Source: Clostridia bacterium (GTDB lineage Bacteria; Bacillota; Clostridia; Christensenellales; Borkfalkiaceae). From it: a stretch of DNA of 52,744 bases. Shown piece after piece: positions 1 through 52,744 of the stretch. A program made the position numbers and the translations under genes. Each line of letters opens with the position of its first letter. The stretch's first letter is position 1. Location of the stretch: the NCBI GenBank assembly GCA_900767495.1, contig CAAFZH010000104.1, forward strand, positions 1-52,744, in the 5' to 3' direction. The notes under the pieces were generated by a model, which was not told the origin of the DNA, searched no databases, and was given only the letters and a program-made list of their open reading frames with translations.

Positions 1-948
1 GTTTTTCGCCATTGCGTAAACGCCGTTTATAACCTCGTCCGAACACGCGAAGTCGCCGTAGTAATCTATATCCTGCGTGATTAAAAGCCCTTTAAGCCCG
101 AAAATCTTTGCCGTTCTGCTCTTCCTTATCTCGGCGTATCTGAAACCGTGATAAGTAAATTTCGGGTCGAAAAGATATTTATCGCCCGACAATATAAGCT
201 CGTCGGTACATTTCGCCCGACGTAAGTTTGCGGTATAAAGCGAGCCGTCGAAGTTTAATACTTCGGCGTATTTTACGACGATTTTATCGCCTTCGTTTCC
301 CGCGGCTTCAAACATTATATTGCCTGCGAAGTTTTTACCGAAATCGTATCTTATAACCTCGTCGCTTTCGTATATCGCTTTCGGCAAAACAATCTCTTTC
401 ACCCTCGCCGCCTCGTAGGAATATTCGCTCATTGCCACCGAAAAATCGGCTTTAATCGCCTTATAGCGGGACTTTTCGATATTTTTCAATCTCCTCGCGT
501 CGATTGTTTCGCCGTCGAAAAAATCTGCGGAAACAACTTCGGAAATAGTTGTGAACCAATTTTCGTCTGTCTCGATTATCTCTTCTTCGCCGCCTTTATA
601 GCAAAGTTTAAGACGGGCGAAAAGTCTCAACTCGTCGCCGTAAACGTCTGTTTTGGCGCAACAGCCGAGTTTGCCTCTGTACCAGCCGTTGGCAACGGTA
701 ACTTCTATCGTATTGCTTTTTGCAAGGAAGTCCGTAATATCGTAAACGCAAAGATTGACGTATTTATTGTAATTCGTCCACCCCGGCATAAACAAATCGG
801 GGATTTCTCTGCCGTTTATTTTTGCCGAAAAGATACCCGTCGCGGTTATCGCGAGTTCGGCATATCCGAGTTCTTTTTTTAGTCCGAATTCTCTTATAAA
901 CGACGGAAGTCCGCCGTTTTCCGCTTCTTTGGTTTGTTTAATCCACAT
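1..948 (-). CDS. alpha-L-rhamnosidase (GH78), N-terminal part; 3' end runs off the window
   Basis: Absent from the ORF track because it is truncated. The reverse frame is open from ATG (948-946) to base 1, 316 codons. The translation MWIKQTKEAENGGLPSFIREF..AELAITATGIFSAKINGREIPDLFMPGWTNYNKYVNLCVYDITDFL..VANGWYRGKLG fits the conserved bacterial rhamnosidase N-terminal domain pattern (PGWT.Y..Y..YD.T..L, GWY.G). Confidence 0.75.
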   Translation of the reverse strand, partial: MWIKQTKEAENGGLPSFIREFGLKKELGYAELAITATGIFSAKINGREIPDLFMPGWTNYNKYVNLCVYDITDFLAKSNTIEVTVANGWYRGKLGCCAKTDVYGDELRLFARLKLCYKGGEEEIIETDENWFTTISEVVSADFFDGETIDARRLKNIEKSRYKAIKADFSVAMSEYSYEAARVKEIVLPKAIYESDEVIRYDFGKNFAGNIMFEAAGNEGDKIVVKYAEVLNFDGSLYTANLRRAKCTDELILSGDKYLFDPKFTYHGFRYAEIRKSRTAKIFGLKGLLITQDIDYYGDFACSDEVINGVYAMAKN

Positions 949-1416
949 TATCTCTCAGTTTTCCTTTTTTCTGAACGCTCATTACGCCGTAAGGGATTCC
1001 GCTCATTTCTGTAAGCCGGTAATCGGGTATTTCGTCGTAATCGAACCCCTCGCCCATACTTGTTTTCGCAAATGCTTTCATTATATTATTCACATTAAGA
1101 TTATACACTTTGTAAAACACGATTTAAAGCGTTTTTTTATTTTTTTATGCCATTTATTGCTTATCGAGGCAAGCGCAACCGCGACGAAAAAACACATTAT
1201 CATTAACTCGCAAATATTTTAATCAGGTTTTGTCCATACTTTTTGCCCCACGTCAGACACACTCTTCGATTATCGTTTAAATTTGTACAACTTTAGCAAG
1301 ATTATTATTTTACGATATATATTACCGTCTTACTGACGGCGGCGATATCGGTTTAGCGTAAAATCTCTTTAAAATCGCGGAATTCTGCGAACGATAACGC
1401 CGAAATATTCTTGCGT

Positions 1417-1458
1417 AAAAAATAATACGAACCGTGAAAAAAATCTACGGTTCGTATT
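1417..1458 (-). terminator. rho-independent terminator ending the long minus-strand operon and lying next to the decayed tRNA fragment
   Basis: A 12-bp perfect stem, AATACGAACCGT (1424-1435) pairing with ACGGTTCGTATT (1447-1458), has an 11-nt loop. On the minus strand it is followed by ATTTTTT. Confidence 0.7.
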
Positions 1459-1462
1459 TTGC

Positions 1463-1490
1463 ATTCAACCGCCCCAACGACGGAGTCGGA
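1463..1490 (-). repeat. decayed third copy of the tRNA-Gln 3' half (possible old att remnant)
   Basis: 23 of 28 positions match 50080-50107 and 33655-33682, in the same orientation. The match ends at the same boundary (..GAGTC.GA) as the 45-bp repeats. As with the other two copies, a terminator hairpin lies immediately on its low-coordinate side. Confidence 0.45.
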
Positions 1491-1705
1491 AGAATATCAT
1501 AATCTTATAAAAGTGCTTATTTTTATGCTTTTATTAACTTAAAATCAACGGTTTAGGCCTTTAACTGAAAAAGTTACCCCAACTTTTTCCAAATCGTATA
1601 GTCGTTTCAAAAACAAAAGCACTTTACGTATATTTTGAGGACGATTCTCTTAACCCGACTTTTTTACAATCAATTACCGCCCTCTTTAATTTAAATGAAA
1701 CGTAA

Positions 1706-3388
1706 TTACGACGATTTTTTTATGCCCCAGGAAACGATATCGGCAGAAGAACCCGTGTGAGCGGTTTTTACTTTTACGGTAAGTTTATCGCCAGAAACCT
1801 CGAACTCCGCCCACGAACTCGGCTGCGAGGCTTGCGCGTAAGCGTAAAGCGACTCGTCGTGTCCGAAAATTTCGCTGCGCGCCTGATTACCAGCAGGTCC
1901 GTTCATAACGTATATAACGCCGTCGGGATTGTTTATATAATTTATTCCGTCAATCTCGTCAACGTTTTCGCCAGTTGCCTTTCCTTCGGCGTTTATCGGG
2001 TGAGTTCTCGAAATCATATGGTCGTGTCCCTGCAATACGACGTCCACTTTAAAGCGGGCGAAAATCCCCGAAAGTTGCTCCGTAAGAGCGCGCGCAATCG
2101 CGTTATTGCCCGTGTTAGACCCGTATTTTCCCACCGAATACATAGGATTGTGCATGGTAACTATCGTCCATTTTTCGGTCTTGTTTTTAAGTTCGTTTTC
2201 AAGCCAGTTATATTGATCGGCGGTGAGTTTTAAATTATCCAACCTGTTGGTGTTAAGCATTATAAACTTAACGTTTGCATACGAAAACGAATAGTAAAAC
2301 CCGAGATCGGTCTGTTGTTGAGGTATTTTGTAATTAAAACGATTAAACGTTTCGTTTACGCCGTTTTTATAAGTCGTTTCGTGATTACCCGATATCGTCA
2401 TTACGGGAATTTTCGACAAATACTTTATGTTTGCGTTAAGCATATTGGTCCAGTAACTCTGATATTTTGAATATTCGACCACGTCGCCCGTGTGGACCAT
2501 AAATCTTAAATCGGATAATCCGCTTACGCTTTTTAACACGTTCGAAAACGCGTCGCCCGTACCCGAGCCGCCGTCCGCAACGTTTCCCTCCGCCTGCGAA
2601 TCGCTGACGTGAACGAACTTCCAACTTCCCGTTTCCGCGGCGTCAACCGTCTTTATACTCGTTTTTTCGGTATAAGTATTCAGATATTTATCGCCCACGG
2701 AATAAACGTATTCGGTATTCGGCTCCAGGCAGATTTTTGCTTTACAGGAATAATAATTTACGCCTACGTCGCGACCGCCCTCCGATTTAAACGAATTTGC
2801 AACGGCAAATTCGGCGCGTAACGATTTTTCTTCGCCGCTCGCAGCCTTTTTTACGGTAATTACGGGTCTTGCGGGCATAACCTCGGTATTCCAGGTAAAA
2901 CCGTAAACGCAATTTGCCGCGTCGTATAAAGTCATCGTCAAATTAGTCGGCGCATAGAGCGATTTTTCCTCTTCGGCGTACTCCGCAAGAGTTTTGCCGA
3001 ACGTAAAAGTATCGGCAACGCTTTTTTCGCCGCACAAAGCGCAGGACTTATAAAAAGTCTGCGGACTTTCTTCGGTCGCTTCCTCTTTAAAATACTTATC
3101 GGAAACCACCTCGCCGGTAAAACTATGTTCCGTTTTATTCAACAATACCGCGTCGGGCGTCGTTTCTACGTATATCGCGCCCTTTTTAACGAAAATCTTT
3201 CCGCAATCGCAAGTATAGTAAATTATATGCCCGTTTTCCGAACAAGTGGATTTTTGGGGTTTTACAAGCGTGTATTCGTGCGTATGCACCTCGCCCGAAC
3301 TGCCGCTTTGACTGTTTCCGCCGCCCTTACAACCCGCAAGCGAACAAAATACAATTATCGCCAAAATCAAACTGAATAGTTTTTTCAT
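1706..3388 (-). CDS. secreted lipoprotein, calcineurin-like metallophosphoesterase
   Basis: Lipobox in MKKLFSLILAIIVFCSLAGCKGG. Metallophosphoesterase motifs occur in order: VHVSDSQ, HTGDVVE, GNHE, MHNPMY, GHDH. The N-terminal region is Cys/His-rich (HTHEY..CSENGH..CDCGK..CALCGEK). Confidence 0.8.
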   Translation of the reverse strand: MKKLFSLILAIIVFCSLAGCKGGGNSQSGSSGEVHTHEYTLVKPQKSTCSENGHIIYYTCDCGKIFVKKGAIYVETTPDAVLLNKTEHSFTGEVVSDKYFKEEATEESPQTFYKSCALCGEKSVADTFTFGKTLAEYAEEEKSLYAPTNLTMTLYDAANCVYGFTWNTEVMPARPVITVKKAASGEEKSLRAEFAVANSFKSEGGRDVGVNYYSCKAKICLEPNTEYVYSVGDKYLNTYTEKTSIKTVDAAETGSWKFVHVSDSQAEGNVADGGSGTGDAFSNVLKSVSGLSDLRFMVHTGDVVEYSKYQSYWTNMLNANIKYLSKIPVMTISGNHETTYKNGVNETFNRFNYKIPQQQTDLGFYYSFSYANVKFIMLNTNRLDNLKLTADQYNWLENELKNKTEKWTIVTMHNPMYSVGKYGSNTGNNAIARALTEQLSGIFARFKVDVVLQGHDHMISRTHPINAEGKATGENVDEIDGINYINNPDGVIYVMNGPAGNQARSEIFGHDESLYAYAQASQPSSWAEFEVSGDKLTVKVKTAHTGSSADIVSWGIKKSS

Positions 3389-3403
3389 AATTAAATCCCT
3401 TTA

Positions 3404-4897
3404 TTATTCCACGACAAACTTTAACGGAATAAATTCCCGCGAATAACTGCCTACGACCGAAACTTCCAACAAAACTTCGTTTATCGCTTTGGGCAACGTT
3501 TCCGCTTTTAATTTAACCTCTTTTATCTCGGAAATACAGTCGAGAGTAAAAGGCGTCCAATGCGGCGCGAAAATATCGAATTCCGTCTTATCTGCGGTCA
3601 TTCCTTCGGGCAGCCACAGTTTTATTCTTACCGTGTGCGGCAAATTTCCGTAAGCCTTAACGTTATTTAAAATTCTTATTTCAAGAGTTTTTTCCTGCCC
3701 TGCAGATATGACGAAACCCTCTTTACAACTCACTATTGCCGTAATTGAGCCGACCTTTTTTTGCAACGTATTTTCTTTTAAAGTGAAAAGCGACGCGCGC
3801 ATAGGGTCGGTTTCTTCGCACTTTCCGTAAGGCAAAAGGAATTTTTCGATTTCCTTATCGTCGTACTCGAAAGAATTACCGAGTTCTACCGTTACGGCGT
3901 TCATACGGTTAAACCTGAGTACCGACGGCGCAAGCGACGCAACCTTTTCCGTAAGGTCGGTACAGGTTTTAACCCTCGGGAAAGACAAACACGCGTTTAT
4001 CGTACCGGTAACGATATCGTCGCCTATATATTCGCGCCAGTCTTTGGGAATGCCCGCCGTGCCGTACATAAGCCCGAAAATCGCGCCTACGGTGCCTGCC
4101 GTACAATCGGTATCGTCGCCGCAATTGAGGGCGGTAAGCATAGACTTTTTAAAGTCGCCCTCGCCGTATAATAGCCCTATAACGACGAAACCTATATTGG
4201 ACGGAGCCTGAAACCACCCGTCGCCTATATCGGCGTTCATTTTCTGAACGGCGTTCCGCGTTTCGACAGGATTTACGCCTTTTTCGTAACTTTCCAGAAC
4301 GAATTTAACGGTTTTGGCGGTGCGACAATCTTCGGGTATTTTGGCAAGACCTATTTTGATAAGTTTTTTCAGATCGGAAACCACGAACGCCGCGCTTTCG
4401 AGAGCCGCGACGAACGCGGCAGAATAAGTACCTTCGCCGAAACCGTGATCGACTTTCGCGTCCTCGACAGAAAATCTCACGGCAAGGTCGGGATACGCGG
4501 GGGCGAGCGTCGCCCAGATTTCCGTTCTTATCCACGCCCCGTTGGAATGTTTCCACGGATTTTGCAAATCGCCGCAAAGCGGAGGCATAACGCCCTTTTC
4601 CATATTGCGGCGGGCAATACCGTACTCGTTCCAATAGCCCGTTATAAATGAAAGCCAGTATTCGCCAAGAACCTCGGAAGTAATATTACGAGGTCCCTCG
4701 AACTCGACGGCGTGCAGCCATACGAGTTGCAAATCTAAGTCGTCGTTGGGTAAAACCTCGCCTTTTTTAGTCGCAAAGCCTTTTATATCCAGGACTTCGC
4801 GCTTACCCTCGTAAGGCGCGCCTATCGTTCCGCCCATATTTTTGCCGAGCCAACAGGCGTATACTTTGTCTTTGTATGCGTTAAAATCAAGTTTCAT
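3404..4897 (-). CDS. ADP-ribosylglycohydrolase-fold protein with a ~170-aa C-terminal extension
   Basis: Motifs GGTIGAPYEG, DDLDLQLVWL and CGDDTDCTAGTVGAIFG are typical of the ARH/DraG fold. I place the start at ATG 4897 (MKLDFNAY) with GGAG 9 nt upstream, rather than the TTG at 4906 in the track. Confidence 0.7.
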   Translation of the reverse strand: MKLDFNAYKDKVYACWLGKNMGGTIGAPYEGKREVLDIKGFATKKGEVLPNDDLDLQLVWLHAVEFEGPRNITSEVLGEYWLSFITGYWNEYGIARRNMEKGVMPPLCGDLQNPWKHSNGAWIRTEIWATLAPAYPDLAVRFSVEDAKVDHGFGEGTYSAAFVAALESAAFVVSDLKKLIKIGLAKIPEDCRTAKTVKFVLESYEKGVNPVETRNAVQKMNADIGDGWFQAPSNIGFVVIGLLYGEGDFKKSMLTALNCGDDTDCTAGTVGAIFGLMYGTAGIPKDWREYIGDDIVTGTINACLSFPRVKTCTDLTEKVASLAPSVLRFNRMNAVTVELGNSFEYDDKEIEKFLLPYGKCEETDPMRASLFTLKENTLQKKVGSITAIVSCKEGFVISAGQEKTLEIRILNNVKAYGNLPHTVRIKLWLPEGMTADKTEFDIFAPHWTPFTLDCISEIKEVKLKAETLPKAINEVLLEVSVVGSYSREFIPLKFVVE

Positions 4898-4912
4898 AAA
4901 TATCAACTCCGC

Positions 4913-7900
4913 TTATGCGTTTTCTTCCCACACCGCGCCGTCCGCGGTTACTTTCCAGTTGCCGACTTTATTAGTAGCGGCAGCCAACGCCGCCATACTG
5001 TCGTAACGGGTTACGGTTTCGTAATAATAGTACTGATCTTTAACGAGTTTCCCCGCCGATTCTTTATCGTTGCCGGCGTAAGTCGCCCAATTGTTTTTAG
5101 CAACGCCCGTATTTAAATCCACGTCGGTAATCATAGCCACAGGCATAACTGCGGAAACGACTTTAACGTTGATAAGATTGTTTGCCGCGCCGTGAACTTT
5201 ATCCTGAGCGAACAACGCTCCGTAACCGAATTGAGGCGTGGGGTTGAAGTTAGTCGTTTTAATTTCGACTATAACGTCTTTTATCGTGATATTTGCATTA
5301 TAGTCAAAGAGCAAGCCCGCGCCGCGATTGCCGCCTTTCGCTTCCCTGAAGTTTTTAAATTGAATATATACGTTTTCTATTTTCGACGAAGATTTATCCC
5401 CGGCGGCAGAATTGTAAGCCAGAAACGGAGTATATTTCCATTCTTCCACATCGGACAAAATCGAATCTGTAAACGCGACGTTCTTTATAACGGCCTCGTT
5501 ACCGAGCGCGCCGAAAAGACCTCTTTCGCCAACTCTGATACCTATGATTTTATGTCCGCGCCCGTCGAATATTCCGTTAAAATACTTACTGTTTTTATCC
5601 GCCGAAACGTTTTTCCATTCGATTTCGCCTTTACACACGACGTCGCCGCCGAGAACGTAACAGCCGTTTACCGCGCCGCCCGAAACGTCGAACACCGAGA
5701 AATCGCTTTCTTCGTCGATAATCTTGGTGTAAGCGTTTAGTTTAACCTTGTATTTACCCGTCGCGCCGCAAACCACGATAGAAGTTTCGGTTACTCCGTC
5801 GTTCCTTGTCGCTACGCCCAACACTTTATTATTTACTACGTGGAGCGAAGTTCCGCCCTGATAAGCCTCGGTAATAACGGCGTTTTCGTTGCCGAAAATG
5901 TCCGCCACGGGCAAATCGCCGTCAAGCGCGGAAAATTCAACCGTTTTATCGTAATCGACGGTATCGAATTCGGGCAGTTTGCCTTTCCATTCGACAGTCG
6001 TTTCGGTAATAGTCCAGTAATTTTCGTCGTCGCCGATCTTGTTTATCGCGCCTGCTAAGGCGTAAACGTCGGCGTAACGCTTAACTCCCGTATAAACGTA
6101 TTCGTTTTTCGTCGCGTCGTCAGTTTTTCCGTCGTTAGAAGCGTAAATTCTTGCCGGATAGGTTTTACTGTATGCAACGTTATCCGATAACGGCACGCCT
6201 TCCTTTGCAACGACGTATACGTTAGTTATATTCGCCACGTTTTTCGCCCAGTTTCTGCCGCTGTCCGCAACTGCGTAATTATCCGACGCAAACATAGTCC
6301 CGTAAGCCGTGCCGAAACCCGAAGTCGAAAAACACGAAGAGTCTATAAGCACGTTGTTTATAACGTCCCACGGGCAACGCTGCCACATAAGAACGCCCGG
6401 GCGAGAACCCGCTTTTGCCACTTTAACGTAAATATTTTCGATTAACGCGCCCGTGTTATATTGCGTTTTGGAGCAGCCCGCAAGTATAGCCGAATTATAC
6501 GGCGACATATCCGCGTCGACTATGCCGACGTTGCGGATAACCGCGTTATTGCCTATTATTCCGAAAAGTCCGCCGCCAGACGCGTCGGCGGAAAATTTCG
6601 CTTTTTTAATCAAATAGCCGTTGCCGTCGAACACTCCTTTAAACGTGCCTTTATTGCACAAAGTATTCGTTCCCGAACACTCTATATCTCCCGATAAAAC
6701 GACAAATCCGTCAAAGTCGGAATTAAACGCCGACAGATCGCTTTCTTCTTTTATTACTTTCGTATACGCAACGACTTTTACGGTGTAGCCCACGGTGTCG
6801 TCGTAAACGGTCAGGACCTCTTCCGTTGCGGCGTTCCGTTTAGCGTTTACGCCGAGTATTCTGTTGTTTTCGACCGTCAGTTCTTTGCCTTCGCAATAAG
6901 CGTCTTTTATATCTGCGGTTTTACCGAAAATTTCGTCTACGGGAATATCTCCGTCCACAGCCGAAAAATACTCTACTACTTCCTCGTATTCGGCGACGGG
7001 ACGAGTAACCGTAACGGGTACGTTAAGCGTGCCTGTCTCACCGTTTCCGTCTTTAAACGAAACCGTGATTACCGCCGAACCGTATTTAAGCGCGTTTACG
7101 GTCTTGTTTTGCTCGTCGTAAGCAACGACGTCAACGCCCGAACTTACCGCCACGGAATATTCTATATCCTTTCCGTTTTCCTGCGCGGTAACCGCGAACG
7201 GATAAGATACGTCGTAAGTTTTGCCGCCGTGGGTCTGCGCGGTATAAAGCGAAACGCTGCTTGTAAGACCTCCGTTTACAACGACGCTCAACTCGTTTAT
7301 AACTTTAACGGTTATCGCTTTATTTAAACAAGGACCTTCTATTCCGTGCCACTTACCGTTTATTTTAAGTTCGGTTTCGCCTGCGGCAACGGGCGTAAAC
7401 ACGCCGTTTTCGTAAGTTCCCACCGACGAATCGGATACGCTCACGCTGAACGAGCCGTCCGTAAACGATTTTCCGTTAAACCTTACGTACGGGTTGAAGT
7501 TCAATTTGTCAGAAAAACTTACGGTTACGTTTTCTTCGTCGGGAACGCCCTCGAACGACAAAGTAGGCAGCATATCGTTCGTCGTAACCGTAACCGAGCA
7601 TTGCGCGGACTTATCGGCGTAAGTTGCCGTGATAATCGCGCTGCCGACGGAGTTGGACGTTATTTTGCCGTTATCGACCGAGGCCACCGCCTCGTTATCC
7701 GTCGTCCAGACGAGCGACGAATCTTCCGCGCCGCTATAATCTGCTTTAAGGTATAATTCGTCGCCTAAAACGACGGTTGCCTGCGTTTTGTCGAGGGCAA
7801 GCGTAACTTCCGATTGCGAGGAAGAGCCGCTTTGATTACCGCCGCCTTTTTTGCAACTCGCCCCGACTACGCAAAAGGAACATATTATCGCGACGAAAAG

Positions 7901-7936
7901 CACGCCGACGAATTTATTTTTTAAAGTCTTTTTCAT
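4913..7936 (-). CDS. large surface lipoprotein: Big_2 Ig-like domain(s) plus two copies of a ~330-aa module ending in a GLUG-like beta-helix segment
   Basis: Start at ATG 7936 (MKKTLKN) with AAGGA RBS; lipobox VVGASCKKGG. Big_2-like segment: LALDKTQATVVLGDELYLKA..ITATYADKSAQCSVTV. Internal duplication: VEYFSAVDGDIPVDEIFGK..FKGVFDGNGYLI..GGGLFGIIGNNAVIRNV versus VEFSALDGDLPVADIFGN..FNGIFDGRGHKI..RGLFGALGNEAVIKNV. Confidence 0.75.
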   Translation of the reverse strand: MKKTLKNKFVGVLFVAIICSFCVVGASCKKGGGNQSGSSSQSEVTLALDKTQATVVLGDELYLKADYSGAEDSSLVWTTDNEAVASVDNGKITSNSVGSAIITATYADKSAQCSVTVTTNDMLPTLSFEGVPDEENVTVSFSDKLNFNPYVRFNGKSFTDGSFSVSVSDSSVGTYENGVFTPVAAGETELKINGKWHGIEGPCLNKAITVKVINELSVVVNGGLTSSVSLYTAQTHGGKTYDVSYPFAVTAQENGKDIEYSVAVSSGVDVVAYDEQNKTVNALKYGSAVITVSFKDGNGETGTLNVPVTVTRPVAEYEEVVEYFSAVDGDIPVDEIFGKTADIKDAYCEGKELTVENNRILGVNAKRNAATEEVLTVYDDTVGYTVKVVAYTKVIKEESDLSAFNSDFDGFVVLSGDIECSGTNTLCNKGTFKGVFDGNGYLIKKAKFSADASGGGLFGIIGNNAVIRNVGIVDADMSPYNSAILAGCSKTQYNTGALIENIYVKVAKAGSRPGVLMWQRCPWDVINNVLIDSSCFSTSGFGTAYGTMFASDNYAVADSGRNWAKNVANITNVYVVAKEGVPLSDNVAYSKTYPARIYASNDGKTDDATKNEYVYTGVKRYADVYALAGAINKIGDDENYWTITETTVEWKGKLPEFDTVDYDKTVEFSALDGDLPVADIFGNENAVITEAYQGGTSLHVVNNKVLGVATRNDGVTETSIVVCGATGKYKVKLNAYTKIIDEESDFSVFDVSGGAVNGCYVLGGDVVCKGEIEWKNVSADKNSKYFNGIFDGRGHKIIGIRVGERGLFGALGNEAVIKNVAFTDSILSDVEEWKYTPFLAYNSAAGDKSSSKIENVYIQFKNFREAKGGNRGAGLLFDYNANITIKDVIVEIKTTNFNPTPQFGYGALFAQDKVHGAANNLINVKVVSAVMPVAMITDVDLNTGVAKNNWATYAGNDKESAGKLVKDQYYYYETVTRYDSMAALAAATNKVGNWKVTADGAVWEENA

Positions 7937-7969
7937 ATTCGTTTCCTTTAAATTACTCACGCAAGATAT

Positions 7970-9985
7970 TTACAGCGAATTCAGGTAGTCTGTAAACGCG
8001 CCGTCGGGTTCGATTTCCTTAAAGCGCGACACGCCGAGCCTTAATCCCGTTTCTTTCAGCCTTGCTTTCAGCGCGCTCAACTTATCTTGCGTAAGGTAAT
8101 CCGAGCGCAACTGCAAAGTAGCGTATGCGGGGAAAATCCATTCTATATCTATATGGGTTTTGAGCGTTTCGTAAGCGGCGGGATCGGCGGTTCTATAAAA
8201 CTCGATCGCACTTAACGCCTCGTCGCACATATTCAACCACGATTTAAGCGTAGCGTACGGAAAGTTCATCGGATTGGCAACGCTGCTTACGTACTCGGTT
8301 TCCTTTTTGTATTTCGCGTTGTGCAACCGCATGGATTCGAGCATGTTTTTCATAATCGGCGCGGCGTCTTTATACATGGCGTTCATAAACCTGTCCACTA
8401 GTTCCTCGGTATTAAGCGAAGTGTTCCACGTAAGTTTAGATTGCAGATATATACTCAGCGCGTTAAAGCCCGTGGACGCACCCGTCTGATAAGACTGCGA
8501 ATTCTGATAATAATACGTCGCGTTGAAGGAGGCGAAATACTTATACCCTTCCGCGTTGAAAAGCGAAAATCCGTCGTGGAAGTACAAATAATTCTGGAAA
8601 TTGGTGCTGTACGTCCAGAACCACATCGTGTCGGATATAGACGCCCACTTCGCTATCTGAATACGACCGTTGTCGTTCTTTTCGTGGTACATATTCAACT
8701 CTTCTTCGAGCATATTCATGAGCGCGAGCCATACCGAAACGCCCTTATCGAGTTTAAGTTCGGGGGCGTTGGGAACGTAAGCGTTCTGCGCATCGTCCCA
8801 CTTCGCGGGCGCGATCGCAAACGAATTGTACGCGAAAAACACCAACTCGAAATCATCCCTGTAATATAACGCGTTGTCTTTATTTTCTTCGAGCCATACC
8901 CTTAAATATTCGTTGACTTTGTTTATGAATATTATCAGAGTCGCCGCGGGCGAACCGTACTCGGCAACCGCTTTTGAGCAGGTATCGCAGGAACAGGTAT
9001 CGTTGTTATCTTCTACCGTAAGACTGACGGCGTTCATATTAGGATACAAATCCGTGGTATACGTCATGAGCGACGCCTCGATTTTTTCGGCGCAAGCCAA
9101 AGCCATAAGGTTAAACTCCCGCTCGTCGCCGTGAGCGGTATAACACAAAACGTCGCCCGCGTCGCCGAACCATTCGGAGTGTCTGGAATATTCGGGATCG
9201 GTACGCGGTAAATATTTACTCGAATTGTGAACGGTTGCCGACGGAGAAGTCCTGTCCGCTTTGCCGTCCGAAGTCATCTTTTCGTGTATCGGCAAAAGAT
9301 AACTGCCCGAATAAAGCGGCATACGCAGACGGTTTTTAAAGTCCTGAGTCAAAAATCCGTAATTCGTGCTGCGGCGAAGTATATCTGGAATATCGGTTAC
9401 GTCGTAATTATACAACTTCTTTTCGGTAACGTTTGTATCTATCTCCATACAATCGAGATAATACTGCTCGTAATTGAAAGTAAGTTGCATAAAATCGTAT
9501 ACGGCGTAAAGCGTACCGTATTGTCCGCCGCCTAAAATGTACACCGATTTATCCTTGGTTATTATTCTTACCCCGTCCTCCGTCAGCGACGATTTATCAA
9601 AGGTTATATCCGCGGTTTTGAATAACTCGTTTTCTCCTATCGAAATATATTTCGCGGAAGAAGTATGAGTAAGACCCGTATCGACCGCCTCGGGAATATT
9701 TATGCCCGTAGCCTGCTTAAAAAGAGTTTTAAACTCGTTTTTGGCAGTCTTTTCGATATCCGTCATTTTGGCTTTTACGACTAAAACGTAGTCCGTTTTT
9801 CCGTTTTTGACGAGATATTCGGCGGTTTCGGTAAAATTAAGGTTATGCACGCCTTCAAGCGTTGATTTATTCTCCGGTTTTGCAATAGTTTTTACGTCGT
9901 CGTTATTCTTTTTGCAACCGGACAGCGAAAAACAACTTATCGTCGCAAGCAATATACATATAAATTTAATAAACGATTTTTTCAT
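7970..9985 (-). CDS. lipoprotein, DUF4838-like putative glycoside hydrolase
   Basis: Lipobox FSLSGCKKN. The N-terminal domain pattern DYVLVV..KTAKNEF..ATGINIP..DGVRIITKDKSVYILGGGQYGTLYAVYDFMQ and the C-x-C-xx-C motif (DTCSCDTCSKAVAEYGSPAATLIIFINKV) are typical of DUF4838 proteins. It is a paralogue of the C-terminal half of 16778-19354. Confidence 0.55.
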   Translation of the reverse strand: MKKSFIKFICILLATISCFSLSGCKKNNDDVKTIAKPENKSTLEGVHNLNFTETAEYLVKNGKTDYVLVVKAKMTDIEKTAKNEFKTLFKQATGINIPEAVDTGLTHTSSAKYISIGENELFKTADITFDKSSLTEDGVRIITKDKSVYILGGGQYGTLYAVYDFMQLTFNYEQYYLDCMEIDTNVTEKKLYNYDVTDIPDILRRSTNYGFLTQDFKNRLRMPLYSGSYLLPIHEKMTSDGKADRTSPSATVHNSSKYLPRTDPEYSRHSEWFGDAGDVLCYTAHGDEREFNLMALACAEKIEASLMTYTTDLYPNMNAVSLTVEDNNDTCSCDTCSKAVAEYGSPAATLIIFINKVNEYLRVWLEENKDNALYYRDDFELVFFAYNSFAIAPAKWDDAQNAYVPNAPELKLDKGVSVWLALMNMLEEELNMYHEKNDNGRIQIAKWASISDTMWFWTYSTNFQNYLYFHDGFSLFNAEGYKYFASFNATYYYQNSQSYQTGASTGFNALSIYLQSKLTWNTSLNTEELVDRFMNAMYKDAAPIMKNMLESMRLHNAKYKKETEYVSSVANPMNFPYATLKSWLNMCDEALSAIEFYRTADPAAYETLKTHIDIEWIFPAYATLQLRSDYLTQDKLSALKARLKETGLRLGVSRFKEIEPDGAFTDYLNSL

Positions 9986-9998
9986 TTCGCACCTCCGC

Positions 9999-12989
9999 TT
10001 ATCCGACTATAAGCGTATAACTTGCAACGCCGACGTTTCCCGCTTCGTCCGAACAATAAACGTAAACGGTATAAGTGCCTGCATACCTTGCGGCAAACTC
10101 CTCACCGACGAATATTACGGAATTTTGTTTTTTATCCGTAACTATAACGGTTACGCTTAATTTTTCCGCTGCGGTCAGATTATCCGAAACTGTATAATTG
10201 TCCAACCTGACTACGGTTAAAACTTTCATTGTAACCACGCTTTCTTTTATCGTAACGGTGGGTTTAACGGCGTCCTCCACGTTAATAACGCAAGGCAGAT
10301 TGGTTACGTTGCCGCTTTGATCCTCCGCCCTGTAATTTACCCTGTAATTGCCGTAAGCGTTTAAAGAAATCGTATATTTTTCGGTAGCGAGAACCGTACC
10401 GTCCAATCTTATCCCCTCGTCCGAAACGACGTAGTTATCGGAAGGATCGGTAACTTCTATCGTAAGTTTGCCGTATACGCTCGGCGAAATAACGTCGGTA
10501 TAGTATGCCGGTTCGAGAGTGATTTTCTCGTTCAGATCATATCTGCCCGACCTGTCCGTAAACGAAACAAGCGGTTCGATAACGTCGAAATAAGTAGTGG
10601 TAAAAGGCTGATTGTTTACCGTGGTTACTTCAAAGTAAGCCTCGCCGTTTATATCCTCGCAAATGACGTCGAGAAAGAACAAATCTTTCGTAAACGTGTT
10701 TTCGAGCGGTACTGCCGTATCGCCGGGTAAAATCAATTTTTTATTTGAATTATCGTAGCGCAAAGTCTTTATGGCGTTATCCGCAAAACTGCCCGAAGAC
10801 TTATACGTTTCTCCGTTCACGACCGCCCCGAGTCCGCCGATTATATTGTACAACTTAACGATAATCGCGTTATTGCTATCGTAACAATCGGTAAGCCTTA
10901 TGGTAAACGCTTTATAATACGCGCCCGTAGGAATAGTAAAGTCGAGCCTGAAATTACTGAACGACAAAGCGTTTATAAACTGCAACTCGCCGTTGCCGGA
11001 AGTGTTGTTCGCCGTATAACGAACCCTGTTGGCGGTGGAATCGGCGGTAAAATCGCCCTGAAAATAAGCCGACATATCAAACTTGCCGTTAAAGCCTACG
11101 TCCACTATTTTTATCTCGCCGCTTTCGATTACCTCGTTGCCGCTTACGTATTTTATTCTTGCCTTTTCGTTTCCCGTAACCTTAAAGGATTTTACGTCGG
11201 TTTTAACGTATTTGCCGTCGTCGTATTTCACGAAAAATTCCGTGGCGGCGTAATCGTTTTCCTTACCCGTAAACGCATAAGCCTTTAACTCGTCGAGGGA
11301 ATATTCCGCGCCTTTGATAAAATATCTCGGCGCGCTCGCCTTATCAAGAAACTTAACCGCGTCGGACGCAACACTCTCTACTTCATAAGAAAACTCGTAA
11401 GAATTGATATTATCGTAATAGCGATATTTTATTTCGTAAGTTCCCACTTTAAGCGGTAAAAATTCGCCGTTTTCTATTTTGGTTTCCTCGCCGCCGTACA
11501 CCGCGCTTATATCAACCGTAACTTCGCCGTTTAAGCCGTTTACGGCGTATTCGGGCAGAGTTACCGCGTAACCCGCTTTAAGTCGGGATAATTTATCCAC
11601 GGAAAAATCTATCGCCTTGCCGCTTTGGGTCTGCATGCAGTTTACGGTTACGGTTTTTACCGTCTGATTGCCGTAAAAGTCCGCGGCGGTATAAACGATA
11701 GTATACGCGCCCGGGCGCTTGGCAACGAATTTGCCGTCTTTAACGAAAACGATACTTCTTTTGCTCGACTCGTAGTTGAAATAAACCGACGCGGAAACCG
11801 TCGCTTTGCTTACGTCGGTCGCGGTCGCTTCGAATATCGGAATAGTTTCGCCTTTCGCGCAATAAACTATTCCCGACTCCGGCACGCGTTCGTCTATACT
11901 TAAAACGGGGGCGGTTTCGTCCTTATAATCGGTAACAGTCAGACCTTCCGAAGAAACGCCGCATATTTGCGAAATCTCAATTCTCGCCGCACTCTCGTTA
12001 TAGTTTTCGGCGTAAACGGAAAGATATACCTCGCCCGTAGTAAAGCCGCCGAACGTGTTTTTGCCGTAAATATCCGCGTTACAAAGTTGAGTTACTCTTA
12101 CATAGTCGCCCGAACGATTGGTTATATAAACGTCGCCGGTTAAAGCGTTATAACGCCAGGTAAAGCCTGCGGGAGCGGTCGCGCCGCTCGAATGACCCAA
12201 TACCGCGCCGTATCTCGAAGTGGCGGCATACCATTCTTCGCCGTCGATATAGATCGGCGTACCCGTTGCGGAAACTCTCGGATTTTTGTTAAGACCGGAT
12301 AACGCCTGTCCGCTCGCACCCGCCCTCGCGTGTACCGACGATTTCGCCTCGTACCAGAGTAAAAAGTCGATATAAACCGAGGAGTCGTAACAATCGGTAA
12401 GTCTTACGACTATGTTACCCACGTCCGCCGCGTCGGGTAATTGAGGCGTATAGAGCGTTATAAAGCCGTTTTCGCCGAAATCGTTTACGTTGACGGGGAC
12501 GTTATAACCGAACGTATCTCCACTTGCAAGCGATATTTTTATACCGTTCGTCTTGCCTGTTGCCTTTGCAAATTCCGAGGTGAGTTCTGCGTATTCGGCG
12601 GAAGAATATTCCGACGAAACCCCGAAATTTTTGTTTATAACCGAAAAACTTTTTTCCGCGCTCAGAATTAAATTCCGAGTTTTCAATGAGTAAACCGCCT
12701 TATACTCCCCGTATAAATCGAGCGTGTAAGTTTGCTTGCCGTAAGCGTTTCCGTCGGGATAGACGAGCGCGCTTTCGGTAAGTTCGTACTCCTCCCCGTC
12801 GTAAGACACTTTTACTTCCGACGGCAACGATATTTCCTGGTTAAGGTAATATTCGTCTTTTATTTCGTTCTCGGGGAAAGCCACTTTCGCCGCCATAACC
12901 TTATTGTCGGGTTTAAACGCTATAAACGCGCCCGCCGCCAAGGCAAAAACGGAAAGCAGTATTACGATTGCTTTTCTTTTTACTTTCAT
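9999..12989 (-). CDS. 996-aa secreted or membrane-anchored surface protein with repeated lectin-like and Ig-like domains
   Basis: N-terminal signal/anchor MKVKRKAIVILLSVFALAAGAFIAF. Two paralogous segments carry (V/I)RLTDCYDS. The C-terminal Ig/HYR-like repeats resemble each other (ADFYGNQTVKTVTV, AEDQSGNVTNLPCVINV, CSDEAGNVGVASYTLIV). Confidence 0.6.
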   Translation of the reverse strand: MKVKRKAIVILLSVFALAAGAFIAFKPDNKVMAAKVAFPENEIKDEYYLNQEISLPSEVKVSYDGEEYELTESALVYPDGNAYGKQTYTLDLYGEYKAVYSLKTRNLILSAEKSFSVINKNFGVSSEYSSAEYAELTSEFAKATGKTNGIKISLASGDTFGYNVPVNVNDFGENGFITLYTPQLPDAADVGNIVVRLTDCYDSSVYIDFLLWYEAKSSVHARAGASGQALSGLNKNPRVSATGTPIYIDGEEWYAATSRYGAVLGHSSGATAPAGFTWRYNALTGDVYITNRSGDYVRVTQLCNADIYGKNTFGGFTTGEVYLSVYAENYNESAARIEISQICGVSSEGLTVTDYKDETAPVLSIDERVPESGIVYCAKGETIPIFEATATDVSKATVSASVYFNYESSKRSIVFVKDGKFVAKRPGAYTIVYTAADFYGNQTVKTVTVNCMQTQSGKAIDFSVDKLSRLKAGYAVTLPEYAVNGLNGEVTVDISAVYGGEETKIENGEFLPLKVGTYEIKYRYYDNINSYEFSYEVESVASDAVKFLDKASAPRYFIKGAEYSLDELKAYAFTGKENDYAATEFFVKYDDGKYVKTDVKSFKVTGNEKARIKYVSGNEVIESGEIKIVDVGFNGKFDMSAYFQGDFTADSTANRVRYTANNTSGNGELQFINALSFSNFRLDFTIPTGAYYKAFTIRLTDCYDSNNAIIVKLYNIIGGLGAVVNGETYKSSGSFADNAIKTLRYDNSNKKLILPGDTAVPLENTFTKDLFFLDVICEDINGEAYFEVTTVNNQPFTTTYFDVIEPLVSFTDRSGRYDLNEKITLEPAYYTDVISPSVYGKLTIEVTDPSDNYVVSDEGIRLDGTVLATEKYTISLNAYGNYRVNYRAEDQSGNVTNLPCVINVEDAVKPTVTIKESVVTMKVLTVVRLDNYTVSDNLTAAEKLSVTVIVTDKKQNSVIFVGEEFAARYAGTYTVYVYCSDEAGNVGVASYTLIVG

Positions 12990-13011
12990 CTTTTAATCTC
13001 CTGCCAACAGG

Positions 13012-13986
13012 TCAGCCTTTTATACCGCCCATGGATATGTCGCCTACGAGTTTTTTATTGAACACGCAATAAATTACGAGTATCGGCATGGCAAGCATAA
13101 GGCAAGCCGCTATTTCTACGGGGTGTTTGCCTTTCACCGCCACGTCCAACCCGGGCGCGTTTACCGTCGAAAACAGATATACGACGTAAGCGAGCGTGGG
13201 CTTGGTGGGCAAATACAACAAAGGAGTCTGATAATCGTTCCATAAGTTTATAAACTGAATTAAAAACACAGAGCCTATGACGTTTGCGGAAAGCGGAACG
13301 ATTATTCTTACCAGAATATCGAGTTGAGACGCTCCGTCTATTTCCGCCGCCTCCGCATAAGCGTCGTGCATGCCTTGGTAAAAGGCTAAAAACACGAAGA
13401 AATACATACCCGAAAAATGGAATTTTTGTATCCAGTTGCCTATAAAGGTATCGTACAGCCCCGCCCACCGTAAAAACGAAAGTTCGGACGGATAGTTGCC
13501 TACTATGGGTATCATCATAAACAGCAAATATATCGTAATCTGAATTTTGCTGAATTTAAACTTGTATTTTGCGCACATATAGCCGCCTACGGCAGGCACG
13601 AAGGCTAAGATAAAACTGCCCACGCCCACGTAAAGCAGCGTATACCAAAGGTAAGTCAAAAACGAAACCGTCTGACCGTTTCCGCCCAGAGTATGCGCGA
13701 CTTTGGTAGTACCCGAATAGTATGCGGTAGAATATTGCAAAGTACCCATATATTTGAAAACGGTGGTAAAGTTTGCAAGGCGCAAAGTTTCGTTTTTACT
13801 GAATTCCATATTCGGCAAGCCGATATAGTTAGCCATAAACTCGAAGTCTATATCGCTTTTGAGCGAAGTGAGCAACCCCCACGCAAGGACGAGCAAAATC
13901 GAGGCGGCGTAAAGGAACAAAACTATAAAGGTTATTATAATAACCGGATGTTTATTAAGTTGATTTTTAGTTTCCGACCTTTTCAT
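13012..13986 (-). CDS. carbohydrate ABC transporter permease (LplC/YtcP-like)
   Basis: Multi-TM protein with a binding-protein-dependent permease signature region (EAAEIDGASQLDILVRIIVPL). It is adjacent to a second permease and a large solute-binding lipoprotein. Confidence 0.85.
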   Translation of the reverse strand: MKRSETKNQLNKHPVIIITFIVLFLYAASILLVLAWGLLTSLKSDIDFEFMANYIGLPNMEFSKNETLRLANFTTVFKYMGTLQYSTAYYSGTTKVAHTLGGNGQTVSFLTYLWYTLLYVGVGSFILAFVPAVGGYMCAKYKFKFSKIQITIYLLFMMIPIVGNYPSELSFLRWAGLYDTFIGNWIQKFHFSGMYFFVFLAFYQGMHDAYAEAAEIDGASQLDILVRIIVPLSANVIGSVFLIQFINLWNDYQTPLLYLPTKPTLAYVVYLFSTVNAPGLDVAVKGKHPVEIAACLMLAMPILVIYCVFNKKLVGDISMGGIKG

Positions 13987-13992
13987 TTGCTT

Positions 13993-14970
13993 TTAATCCT
14001 CGCTCGGTCCGTACTTGTCGAACAGTTTTCTTACGATAAACGTTACGGGCGCAACGAACAACGTAAGTATAAGCCCCAGCGCGGCAAGTTGCGGATAGTT
14101 AAGATATCCGCTCGTCGCACCCACGTTGATATAGTCCGCTCTCGACGCCGCTTTATAAAGATAATATCCCATGGTTTCGAGCGCGGCGGGTGCTTCGTAA
14201 GCGTAAAACGTATACAAATTCATCTGATTGGTAAAAATGCCCGTCATACCGAGAATTATAAACGTGGAAACGGTAGTGAAAATCATCGGTACGGAGATAT
14301 AGAAAAATTCCTGCATCGGGGTCGCGCCGTCCAGTTGCGCCGACTCTACCACCGAGGAATTTATCCCGCTCATCGCACCCGTAAACATAAGCACGTTCAC
14401 TCCGAACGAAACCCACACGTTGAAAAACAAAACCGAAATATAGGTTTGGTTCATATTTTCCGAAAGGGGTACGAGCAGTTGCGGCATTCCTTTGAATATC
14501 GCGGGCATCGCGTAATTCATCACGTTTTTAAAAAGCAACGCGAAAATCATTGGCGAAACGATATTCGGCATATAAAGTATCACTTTATAAAAACCCGAAA
14601 ACCTGCACTTTTTGCAAAGGTAAAACGAAAAGATTAACGCAAGCGGAATGGTAATAAACATATTAGTCGCAAACAAAAGCGACGAATTTAATATCATTTT
14701 GCCCGACGAGATAAAAAATTTCCACGCAGTAGAAAAATTCTGAAAACCCGCAAATTGCCTTATTATTCCGTCCGTGCCGTCGGTGCGGTAAGTATAAAGT
14801 TCAAACGCCATTTTTACGGAATTGAAATTTATATAAAACGTAAATATGCAAAATTGCAAAACGGGCAACGCGCAGATAAGCGTGTAAAATATTACGCGCT
14901 TACCCGTCCTCGTTTTAAAATAATTTATACCGCCGTTTTTCGTCGACTGAGTATCGTTCATCGTCTTCAT
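13993..14970 (-). CDS. carbohydrate ABC transporter permease (LplB/YteP-like)
   Basis: Multi-TM protein with the EAA-type loop ESAQLDGATPMQEFFYISVPM. It is tightly packed in the operon: the gap to the upstream gene is 4 nt and to the downstream gene 6 nt. Confidence 0.85.
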   Translation of the reverse strand: MKTMNDTQSTKNGGINYFKTRTGKRVIFYTLICALPVLQFCIFTFYINFNSVKMAFELYTYRTDGTDGIIRQFAGFQNFSTAWKFFISSGKMILNSSLLFATNMFITIPLALIFSFYLCKKCRFSGFYKVILYMPNIVSPMIFALLFKNVMNYAMPAIFKGMPQLLVPLSENMNQTYISVLFFNVWVSFGVNVLMFTGAMSGINSSVVESAQLDGATPMQEFFYISVPMIFTTVSTFIILGMTGIFTNQMNLYTFYAYEAPAALETMGYYLYKAASRADYINVGATSGYLNYPQLAALGLILTLFVAPVTFIVRKLFDKYGPSED

Positions 14971-14974
14971 CTCG

Positions 14975-16708
14975 TTATTTAGTCAAAGTAGCCCAGTAAG
15001 TAGAAGTAAATCTTGTAGCGTTAAACACGCTTACCGCGTTTTCGCCCTCGTAATACGCAACGAGGTAACCGTCGTAACGGTCGTTTCCGTTGTTTTTTAA
15101 CTTCGGACCTAAGGTTTGCATCGAACCGAGTTCTATTTTAAGCACGCCTCTGTTATATTTAAACGTGTTGTTATCGCCCGTAAACAGCATTACGTCGCTG
15201 TTTTTGCGCAGTTTAAGCAAGTCGCTGTAAAACACCGAATTTACTTTGCTTTCGTCTACGGAATAATCTATGGGGCGCATACTGCCGGTAGTTTCGGTAA
15301 AGAGTTGCAGTTCTTCTTGCGAGTAGCAGAATTTTACGAAATCTATGCTCGCCTGCTTTAATTCCTCGTTATCCTTGATATTGTTGTTTATATAGCAAAC
15401 GCCCATACCCGTATCTATAAGGGTGTTCTTTCTGCCGTTGCCTTCGGTTACGGTAGTATTAAGCGAAGTCGGCAAAGGCATCCACTTTACTTTTCTATCG
15501 TTTACGTCTTTTTTGGTAAGCGCATGATATTTAGCGGTATTGCCCGCCATATCGCTTTCCACGTACCAGTAGGAACCGTCTATAAACATACCCTTTCTGC
15601 TGCTGTTAGGCACGCCCGAACCGCCGAGAAGAGTATTAAGTTGGCTTTGGTTGTGGTTAATGGCTTTACCGTCGGAGAACGGCATATAACCCTCTTTATA
15701 GATTATTTCGAGAAACGCCGCGGCGTAATATTTAGCAGCCATATCGTTGCTGCGATAGCCGTTCGCCTCGGTTATGCTCACCTTTTCGGTAACGGGTTTT
15801 TTAAGGTAATCTATCCCCGGGAACAAATTCTCGTTAGTAAACGTAAGATTACCGCTGTCGTCGAGTTTAACGACTTCCGCCTCGCTCCCGTCAAAGGTAT
15901 AACAGGTTTTCATCGCGTCGTAACCCGCAAGCGACGCCCAGAGCCCCGCTATGAGATATTTGGAATACCCCGGGTACAAACTCGACATATAAATGGGGTC
16001 TTTTACGCCGTTGTTTTTAAGATATGCGCAAAGAATGAGCATTTCCTGCAAAGAACTCGGTAAACCGTCGTCCTCGTTACCTGATACGCCGTCCGGTCCG
16101 CAAGATTTTTTCGCGCCCGATTTACCCACGAAAGTTGCCGTGCCGAATTTACCGCTGTCGTATTCCAGTCCGCTTTCGCCGGGAGCGGCAAAATACGCTC
16201 CGCAAAAATCAAACGTTTCCTGATCGTAGGACATACCCGAATAGAATTCCCAACCGGGCAACACGTAATACTTATTATCGTTGCCTTTAAGCGCGGGGAG
16301 CATCTCGGGTTTAATGCGACTTTCCAAAGTTTTTCCGTTTTCTTCGGTCTGAAGAACTTCGGTAAGATCCATTAAAAGTCCGCTCTGCATAAGGTTGTAA
16401 GTATCTACCCTTTCGATAAAGTACACGTTATACGCGGCGGAAGCCATTGCGGCAGTACCCAGACCGTTACCGGGGGTAATGTTTATCTTTACGCCCTTTT
16501 TACCGTTTGCGTAAGAATGATCCGCCATTTTAGCGGTGAAACGGTCGGCGGCGTTTTTAAGCCACACGCTGCCTACGCCTCCGTTATGTACGGCGACTTC
16601 CAGCACGGTTATTCCGCCGTCGGACTTGTTACCGCCGCCGCAAGCCGTAAAGGACAAAGCGGTTACCGCACACAGTGTAAGAGATAAAATTTTCTTCCAG
16701 ATTTTCAT
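14975..16708 (-). CDS. large extracellular solute-binding lipoprotein (LplA-like)
   Basis: Start at ATG 16708 (MKIWKKILSLTLCAVTALSFTACGGG, with lipobox), preceded by AGGAGA. The ~577-aa size and the position upstream of the two permeases are typical of LplABC-type sugar importers. No ATPase gene is in the locus. Confidence 0.8.
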   Translation of the reverse strand: MKIWKKILSLTLCAVTALSFTACGGGNKSDGGITVLEVAVHNGGVGSVWLKNAADRFTAKMADHSYANGKKGVKINITPGNGLGTAAMASAAYNVYFIERVDTYNLMQSGLLMDLTEVLQTEENGKTLESRIKPEMLPALKGNDNKYYVLPGWEFYSGMSYDQETFDFCGAYFAAPGESGLEYDSGKFGTATFVGKSGAKKSCGPDGVSGNEDDGLPSSLQEMLILCAYLKNNGVKDPIYMSSLYPGYSKYLIAGLWASLAGYDAMKTCYTFDGSEAEVVKLDDSGNLTFTNENLFPGIDYLKKPVTEKVSITEANGYRSNDMAAKYYAAAFLEIIYKEGYMPFSDGKAINHNQSQLNTLLGGSGVPNSSRKGMFIDGSYWYVESDMAGNTAKYHALTKKDVNDRKVKWMPLPTSLNTTVTEGNGRKNTLIDTGMGVCYINNNIKDNEELKQASIDFVKFCYSQEELQLFTETTGSMRPIDYSVDESKVNSVFYSDLLKLRKNSDVMLFTGDNNTFKYNRGVLKIELGSMQTLGPKLKNNGNDRYDGYLVAYYEGENAVSVFNATRFTSTYWATLTK

Positions 16709-16777
16709 AAAGCAATCTCCTGTCGAGTTTATATAAATCATATCGGATTTTTTCGTCCGATAGAAATTTTTCGTTTG

Positions 16778-19354
16778 TCATATCGTAATCGAGTTTATTT
16801 CGTCAAGCAAGGTCTTAATATCGTTAAATTCGCTTGCCGCCGTTATGCCCGTTTCGCTTACTATCGCGAAGAATTTGGTCCTTATACTTTCGTATCTTTC
16901 TTTCTGATTCTTTTTAATTCCGTCAATGCCGACGAGCGCGACTTTTGCGGGCGAAAGCCATTCGAGGTCTATCCTGCGTTTTATCGCGGCATAGAGTTCG
17001 GGGTCGGCGGTTTCGTATTTCGCAATTACGGCGTAGGCGTCGTCTAAAATAGTAAGTAACCCGTTTACGTCGGAGTAAGTGTATTTCGTACCTATATACT
17101 TTGCCTCGCTGCCGAGCGCAAGATCTTTTATCGCCCGCTCGCCGAAAATTCTTCTTTGTTCGTCGAACAATTTTCTCATGGCGGGCGCGGCGTCTTTATA
17201 CATAGCGGACATATAATCGTTTATAACGTCGTCTGTATTAAGCGCGCTGTTCGCGGCGAGTTTTGCGGTAACGTACTGATTGAGCGAGTAAAACGCCGTA
17301 TAAGCGTTGCGTTGCCTGCTCTGCTGCTGAACGTAGCAAAGTCCGTAGCCGTAGTCCTTTAAATACTTGAATATTTCGCCGTAAAAGGTATATGAATCGT
17401 AAAACGCGAAATAATCTCTATAAAAGTTGCCGTAAGTCCACGCCCAGGCGTTGCCGCCGTTATATATAGCAAATTCTCCCCATTGTTTTGCCCAATTTAA
17501 TATTTCGCCGTTGGAAAGAGTGCCTAAGTAAGCGTGAGTTCTCTCGGTAATATCGGTCGGTAACGTTGCGTGGTTCATTTCGCTTAACGCGACTAACGGA
17601 ACTATTTTGTTTTTTACGCGCGGCATTACGGAAGGCGCTTTAAGCATTGTCTGATACGCAAAGAACGTATACTGCAAATCGCGTGCATATTGCGAATTTT
17701 GTATCATCCACTCTTCAACCTTGCTCGCCACGTCGTCTAAAAAGAGTATAACCGTAGCCGACAGCGCGCCGTATTTTTTTATTACCTCTTGGCAAGCCGA
17801 ACATTTGCAAGTGTAGTAGTTGTCCTCCATTCCGAGCATAACCGAGTCGTAAGTTGTATTATAACTGTATTTTTCAAGCGAATTTTCTATTCTCTCGGCG
17901 CAAAGTCTTACCATTTCGGCGTAATCGGAAGAATTTCCGCGCGCCGTATAACAAAGTTGCGCGTTTATTCCGCCCCAGGTATTAGGTTTCCAGTTGGATT
18001 GATCGGAATAAAAATTCGGGTGAGACGCTCTGTACGTATCCGGCGGCAGATAATAAAACGCGTTGTGTCCGTAATCGGTTTTACTCTCGTCGTCCGCCTT
18101 TACTATGGGCATTAGATGCGCCCAGATATAATCGTTTATCTGTAAATGGTCGGCATAAGCGGAAAATTTCTCATCCGACCCCAGCACTATCCCCGTTTGC
18201 GCACGCAAATTTATATCGGGGTTGAAAATTTCGTCGTAGTCGGGGCGGACAATTTCGCTCGCACCGTTTACCGTGTAACAATCTTCGGAATAAAATTCCA
18301 ATCCGAAAAGGTCTTTCAGCAGCCCGTAAACGCCTTGTAAAACGCCTTTATCCGAGCCGCCCGCTATATATACGTTTTTATCTTTGGTTTGCAGCCGATA
18401 TCCGTTGTTTTTAAGGTTGACTTCGCCGAGGTTTGCCGAGCCGCAGAGCGTAGTGTTGCCGAGCGACAAATATGCCTGAGTTTTTCCGTGTATCATATCG
18501 GCGGAATCGTATATTGTATCGAGCGTTACGCCCGTAGCCTCGGCAAAATATTTTACGAGTTCGTCCGCCGCCTTAGTAAGCGTAGCGGAAGATTTTTGCG
18601 GCAAAACTATTTTATAATCGCTGTTATCGTTTTTTAAAAGATATTCGCCGTAATCGCCAGACCGTAAACTTATTCCGCTTAAAACGGTTTCGCCGTTTTG
18701 GGCGGTCGCACCTTTATAAACGAAGACCGCAGAGCCTTTATGTCCCACCTCGCCGAGCGAAGAATTTTCGCCGAGCGTAACCGTGCAATCCGTAAAAGAA
18801 GAATTAACTAACCCCGCCTTTACGTTGCCGCCGTCGCCGCCCGATAAGGACTGAACTGCGCCGTTTATTTTAAATTCCGTATTTACAAACGTACAGTCTA
18901 TCATTCCGTCGTGCGTAAGCGCGCCGTAACGCGTACCGCTCGTATGATTTGCGCCGTTTATTACTATCGTAACGTTTTCTACTCGGGCTTTATTTGCAAC
19001 CGACCCTAACAAAATGTTGGAATTCCAACCGGGGGCTAAACCCGAATTGTTTACTATATTCAAATTTTTTACGACCGAGTCGTTACCCAGAACGCCAAAA
19101 ATTCCTACGCCCGTTTTACAACCGTTTGCAATAGTGAGGGTATGCCCTCTTCCGTCTAAAACACCTTTAAACCCTACCGAACCGTCTAACGCTTTAGCGG
19201 GTTTCACGGTCGTTCCTAACGCGGTTGCGGAAATATCGCCGTCTAAAACGAAATATCCGTCTATCGCCTCGGTATTGGTTTTATAGATTAAATATTTTTG
19301 CCAGTCGCTTTCGGTTTTTATAATCGCCGTCGCAATCGTCGCGGGGACGGTCAA
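16778..19354 (-). CDS. C-terminal ~870 aa of a frameshift-split surface protein: GLUG-like module plus DUF4838-like domain
   Basis: The ORF has no signal peptide and only a TTG start. Its frame stays open upstream right up to the A9 tract. Motifs: SDWQKYLIYKTN..YFVLDGDI..FKGVLDGRGHTL..GIFGVLGNDSVVKNLNIV, then DYKIVLP..KAADELVKYFAEATGV..NVYIAGGSDKGVLQGVYGLL and MEDNYYTCKCSACQEVIKKYGALSATVILFLDDV. Confidence 0.7.
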   Translation of the reverse strand: MTVPATIATAIIKTESDWQKYLIYKTNTEAIDGYFVLDGDISATALGTTVKPAKALDGSVGFKGVLDGRGHTLTIANGCKTGVGIFGVLGNDSVVKNLNIVNNSGLAPGWNSNILLGSVANKARVENVTIVINGANHTSGTRYGALTHDGMIDCTFVNTEFKINGAVQSLSGGDGGNVKAGLVNSSFTDCTVTLGENSSLGEVGHKGSAVFVYKGATAQNGETVLSGISLRSGDYGEYLLKNDNSDYKIVLPQKSSATLTKAADELVKYFAEATGVTLDTIYDSADMIHGKTQAYLSLGNTTLCGSANLGEVNLKNNGYRLQTKDKNVYIAGGSDKGVLQGVYGLLKDLFGLEFYSEDCYTVNGASEIVRPDYDEIFNPDINLRAQTGIVLGSDEKFSAYADHLQINDYIWAHLMPIVKADDESKTDYGHNAFYYLPPDTYRASHPNFYSDQSNWKPNTWGGINAQLCYTARGNSSDYAEMVRLCAERIENSLEKYSYNTTYDSVMLGMEDNYYTCKCSACQEVIKKYGALSATVILFLDDVASKVEEWMIQNSQYARDLQYTFFAYQTMLKAPSVMPRVKNKIVPLVALSEMNHATLPTDITERTHAYLGTLSNGEILNWAKQWGEFAIYNGGNAWAWTYGNFYRDYFAFYDSYTFYGEIFKYLKDYGYGLCYVQQQSRQRNAYTAFYSLNQYVTAKLAANSALNTDDVINDYMSAMYKDAAPAMRKLFDEQRRIFGERAIKDLALGSEAKYIGTKYTYSDVNGLLTILDDAYAVIAKYETADPELYAAIKRRIDLEWLSPAKVALVGIDGIKKNQKERYESIRTKFFAIVSETGITAASEFNDIKTLLDEINSITI

Positions 19355-19395
19355 CTTAACGTAATCCGTCCCCTTGTACGCTTTAACGATTATAT

Positions 19396-21357
19396 TTATA
19401 GTTTGCCCTGTTTTTTTTTAATATTTTCGGTCAAAGCAAGGTTTTGCGGGTTTTTACCCAAATCTTCGCCGTCGCAGGTTATCTCGGTTACCGTATAATC
19501 GGAATATCCCCCGAGGTCTATCGCCGCGGCATCCGCCGCAAGCGATATATTCTGCCTGCTTAAAGTTTGTTCGGTCGGCTGTGCTTTTACCACGGTAATT
19601 CCCGTCAAAGTTTTTACGGTCGCCCACTCGGCAACGTTTGCGGGAGTATGACCTTCCGCCGTATAAACCGTAAGAGGATGGTCGGCGTTATCCGCGGACA
19701 CTTTTCCGTAATGCCCTATCTCGTCCATCGTAGACGGAACGTCAAGAGTGATTTTACTGTCCGTAAAAGTACAATTTTGGTTATTTGCGTTAAATCCTCT
19801 GTATTTTTGATCTTCCGCACCAAACAAAGACGCTATTTTGCTGTTCGTTATATTTACCGTAAATTTATTGAATTTACTGCTCCATACGCCGCGGCGGGTA
19901 AACTCCCCTATTCGGGTATCGCCGTTGTTTGCTCCCGTTATGTTTATCGTAACGTTATCGAAAGTACTGTTCTGAACGTAAGAACCGAGCAAGCCGGCAG
20001 ACCAACCTGCAGAACCGCCGTTCTTATTTATAATAAGGTTTTTAACAGTTGCTCCGTCCATTCCGCCGAACAAGCCGAAACCGTTAGAACCAGATAAACT
20101 TATCGAGTGATTTCCGCCGTCAACCGTGCCTACAAAGCCGTTTCCTACCGAGCGTTCACCGGTAAGATTAAACGCTTCGCCCCCTTGTTCTATATCGTTC
20201 GTAAGAACATAATATCCGCTTACCTTTGCAGCAGCATCGGTAGACCAAATATAGTTCTTCCAGTCGTTTATCGAAGAAATAGACGCCGTTGCTATGGCAA
20301 CGTTGGGTCTTGTATACTGCGTTTCCGTACCGTTAGTAATGACGATTTTTAACGGCCAACCCGAATAGAGTTTGTGCTGAGTTTTATCGTTCTTTATCGT
20401 ATCGGGTATAACGATATTATCAACGCTACCGAAACTCGTGTCGTCTTTAAAATAAAACTCTGCCGTATAACCTTCGGGAACGCTGAACGGAATCGACTGA
20501 GATTCGGTAGTAGCGGACAAAACGTACGTTTCCTCGTTAGCGAAAACTCTGATCGCACTACGTTTACTTCCCACAGACGCAACTACGTGAGCGTACCCCG
20601 CTTTATTGGCAGTCAACTCGTCGCCGACTGCGATTATCGCGTCAGCATTGTCGGAAGTGTAGACGACTTTTAAATCCGAAAGATCGTCCGTAGTATTTTT
20701 AGGCGTTATATTTACCAAGGCGGCGTTATCCGTATTACCCGCCGTGATGGTTTGTTGCGTCGCAGATAACGAAATAGACTCAACTGCGCCGTCGATATAG
20801 CCGTTGAGTGCGGTTTTTTGCTCCGCGGTATATTTAGCCTCTCCCATACTATCCGCTTGGAGAGCGGCGGAGGCAACATAAGCGAGCGAACGGCTTTGAA
20901 CGTTATCCGCCCAGATATACTCTTCGCCGTTTTTAACAAACGCCCTTGCGGTTATTTTTCTGCCGAAAGAAGTTTCGGGTATATCGGTCAGCGCGTAATT
21001 ATAAACGTAATAACCCGCGTATTTCTCATCGTCGTGAGCCTGCGCCGCGGCATACAGGAGCATTGCCTTATCGGTGTTTTGGTCAAGTTCGCCCTGGAGC
21101 AGGTCGGCGGGGATAATCGCTATACCCGTCTTTTTGCCTTCGGCAAGTCCGTCGTAATAAGTCTTTTTAATTAAAGACTGAAATCTTATTCCCGTGCCGT
21201 CGATTTTAACCGACGCACCGTCTACCATTGCGACGTTTGCACCCTCGACCGCAAAAACGGTTTTGTTAAAAGCAGCCGTTAAACCGAATATGCCGGCTGC
21301 CAGACTGAACGTAAACGCAACTATTAAAAGCAGCGTGCATTTCTTCATGGTTTTCAT
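19396..21357 (-). CDS. N-terminal 653 aa of the same split surface protein: signal peptide, Big_2-like domain, GLUG-like module
   Basis: Signal peptide MKTMKKCTLLLIVAFTFSLAAGIFGLTAAFNKTVFA, with a GGGAGGG RBS. Module: INDWKNYIWSTD..YYVLTNDI..FVGTVDGGNHSI..GLFGGMDGATVKNLII. The ORF ends 11 nt after an A9 run (ATT AAA AAA AAA CAG GGC AAA CTA TAA). Confidence 0.75.
   Translation of the reverse strand: MKTMKKCTLLLIVAFTFSLAAGIFGLTAAFNKTVFAVEGANVAMVDGASVKIDGTGIRFQSLIKKTYYDGLAEGKKTGIAIIPADLLQGELDQNTDKAMLLYAAAQAHDDEKYAGYYVYNYALTDIPETSFGRKITARAFVKNGEEYIWADNVQSRSLAYVASAALQADSMGEAKYTAEQKTALNGYIDGAVESISLSATQQTITAGNTDNAALVNITPKNTTDDLSDLKVVYTSDNADAIIAVGDELTANKAGYAHVVASVGSKRSAIRVFANEETYVLSATTESQSIPFSVPEGYTAEFYFKDDTSFGSVDNIVIPDTIKNDKTQHKLYSGWPLKIVITNGTETQYTRPNVAIATASISSINDWKNYIWSTDAAAKVSGYYVLTNDIEQGGEAFNLTGERSVGNGFVGTVDGGNHSISLSGSNGFGLFGGMDGATVKNLIINKNGGSAGWSAGLLGSYVQNSTFDNVTINITGANNGDTRIGEFTRRGVWSSKFNKFTVNITNSKIASLFGAEDQKYRGFNANNQNCTFTDSKITLDVPSTMDEIGHYGKVSADNADHPLTVYTAEGHTPANVAEWATVKTLTGITVVKAQPTEQTLSRQNISLAADAAAIDLGGYSDYTVTEITCDGEDLGKNPQNLALTENIKKKQGKL
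19411..19419. repeat. T9 (A9 on the coding strand) homopolymer at the junction of the two ORFs
   Basis: Read directly from the sequence. Adding one A (A10) joins frame ..TENIKKK to TGQTINIIVKAYKGTDYVKLTVPATIATAIIKTESDW.., giving one ~1525-aa ORF. Removing one A runs into a stop. Confidence 0.9.
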
Positions 21358-21379
21358 AATTTATTTTCCCTCCCTTAAA

Positions 21380-21514
21380 TCAACCGCGATTCCAGATATC
21401 GTTGAATTTAGCGTTAGTATCGAGTCCGTCTTGTTGTCCGGACGTTTCTATCACCGTACATAAAGCCATATCGTGTATGACTATTTTCAGTTGCGGAGTT
21501 TCATAGTGTTTCAT
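21380..21514 (-). CDS. unannotated 44-aa ORF, first gene of the long operon
   Basis: AGAGGTGA RBS 5 nt before the ATG. Translation: MKHYETPQLKIVIHDMALCTVIETSGQQDGLDTNAKFNDIWNRG. Its stop lies 22 nt upstream of the start of the 653-aa gene. It is too short for the ORF track. Confidence 0.45.
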   Translation of the reverse strand: MKHYETPQLKIVIHDMALCTVIETSGQQDGLDTNAKFNDIWNRG

Positions 21515-21691
21515 ATCTTCACCTCTTATTTTATTACAAAACCGCTGTTCTTCAGCGATATTCGTTTTATTGTTATCCCTTTCCGTTAAGGGACCTTCCT
21601 CGGCCTTCGGCGAGGAAAGTCGTGGGCGCGCCCACGCTTCGATTTTTAACGCGTAACGTTGCCAAAAACACGCAAAACGTCTTACGCATAT

Positions 21692-21757
21692 ATTATAATT
21701 CTACCACCATTTCAAGTCAATTGCGAAATTTGCTATTTTTTATTGCATTTTTGGCAT
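21692..21757 (-). promoter_or_regulatory. consensus promoter plus upstream 19-bp activator box for the 21514-to-1706 operon
   Basis: Minus strand: TTGACT (21720-21715), 17 nt, TATAAT (21697-21692). The box ATGCCAAAAATGCAATAAA (complement of 21739-21757) lies 18 nt upstream of the -35. Box and spacing are identical at 29912-29930. Confidence 0.7.
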
Positions 21758-24370
21758 TTACCTTAATTTCCACTCGTTTGCGTAAATATTGTTTACTTTA
21801 AGTCGCTTTGCGTAACGCTCTTCTTCGAGTTTCGTGGCGGGGTTTAAAAATACGGTCTGCCCCTGCGATTTCTGCGAATACTCGCCCTGCGCAACCACGA
21901 CTTTATAAGTAAGCCGCGCTTTACGTTTAATTGAAAAGTCTTTATCCGTAAACGACGAATTTTCGGTTACGCCCAACAATGTATAGTCTTTATCGTTTTC
22001 AACCGCCCTGTAAATCGCGCACTTTTCATGCGTTTTGCGCCATTTAAGCGTAACGCCGTCGGTTTTGAAAGCGGCGGTTAAGTTTTTGACCTGCTTTATC
22101 GTACCTGCTTTAGCAAAACCCGTAATTTCGTAAACCTCGTCTTTTTCGGTTTCAAAGGTGATTCTGCCGTTTTTATATCCGCAGTTTACCTTTTTGCCGT
22201 TCTTCGCAGTTACGACGGCGGTTTTTACGCCGTCGGCAAAAATCGAAACCGCGCCGCCTAAGCACGAAACTATACGGCAGTATTCTATTTTGCCGCCCTT
22301 TCGTTTTGCCGAAACGGTAAAATTGCCGCGCGCTTTTAAATTTTCAAACGAAACGATTTTCCATTCTTTCGGCGTCGCGGGGAACAGCGTTATATTGCCG
22401 CCGTTGCCGCTTTGCAAAAGCATTTCGGCTATACCCGCGGTCGCGCCGAAATTGCCGTCTATCTGAAAAGGCGGGTGTTCGTCCCACAAATTATCGTTAG
22501 TCTTTTCGCATAAAAGTTTACGCAATAATTTATACGCGTTTTCGCCGTCGCGCGCCCTTGCGCGACATAATATTCTATACGCGAGCGCCCAGCCCGTGGA
22601 ATCGTCGCCGCGCAGATCAAGCGTTCTTTTCGCGCTGTCGAGCCAGGCGGGAGTATCTTCGTTTATTATACTGCCCGGCATAAGCCCCATAAGTTGGGAA
22701 ATATGCCTGTGCCAAGCCGCGCCCACTTCGCCGTAAAACTTTTCCTCGCCGTATTCCTTAACCTGTCCGCTATAACCTATATTAACTGGCGAAAACCGTT
22801 CTATACGCCGCTTTTCGAGTTTTACGGTTTCGTCCTCTTTACCGAGAATTTTTGAAAAGCGTATATCGTCTTTGGCGTTTTCGCAAAGCATTTGCTGGTC
22901 GAACGCGCAACCCACCGTAGCGTAGTACTGCTGCTCCTTATACCCGTTGAGATACACGCCCGACAAAATTTGTTCGGGCGAAGCCGAAACCATACATAAA
23001 TACTCGTCGCCGTACTTCTTCACGCTTTTTTGCATAAACTGCGAACAGCCGTGGACGGCGGGGTATGCGTATTCCTTTAAAAACTCTTTATCCAAAGTAT
23101 AGTCGTAATAATCGGCAAACAGTTTTGCGGTAAGTCCGCCCGTTCCCGGTCCGGAATGTAAAAACTTTCCCAGTCCGCTTATCTCGTACAAAAACGCCGC
23201 CGTGCCTATTATCCAGCCGCAGTTTTCGTCGCTCTTTTCGGGAACGAAATCGGCAACCCACTCTTTGGCGTACTCTTCGGCGCGTTTAAGATACGCCTTG
23301 AAATAATCCGAGTACGCTGCGAAAGTTTCGGGAATATCGGTAATGAGCGCGCACCAGTAATTCATCTGCACGTTGATATTATGCCATATCCCGCTGCCCC
23401 AGGGCGACTTATCGTGCGCCGACCAGGTACCTTGCAACGACGCGGGCGGCGTGCCTTTGCGCGAAGACGATATAAGCAGGTGTCTGCCGTACTTAAAATA
23501 AGTTTCTATAAGATACGGCTCGTAATTGCCGCACCTGTACGATTCGAGAAGTTGCGGTATAGTACGGTTATCGCACTCTCCGCCAAAATCTACGCCCGCA
23601 CGGTTCATCAATTCGCCGTAATCGGCGGTATGCCTTTCATATAATTTTTTATAGCCCTTTTCGCGCGCGTTTTTCTCTATAAGTTTAAGTTTCTCGTCCG
23701 GATCGTCGCCTGTCGCCTTATGGCAATCGTCGAAGAAAACTTCGGGACATAATTTATAATTCGTGCCTAAAACGACATAAAGCGAAACTTCGCTTGCACC
23801 CGAAATTTTTATTTCTTTATCGGTTACCGTCGCTCGCCCGTCGGTTAAAACCGACAATCTCAATTCGCCCGTACAATCGCGAAGAGGCAGAGTCTGCCGC
23901 AAAACGAGCGAGTCGTTTTCAGCATATATTCTGCCCGTTCTGCCGCCGTCTTTTTCCTCCCTCGCGCCGAGATAAGGTATAACGAGCCGCGCGGTAAAAT
24001 CTCTTTTTCCGCTCGTAGTTACTCTGTATACGAAAACCCTGTCGGGATAACTGCAAAAAGCCGTCCTTTCGACGTTTTCATCGCCGCAACGAAAGCGCGA
24101 GTAGGCTACGCCGTCGGTTAAATCGAGTCCGCGCTCGTAATCCGTAACGCAGGAAAAGTCGCTTTCTATATACAAATCTGCAAAACTCGTTACGCCGCCG
24201 AGCGAATACACGTTGGCAAATTCGTTAGTGGTAAACTGCACGCGCTCGCTTTTTTCGCCGCCGAAAACGCTCGCGCCGAAATATCCGTTGCCTGTCGGCA
24301 AAGATTGATTTTCCCAGCCGCTAAGGCTGTCTTCCGCCGCCGCGCGGTATTGCATAACGTACTTTTTCAT
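21758..24370 (-). CDS. glycoside hydrolase family 95 (alpha-L-fucosidase-type)
   Basis: N-terminus WENQSLPTGNGYFGASVFGGEKSERVQFTTNE and core LQGTWSAHDKSPWGSGIWHNINVQMNYW match the hallmark GH95 motifs (PiGNG..G..vfGg..E..q.Ne; W.s.y..NiN.qMnYW). Confidence 0.85.
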   Translation of the reverse strand: MKKYVMQYRAAAEDSLSGWENQSLPTGNGYFGASVFGGEKSERVQFTTNEFANVYSLGGVTSFADLYIESDFSCVTDYERGLDLTDGVAYSRFRCGDENVERTAFCSYPDRVFVYRVTTSGKRDFTARLVIPYLGAREEKDGGRTGRIYAENDSLVLRQTLPLRDCTGELRLSVLTDGRATVTDKEIKISGASEVSLYVVLGTNYKLCPEVFFDDCHKATGDDPDEKLKLIEKNAREKGYKKLYERHTADYGELMNRAGVDFGGECDNRTIPQLLESYRCGNYEPYLIETYFKYGRHLLISSSRKGTPPASLQGTWSAHDKSPWGSGIWHNINVQMNYWCALITDIPETFAAYSDYFKAYLKRAEEYAKEWVADFVPEKSDENCGWIIGTAAFLYEISGLGKFLHSGPGTGGLTAKLFADYYDYTLDKEFLKEYAYPAVHGCSQFMQKSVKKYGDEYLCMVSASPEQILSGVYLNGYKEQQYYATVGCAFDQQMLCENAKDDIRFSKILGKEDETVKLEKRRIERFSPVNIGYSGQVKEYGEEKFYGEVGAAWHRHISQLMGLMPGSIINEDTPAWLDSAKRTLDLRGDDSTGWALAYRILCRARARDGENAYKLLRKLLCEKTNDNLWDEHPPFQIDGNFGATAGIAEMLLQSGNGGNITLFPATPKEWKIVSFENLKARGNFTVSAKRKGGKIEYCRIVSCLGGAVSIFADGVKTAVVTAKNGKKVNCGYKNGRITFETEKDEVYEITGFAKAGTIKQVKNLTAAFKTDGVTLKWRKTHEKCAIYRAVENDKDYTLLGVTENSSFTDKDFSIKRKARLTYKVVVAQGEYSQKSQGQTVFLNPATKLEEERYAKRLKVNNIYANEWKLR

Positions 24371-24374
24371 TGCT

Positions 24375-25688
24375 TTATCTCTCGCTATAAAATTCGGAAA
24401 TTTCCACTACGCGGCTCTCTTTCATCGCCCTGTCCGCCGCGTACACGCAGATATGCCCGTTTATGGAATCGGACAACGCCGTACAACTTACCGACGGCTT
24501 TTCGCCGCGCATATACCTGACGAAATCGAGCGCGAGTTTTTGGTCGCCGCCGAAATGTCCGCCGTCCTCGCTTTGGTTGTTGGCGTTAAAATCTATAACT
24601 CTTTCTTTGCCCTTGTCTATGTTGGCGCGGTTGTCTTTATCGAAAGTCCTTATATAAAGTTTTCCGTCGCCTGCCCAGCCTTCTATTTCGCCTTGCGTAC
24701 CGAGTACGAACAGCGATCTGCCCGCGCGCTGAGCCGAGCAAAGCATCGTGTGCGTTGCGGTAGAACCGTTGCCGAACTGCATTAAAACCGCCTGATGATC
24801 GACTACCGTCGCGCCCGCTTTGTAAACGCACACGCCGTGCGGGTTATCCGTTTTAAGCGAGTGAATTTTCTCTTCCAAGGTGAGTTCGTACTCTTCCTTA
24901 CCCGTGCATTGCCACGGATAAACCGCTAAATAATGCGGATTTTCGAGTATCATCATCTTTGCCGAATACTGACAGGTATCGACAAGCGGACAATCGACAA
25001 GGCATCTCGTTCCCGCGCCTTTGGGGGCTTTTTCGGGAATAATGAAATTCCTGCCGCCGAAACTGCTTACTTTAACGGGCTTGCTCGCATTGTTCAGCCA
25101 GCAATCGAGATCTATATCGTGGCAACATTTTTGTAAAAGCATTGACGAGCCGCATTTTTCTTCGTCAGCCCACTTGCCGCGTATAAACGATATGGCGTTG
25201 TGCGCAACGCCTACTCTTTCCTGCGTTTCGACGTGTACCACCTCGCCTATCTCGCCCGAATTTATAATCTCTTTAGCCGTTTTATAAAAATCGCTGTACC
25301 GCAAAACATGGCAGATCATTACCTTGTTGCCGTGTTTTTTCACTACGTCGTAAAGCGAAAGCAATTCTTCGGCCTTGTTCGTAATCGGCTTTTCGAGCAG
25401 CATATCGTAGCCTTGTTCCAAAAGCGGTATAGACGTAGAAATATGCAACTTATCCATAGTTCCGTTTATGACGCAATCGGCTATTTTGCCCATGGGCAGT
25501 ATTTCGCTTATATCGTCAAAACACATATTTTCGGGTACGCCGTACAATTCTCTGCACATATCCCTCACGTGCTTGTCGGGATCGACGAGCGCAACTATTT
25601 TGAGTTGGTCGGGGCATTTTATCGCGATTTCCGCATATACCCGACTGCGGTGTCCGCAACCGACTATTACGGCGGTTATTGGTTTCAT
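24375..25688 (-). CDS. Gfo/Idh/MocA-family NAD(P)-dependent oxidoreductase
   Basis: N-terminal Rossmann motif ITAVIVGCGHRSRVYAE and EKP motif (LLEKPI). Its start overlaps the GH2 stop by 4 nt (ATGA). Confidence 0.8.
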   Translation of the reverse strand: MKPITAVIVGCGHRSRVYAEIAIKCPDQLKIVALVDPDKHVRDMCRELYGVPENMCFDDISEILPMGKIADCVINGTMDKLHISTSIPLLEQGYDMLLEKPITNKAEELLSLYDVVKKHGNKVMICHVLRYSDFYKTAKEIINSGEIGEVVHVETQERVGVAHNAISFIRGKWADEEKCGSSMLLQKCCHDIDLDCWLNNASKPVKVSSFGGRNFIIPEKAPKGAGTRCLVDCPLVDTCQYSAKMMILENPHYLAVYPWQCTGKEEYELTLEEKIHSLKTDNPHGVCVYKAGATVVDHQAVLMQFGNGSTATHTMLCSAQRAGRSLFVLGTQGEIEGWAGDGKLYIRTFDKDNRANIDKGKERVIDFNANNQSEDGGHFGGDQKLALDFVRYMRGEKPSVSCTALSDSINGHICVYAADRAMKESRVVEISEFYSER

Positions 25689-28120
25689 TTATTCGCTCCT
25701 TTCGCGTATTCTTCCGCGAGATATTCCTTTGATTCTTTCCAGAATTGCTTACTTTCGACGGGTGCGTCGTCCATCTCCCAGAATTGAGTCATTATGCTCT
25801 CTCTTACGGGTTTTTCGGCACATTTTTTCATATACGCTTTCAATTCGTCAACCGAAATTTCGGCTTTCGGGTTAAAATCGACGCTTTTCATATAATCTAT
25901 AACGAAATTCGCCATACAAACGGTAGACGGCTCGTTTTCGTCAAGACCCGTAAAGTTCAAGCCGCAAACGAGCAGTTTGCCCTTGCCGACGGAAACCTCG
26001 AACGCGTAAGAAAAATTACGCAGGGTTCTTTCGTAAATCAGGTCGGGCAGGTTGAAACAGTCTTTATACGCGTCGAAACGGTCGCGGCAACTCTTGTCTA
26101 TGCCCGATATTAGGTTGTTAGCCTTTACGGGGAAATCGTCTAAATTTATCTTGTCGCAATCCTCGCTTAACACGCTTAAATTAAAATCGTAATAACCGTC
26201 GGTCGCAAAGCCGTATTTATTTAAAATTTCGCGGTTTAACAAGCCGCCGTAATTAGTTCCCCTGTCCCAGATGCCGGGCTTAAACCTGTTCCAACTCGCT
26301 TTAAACGCGTATTCGGGGTTTTGCATATCCTTATGAACAACGTGCCGCGTGAAATCGGAACGGTAAACAAGACAAACTTTTTTCCCTTTTTCAAGTTCCG
26401 AAAACGCCTTTTTTATATCGGCGGTTATCGTTATATCGCCGTCGTCGTAATTCGTAAATTCGTTATACGATAACGCTCCGCGCTTTTCGTAAACCCAGAT
26501 ATTCCACTCGTTTTCGGCGTACGCGCCGTTTTCGCCGTCAAGCGTAATTTTAAGCGTAAGTCTTTCGGAAGACTTAACTTGCGGCAAGAGTATTCTCGCC
26601 TTGCAGAGAGTTAAAAGTCCGTTTTCGGAAACGTCGAGATTTTTCATTCCGCCGCTTGCGTAAACGACGTTTTTTTCGCCCGTTAAATTATACCTTAAAT
26701 CTGCGGTTTTGCAATCTGTTTTGCCCAGGTTTGAAAGTTTTATTTTAAATCCGAGTACTTGCCCCGATATAAAATTGCGTTTTTTAAGGTCGGTCAATAT
26801 AACTTTATCGCCGTTGAATTGCAAAAATTTATCGCTCGGCGTTGCGTTTTCGTCGTCGAAACAGTCTATTATGCCGTTGGAATTTTCGTATACGTCGGTA
26901 TCGGCAAGTTGCAAAAAATGAAAACCGCCCAAAAGACTGCCCGAACGCATCGCTTCAAACGCCGTTTTCCAGCAATTGAACTGAAAACGCTTGCTCGCCG
27001 CGTACATTTCGGGATAGATATCCTCATAGCCTTTAGCCTTGATCATTTTAAGTTCTTCGTCTACCCACCACGGACTTTTTACGCCGTATTTTTCAAATTT
27101 GCTTTTAAGCGCGGCAAAGTCGCGCAAAGCGGTATAATGGCAGGTTTCGTGCGCTATGAGCGGAACGGAAAAACGCAATTCTCTCACCGTCTCGCTATTC
27201 TCCCCGTTCGTAATCAAAGGCTTATCCTTGTCGCCGCCTACCACCAACAGGTTTTCGGTGTTTTCGTACATATCCGCGTGCTTGCCGTAAGGGAAATAAT
27301 AACTTAAATGTTGCACGTCGATATCGACGAACGGTCTGCCGTTCGCGCCCCAGGCGCAAGTGTCCAAAAATATTCTCGTGCCGTCTAATCGCTCTATAAG
27401 CGAGTGTATTTCGCCTATTCGCTTTGCCGCCGACGCGTCTTTTATCTCGTTGCCTATGCAATAAACGCAAAGCGACGGGTGGTTATAATACTTGTTTACT
27501 ATTTCCTCTATATACTCGTCGGGAACGAGTACATCGCCGCTCGTCTGCATTTCGCGCAGATTATTATATATATCGTCGGGCAGGCGCATTTCGATATGCA
27601 CCAAAAGCCCCTCTTCGTCCGCAACGCGGAAAAATTCTTCGTCCGGGACTACGGAATGAAATCTGACTAAATTAAACCCGTATTTCTTCGCCGCCCTTAT
27701 GTTTTTGCGGTAAAATTCCTCTTTGGTAAGTCCGCAATTGTTCGAGTGGTCGTGAGCCGTCGCCCCGCGTATATATCCGCGGATAAACACGGGCGTACCG
27801 TTTAAACACACGTTTTTGCCGTCGGTCGAAAACGACCTGAACCCGAACGAGCCGTTTAACGTTTCGCTCGAATTTTCGGTTATGATTTTTGCGGCGTAAT
27901 CGTATAAACACGGCGTATCAACGCTCCATATCTGCGGTTTTTTTATGCCGAAAGCCCCTTTACACGTTTGCCCTTCGCCACAGAATTCAAAAGAAAATTC
28001 CCGCGCGGTATCCCGTTCCTTTACGCTGAAAATTACCTTTTCTATGATTTCGTCGCCGATTACGATTATTTTTCCGTTTCCGCGTATATCGTCGGCTTTG
28101 ATTTTGATTATAGTTGACAT
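25685..28120 (-). CDS. glycoside hydrolase family 2-like
   Basis: NGTPVFIRGYIRG, FNLVRFHSVVPDEEFFRVADEEGLLVHIEM and YYNHPSLCVYCIGNE follow the GH2 sugar-binding/TIM-barrel pattern (NG.p...rG.n.H; N..R..HyP....f..lcDe.Gl.V..E; nHPSi..Ws.gNE). Confidence 0.7.
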   Translation of the reverse strand: MSTIIKIKADDIRGNGKIIVIGDEIIEKVIFSVKERDTAREFSFEFCGEGQTCKGAFGIKKPQIWSVDTPCLYDYAAKIITENSSETLNGSFGFRSFSTDGKNVCLNGTPVFIRGYIRGATAHDHSNNCGLTKEEFYRKNIRAAKKYGFNLVRFHSVVPDEEFFRVADEEGLLVHIEMRLPDDIYNNLREMQTSGDVLVPDEYIEEIVNKYYNHPSLCVYCIGNEIKDASAAKRIGEIHSLIERLDGTRIFLDTCAWGANGRPFVDIDVQHLSYYFPYGKHADMYENTENLLVVGGDKDKPLITNGENSETVRELRFSVPLIAHETCHYTALRDFAALKSKFEKYGVKSPWWVDEELKMIKAKGYEDIYPEMYAASKRFQFNCWKTAFEAMRSGSLLGGFHFLQLADTDVYENSNGIIDCFDDENATPSDKFLQFNGDKVILTDLKKRNFISGQVLGFKIKLSNLGKTDCKTADLRYNLTGEKNVVYASGGMKNLDVSENGLLTLCKARILLPQVKSSERLTLKITLDGENGAYAENEWNIWVYEKRGALSYNEFTNYDDGDITITADIKKAFSELEKGKKVCLVYRSDFTRHVVHKDMQNPEYAFKASWNRFKPGIWDRGTNYGGLLNREILNKYGFATDGYYDFNLSVLSEDCDKINLDDFPVKANNLISGIDKSCRDRFDAYKDCFNLPDLIYERTLRNFSYAFEVSVGKGKLLVCGLNFTGLDENEPSTVCMANFVIDYMKSVDFNPKAEISVDELKAYMKKCAEKPVRESIMTQFWEMDDAPVESKQFWKESKEYLAEEYAKGANK

Positions 28121-28136
28121 ATTTATCCCTTTTGTC

Positions 28137-35734: not shown

Positions 35735-35961
35735 ATTTTTTGCCTCCAGTAGTCCGCGCGGTTTGCGCCGCTCAAAAATTTGCCTCAAGCCTTCGGCAAA
35801 TTTTTAAGACAAAATTCGGTCGTTTCTCGTTTTTTATTATTTTTAACTCTCTCTGTCGGTTGGTCGGGTTTATTTTTCTACCCGCTTACGGAAAGTCGGG
35901 GGTGCGCGCCCGATACGGCGGGCGGCAAGCCACCCGCGCGTTTTCCCGGGCGTGCACGCCT

Positions 35962-37806
35962 TTATCCGACTTTCCTTATATCGGCGTCCGTAGCCGTCCT
36001 TTTCTCATTTAAGAGAGAGGTCTCGCCCACGAATTGACGATTATACGCCATATCCGCACCCGCTCGGTCGAACAACTCGCCGTGTATTTCTTTATCGTAG
36101 TACGACGCGTAATTCGTCCTGTACGCCCTGTCGTCGTAACCGCAAATCACTTTCGACGGTATATACCGCACCTTTGCGTCAGACAGTTTTAATTCTTTTT
36201 CCTTTACAGCCTTTTTTTCGCTACCCGTTTCGGTATTCCTTGCGTATTTAAATACTTGTTTTCGAAAGCCTATAGAGTAGACGAACTTTTTGAGTTTTGC
36301 CATAAGAACCGCCGCAATGGCGTTTCTGCCGACTTTTTTATCCAAGGTATCGGTAATCGCAACCTTTAAAAAGTCGTAGAGCCAAAGCGCAACCGTCGGC
36401 TTGCAGACCCATTCCTGATACGAGATTATAACGTTGCGCCCCACCACGCGGCGGCAGTCTATATAAATATTATTGAAATCCTGTTCGCAACAAACTACCG
36501 CCCACTTTAAAAAGTGCCTGCCGAGGCGGAACATATCCGATACGTCGTAGTATTCTATTTTTTTGTTGGAGAGTTCGCATTTCAACACCGCGCCTATTTC
36601 GTCGAATAGCACCACCGAATATAGCGGTAATCGCTCTATACCCCGTATATGGTCTAACGTAACCTTTGAGCAGGTTCTGCCCTTCGAGTCCGTCAGACAG
36701 ATATTCGACCACACGCACGGTATGCACGCCCGCATTATGTAGTAGTTGTAACTTGCTTTAATCTCGTGATACTCGAGCAGTTCGTTCTTGTCGTTCCTTT
36801 TGAGTATTTCTTTTTCGCGCGAGTGCCAGGACCAGTAGTCTAATTGTAACTCGCGCCATTTCATCAAACCCATAACGAATACGTCCTCCACCGCTTGCGA
36901 CGTCTTGCCGCAACCGGGGTCGCCCGCCTTGCACTCCACCACGCAACTATTATCCGTCGCTTTGGCGACGTCTTGCGCATAGGACAGCGCGAACAGCGCA
37001 TAAAAAGTTAAGAAGTGAGATAGACAAAACACCATAAAAAACAATTTCAGAGTGAACCCGAAATGCAGTTTTTGCCAGAACGACGGCACGAATCTATACA
37101 GTGCGTACAGTCCGCCGAGATACGCCGCTACGACCGCGCCGACAACGAGGCTTTTTACCGCCGCGCCCCTTTCCCTGTTTTTAATCACAGCCAAAACGAT
37201 TTTATACGCAAGCAAGGAAACGAGCGCGACGAGTATATTCTCGAAAAACGCGTATTTCGCAACGTTCATTATAAGGAATATAACGTCAAGCAGCATAGGC
37301 GCGAGATAATAAAGCATACCGTTCTTGCTTGCCGCCACAGCGTTAAACCACACGTAACGCTTGTTGCCGAGCGGGTTTTTACTCGAAACGACGTCGTCCG
37401 TCTTTTCGCGTATCGAGGTCGAAGTTACTACGTTTTTGCGCCACCGTTTTTGCCGTTCGTTGAGCGCGGTATCGTCAACCTTGCCGTAAAGTAAAGCGTC
37501 TAACTCGTACCGCACCGCGGGCGGGTATTTTAGTTTGCCTTGTGCCTTAACGGCGGTAAAAGCGTTATCTTTCGCCGCCGCGTAGTTTACCGTGAAACGC
37601 CGCTTTGAACGGTCGCGAGTTAAAGTCGTTACCTTTGCGGTAAAACTTTCGCTTTTTACCTCGGCGGTAAACGCGTTTTTCGCCTCGCCCGCGTCCGACG
37701 GTTTTATCGTCGGACGCGCCTTCGAGGTCGCCTTCGAGGTCGCCCTCGAGGTCGGCGGCTCGGTCGGAATATTCGGTTTTTTGGTTTTTATCAAATCGCC
37801 GAGCAT
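35962..37806 (-). CDS. 614-aa membrane-anchored P-loop NTPase: basic N-terminus, 4 TM helices, Zot/pI-like or FtsK-like ATPase domain
   Basis: Walker A KAGDPGCGKT (nt 36901-36930, aa 293-302) and Walker B-like YSVVLFDEIG (aa ~396-405). The downstream RLGRHFLKWAVVCCEQDFNNIYIDCRRVV resembles the hRH.G.Dii.itQ....id..iR block of Zot/pI ATPases and the RxxG.H...atQRP block of FtsK. Four hydrophobic helices span aa ~163-276. The start is coupled to the upstream stop (TAAAATG). Confidence 0.55.
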   Translation of the reverse strand: MLGDLIKTKKPNIPTEPPTSRATSKATSKARPTIKPSDAGEAKNAFTAEVKSESFTAKVTTLTRDRSKRRFTVNYAAAKDNAFTAVKAQGKLKYPPAVRYELDALLYGKVDDTALNERQKRWRKNVVTSTSIREKTDDVVSSKNPLGNKRYVWFNAVAASKNGMLYYLAPMLLDVIFLIMNVAKYAFFENILVALVSLLAYKIVLAVIKNRERGAAVKSLVVGAVVAAYLGGLYALYRFVPSFWQKLHFGFTLKLFFMVFCLSHFLTFYALFALSYAQDVAKATDNSCVVECKAGDPGCGKTSQAVEDVFVMGLMKWRELQLDYWSWHSREKEILKRNDKNELLEYHEIKASYNYYIMRACIPCVWSNICLTDSKGRTCSKVTLDHIRGIERLPLYSVVLFDEIGAVLKCELSNKKIEYYDVSDMFRLGRHFLKWAVVCCEQDFNNIYIDCRRVVGRNVIISYQEWVCKPTVALWLYDFLKVAITDTLDKKVGRNAIAAVLMAKLKKFVYSIGFRKQVFKYARNTETGSEKKAVKEKELKLSDAKVRYIPSKVICGYDDRAYRTNYASYYDKEIHGELFDRAGADMAYNRQFVGETSLLNEKRTATDADIRKVG

Positions 37807-37807
37807 T

Positions 37808-40801
37808 TTATCCTTTTATAATTATAACGTACCCGTAAATAAACGCCACGATAAGCAGTATCACCGTTATGCCGAGCCAAATCCACGTAAACCAGGATTT
37901 ACTTGAAAGCAAACCCGCTTTACTCGCTATTCCGGTTAAAAGCAAGTACATTATCGTACCGATAACGACCCAAAAAACGTACTGCACTTTTTTGTTCCCG
38001 GTTAAGCCGCTGACTTTATCCTCGAACCAGTTTTTCACCGCCGGATCTTCGTCCTCGCGGCTCGTCGCGCCGTTACGCCCGAACCAGGGCATATCCGTGG
38101 TATTATCCACGTACATATAGTACGAGAACACCTGCGAATTATCGTCGTTTAACAGTTCGCAAAAAGATAACAGCGGATAAGTCGCGACTTTTATAAATAC
38201 GTTGTTTGTATCGTTGAAAACGTTACTCAACTTTTTATATAAGTAACTGCTCGTTACTTTTGCCTGCGTATCCGAAAAAACGGTTATCGTTCCCGCGCCT
38301 GACGTTTTGGCGAAAATATAATTAAGGTCGCTTACTTTTTCCTCGAATACCGCGCAAGTGAAATACCCGTACAGATCCGACGGCGCAACTTCATCGGAAT
38401 ATTTAAAGTATTGCCGATTTTCGCGGTTGAGCATAAGAATAGACCAGTTCGTCCCTATATTATCGACCCATTGCTTATACGTAGTCAAAGGCACTTGCAC
38501 CTCTTTAGCGCGCCCGGAATCGTCCATAGTCTTAAGCGAAACGAAAGTATACTTTAAATTTATTGTAAAGGTAGCCTTGTTATCGAAGGCAACGTCTACT
38601 TTCTCCACTCGGCTCGCAAGCACGTTCATATTGCCGCTTTCGCGACCCAGAAGTTCCGCAATCTGCTTTTCGGTGATACTCTTTATATCCGCCACTTTGG
38701 AAACGCTTAACAAACCGTCGTAAGTGCAACGCCGCGCGAACGGCGCGCTTTCCTGCAAAGTTCCCAGCGTTTCGAGGTAGTTTATAACCACGTGCCAGGA
38801 GTCCGTAAGCGCGTAATGCACGGTAATTATTCCGTCTTGTTGCGCCGCGACTTTCGTAGGCGAAAACTCAAAGCGTTGTTCGAGCGGATAGTATTTATCG
38901 CCCGTAACCCTTGCAAACTCCGACTCGATATAGTCTATCCTGTAATTCGTCGGCACGGTTATATCGAAGTAGTCGCCTCGGCAACTCACCTCGCCGTTCA
39001 AATAGTTTTTAAAATACCCTTTGCCGCTTAAATCGTCCACGATATAAAAGACTGTGTCGTGTTCGTACTTCATTACGAGGTTTACCCTCGTTTCGTCGCC
39101 AGTGTCCCAGTCGAACGCGCTGCCGACGGGTTTATAATAATCGACGTCGCCTAAAGCCGCGACCTCGAGCGCGGGATAAATATATTCGTTGCCGAGTTTC
39201 GCCATTACGTTATCAAAACTCGAATACCGTCCGCGAATTTGTATGCCCCAGTCTTTTTCTATAAACGCCGTTTTGTCCTGCATTGAAAAATTCTTGCCGT
39301 CGTATACGAGCGCTTTATATTTTAGATACAAATCTAATTGAGTATCTTCCTCAATCTCCGCAATGGCAAGAACTTTTAAAGTCGCAAGCGCGGACTCCTC
39401 GCTGTTTTTAAAAGTTACAATAAGGTTTCTCGCCTCGTCGCTTATCTCTACGCTCGTTATGCCGGACTTTTCGCCGCCAACCGAGAAATCGCTCGCTTTA
39501 AGCGTTACAGCCCAATGGCAGTTGTTGGACAAGTACCCTTCTATCGTCGAGAAGTCGAAAACGAGTTGAGTTTTTTCCGCCCCGGGAACGACCGAAACCG
39601 TGTACAAATACATAGTAAGGTTGTCCTCGTTCACGCTCGCGTTGTTGGTGAGTTTTATAAAAAAGTCCTTATAGTAAAACGGCGAATAGTTTATGCTTAT
39701 AGTTCCCGTTTGAGAATCAAGGTTATACGAATAGTCGCAGGAAAGCGCCTGCATTACTATCCGCTCCGACAAGTTCCGTTCTTCGCCGTTTATTAAGCCG
39801 TTACTGTCTATGAAGTTTACGTTAAAGTCGGCAAGGCTCTCGAAGTAGTAGTCCGTTTGCGCCACCGTCTTTTTCTTGATACGCGCCGCGTACATATACT
39901 CTTCTACTTTCGCCGAGTTTAAAAAAATGCTTTTAGGTACGGTAAAAGTCGCCGTTTTTTCAACGTATTCGCCGTAATCTTTCATAGTCTTATATTTGAC
40001 GGTGATAGGCATATTGTCTTTAACGTCGGTAATGCCTAAAACGCGGTAATACGAATTCACTATGGAGTCGCCGCTGTTCTCGTTACATTCCTTCAGCCTT
40101 TGCTCGCAGTCTTTTTTATAGTTGTAAGCAAAGCAGTCCAGAGTTCCAAGTTTTGAAATGCTATAAGTTACCTTTCCCGCCTTATGCGGATAATAAGTGT
40201 AACGCTCGGCTTTTATACAAATAATAGCCGCTTGAAAATAGTAGGTTTTCTCGTAGGTAGACTCCCATAAATTTGTTTTAAACGGTTTAACCACCCCGAA
40301 ACTCATAGCCAGTTTATTTCCGAAAGCCCTTGCCCAGTTACCGTCGGCAATCTCTTGAAAAGTGAACGGGCAGGAGTATCTGAAATCGGTTTGCTCGGTC
40401 TTATCGGAGGTGTTGCCTATTATTATGTAGTCCTCGCCGTATTTCGTTTTGCGGGCGGTTAAACTCGTAGTGCTTACGTCCGAAAACGAAGATCTGTCGC
40501 CCGAAACTATAATTGCGGGTCTATAATAAGTCGCACTCTCCATTGCGTCCCCGGACGAGTTGGGGTAACTCTCGTAGGTTTTATCTTGTACTATCGTGGT
40601 AACGTCGTCCTGTCCCAACTCTATTCTGAACGTTCCGTCCGTATCGGAAGAAAAAGGGTAGTACGCAACGGAACTTATCCCTAACGAAGAACTGCCGTCA
40701 GCCTCCGCGCGGAAACTTGCGCCGAGGCTGACGGCTATCGCCGTTGCTATCATTAAACCTATTATAAGGCATAATCGCCTTATGCTTAATCTTTTATACA
40801 T
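37808..40801 (-). CDS. 997-aa exported protein with signal peptide and two C-terminal TM helices (candidate adsorption or spike protein)
   Basis: N-terminus MYKRLSIRRLCLIIGLMIATAIAVSLGASFRAEA. C-terminus VQYVFWVVIGTIMYLLLTGIA..FTWIWLGITVILLIVAFIYGYVIIIKG. I recognise no known domain in the ~900-aa ectodomain. Confidence 0.6.
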   Translation of the reverse strand: MYKRLSIRRLCLIIGLMIATAIAVSLGASFRAEADGSSSLGISSVAYYPFSSDTDGTFRIELGQDDVTTIVQDKTYESYPNSSGDAMESATYYRPAIIVSGDRSSFSDVSTTSLTARKTKYGEDYIIIGNTSDKTEQTDFRYSCPFTFQEIADGNWARAFGNKLAMSFGVVKPFKTNLWESTYEKTYYFQAAIICIKAERYTYYPHKAGKVTYSISKLGTLDCFAYNYKKDCEQRLKECNENSGDSIVNSYYRVLGITDVKDNMPITVKYKTMKDYGEYVEKTATFTVPKSIFLNSAKVEEYMYAARIKKKTVAQTDYYFESLADFNVNFIDSNGLINGEERNLSERIVMQALSCDYSYNLDSQTGTISINYSPFYYKDFFIKLTNNASVNEDNLTMYLYTVSVVPGAEKTQLVFDFSTIEGYLSNNCHWAVTLKASDFSVGGEKSGITSVEISDEARNLIVTFKNSEESALATLKVLAIAEIEEDTQLDLYLKYKALVYDGKNFSMQDKTAFIEKDWGIQIRGRYSSFDNVMAKLGNEYIYPALEVAALGDVDYYKPVGSAFDWDTGDETRVNLVMKYEHDTVFYIVDDLSGKGYFKNYLNGEVSCRGDYFDITVPTNYRIDYIESEFARVTGDKYYPLEQRFEFSPTKVAAQQDGIITVHYALTDSWHVVINYLETLGTLQESAPFARRCTYDGLLSVSKVADIKSITEKQIAELLGRESGNMNVLASRVEKVDVAFDNKATFTINLKYTFVSLKTMDDSGRAKEVQVPLTTYKQWVDNIGTNWSILMLNRENRQYFKYSDEVAPSDLYGYFTCAVFEEKVSDLNYIFAKTSGAGTITVFSDTQAKVTSSYLYKKLSNVFNDTNNVFIKVATYPLLSFCELLNDDNSQVFSYYMYVDNTTDMPWFGRNGATSREDEDPAVKNWFEDKVSGLTGNKKVQYVFWVVIGTIMYLLLTGIASKAGLLSSKSWFTWIWLGITVILLIVAFIYGYVIIIKG

Positions 40802-40812
40802 TTTTACACCGC

Positions 40813-41808
40813 TTAAAAAGTCAATTCGCTATTATCCAGAGCGACGGAGTTTACGGGGATATATACCTTCGTAGGATTAAACCTGATAGGTATCCAACGC
40901 GTTTCGCCCGTAACGAGCGTTTGATTGTTGTCGTCCACAACGTTTATCTTAACGCCGAATTTCAAAATCGAACTGCTTGAGTGATTGCGAATCCAGTTAA
41001 GCGCGGTAACTTTATCCTCTTCGCTCGTTATTCCGAGAAAACCCATAACCGTCCAGTATGCGTCGGCGCGGGTAAACTCGAAATTCGCGTTAAGTCCCGT
41101 ATCGTTCTTGAAAGTTTCAAAGTCGTCGCCTTGCGCTATCGTAAACGACAAGCCGAGTCTGTTTTGCGTGCCTGTACTGCGCTTTATATCGTAGGTAAAA
41201 ATAGTTTCGTTTACGCAATCGTTATCTAAAACTACGTAAAGGTCGTTTAAAAGGTCTATCGCTCCGCCCTGCGAAGACGTCGCCGTCGCGCTTAATACGC
41301 GGTAATCGTAATTAGCGATACAAGTCGCCGTTTTACTGCGGTCGGCAAGCGAAGTTACGGTTATTTTAATTTGTTCGCCAAAGTCTTGCTTGCACGAAAC
41401 AACCGCTTTAAGCGAGTCGCCCTCTACGGGCGTTACCGTAAGATAGTCCGATACGGCTTTATCGTTCGCCCAGGTCGAGGCAGGGTTTACGAACGCAACC
41501 GTCCAGGCGACGTCTTTCACGGTGGCGTTGCTCGGCGTAATCGTCGCCTGCAAGTTTACCGTTTGCGCCGCACTTGCGGTAAGCGCGGCAGAACGAGCCG
41601 TAAAAGTTAATTTTTTAGGCATTGAGTAAAATTTACCCTCGGACAAAAGTTTTTGTTTGGTGTCGCCGTCGGTAACGCCGTTATAAAAACCCGTCAGCGC
41701 GCCGACGTTATCGTTTGCGCCGTCCGTGTCGGTTTTTTTGCAACCCGTTGCCGCAAGCGTAAGTATTGCCGTTATTATTGCCGTCGCTATAATAAATCTC
41801 TTTTTCAT
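40813..41808 (-). CDS. lipoprotein with a Big_2-like Ig domain
   Basis: Start at ATG 41808 (MKKRFIIATAIITAILTLAATGCKK, with lipobox) and a GAGGTGG RBS. Big_2-like segment VNLQATITPSNATVKDVAWTV. Confidence 0.6.
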   Translation of the reverse strand: MKKRFIIATAIITAILTLAATGCKKTDTDGANDNVGALTGFYNGVTDGDTKQKLLSEGKFYSMPKKLTFTARSAALTASAAQTVNLQATITPSNATVKDVAWTVAFVNPASTWANDKAVSDYLTVTPVEGDSLKAVVSCKQDFGEQIKITVTSLADRSKTATCIANYDYRVLSATATSSQGGAIDLLNDLYVVLDNDCVNETIFTYDIKRSTGTQNRLGLSFTIAQGDDFETFKNDTGLNANFEFTRADAYWTVMGFLGITSEEDKVTALNWIRNHSSSSILKFGVKINVVDDNNQTLVTGETRWIPIRFNPTKVYIPVNSVALDNSELTF

Positions 41809-41819
41809 TTTGCCACCTC

Positions 41820-42569
41820 TTAATAGTTGTGAGTGTTGTGAACTACATAATCTACCCACAAAGTTATATCGCCTACCGTATCTTCCGGAATAGTTCCGTC
41901 AAACTCTTTGGTCTTCTCTCTGTCCCAGTAAATACCTAAAAGTTGTTGTCCTCTATCGCCTATTCCGTTGCATTTTGAACTACACGGAAAAACTCCTAAA
42001 ACTATCGTTGCTTTCGGCTTGTTCGCTATCGTATAACTTAACGGATAATACGCGCCCTCTTTCTCGAACATTCCGCTCCTGCAAACGCTGCTCATCATAT
42101 CTATTTCGGCTACGTATTTACTTCCTATACTCATATAAGTTATTTTATAAGTCTTATACCCGACCTCGACCGTCAGCGTTATATCCGCGCTTACGTTTTC
42201 TATTTTATATTGATTATTATTCGCCGTTAAGATCTCGTCGCCGTTTTTCACAGTCAACTCGTAGCCTTCGACGGGAACTATATTCACAAGCGCGGTATCG
42301 CCTTTTTTAACGCTCATATCTCCGCTTACCGTGTAGACGTCGTTACTCGGCACGGTTATATTAAATAACTCGTCCGCACTGCTCGAACTGTCCGACGTCG
42401 TATCTGAAGTTCCGCCCGAAGAACTATCCGAAGGTCTGCTATAACTGCCACCACCCGAACCGCCGCTACTCGTGCCGCAACTTCTCGGCGCGTACTGTAC
42501 GGCAAGCCAGGTTGCCGCTATTACCAAAATTATAAGTACAAGTATACCTATTCCGCTGTTTTTTCTCAT
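41820..42569 (-). CDS. membrane-anchored protein: TM, Ser/Gly linker, Ig-like region, Listeria-Bacteroides (InlB B-repeat-like) domain
   Basis: TM GIGILVLIILVIAATWLAV; linker SSGGSGGGSYSRPSDSSSGGTSDTTSDSSSS; C-terminus YKITYMS..LLGIYWDREKTKEFDGTIPEDTVGDITLWVDY. Confidence 0.55.
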   Translation of the reverse strand: MRKNSGIGILVLIILVIAATWLAVQYAPRSCGTSSGGSGGGSYSRPSDSSSGGTSDTTSDSSSSADELFNITVPSNDVYTVSGDMSVKKGDTALVNIVPVEGYELTVKNGDEILTANNNQYKIENVSADITLTVEVGYKTYKITYMSIGSKYVAEIDMMSSVCRSGMFEKEGAYYPLSYTIANKPKATIVLGVFPCSSKCNGIGDRGQQLLGIYWDREKTKEFDGTIPEDTVGDITLWVDYVVHNTHNY

Positions 42570-42570
42570 T

Positions 42571-43002
42571 TTAATACCTATCCGTCCAATTTCTTTTTAT
42601 CTTAATATATATAGTAACGTCGCCCGTCTGTCGGCTCGTTATAACGCCGTCAAACGGCAAAGTACATTCTTCGTTTTTGAAAAATCCTATAACGGTGTAG
42701 TCGTCGATATACTTTTCGTCGCGACATTTATCTATATACACCGTTTCGCCGCCCCGATAACTCGTCGGGTAGTTGCCGCCCTCGATAAGCATATAATTTA
42801 AATCTTTAAGCAAATCGCCGCGCTTGTCCCCGCAAACCGTTACGTAGTTTATTTTGTACGTTTCGCCGAGCGTCGAACTATCGTCGCTTATCTTGTCTAC
42901 GGTGGAATTAGTTCCCGAAGGCGCGTCGCAACCGAGCGTAAGCGCGCCGAAACACGCTATCATTACCGCGCCCGTTATTACCGCTATTATTTTCTTTAAC
43001 AT
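42571..43002 (-). CDS. lipoprotein with a single Listeria-Bacteroides repeat-like domain (paralogue 2)
   Basis: The start ATG at 43002 overlaps the upstream stop (TAATG). Lipobox ALTLGCD. Domain YKINYVTV..YTVIGFFKNEECTLPFDGVITSRQTGDVTIYIKI. Confidence 0.55.
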   Translation of the reverse strand: MLKKIIAVITGAVMIACFGALTLGCDAPSGTNSTVDKISDDSSTLGETYKINYVTVCGDKRGDLLKDLNYMLIEGGNYPTSYRGGETVYIDKCRDEKYIDDYTVIGFFKNEECTLPFDGVITSRQTGDVTIYIKIKRNWTDRY

Positions 43003-43481
43003 TACTCTTCTCCCCAACCGTCGTTCCACTCGTCGCGCCATTCTATGCAGTTCTCGTAGTAGTCCGACTCTTGCTTTAATTCCAACTTGATATATACCGT
43101 CTTGTCGGCGTTCTTGTTTATTATTCCGTCAAACGGCAAAGTACAATCTTCGTCGGAGTAATACCCTAAAAACGAATAAACCGTATCGCCGACTTTTACT
43201 TCGCTTAAAAGCGGATCTATTATAGTCAGATCGTCGGAATTGAAATTCGGCGGATAATTACCGCTCTTTTTCATTAAAAACGGATAATCTTTAACTAAAT
43301 CGCTTTTTTCGCGCCCCGCCACTACGTACTTTATTTCATAAACGCCGCGTTGCTCTATAGTCGTGTCGTTTTTGGTGGACGGCGAAATAAAATCGTGTAC
43401 TTCCGGTATAAAGGTGTACGAAAGGTACGCGCCGCATATTACCAACACGAGGACGAGCAACGCCCCTAATACGTTTTTCAT
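43002..43481 (-). CDS. N-terminally anchored protein with a single Listeria-Bacteroides repeat-like domain (paralogue 3)
   Basis: TM LGALLVLVLVICGAYLSY. Domain YEIKYVVAG..YSFLGYYSDEDCTLPFDGIINKNADKTVYIKL. AAGGAGA RBS. Confidence 0.55.
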   Translation of the reverse strand: MKNVLGALLVLVLVICGAYLSYTFIPEVHDFISPSTKNDTTIEQRGVYEIKYVVAGREKSDLVKDYPFLMKKSGNYPPNFNSDDLTIIDPLLSEVKVGDTVYSFLGYYSDEDCTLPFDGIINKNADKTVYIKLELKQESDYYENCIEWRDEWNDGWGEE

Positions 43482-43542
43482 TTAATTCGTCTCCTTGTTT
43501 TTTTGCCCGACGGAACGACGGTCGTTCCGTCGGACCGTCGAA

Positions 43543-43980
43543 TTACGCTATAATTTTGAAAGTGTATTCGCCGAGTTTTTGCTTGTTTTCGCCCTCGTAA
43601 GCGTAAAACGCTATTACGTGGGTAGCCGCTTTGAGTTCGGCAAGCGAGATAACTTCCGCGCCCGTGTCGATATAGTTTTTGCCGTTTTTGCGGTCTGCAT
43701 CGGACGACTCGCCCGTTCTTACGCTCGTCGCAACTTCCGCACCGTTGTCTATACTGTACTTAATGGCGGTATACTTTTTATCCGAGAACGCTTTAATTCT
43801 GAACACGAGATCGTCGCCCTCTTTGTATTCGTCCTCGAGGTACATAACGCCGCCGAATTTAACGTCGCCCGCAGTGTCTACCTTGTTCGCCTTAAGCGCG
43901 CGTACTCCGAATACCGCGCCGAGTGTCGCCGCTACGGTCAGCAATACCGCTACGACGACGAGCCAAATTTTCTTTTTCAT
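43543..43980 (-). CDS. N-terminally anchored 145-aa protein with an Ig-like ectodomain
   Basis: MKKKIWLVVVAVLLTVAATLGAVFG, then a beta-rich sequence. GAAGGAG RBS. Confidence 0.5.
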   Translation of the reverse strand: MKKKIWLVVVAVLLTVAATLGAVFGVRALKANKVDTAGDVKFGGVMYLEDEYKEGDDLVFRIKAFSDKKYTAIKYSIDNGAEVATSVRTGESSDADRKNGKNYIDTGAEVISLAELKAATHVIAFYAYEGENKQKLGEYTFKIIA

Positions 43981-44160
43981 ACTTTGCTCCTTCGCCCTCT
44001 CCCGGGCTTTTCTTTATTTAACGTAGGCTTTTAGCCTTTACGCCCTTATACTACGCTATCTTCTTTATTTGGTAAGTGAATCTCTCGCGCAATAGGTGAG
44101 AGTAAATCTCTATCGCTTTGGCAAATTCGTCAAGGTTACGCCGCCGCGCCCGGTTCGTCG

Positions 44161-44295
44161 TTACTCCGTCGAGCCTGAATTCGATTTCGTACATTCTTTT
44201 ACAACCTCTATAGTCGGTTTCTCGTATTCTTTCTTCTTGATAAGTTTTGCTCGGGCAAACACCGTTCTCGCCCTGCGCCTCGTTGCTTTGTTCAT
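44161..44295 (-). CDS. 44-aa highly basic protein
   Basis: Strong RBS AAGAGGAGAG 5 nt before the ATG at 44295. Translation MNKATRRRARTVFARAKLIKKKEYEKPTIEVVKECTKSNSGSTE. The longer 68-aa reading in the track lacks an RBS. Confidence 0.4.
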   Translation of the reverse strand: MNKATRRRARTVFARAKLIKKKEYEKPTIEVVKECTKSNSGSTE

Positions 44296-44379
44296 TTTAT
44301 CTCTCCTCTTCCCGTTTTGTCGCGCCGCCGTCCCCACGGCGGCGCGGCTTACGGAGAAAAATGCCATACGATTGTATAA

Positions 44380-44562
44380 TCAATAATAGTTTTTCGCTTT
44401 CCTGCGTCCGCTCGCTCGCGACGCTTTACTTGCGTTGTCGTATTCCCGCAAACTCGTTTTCAGCGTTTCGAGTTCGGTTTTAAAATCTTCGTCCGTGTGC
44501 TTGTAATTACAAAGCAACCTACAAACCCGAAGTAATTCGGCTAATGCGTCTTTTTTATCCAT
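44380..44562 (-). CDS. 60-aa hypothetical helical protein
   Basis: The ATG at 44562 follows the upstream stop (TGATTATG), suggesting coupled translation. Sequence MDKKDALAELLRVCRLL... Confidence 0.4.
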   Translation of the reverse strand: MDKKDALAELLRVCRLLCNYKHTDEDFKTELETLKTSLREYDNASKASRASGRRKAKNYY

Positions 44563-44564
44563 AA

Positions 44565-44915
44565 TCAAAACTCTATATCTTCGATATTGTCTACGAGAGA
44601 ATTAAGTTCGTCTTGCGTGTATTCTCTTTGCCGAAAAGCGTCTACCGTACCTTGTTTATGAGTTACCTCTATTTCAATTTTCGGCATTGAACCTTCGGCA
44701 GTGTCGCGCCAACGGTGTTGACGGAGCATATACGAAAAGTGTTTAATATCCCAAGTATACCTATAACCGCTTTTTAAATCTGCCAAGACAACCTTATTTC
44801 CCCTATTTTCAGTACAAATAAGCGTTCTGTCTTTTCCTTTGACTGTCAAATAGTAAGTACAACCGGGAACGCCGGGGATAACGGCAAAACTCGTTTTTCT
44901 CGCTGCGTTAGCCAT
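44565..44915 (-). CDS. 116-aa hypothetical protein
   Basis: GGAGGTG RBS. The start overlaps the upstream gene by 8 nt. No recognisable domain. Confidence 0.5.
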   Translation of the reverse strand: MANAARKTSFAVIPGVPGCTYYLTVKGKDRTLICTENRGNKVVLADLKSGYRYTWDIKHFSYMLRQHRWRDTAEGSMPKIEIEVTHKQGTVDAFRQREYTQDELNSLVDNIEDIEF

Positions 44916-45123
44916 TTTGCACCTCCGAAAGTTCCGTTTTGGTCGGCACGGCGGAACGATTAAGTACGCCCGTTATGCCGAAACCTATAAATGCTGCTAA
45001 AAAAACGACCGAAAAAGCCACTTTTACCGCGCTTATTAGTCTTGCGCGTTTTAAATAATCGTTCACCGCTTTATCGCTCGTTACTACCGCGCTTGCTTGC
45101 GCGCCTGCTTTTAAATTTTTCAT
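44908..45123 (-). CDS. 71-aa single-TM protein (size and topology compatible with a small coat or membrane protein)
   Basis: GAAGG RBS. One central hydrophobic helix, AVKVAFSVVFLAAFIGFGITGVL. Confidence 0.45.
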   Translation of the reverse strand: MKNLKAGAQASAVVTSDKAVNDYLKRARLISAVKVAFSVVFLAAFIGFGITGVLNRSAVPTKTELSEVQNG

Positions 45124-45301
45124 TTTCGTTACCTTCTTTTTGTTTTTTCGTTATCTTCTTTTGTTTTCCCCGTCGGCGGAGAAGATAACGAAATACCGCC
45201 GACAGGTTAAACTCCCCGAGGAAAGACTCCGCAAAATAACAAAGACTTTATGCGTTCGGGTCGTCCGGTCTTTTTTAACTCGACTAAACCCCGAGGAAAA
45301 T

Positions 45302-45787
45302 TTATTTTAAATATTCTCTTTGCGCGCTCGTCAGACCTTCCGGGTGGTCAATCGCGCTGAACAGCCGCTCGTCGGTATCGCCCGCGCCGAGTCTGTCGCC
45401 CATAGTATCGAACTCGCACTTGTCGCCGCCTTCGCTTATTAAAACGTAGCCGCCGAGGTCGTTATCCCACACCACGAGATACCTTTCTACTATTTTCTTC
45501 CCTTCCGCTACGGTTACGCTCTCTATAACGTCGTATTCGTAAACGGCTCTTCGGAAACTATCCGTCTTCCCGGTAAAGCGGCAAATCTCTCCTCCGATTA
45601 CCTCATAAATTCCGCTTTTGGTAGTTATAAGTGCGGGGTAGCCTACAGTTTTTATAGCGCCGTTCTCATCGTATTCGCCATACTCAAAATTTCCGGGGAT
45701 TACGTACCCCTCTTTCCATTCGCCGGTTACTTTACCGTACTTGACCCTCGCCCTGACTTTATACAAATCCGGATTAAACTTTTTCAT
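45302..45787 (-). CDS. YopX-like phage protein
   Basis: ICRFTGKTDSFRRAVYEYDVIE plus an N-terminal W/G-rich beta region resembles the YopX family signature (q.TGl.Dk.gk.iyegDi.). Confidence 0.45.
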   Translation of the reverse strand: MKKFNPDLYKVRARVKYGKVTGEWKEGYVIPGNFEYGEYDENGAIKTVGYPALITTKSGIYEVIGGEICRFTGKTDSFRRAVYEYDVIESVTVAEGKKIVERYLVVWDNDLGGYVLISEGGDKCEFDTMGDRLGAGDTDERLFSAIDHPEGLTSAQREYLK

Positions 45788-45815
45788 TTCGTTACCTTCC
45801 TTTATCCCTTTCGGG

Positions 45816-46019
45816 TTATTTACTTTTTAATTCGGGCGGCTCGTCAAACGCTATTTTTATAAGCGCATTGTCCGCAAGCCACTTTTCGTCTATATCCCGC
45901 GCGGCGGTAACGGTGTATTTTTCCCGTAGCCTATCGTAGATAAGTATTTGCCGCAACGGTTTTAGCCGTTTCACTTCCTCCGCGGTGAGTTCAAACATTA
46001 AAACCGCTAATTCTTTCAT
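45816..46019 (-). CDS. 67-aa hypothetical protein
   Basis: GGAAG RBS-like motif directly upstream. No recognisable domain. Confidence 0.4.
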   Translation of the reverse strand: MKELAVLMFELTAEEVKRLKPLRQILIYDRLREKYTVTAARDIDEKWLADNALIKIAFDEPPELKSK

Positions 46020-46126
46020 CGTTCGTTATCTTCCTTTTATATTTAACCAAATACTCACATACCTCTTAATAAAAAATGTTATTATCTTCAAGGAAGATAA
46101 CGAAATAATAAAGAGGAGGTGTGGTT

Positions 46127-46327
46127 ATGACATCGAGCATTAAGTCGTGCGCGTTCAGAGGCAGTGAATGCGATATGGATTGCAAGTTCTATAACACATT
46201 AAAAAATTCTTGTATTTTCGTTGACCTGAACGCTAACGTCGAATCTATGCTAAAAACGATTTCTGTTGAACTGACCAAAGCAAACGAATCGTTATTAGAA
46301 ATAGATAATGACATTTACAACAAATAA
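46127..46327 (+). CDS. 66-aa Cys-containing hypothetical protein, antisense to the surrounding operon
   Basis: GAGGAGG RBS 7 nt before the ATG at 46127. Sequence MTSSIKSCAFRGSECDMDCKFYNTLKNSCIF... Confidence 0.45.
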   Translation: MTSSIKSCAFRGSECDMDCKFYNTLKNSCIFVDLNANVESMLKTISVELTKANESLLEIDNDIYNK

Positions 46328-46338
46328 TTTTCAAAAAA

Positions 46339-46767
46339 TTACTTATCGGCACTTTCGTCGGTGAGTAATTTTTTTTGTACCATTTTTAACAATTCCAAAT
46401 CGGAAATTTTTGCAGTAGCAAGAATTTCTTTTTCTTTCTCACTCGAATCGTTTTTTAATATGAGTTCGTCCCACTCTAACCGACGAGAAACTTCACTCAA
46501 TATGCTAAATTTTCTTCTTGCGTTTTCGGTTGTGTTTTTTTCGTTGTTCATACTACCGCTTTCCTCTTCTCTTTCCCGCTCAAGCCCCAAAAGGTAATCT
46601 GCAGACACATTAAAAATGTTACAAAGTTTTTTCAACGTGTCGTTAGGGGGTTCGCGTAAATTTAATTCATAAAAGTTGTAACCTTTAATAGATAACCCTA
46701 TTTGTTCGGCAACCTGTTTTTGAGTTAATCCTTTTTCTAAACGCAATCGTTTTAATTTCTCACCCAT
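46339..46767 (-). CDS. XRE-family HTH regulator (142 aa) with an acidic or coiled C-terminal half
   Basis: MGEKLKRLRLEKGLTQKQVAEQIGLSIKGYNFYE..LCNIFNVSADYLLGLE. Confidence 0.8.
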   Translation of the reverse strand: MGEKLKRLRLEKGLTQKQVAEQIGLSIKGYNFYELNLREPPNDTLKKLCNIFNVSADYLLGLEREREEESGSMNNEKNTTENARRKFSILSEVSRRLEWDELILKNDSSEKEKEILATAKISDLELLKMVQKKLLTDESADK

Positions 46768-46779
46768 AAAACGCACCCT

Positions 46780-47013
46780 TTATTTTTTTAGGCTTTGGTA
46801 AACTTTTGCGCCCGTTTCATCCTCAAGTCCTAAAAGGTAGTCGGACGAAACGCCGAAATACATCGCGAGCAAGATAATGTAAGGCGTATCAGGCAGTCTT
46901 TTATTTTTCTCCCACAACGAAATACTATCTTGAGTTAAATTTAAAATCTTTGCAAGGTCATTTTGAGTAATTTTTTTATCTTTTCTCAAAGCCTTTATGC
47001 GGTCGCCGTACAT
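46780..47013 (-). CDS. XRE-family HTH regulator (77 aa), first gene of the leftward transcript
   Basis: YGDRIKALRKDKKITQNDLAKILNLTQDSISLWEKNKR..VSSDYLLGLEDETGAKVY. Confidence 0.8.
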   Translation of the reverse strand: MYGDRIKALRKDKKITQNDLAKILNLTQDSISLWEKNKRLPDTPYIILLAMYFGVSSDYLLGLEDETGAKVYQSLKK

Positions 47014-47044
47014 AATAAATTATCTTTTTTTCTTTGGTTTACCT

Positions 47045-47126
47045 ATAGTTCAATTTGTTGAACTATTTTTATTATAGTTCAACTTTTCAAACTTGTCAAG
47101 CAAATAGTTCAAAATTTTGATATAAT
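47045..47126. promoter_or_regulatory. genetic-switch region: four ATAGTTCAA operator half-sites and divergent promoters
   Basis: Half-sites at 47045-47053, 47058-47066 (inverted, forming the palindrome ATAGTTCAA-TTTG-TTGAACTAT), 47074-47082 and 47104-47112. Leftward promoter: TTGACA (47099-47094), 17 nt, TATAAT (47076-47071). Rightward extended -10: TGATATAAT (47118-47126). Confidence 0.75.
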
Positions 47127-47146
47127 TTTTTTAAAGGTTGCATTTT

Positions 47147-47419
47147 ATGGATATTTTTGCGTTGAGATTAGACAAACTTATCAAAGAAAATAGAATAACC
47201 CGATATAGAGTCGCGAAAGATTTAAAATGTAGTAAAGCGACTATTATAAATTGGTGTGAAGGTGTAAACGAACCGAAGGCAACACAAATTCGCATTCTCG
47301 CTGAATATTTTGACGTTTCGTCCGACTATCTTTTAGGGCTTGAGGACGAAACGGGTGCAAAAGTCTACAACAACACTGTAAACGATAATCACGGTCATAT
47401 TACTTTCAATCAAAAATAA
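47147..47419 (+). CDS. XRE-family HTH regulator (90 aa), divergent from the other two
   Basis: I place the start at ATG 47147. Sequence MDIFALRLDKLIKENRITRYRVAKDLKCSKATIINWCEG..VSSDYLLGLEDETGAKVY. Confidence 0.75.
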   Translation: MDIFALRLDKLIKENRITRYRVAKDLKCSKATIINWCEGVNEPKATQIRILAEYFDVSSDYLLGLEDETGAKVYNNTVNDNHGHITFNQK

Positions 47420-47534
47420 AACCTTTACTTACACCGGGGGACGCCCCGTTATATGAAAATTAAAAAAAGAGTAGATTCCTCTACCCTTATTTTGTGGTGT
47501 GCTTTTTGTGCAATCATTTTTTTGCCTTCACACT

Positions 47535-47643
47535 CGGAGGGGCTTTGCCCCTCTCAATAAATTTTAATTAAATAAATTTATTTTATTTTTATTCTCGACG
47601 TTCAAGCCGTTAGGCTCTTATTGCGACGACAGTCGCTCTATGA
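47535..47643. repeat. right copy of the ~105-nt imperfect inverted repeat
   Basis: See 35043-35144. A further 15-nt shared hairpin, CGGGGGACGCCCCGT (47435-47449), matches the complement of 35040-35054-region sequence ACGGGGCGTCCCCCG at 35240-35254. Confidence 0.85.
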
Positions 47644-47815
47644 GTGAACGATAATTCCGAACTCCCCAAAAAAAACGAAACGGTCCACTCGCCGCCCCGT
47701 TCTCGCTGTCATTGCGAAGGAGCGTAGCGACTGCGGCAATCCCACCGAATAACCGACAAAGCAATAGTTCAGGGGGATCGCCACGCTTGCGCTCGCGATG
47801 ACAACAAATTTCAGC

Positions 47816-47847
47816 AAAAAAAACGGAGCGACATACTCGCCGCTCCG
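47816..47847 (-). terminator. rho-independent terminator of the yafQ-dinJ operon
   Basis: Stem CGGAGCG (47824-47830) pairs with CGCTCCG (47841-47847). On the minus strand it is followed by T8. Confidence 0.75.
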
Positions 47848-47861
47848 CTTAAAAATTTTTA

Positions 47862-48137
47862 TTAAAATAAGTCGCTATGACTGCCCGTTCTGATTAAGTA
47901 CAAGTAGAGAATTTCTTCGTCGTACTCGTACACAAGTAGCCAGTCGGGTCTTATATGACATTCGCTACAACCCGCGTAATTACCCGTTAAGGTATGATTT
48001 CGATATTTTTCGGGTAGAGGACTACCTTCCGCAAGTAAATTCAACACGGTTTCGAGCAGTTTAAAGTCAGTACCGCGTTTTTGCATTAGTTTAAGGTCTT
48101 TTTTAAATTGAGTGGTCGGCTTTAGAGTATATTTCAT
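47862..48137 (-). CDS. yafQ: type II toxin, YafQ/RelE family
   Basis: MKYTLKPTTQFKKDLKLMQKRG..PLPEKYRNHTLTGNYAGCSECHIRPDWLLVYEYD..LIRTGSHSDLF is a near-textbook YafQ-family sequence. It overlaps the antitoxin stop by 4 nt. Confidence 0.9.
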   Translation of the reverse strand: MKYTLKPTTQFKKDLKLMQKRGTDFKLLETVLNLLAEGSPLPEKYRNHTLTGNYAGCSECHIRPDWLLVYEYDEEILYLYLIRTGSHSDLF

Positions 48138-48406
48138 TTAAGCAAATCCTCAATCATTTCGTGCGCGTCGGTATAAGACTTGCCGACGGTACGGTCTTTC
48201 TTCATAAGTCTGACTTCCTCTATCGCCGCAAGCGTTTGCGCGTTGGGAGTTATTTCGATACTAAACGGTATCGCCTGCTCCCTCACCGCCTGTTTTGCAA
48301 ATACGGTAAACGCGGTAGACATATTCATTCCCAATTCCGAAAACAATACGTCGGCTTGCTTTTTAAGGTTTTCGTCCATTCTTATGGTTACGTTTACGGT
48401 AGACAT
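48134..48406 (-). CDS. dinJ: type II antitoxin, RelB/DinJ family
   Basis: MSTVNVTIRMDENLKKQADVLFSELGMNMSTAFTVFAKQAVREQAIPFSI is the typical DinJ/RelB RHH N-terminus. Confidence 0.9.
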   Translation of the reverse strand: MSTVNVTIRMDENLKKQADVLFSELGMNMSTAFTVFAKQAVREQAIPFSIEITPNAQTLAAIEEVRLMKKDRTVGKSYTDAHEMIEDLLK

Positions 48407-48437
48407 AATTTTTCACTCCTTTACGTTTGGTATTTAT

Positions 48438-48499
48438 ATTTTACCATATATTTTATGCAATGTCAATAAATTTATGTGCAATATAATTACAATGCACAT
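48438..48499 (-). promoter_or_regulatory. promoter of the dinJ-yafQ operon with an upstream palindrome
   Basis: Minus strand: TTGACA (48466-48461), 17 nt, TAAAAT (48443-48438). Inverted repeat ATGTGCA (48474-48480) / TGCACAT (48493-48499). Confidence 0.65.
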
Positions 48500-48918
48500 A
48501 TTTTTATATAATTTTTCTCTTATGGGAGGTGTTTTTGCATTATATAATTTGTCGCACGGGTACATTGCGCGCAGGCGCGGCACTTAAATTTCAATATTTT
48601 TAGTTCTAAAAATATTGAACGCCCGGCTAATTTTTCATCCCGATTTTTTTGAGATATAATAGTATTAACTATTATTCGGAGGTCTGTATTTTGAAAAATA
48701 CCGAGCAACTTTTTAACTATTCCGACTCCTTAAAGCAAATATTGTCCATCGCGCGGCAAACCCTTTGCTTTGACGATAAATCCCTGCAACTTTCTACCTT
48801 GCGTGAAAAGTTCAAGGTTTTATCGTTTCCCGCAACAAATTTTACCCCGCCTCAACCGTGCGGGGCGCAAAAAGAAGATGAAACAGCGCTTTCGTTTACT
48901 GAAAAGGAGTATACGAAA

Positions 48919-49941
48919 ATGCCTAAAAAATTTAAAAACGAATTTCGCACCGGGCGCGTTAAAGCGCGCGTTCGCCAACGCGAAGACGGTCGCTACGAAA
49001 TTCGCTGTCAAATCAACAAACAAAAAATAACAGCCTCGAGCAAAATTCTCGGGGTCGCAAAAGAAAAATTTATCGAACGGTTAAAAATCGCGGCTAACCC
49101 GCAAGCGGCACTAACCTCAAGCAACGTTAAACTCGGCGTTTATATGAAAAAATGGCTCGAAACGGTAAAAAAGCCGTATATCAAGCCGAATACTTATAAA
49201 TTCTATTTACAAACCTTTAACGCGTACATAGTTCCGCGCCTCGGCGACCGCGAACTTACGAGCATTAAAGCCTTCGAGTTACAAGACTTAATCAACGAGT
49301 TTACTAACGCCGAAAAGTTCCGAACCGCTCAAAAAGTCAACTTGCTACTCTCTGCCGTATTCGATTACGCCGTTTCCGACGAACTTTTACAACGCTCGCC
49401 GATGAAAAAAGTTATCGTCGGCATTTACGAGCAGGAACACGGCACGCCCTTAACCAGGAGCGAAGAATCAGACTTTATTCGTGCTTTTATGGGCGACCCG
49501 GGAGTGTACCGTCAGGCGTTCGCCTTTATTCTTTATACCGGGCTAAGACGCAGCGAACTTTCTTCCGTAAGCGTTTCCGATAAATGGGTTACGGTTACAA
49601 CCTCGAAACAACGCAAAGGCAAGAAAGAAAAGCAACGCCGAATACCGATTTCGCCTATGCTGCGGAAGATCTTACCGCTAATAGACGTCGCCGCGATTAA
49701 AGCGCTTTCGGTCGGTACACTCACGAAGTGGTTTAAAGTCTACTGCCCGTCGCACCACTTGCACGACTTGCGACATACGTTTATTACTCGATGCCAGGAG
49801 TGCGGCATACAACGCGAATTAGTTTCGCTTTGGGCAGGACACGCCGCCGACAGTTCGATAACTTCTGCCGTTTACACGCATTTGGAGCAATTCGAAGGTC
49901 GTCAATTAGAAGAAATGCAAAAGTTTATCTACGATTTTTAA
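48919..49941 (+). CDS. int: tyrosine recombinase/integrase of the 16.4-kb element
   Basis: I place the start at ATG 48919 with an AAGGAG RBS; the track's TTG at 48649 adds 90 aa of non-integrase-like sequence. Arm-binding-like N-terminus RVRQREDGRYEIRC. Catalytic C-terminus HDLRHTFITRC..LWAGHA..VYTH. The gene ends 122 nt from the att repeat. Confidence 0.85.
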   Translation: MPKKFKNEFRTGRVKARVRQREDGRYEIRCQINKQKITASSKILGVAKEKFIERLKIAANPQAALTSSNVKLGVYMKKWLETVKKPYIKPNTYKFYLQTFNAYIVPRLGDRELTSIKAFELQDLINEFTNAEKFRTAQKVNLLLSAVFDYAVSDELLQRSPMKKVIVGIYEQEHGTPLTRSEESDFIRAFMGDPGVYRQAFAFILYTGLRRSELSSVSVSDKWVTVTTSKQRKGKKEKQRRIPISPMLRKILPLIDVAAIKALSVGTLTKWFKVYCPSHHLHDLRHTFITRCQECGIQRELVSLWAGHAADSSITSAVYTHLEQFEGRQLEEMQKFIYDF

Positions 49942-50018
49942 AAATACCCGCCCACTTTATCGCCCAACTTTTTACTATTTAAAAAACGACGTCGTTTTAA
50001 AATAGCAGTTTTAACGAC

Positions 50019-50059
50019 AAAAAAGGTAGATTTTAAGGCTTTTCACCTTAAAATCTACC
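50019..50059 (-). terminator. terminator downstream of tRNA-Gln, supplied by the element
   Basis: GGTAGATTTTAAGG (50025-50038) pairs with CCTTAAAATCTACC (50046-50059). On the minus strand it is followed by TTTTTT. Confidence 0.75.
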
Positions 50060-50063
50060 TAAA

Positions 50064-50138
50064 TGGCTGGGGTAGAGCGATTCGAACGCCCGAATGACGG
50101 AGTCAGAGTCCGTAGCCTTACCGCTTGGCGATACCCCA
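50064..50138 (-). tRNA. tRNA-Gln(CUG): tRNA-Gln (anticodon CUG), CCA encoded
   Basis: The reverse complement TGGGGTATCGCCAAGCGGTAAGGCTACGGACTCTGACTCCGTCATTCGGGCGTTCGAATCGCTCTACCCCAGCCA folds as a cloverleaf. Acceptor stem TGGGGTA/TACCCCA; anticodon stem ACGGA/TCCGT with loop CTCTGAC; T-arm GGGCG-TTCGAAT-CGCTC. It closely resembles bacterial tRNA-Gln. Confidence 0.9.
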
Positions 50139-50205
50139 TTATAGCGTAACTCGTCAAAGTGCATTTTTCGCGCACCTTAAGTCGTTACCCGTATAGTATA
50201 CACGC

Positions 50206-50811
50206 TTATTCGTCGTTTTGCAAGTGTTTTGAGGCAATTTCTTGCAATTCGGCAATTTTTTTTGTTCCTTCTACAAAACTTAAGTACATTGCGACGGTAT
50301 CGTAACGCGCGTCGTGCCGCCCTGCGGCGTCGCCGAAAAGTTCGACGGTCTTACGGGTTATATCGTATGGATATATCTCGAAATACTCGCAGAGTTCGCC
50401 GAGTTTGGGGAATTTCCACCCTTTATGATTCGCCCGCTCTAATTTAAGTATCGGCGTAAAATAACGCATGGTATCGAATTCCTCTTTATACCGAAACCTC
50501 CTTTCGCGGCGACAATATTCGGCAATCATAAAGCCTATATCGAATCTGGCGTTATGCGCCACGATTAAATCCGCAGACGAAAAATCGTCGTAAATTTCCT
50601 CCATAAATTCCGAAAAAGTTCTTCCGCCGGAAAGTTCGTAAATTTTTTCCACGGTAAAGCCGTGCACCTCCGTGGCGGAAGGCTCGATATAATCCACCGC
50701 GAAAAAGAAATTTTTGGCGGTAGTGCCGTTTTTGCGTTCCATTATATAAGATAATTGTATTATTCCGCCGGGTATAAGCCCCGTGGTTTCCGTATCGAAA
50801 AAAAGTATCAT
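50206..50811 (-). CDS. DEDDh 3'-5' exonuclease (DnaQ / Pol III epsilon-like)
   Basis: Exo I motif ILFFDTETTGL, Exo II-like region and Exo III motif GRHDARYDT; also IVAHNARFDIGFM. Confidence 0.85.
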   Translation of the reverse strand: MILFFDTETTGLIPGGIIQLSYIMERKNGTTAKNFFFAVDYIEPSATEVHGFTVEKIYELSGGRTFSEFMEEIYDDFSSADLIVAHNARFDIGFMIAEYCRRERRFRYKEEFDTMRYFTPILKLERANHKGWKFPKLGELCEYFEIYPYDITRKTVELFGDAAGRHDARYDTVAMYLSFVEGTKKIAELQEIASKHLQNDE

Positions 50812-50864
50812 AGCGATATTTTATCACAACGAAAGCAAAAACGCAAGTATTGAGCGAAAAACGC

Positions 50865-50893
50865 TTGACAAAAAATATCCCGTTATATATAAT
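50865..50893 (+). promoter_or_regulatory. consensus promoter upstream of the TPP riboswitch
   Basis: TTGACA (50865-50870), 17 nt, TATAAT (50888-50893). Confidence 0.7.
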
Positions 50894-50904
50894 TGCATCG
50901 TAAA

Positions 50905-50995
50905 AAAAATTTGGGGTGTTCGAGCCGACCTCGGCAAGGACTGAGATTATACCCGTTGAACCCGACAAGGTAATGCTTGACTGGGGAGAGAGTTT
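50905..50995 (+). promoter_or_regulatory. TPP (THI-box) riboswitch
   Basis: Conserved elements occur in order: GGGGTG, CTGAGA, ACCC, TGAACCCGA, GGTAATGC, GGGGAGAG. The element lies upstream of a thiamine-transporter gene. Confidence 0.8.
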
Positions 50996-51012
50996 ATCTT
51001 AACGCGTTTTTT

Positions 51013-51052
51013 GCGCGCCCCTTTTCGTTTTTCGAAAAGGGGCGCGTTCGTT
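51013..51052 (+). terminator. riboswitch expression-platform terminator
   Basis: CGCGCCCCTTTTCG (51014-51027) pairs with CGAAAAGGGGCGCG (51032-51045), then TTCGTTT. An AAAGGAG RBS follows, with the ATG at 51075. Confidence 0.65.
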
Positions 51053-51074
51053 TCACCCGAAAAAGGAGTAATTT

Positions 51075-52744: not shown

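Follow-up and report, generated by a model that had tools for sequence, protein, structure and literature searches.

NTPases of the pI/Zot family (PF05707), such as the M13 gene I product, CTXphi Zot and the Neisseria Zot N-domain (2r2a), combine a Walker A and a Walker B motif with a block after Walker B of the form DE.G ... R.H/G ... Q(D) ... R. They are membrane-anchored, and their gene follows that of a large signal-peptide- or transmembrane (TM)-anchored protein and precedes or neighbours a replication gene; in gut inoviruses, likewise, the replication gene lies directly after Zot. Canonical pI opens with the ATPase (Walker A at residue 7-20), ahead of any TM helix and periplasmic domain. 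Because pI/Zot is the sole marker of filamentous and other tail-less phages and divergent versions escape, these phages are badly under-detected. For the cryptic inoviruses of Roux et al. 2019, which occur as integrated elements carrying att sites, integrases and toxin-antitoxin cargo, the criteria for a pI-like protein were one or two TM domains (TMDs), Zot as the closest Pfam family, other inovirus genes such as a replication initiator nearby and no significant HHpred similarity to a different type of ATPase; the same work places pI itself in the FtsK-HerA superfamily and states that genuine pI-like proteins may have their TMDs N- or C-terminal (PMC6813254).

Other described systems come close. 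ORF3 of the Acholeplasma phage L2 (Plasmaviridae, UniProt P42538) is a Zot-like NTPase of 312 aa with Walker A near residue 100, behind an N-terminal hydrophobic stretch, and the L2 genome is a 12-kb integrating circle that also encodes a large signal-peptide envelope protein. The Dehalococcoides IME1, a circularising integrative element of 21-28 kb without tailed-phage hallmarks that is confined to Chloroflexota, encodes a pI-like ATPase (HOG04) beside TM and signal-peptide proteins, a tyrosine recombinase, repressors and a primase-helicase; its authors suggest that it is a novel virus, filamentous or budding, that is non-lytic and exceeds known inoviruses in size, and give about 4-11 kb for characterised filamentous phages (bioRxiv 10.64898/2026.09.15.751708). 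Finally, FtsK-like translocases of the same superfamily (TraB of AICEs such as pSAM2; TcpA of pCW3) carry N-terminal TM helices followed by a C-terminal motor.

The DNA analysed here (the window: the whole 52,744-nt stretch of contig CAAFZH010000104.1 from a Clostridia bacterium) encodes an NTPase that shares its motifs and gene neighbourhood with pI/Zot but differs in its architecture, in that a tail of ~104 aa, a conserved juxtamembrane segment and four TM helices precede the ATPase domain and an extracytoplasmic domain is lacking.

Results

Primary sequence and topology of the ATPase

The open reading frame proposed in the initial annotation proved to be real and encodes 614 aa from an ATG start (Table 1). 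It is matched by 85 clusters (90% identity), nearly all of them over the full length, and therefore cannot be a chance frame. Walker A (GDPGCGKT, aa 295-302), Walker B (VVLFDE, aa 398-403) and the third motif block (RLGRHFLKWAVVCCEQDFNNIYIDCRRVV, aa 427-455) stand as they were first read, with ~95 aa separating Walker A from Walker B. In an alignment of 37 sequences, G295, P297, K301, D402 and E403 are invariant, and R427, E441-Q442-D443 and R452-R453 join them as invariant or near-invariant residues.

Ahead of these motifs, a basic tail of ~160 aa followed by four TM helices had been described. The charged composition of the first 160 aa was upheld (rich in K, A, T, S and R; 32 K+R versus 16 D+E), but only about the first 104 aa form an unconserved tail, which is 65-114 aa long and net positive in 35 of the 37 members; residues ~105-160 are conserved (consensus NVVT..DLR...PKVVKS.N.QGL.RY.F) and confidently folded. 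The AlphaFold2 (AF2) model has a mean pLDDT of 76.6, with values above 90 across the TM bundle and the NTPase core, and leaves residues 1-100 disordered. Its long helices (161-181, 187-209, 215-239 and 249-285) match the Kyte-Doolittle hydrophobic peaks, which confirms the TM block before the NTPase domain. The loops follow a positive-inside charge pattern, and both analyses leave almost no extracytoplasmic part. TM segments precede Walker A in 50 of 51 clade members, and none follows it in 44 of 51. The inverted topology noticed initially is genuine, as four TM helices come before Walker A at residue 295, but it is not unprecedented, given the N-terminal TMDs allowed by Roux et al. 2019 and the arrangement of L2 ORF3. 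The accompanying suggestion that the TM block might be a fused pVI-like module found no support: an HMM of the extra N-terminal part of the long form (aa 105-212) matched nothing better than E 0.03 among 648 ORFs from short-form loci and phage sequences, which included the complete M13 genome and hence gene VI.

Table 1. Features of the integrated element, with positions in the window
Feature	Position	Strand	Basis
attL, 45-nt copy of the tRNA-Gln 3' end	33639..33683	+	perfect direct repeat; only two copies in the window
Non-coding stretch with strong secondary structure downstream of the Rep gene, GC-rich hairpins	35030..35310	-	ssDNA fold z-score -5.6
RepL-like (pSN2-type rolling-circle) replication initiator	35315..35788	-	RepL PF05732 in homologues
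Membrane-anchored Zot/pI-like NTPase, 614 aa	35962..37806	-	ORF, ATG start, 85 homologous clusters, AF2 model, Pfam/hhalign/Foldseek Zot
Cytoplasmic P-loop NTPase domain, aa 286-614	35965..36951	-	invariant motif residues; hhalign to canonical pI 96.5%
Zot-type RLGRH...EQD...RR block	36442-36528	-	within NTPase domain
Walker B	36598-36615	-	within NTPase domain
Walker A	36901-36924	-	within NTPase domain
Four TM helices, predicted N-in/C-in, aa 161-285	36952..37326	-	AF2; hydropathy peaks; loop charges
Conserved juxtamembrane segment, short helices, aa 105-160	37327..37494	-	conserved columns; pLDDT 83-94
Disordered, highly charged N-terminal tail, sequence unconserved, aa 1-104	37495..37806	-	pLDDT <50 for residues 1-100
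Exported protein, 997 aa: signal peptide, large beta-rich ectodomain, two C-terminal TM helices	37808..40801	-	no known domain
Five consecutive membrane-anchored/exported proteins, ~145, 159, 143, 249 and 330 aa	40813..43980	-	sequences; no known domains
Single-TM protein, 71 aa, with Shine-Dalgarno site	44908..45123	-	the element's sole small ORF resembling a coat protein
Divergent XRE/Cro-CI-type regulators	46339-46776, 46780-47013, 47138-47419	-, -, +	HTH_3, E 4e-15 to 4e-7
YafQ toxin/RelB antitoxin cargo module	47862..48406	-	Pfam E 9.5e-36 and 5e-12
Tyrosine integrase	48649..49941	+	Phage_int_M, Phage_int_SAM_3, Phage_integrase
tRNA-Gln(CTG); its 3' 45 nt (50064-50108) are attR	50064..50138	-	perfect direct repeat

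Relationship to Zot/pI and to other NTPases

Zot (PF05707) is the sole Pfam match of the ATPase (E 0.012; 15.5 bits, below the gathering score of 20.3) and the only family that recurs among its relatives, in 14 of 37 (best E 1.3e-5) and 9 of 62 (best E 3e-6). When the clade alignment was compared by hhalign with nine bona fide pI/Zot proteins, the probability was 96.5% (E 7.9e-10), aa 396-459 of the ATPase being paired with M13 pI 82-143 across Walker B, RH, QD and R; comparisons with the single sequences of M13 pI (1.7%) and L2 ORF3 (0.2%) are uninformative without family alignments. Against the family of L2 ORF3 the clade alignment gave 69.5% (E 4.2e-5, 122 columns). The top Foldseek match in the PDB is the Zot N-domain 2r2a (E 1.7e-3, TM-score 0.49-0.51), which leads RFC, FlaH and RecA only narrowly, so the margin over generic RecA/AAA folds is small. 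In BFVD, Inoviridae Zot models are among the best viral matches (E 1.2e-5 and 2.9e-5) and L2 ORF3 is also found (E 9.4e-4), and FtsK 6t8g ranks 42nd among the PDB fold matches. Searched against the PDB, the sequence profile of the ATPase yielded only generic P-loop or spurious matches. NCBIfam and PADLOC returned no match for the ATPase or its neighbours, and an exhaustive profile search of 1.84 billion proteins ended at 241 hits, never reaching canonical Zot proteins.

The initial annotation had left open whether the motifs could equally be those of an FtsK/TraB core. At the family level this reading is unsupported, because FtsK_SpoIIIE (PF01580) was matched neither by the ATPase itself (E<=1) nor by any of the 37 (E<=0.1) and 62 (E<=0.01) members scanned, among which no FtsK, VirB4 or other Pfam family apart from Zot recurs. 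The assignment to Zot/pI-type NTPases, on the other hand, is borne out by the Pfam recurrence, the hhalign probability and the top PDB fold. Judged by these profile and fold comparisons, the ATPase most likely belongs, as a divergent member, to the pI/Zot branch within the FtsK-HerA P-loop NTPases.

Size and distribution of the family

The 241 clusters retrieved by the profile search form a small, unannotated family. The long form with four TM helices occurs in ~13 of them, and the others, proteins of ~400 aa, have about two TM segments at the N-terminus; the long form therefore exceeds the number of TMDs used by Roux et al. 2019, and the short-form relatives, mostly with two, fit it. Short-form genes lie in the same kind of integrase/repressor element, of 10-13 kb, one of which encodes an S24 CI/LexA-like repressor, and the large proteins of these relatives bear adhesin-type Flg_new and LRR repeats. 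The family is common in human and ruminant gut metagenomes, with some clusters holding 50-115 member sequences. It is nevertheless named by no public source: no relatives were found in IMG/VR (pattern and tblastn search), and tblastn with the ATPase and a short-form relative gave no match in 50,697 phage records (INPHARED) or 72,556 plasmids (PLSDB). With the present ATPase below the Pfam Zot threshold, and absent from these three collections yet common in the gut, the family illustrates how divergent markers escape detection.

A circularising integrative element

The ATPase gene belongs to an element of 16.4 kb integrated at the 3' end of tRNA-Gln. As expected for site-specific integration, an integrase, att repeats at a tRNA gene and a circular form with attP are all present: one contig (L031) joins the 33639-side to the 50108-side DNA across the 45-nt repeat, which is the predicted attP junction. 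Two further contigs (L033 and L034) are circular, with 55-nt terminal overlaps, and these circles of relatives measure 13.7-14.0 kb; another (L035) is an independent circular permutation of L034. The end overlap is absent in contigs L001, L002 and L031, which are simply cut. The element thus excises as a circle and exists episomally; the circles do not prove packaging. In those of its proteins that were scanned, no capsid, terminase, portal, relaxase or T4SS family was matched, and no PHROG match was significant. Inverted repeats of ~120 nt (35042-35162 and 47517-47644) were considered as genome ends and rejected; they are not a core feature, because L031, L033 and L034 lack them.

The rep gene lies directly downstream of the ATPase gene and is kept in 18 loci, with PF05732 detected in 13 of the 18 (best E 2e-8); RepL is a pSN2-family rolling-circle initiator (PMC5703833). 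Its true start is probably the ATG at 35734, giving 139 aa as called in contig L001. The structured non-coding region beyond it, for which Rfam returned nothing credible, is a candidate terminator, origin or packaging signal. The XRE/Cro-CI-type regulators, kept in 11-14 loci, are a putative lysogeny switch.

The exported-protein operon

An operon of six exported or membrane proteins ends in the ATPase and RepL genes. The 997-aa gene finishes as ...AAAGGA TAA A ATG..., its stop codon being one nucleotide from the start codon of the ATPase gene; with a signal-peptide-like N-terminus on the encoded protein, this agrees with the coupling to an exported protein proposed initially. The arrangement is general, as a protein of 390-1020 aa with 1-3 C-terminal TM segments is encoded directly before the ATPase in 21 of 21 long-form loci (signal-like N-terminus in 18). 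The 997-aa protein, a candidate adsorption or spike protein, has no detectable similarity to pIII of M13 or to PDB sequences, and hhalign gave a probability of 0.2% against L2 ORF13; its AF2 model, built from an alignment of only 5 close sequences, had a pLDDT of 37 and was discarded. The five proteins encoded upstream, two of which have lipoprotein boxes and one of which (145 aa, 43543-43980) is kept in 17 loci, are candidate structural or assembly proteins. A short ORF similar to the 71-aa one is present in contig L003 (94 aa), and the element's other membrane proteins are 145-997 aa long.

Discussion

The element resembles the cryptic inoviruses in the closeness of its NTPase to Zot, an N-terminal TMD position, which is allowed there, a replication initiator nearby and its integrated state with att sites, integrase and toxin-antitoxin cargo, and it differs in having four TMDs rather than one or two, 14-16 kb of DNA, a single small TMD ORF and no relatives in IMG/VR (PMC6813254). 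Inoviruses typically encode several short (30-90 aa) single-TMD proteins, of which only one with a ribosome-binding site was found here. Their genomes are small (~4-12 kb), and the circles of 13.7 and 14.0 kb, like the integrated copy of 16.4 kb, lie near or above the upper end of this range; in the phage collection, Vibrio records extend to 13.0 kb at most. Unlike filamentous phages, the element has no pIV secretin. With IME1, compared by description only, it shares circularisation without tailed-phage hallmarks and a pI-like ATPase beside TM and signal-peptide proteins, a tyrosine recombinase and repressors, and differs in size, host phylum and the use of RepL rather than a primase-helicase (bioRxiv 10.64898/2026.09.15.751708).

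From this combination of sequence features, we consider it moderately probable that the ATPase is the membrane-embedded assembly or extrusion ATPase of a temperate, tail-less virus-like element. The four TM helices would anchor it with both ends in the cytoplasm, and it would oligomerise, probably as a hexamer like its superfamily, to form an assembly site within the cytoplasmic membrane. Powered by ATP hydrolysis in its C-terminal domain, it would then push the replicated genome, plausibly circular ssDNA after RepL-initiated rolling-circle replication, out across the membrane. While being exported, the genome would acquire membrane-inserted structural proteins, and the large signal-peptide and TM-anchored protein would sit at the end of the particle for adsorption. 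Contacts with DNA or a partner protein may be made by the charged disordered tail. Lacking an outer membrane, the host would need neither a secretin nor a periplasmic pI domain, which fits the absence of a sizeable extracytoplasmic part. As to the particle, we favour an inovirus-like filament over a plasmavirus-like vesicle. Against the assembly-ATPase reading speak the Zot score below gathering, the exhaustive profile search that stops short of canonical Zot proteins, the small Foldseek margin, the lack of PHROG, IMG/VR and phage relatives, the single small TM ORF, the large genome and the lack of similarity to pIII.

The element could instead be an enveloped, budding, pleomorphic dsDNA virus comparable to Acholeplasma phage L2; its circular genome would be loaded by the ATPase into membrane buds that bear the exported proteins and lipoproteins, with the 997-aa protein as spike or fusogen. 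The six exported or membrane proteins, of which two carry a lipoprotein box, beside only one small coat-like ORF would suit such a particle, as would the assembly of the circles from ordinary metagenomic libraries, which is consistent with dsDNA. L2 itself offers a parallel in its circular integrating genome with a large envelope protein and in ORF3, whose family is Zot-like (hhalign 97.0%, E 8e-11), whose Walker A likewise lies behind a hydrophobic stretch and which can be aligned with the clade across the motifs Walker A, Walker B, RH and Q. This similarity is only moderate, however, and is surpassed by that to canonical pI; ORF3 is without the long tail and four-TM bundle, its hydrophobic stretch is not called TM in most members by a crude hydropathy scan, no other gene is common to the two, the large protein being unlike L2 ORF13, and a RepL rolling-circle replicon suggests ssDNA output. 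Moreover, known plasmaviruses infect the wall-less Acholeplasma whereas the hosts here are walled Clostridia, and we know of no precedent for budding through peptidoglycan. We regard a budding virus as unlikely, if worth keeping in mind. Matches to A32 in BFVD led us to consider an icosahedral membrane-containing phage (tectivirus, corticovirus or sphaerolipovirus type, with an A32-like ATPase) as well; it was rejected because the element is without a capsid-size soluble protein, pPolB or TIRs and because the ATPase aligns specifically to Zot.

A small, non-viral integrative element, moved between cells by a single membrane ATPase as the AICEs of Streptomyces are by TraB, with the surface protein as mating adhesin and RepL doubling as nicking enzyme, is a more doubtful proposition still. 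AICEs replicate by rolling circle. They are elements of 11-17 kb that integrate in tRNA genes and transfer by conjugation (PMC2440964), some rolling-circle plasmid Rep proteins can serve as relaxases (PMC5703833), and pI is a member of the FtsK-HerA superfamily (PMC6813254). In its order of N-terminal TM helices and C-terminal P-loop motor the present ATPase matches FtsK, TraB and TcpA, and its family is not flagged as viral in IMG/VR. Against transfer of this kind, Zot and not FtsK_SpoIIIE recurs in the family, hhalign ties the motif block specifically to pI, the plasmid collection holds no relatives, and the scanned element proteins have no Tcp, VirB4 or relaxase match. The Cro/CI-like switches of the long form and the S24 CI/LexA-type repressor of one short form are typical of prophages, though some ICEs have them too. 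Outside mycelial actinomycetes, no dsDNA transfer by a single protein is known to us. It is very improbable that the ATPase has no part in propagation and drives the insertion, secretion or display of the large surface protein, as an adhesin export system that the element carries as cargo, or acts as a Zot-like toxin. The strict, tightly spaced adjacency of the two genes and the Flg_new and LRR repeats of the short-form large proteins could be understood in this way, and Zot was originally named as a toxin; yet the large proteins, with their ordinary Sec-type signal peptides, do not require an ATPase of their own, and almost no extracytoplasmic part is left to act as a toxin. The ATPase is the one gene kept in every related element, beside the replication gene, which argues for a core function of the element rather than a cargo function. 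A defence system or KAP NTPase was likewise rejected, as PADLOC gave no match and the TM helices are N-terminal instead of being inserted in the P-loop domain.

If the ATPase is an assembly motor as we propose, the elements might further constitute a lineage of family rank, so far unrecognised, of non-tailed temperate viruses that infect Christensenellaceae and other gut Clostridia, a tentative proposal that we hold with clearly less confidence. Such viruses would combine a genome of 14-16 kb and a RepL rolling-circle replicon with a re-engineered pI-type motor, to which a four-TM membrane channel and a DNA- or partner-binding tail are fused N-terminally; they would build a filament or vesicle from unusually large membrane-anchored proteins, cross a Gram-positive envelope without a secretin and have gone entirely unnoticed by current virus-detection catalogues. 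The element points to an unannotated lineage of tail-less virus-like elements. Were it a virus, it would be a phage of the chronic-infection type for Christensenellaceae, a health-associated and poorly cultured gut family; it would add profiles for finding such phages, widen the known range of pI motors (membrane anchor first, four helices, no periplasmic part) and inform the question of how a monoderm envelope is crossed by filaments or buds. Were it a single-ATPase transfer element, it would be the first outside actinomycetes.

The variability of the ATPase tail can be seen at the DNA level. A 12-nt tandem repeat lies in the tail-coding DNA (37710-37756), its copy number differs between strains, and a 610-aa variant of the ATPase lacks exactly one TSKA unit.

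Family assignment of the ATPase

The open reading frame for the 614-aa ATPase is a real gene, because a word-indexed search of 5.8 billion proteins recovered relatives in 85 clusters, nearly all of 580–655 aa and with query coverage of 80–100%. The Walker A, Walker B and RLGRHFLKWAVVCCEQDFNNIYIDCRRVV motifs that the initial annotation had read in it were all found at the residues listed in the table. In an alignment of 37 members, G295, P297, K301, D402, E403, R427, E441-Q442-D443 and R452-R453 are invariant or nearly so, and conservation is absent from aa 1 to ~104.

The reading of the NTPase domain as Zot/pI-like is supported by profiles and, weakly, by fold. The sole Pfam match of the ATPase is Zot (PF05707; E 0.012; 15.5 bits, short of the 20.3 gathering score), spanning aa 397–458 against profile positions 83–142; when the 37 members were scanned singly, Zot was matched by 14 (best E 1.3e-5) and no other Pfam family recurred. 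Searched exhaustively with an HMM, 1.84 billion representatives yielded only 241 proteins at E<=1e-3. About 13 of these have the long architecture, and the remaining matches, of 350–500 aa, align from about the third transmembrane (TM) helix on; short-form examples from Eubacterium and Lachnospiraceae MAGs (399–428 aa) share these motifs and have two to three hydrophobic helices at the N-terminus. In the wider clade of 62 sequences, too, Zot alone recurred among Pfam families, matching 9/62 at E<=0.01 (best 3e-6). When this clade was compared by hhalign with nine genuine pI/Zot proteins (from M13, Vibrio fs2, a Ralstonia phage, Propionibacterium B5 and five gut/saliva inoviruses), the probability was 96.5% (E 7.9e-10), with aa 396–459 of the ATPase paired with 82–143 of M13 pI; the paired stretch takes in Walker B, R-H/G, Q(D) and the arginine that follows.

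The best Foldseek match of the ATPase model in the PDB was the Neisseria Zot N-terminal domain (2r2a; E 1.7e-3, target TM 0.49–0.51), narrowly ahead of RFC, FlaH and RecA folds, which is weakly consistent with the Zot reading. In the viral library BFVD, the best named matches were 'Zonular occludens toxin [Inoviridae sp.]' at ~1e-5, and the top match was an unnamed 269-aa viral protein, A0A894JLK1 (E 8e-10, target TM 0.58), which scores far above every named Zot model and might lead to a known group of viruses that is closer. It had also been proposed that the motifs could equally be those of an FtsK/TraB translocase; this found no support at the family level, as FtsK_SpoIIIE was matched by no member scanned in either the 37- or the 62-member set and FtsK ranked 42nd among PDB fold matches. 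Roux et al. (PMC6813254) placed pI itself in the FtsK-HerA superfamily.

Membrane topology and its precedents

The AlphaFold2 model, built from the 37-sequence alignment, has a mean pLDDT of 76.6, exceeding 90 across most of aa 140–400 and 460–520, and its four long helices coincide with the Kyte-Doolittle peaks. An excess of basic residues in the N-terminal 160 aa (K+R = 32 versus D+E = 16), together with the basic loop 207–216, suggests by the positive-inside rule that the tail and the NTPase domain would both be cytoplasmic. The tail of long-form members is 65–114 aa, charged, net positive in 35/37 and unconserved in sequence; this tail, the conserved juxtamembrane segment and the four-helix bundle are peculiar to the long form. 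Within the tail (aa ~18–32; window 37710–37756), three overlapping copies of a 12-nt TCGAGGTCGCCT-like tandem unit code for TSKA repeats, and 610-aa variants that are 96–98% identical lack exactly one TSKA unit; the disordered tail therefore varies in length through repeat slippage.

The 'inverted topology' of the initial annotation holds against textbook pI but is not without precedent. In the nine canonical pI/Zot proteins, Walker A lies at residue 7–20 with nothing ahead of it, whereas in the clade one or more TM segments (mode two) are predicted ahead of Walker A in 50 of the 51 members where that motif is recognisable, and 44 of the 51 have none after it. However, Roux et al. allow the TMD of a genuine pI-like protein to lie at either terminus, and the Zot-like NTPase ORF3 of the plasmavirus Acholeplasma phage L2 reads like the window ATPase, with a hydrophobic stretch, ALPGGGKS near residue 100, LILDEF and LLRHQGF...LLSQ. 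The L2 ORF3 family is Zot-like (hhalign 97.0%, E 8e-11) and aligns with the ATPase clade from Walker A on (69.5%, E 4e-5). The suggestion of a pVI-like protein fused in as the extra TM block gained no support, because an HMM of aa 105–212 found nothing better than E 0.03 among 648 ORFs of short-form loci and fetched phage sequences, among them the whole genome of M13 with its gene VI.

The integrated element

The ATPase gene lies within 16.4 kb flanked by a perfect direct repeat, of which there are just two copies in the window.

Features of the ATPase and of the element around it; element genes are listed in the reading direction of the ATPase operon, which runs from right to left across the window
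Feature	Position	Strand	Description
ATPase ORF	35962-37806	minus	614 aa, ATG start
Walker A	ATPase aa 295-302		GDPGCGKT
Walker B	ATPase aa 398-403		VVLFDE
Motif block	ATPase aa 427-455		RLGRHFLKWAVVCCEQDFNNIYIDCRRVV
Disordered tail	ATPase aa 1-100		AlphaFold2
Conserved juxtamembrane segment	ATPase aa 105-160		Short helices, AlphaFold2
Four long helices	ATPase aa 161-181, 187-209, 215-239, 249-285		AlphaFold2
NTPase domain	ATPase aa 290 onward		Alpha/beta, AlphaFold2
tRNA-Gln(CTG)	50064-50138	minus	
Perfect 45-nt direct repeat	33639-33683 = 50064-50108		tRNA-Gln(CTG) 3' end
Tyrosine integrase	48649-49941		First in element order
YafQ/RelB toxin-antitoxin pair			After integrase
Three XRE-type regulators			After YafQ/RelB; divergent orientation
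Seven small genes			After XRE regulators; no known domains
Five membrane-anchored/lipoprotein-type proteins			After seven small genes
997-aa exported protein, then ATPase			After the five membrane/lipoprotein-type proteins
RepL-like protein			139-157 aa, directly after ATPase
Strongly structured non-coding region			After RepL-like gene; ssDNA fold z = -5.6

The 997-aa gene ends AAAGGA-TAA-A-ATG, its stop codon lying one base before the ATPase start codon. The initial annotation asked whether homologues always stand beside a large signal-peptide protein, and largely they do: in all 21 long-form loci the gene directly before the ATPase is an ORF of 388–1023 aa whose C-terminal part has one to three TM segments, at a gap of -4 to 178 nt (mostly <=7 nt), and 18 of the 21 have a signal-like N-terminus. 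These large proteins are fast-evolving. Just four word-sharing homologues were found, the locus-derived relatives are 23–28% identical, and no similarity was seen to M13 pIII, L2 ORF13 or any PDB sequence; the predicted structure of the 997-aa protein (five close sequences) was unusable at pLDDT 37. The protein after the ATPase is kept in 18 loci, and 13 of the 18 homologues match RepL (PF05732; best E 2e-8), which in rolling-circle plasmids of the pSN2 family is the HTH initiator, of ~18 kDa (PMC5703833).

Short-form relatives occupy the same kind of module, of 10–13 kb, ordered as recombinase, XRE or S24 CI/LexA-like repressor, HTH_36 protein, large surface protein with Flg_new or LRR repeats, ATPase and small genes. 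As hosts, the records name uncultured Clostridia and Christensenellaceae MAGs, which come from the gut of humans, sheep and goats.

Excision is directly visible in related contigs. L031, ~92% identical to the window element, joins the RepL side (window 34156–33639) directly to the integrase side (window 50108–48722), and the overlap is exactly the 45-nt repeat; this junction is the attP expected upon excision. Exact 55-nt terminal overlaps are present in two circular metagenomic contigs with family members, L033 (14,080 nt) and L034 (13,768 nt), and L035, from another sample, is a circular permutation of L034 at 99.6–100% identity. The element thus excises and has an episomal or tandem form, evidence that concerns excision and not packaging.

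Nature of the element

The best-supported reading is that the ATPase is the assembly or extrusion motor of a temperate, tail-less, virus-like element, because a pI/Zot-type ATPase is combined with an integrase and a Cro/CI-like switch, a rolling-circle initiator directly follows it, and a run of membrane-inserted candidate structural proteins is accompanied by no alternative packaging or transfer machinery: the element proteins scanned showed no likeness to capsid, portal, terminase, tail, relaxase or type IV secretion proteins. Gut inoviruses likewise carry their replication gene after Zot. By analogy with the family, the ATPase would oligomerise and export DNA, and the tail may have a role. 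Several features count against the plain label 'inovirus': the element has one small single-TM ORF only, genomes are 14–16 kb, the ATPase has four TM helices rather than one or two, no element protein scanned had a significant PHROG match, and neither IMG/VR nor the phage collection yielded a relative of the ATPase family. The main rival is a plasmavirus-like budding virus, to which the resemblance to L2 ORF3 and the many membrane proteins and lipoproteins point. A TraB-like single-ATPase conjugation system is a weaker candidate, and a function of the ATPase unrelated to DNA is weaker still.

The closest conceptual parallel to this virus-like element is Dehalococcoides IME1 (21–28 kb), which encodes a pI-like ATPase and TM proteins and which filamentous particles accompany in viral fractions (bioRxiv 10.64898/2026.09.15.751708). 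A pI/Zot-like ATPase in a non-tailed integrative element and TM segments ahead of the ATPase are already known. What is new is a distinct, wholly unannotated family labelled only 'hypothetical protein', its four-TM-plus-tail architecture, its association with a RepL replicon and with anchored proteins of very large size, and its host group.

Flanking and accessory sequences

The left-flank chromosome is an ordinary glycan-degradation locus. A long one-strand run of large genes (1706–29828) encodes GH95 fucosidase-like and GH2 proteins, two GH67N/DUF4838 proteins, one hyaluronate-lyase-N/Big_2 protein, a GFO/IDH oxidoreductase and an ABC solute-binding protein. At E<=1e-5 Pfam matched nothing in three of its large ORFs (563, 653 and 996 aa). 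The low-GC stretch 29951–33433 (GC 0.39–0.40) holds an AraC-type regulator, an AAA_14/DUF4143 ATPase and, adjoining attL on the left (32400–33433), a truncated or frameshifted tyrosine integrase with 38% identity to the element integrase over 237 aa. These genes are probably what remains of a different element that earlier used the same tRNA-Gln site; a third att copy was not found in the window.

Near the RepL end, a 25-aa hydrophobic ORF with a lysine-rich end (MDIISILCLVLIYLIVKELNDNKKK; 33976–34053, minus) faces a promoter-like sequence (33853–33896) that is a 75% inverted copy of that upstream of the RelB/YafQ operon (48427–48470), with a terminator-like hairpin at ~33940–33990. The layout of 33853–34053 is like that of a type I toxin gene faced by a convergent antisense RNA; a scan against Rfam, with the threshold relaxed, gave nothing credible there.

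Two adjacent inverted-repeat pairs (53 nt at 89%, 49 nt at 84%) link 35042–35162 with 47517–47644, 12.35 kb apart, each downstream of an outward-facing gene (RepL-like; XRE 47138–47419) and each with the hairpin GAGGGGCAAAGCCCCTC. They are absent from L031, L033 and L034 and therefore specific to the window copy, and may be a shared terminator module or the trace of a recombination that introduced the toxin-antitoxin/accessory arm. An 81-nt inverted repeat (46798–46878 versus 47288–47368, 81% complementary) links two divergent XRE genes, whose products share an identical C-terminal motif, SSDYLLGLEDETGAKVY; the sequences suggest a recent duplication or gene conversion inside the regulatory switch.

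The arm between Rep and integrase is a cargo hotspot, holding YafQ/RelB in the window (47862–48406), HicA/HicB in L034/L035 (~9.9–10.6 kb) and a stack of HTH_3 proteins in L033 (~10.3–13.8 kb). In two other loci with relatives of the ATPase, L002 and L045, a DUF4417 gene follows the ATPase.
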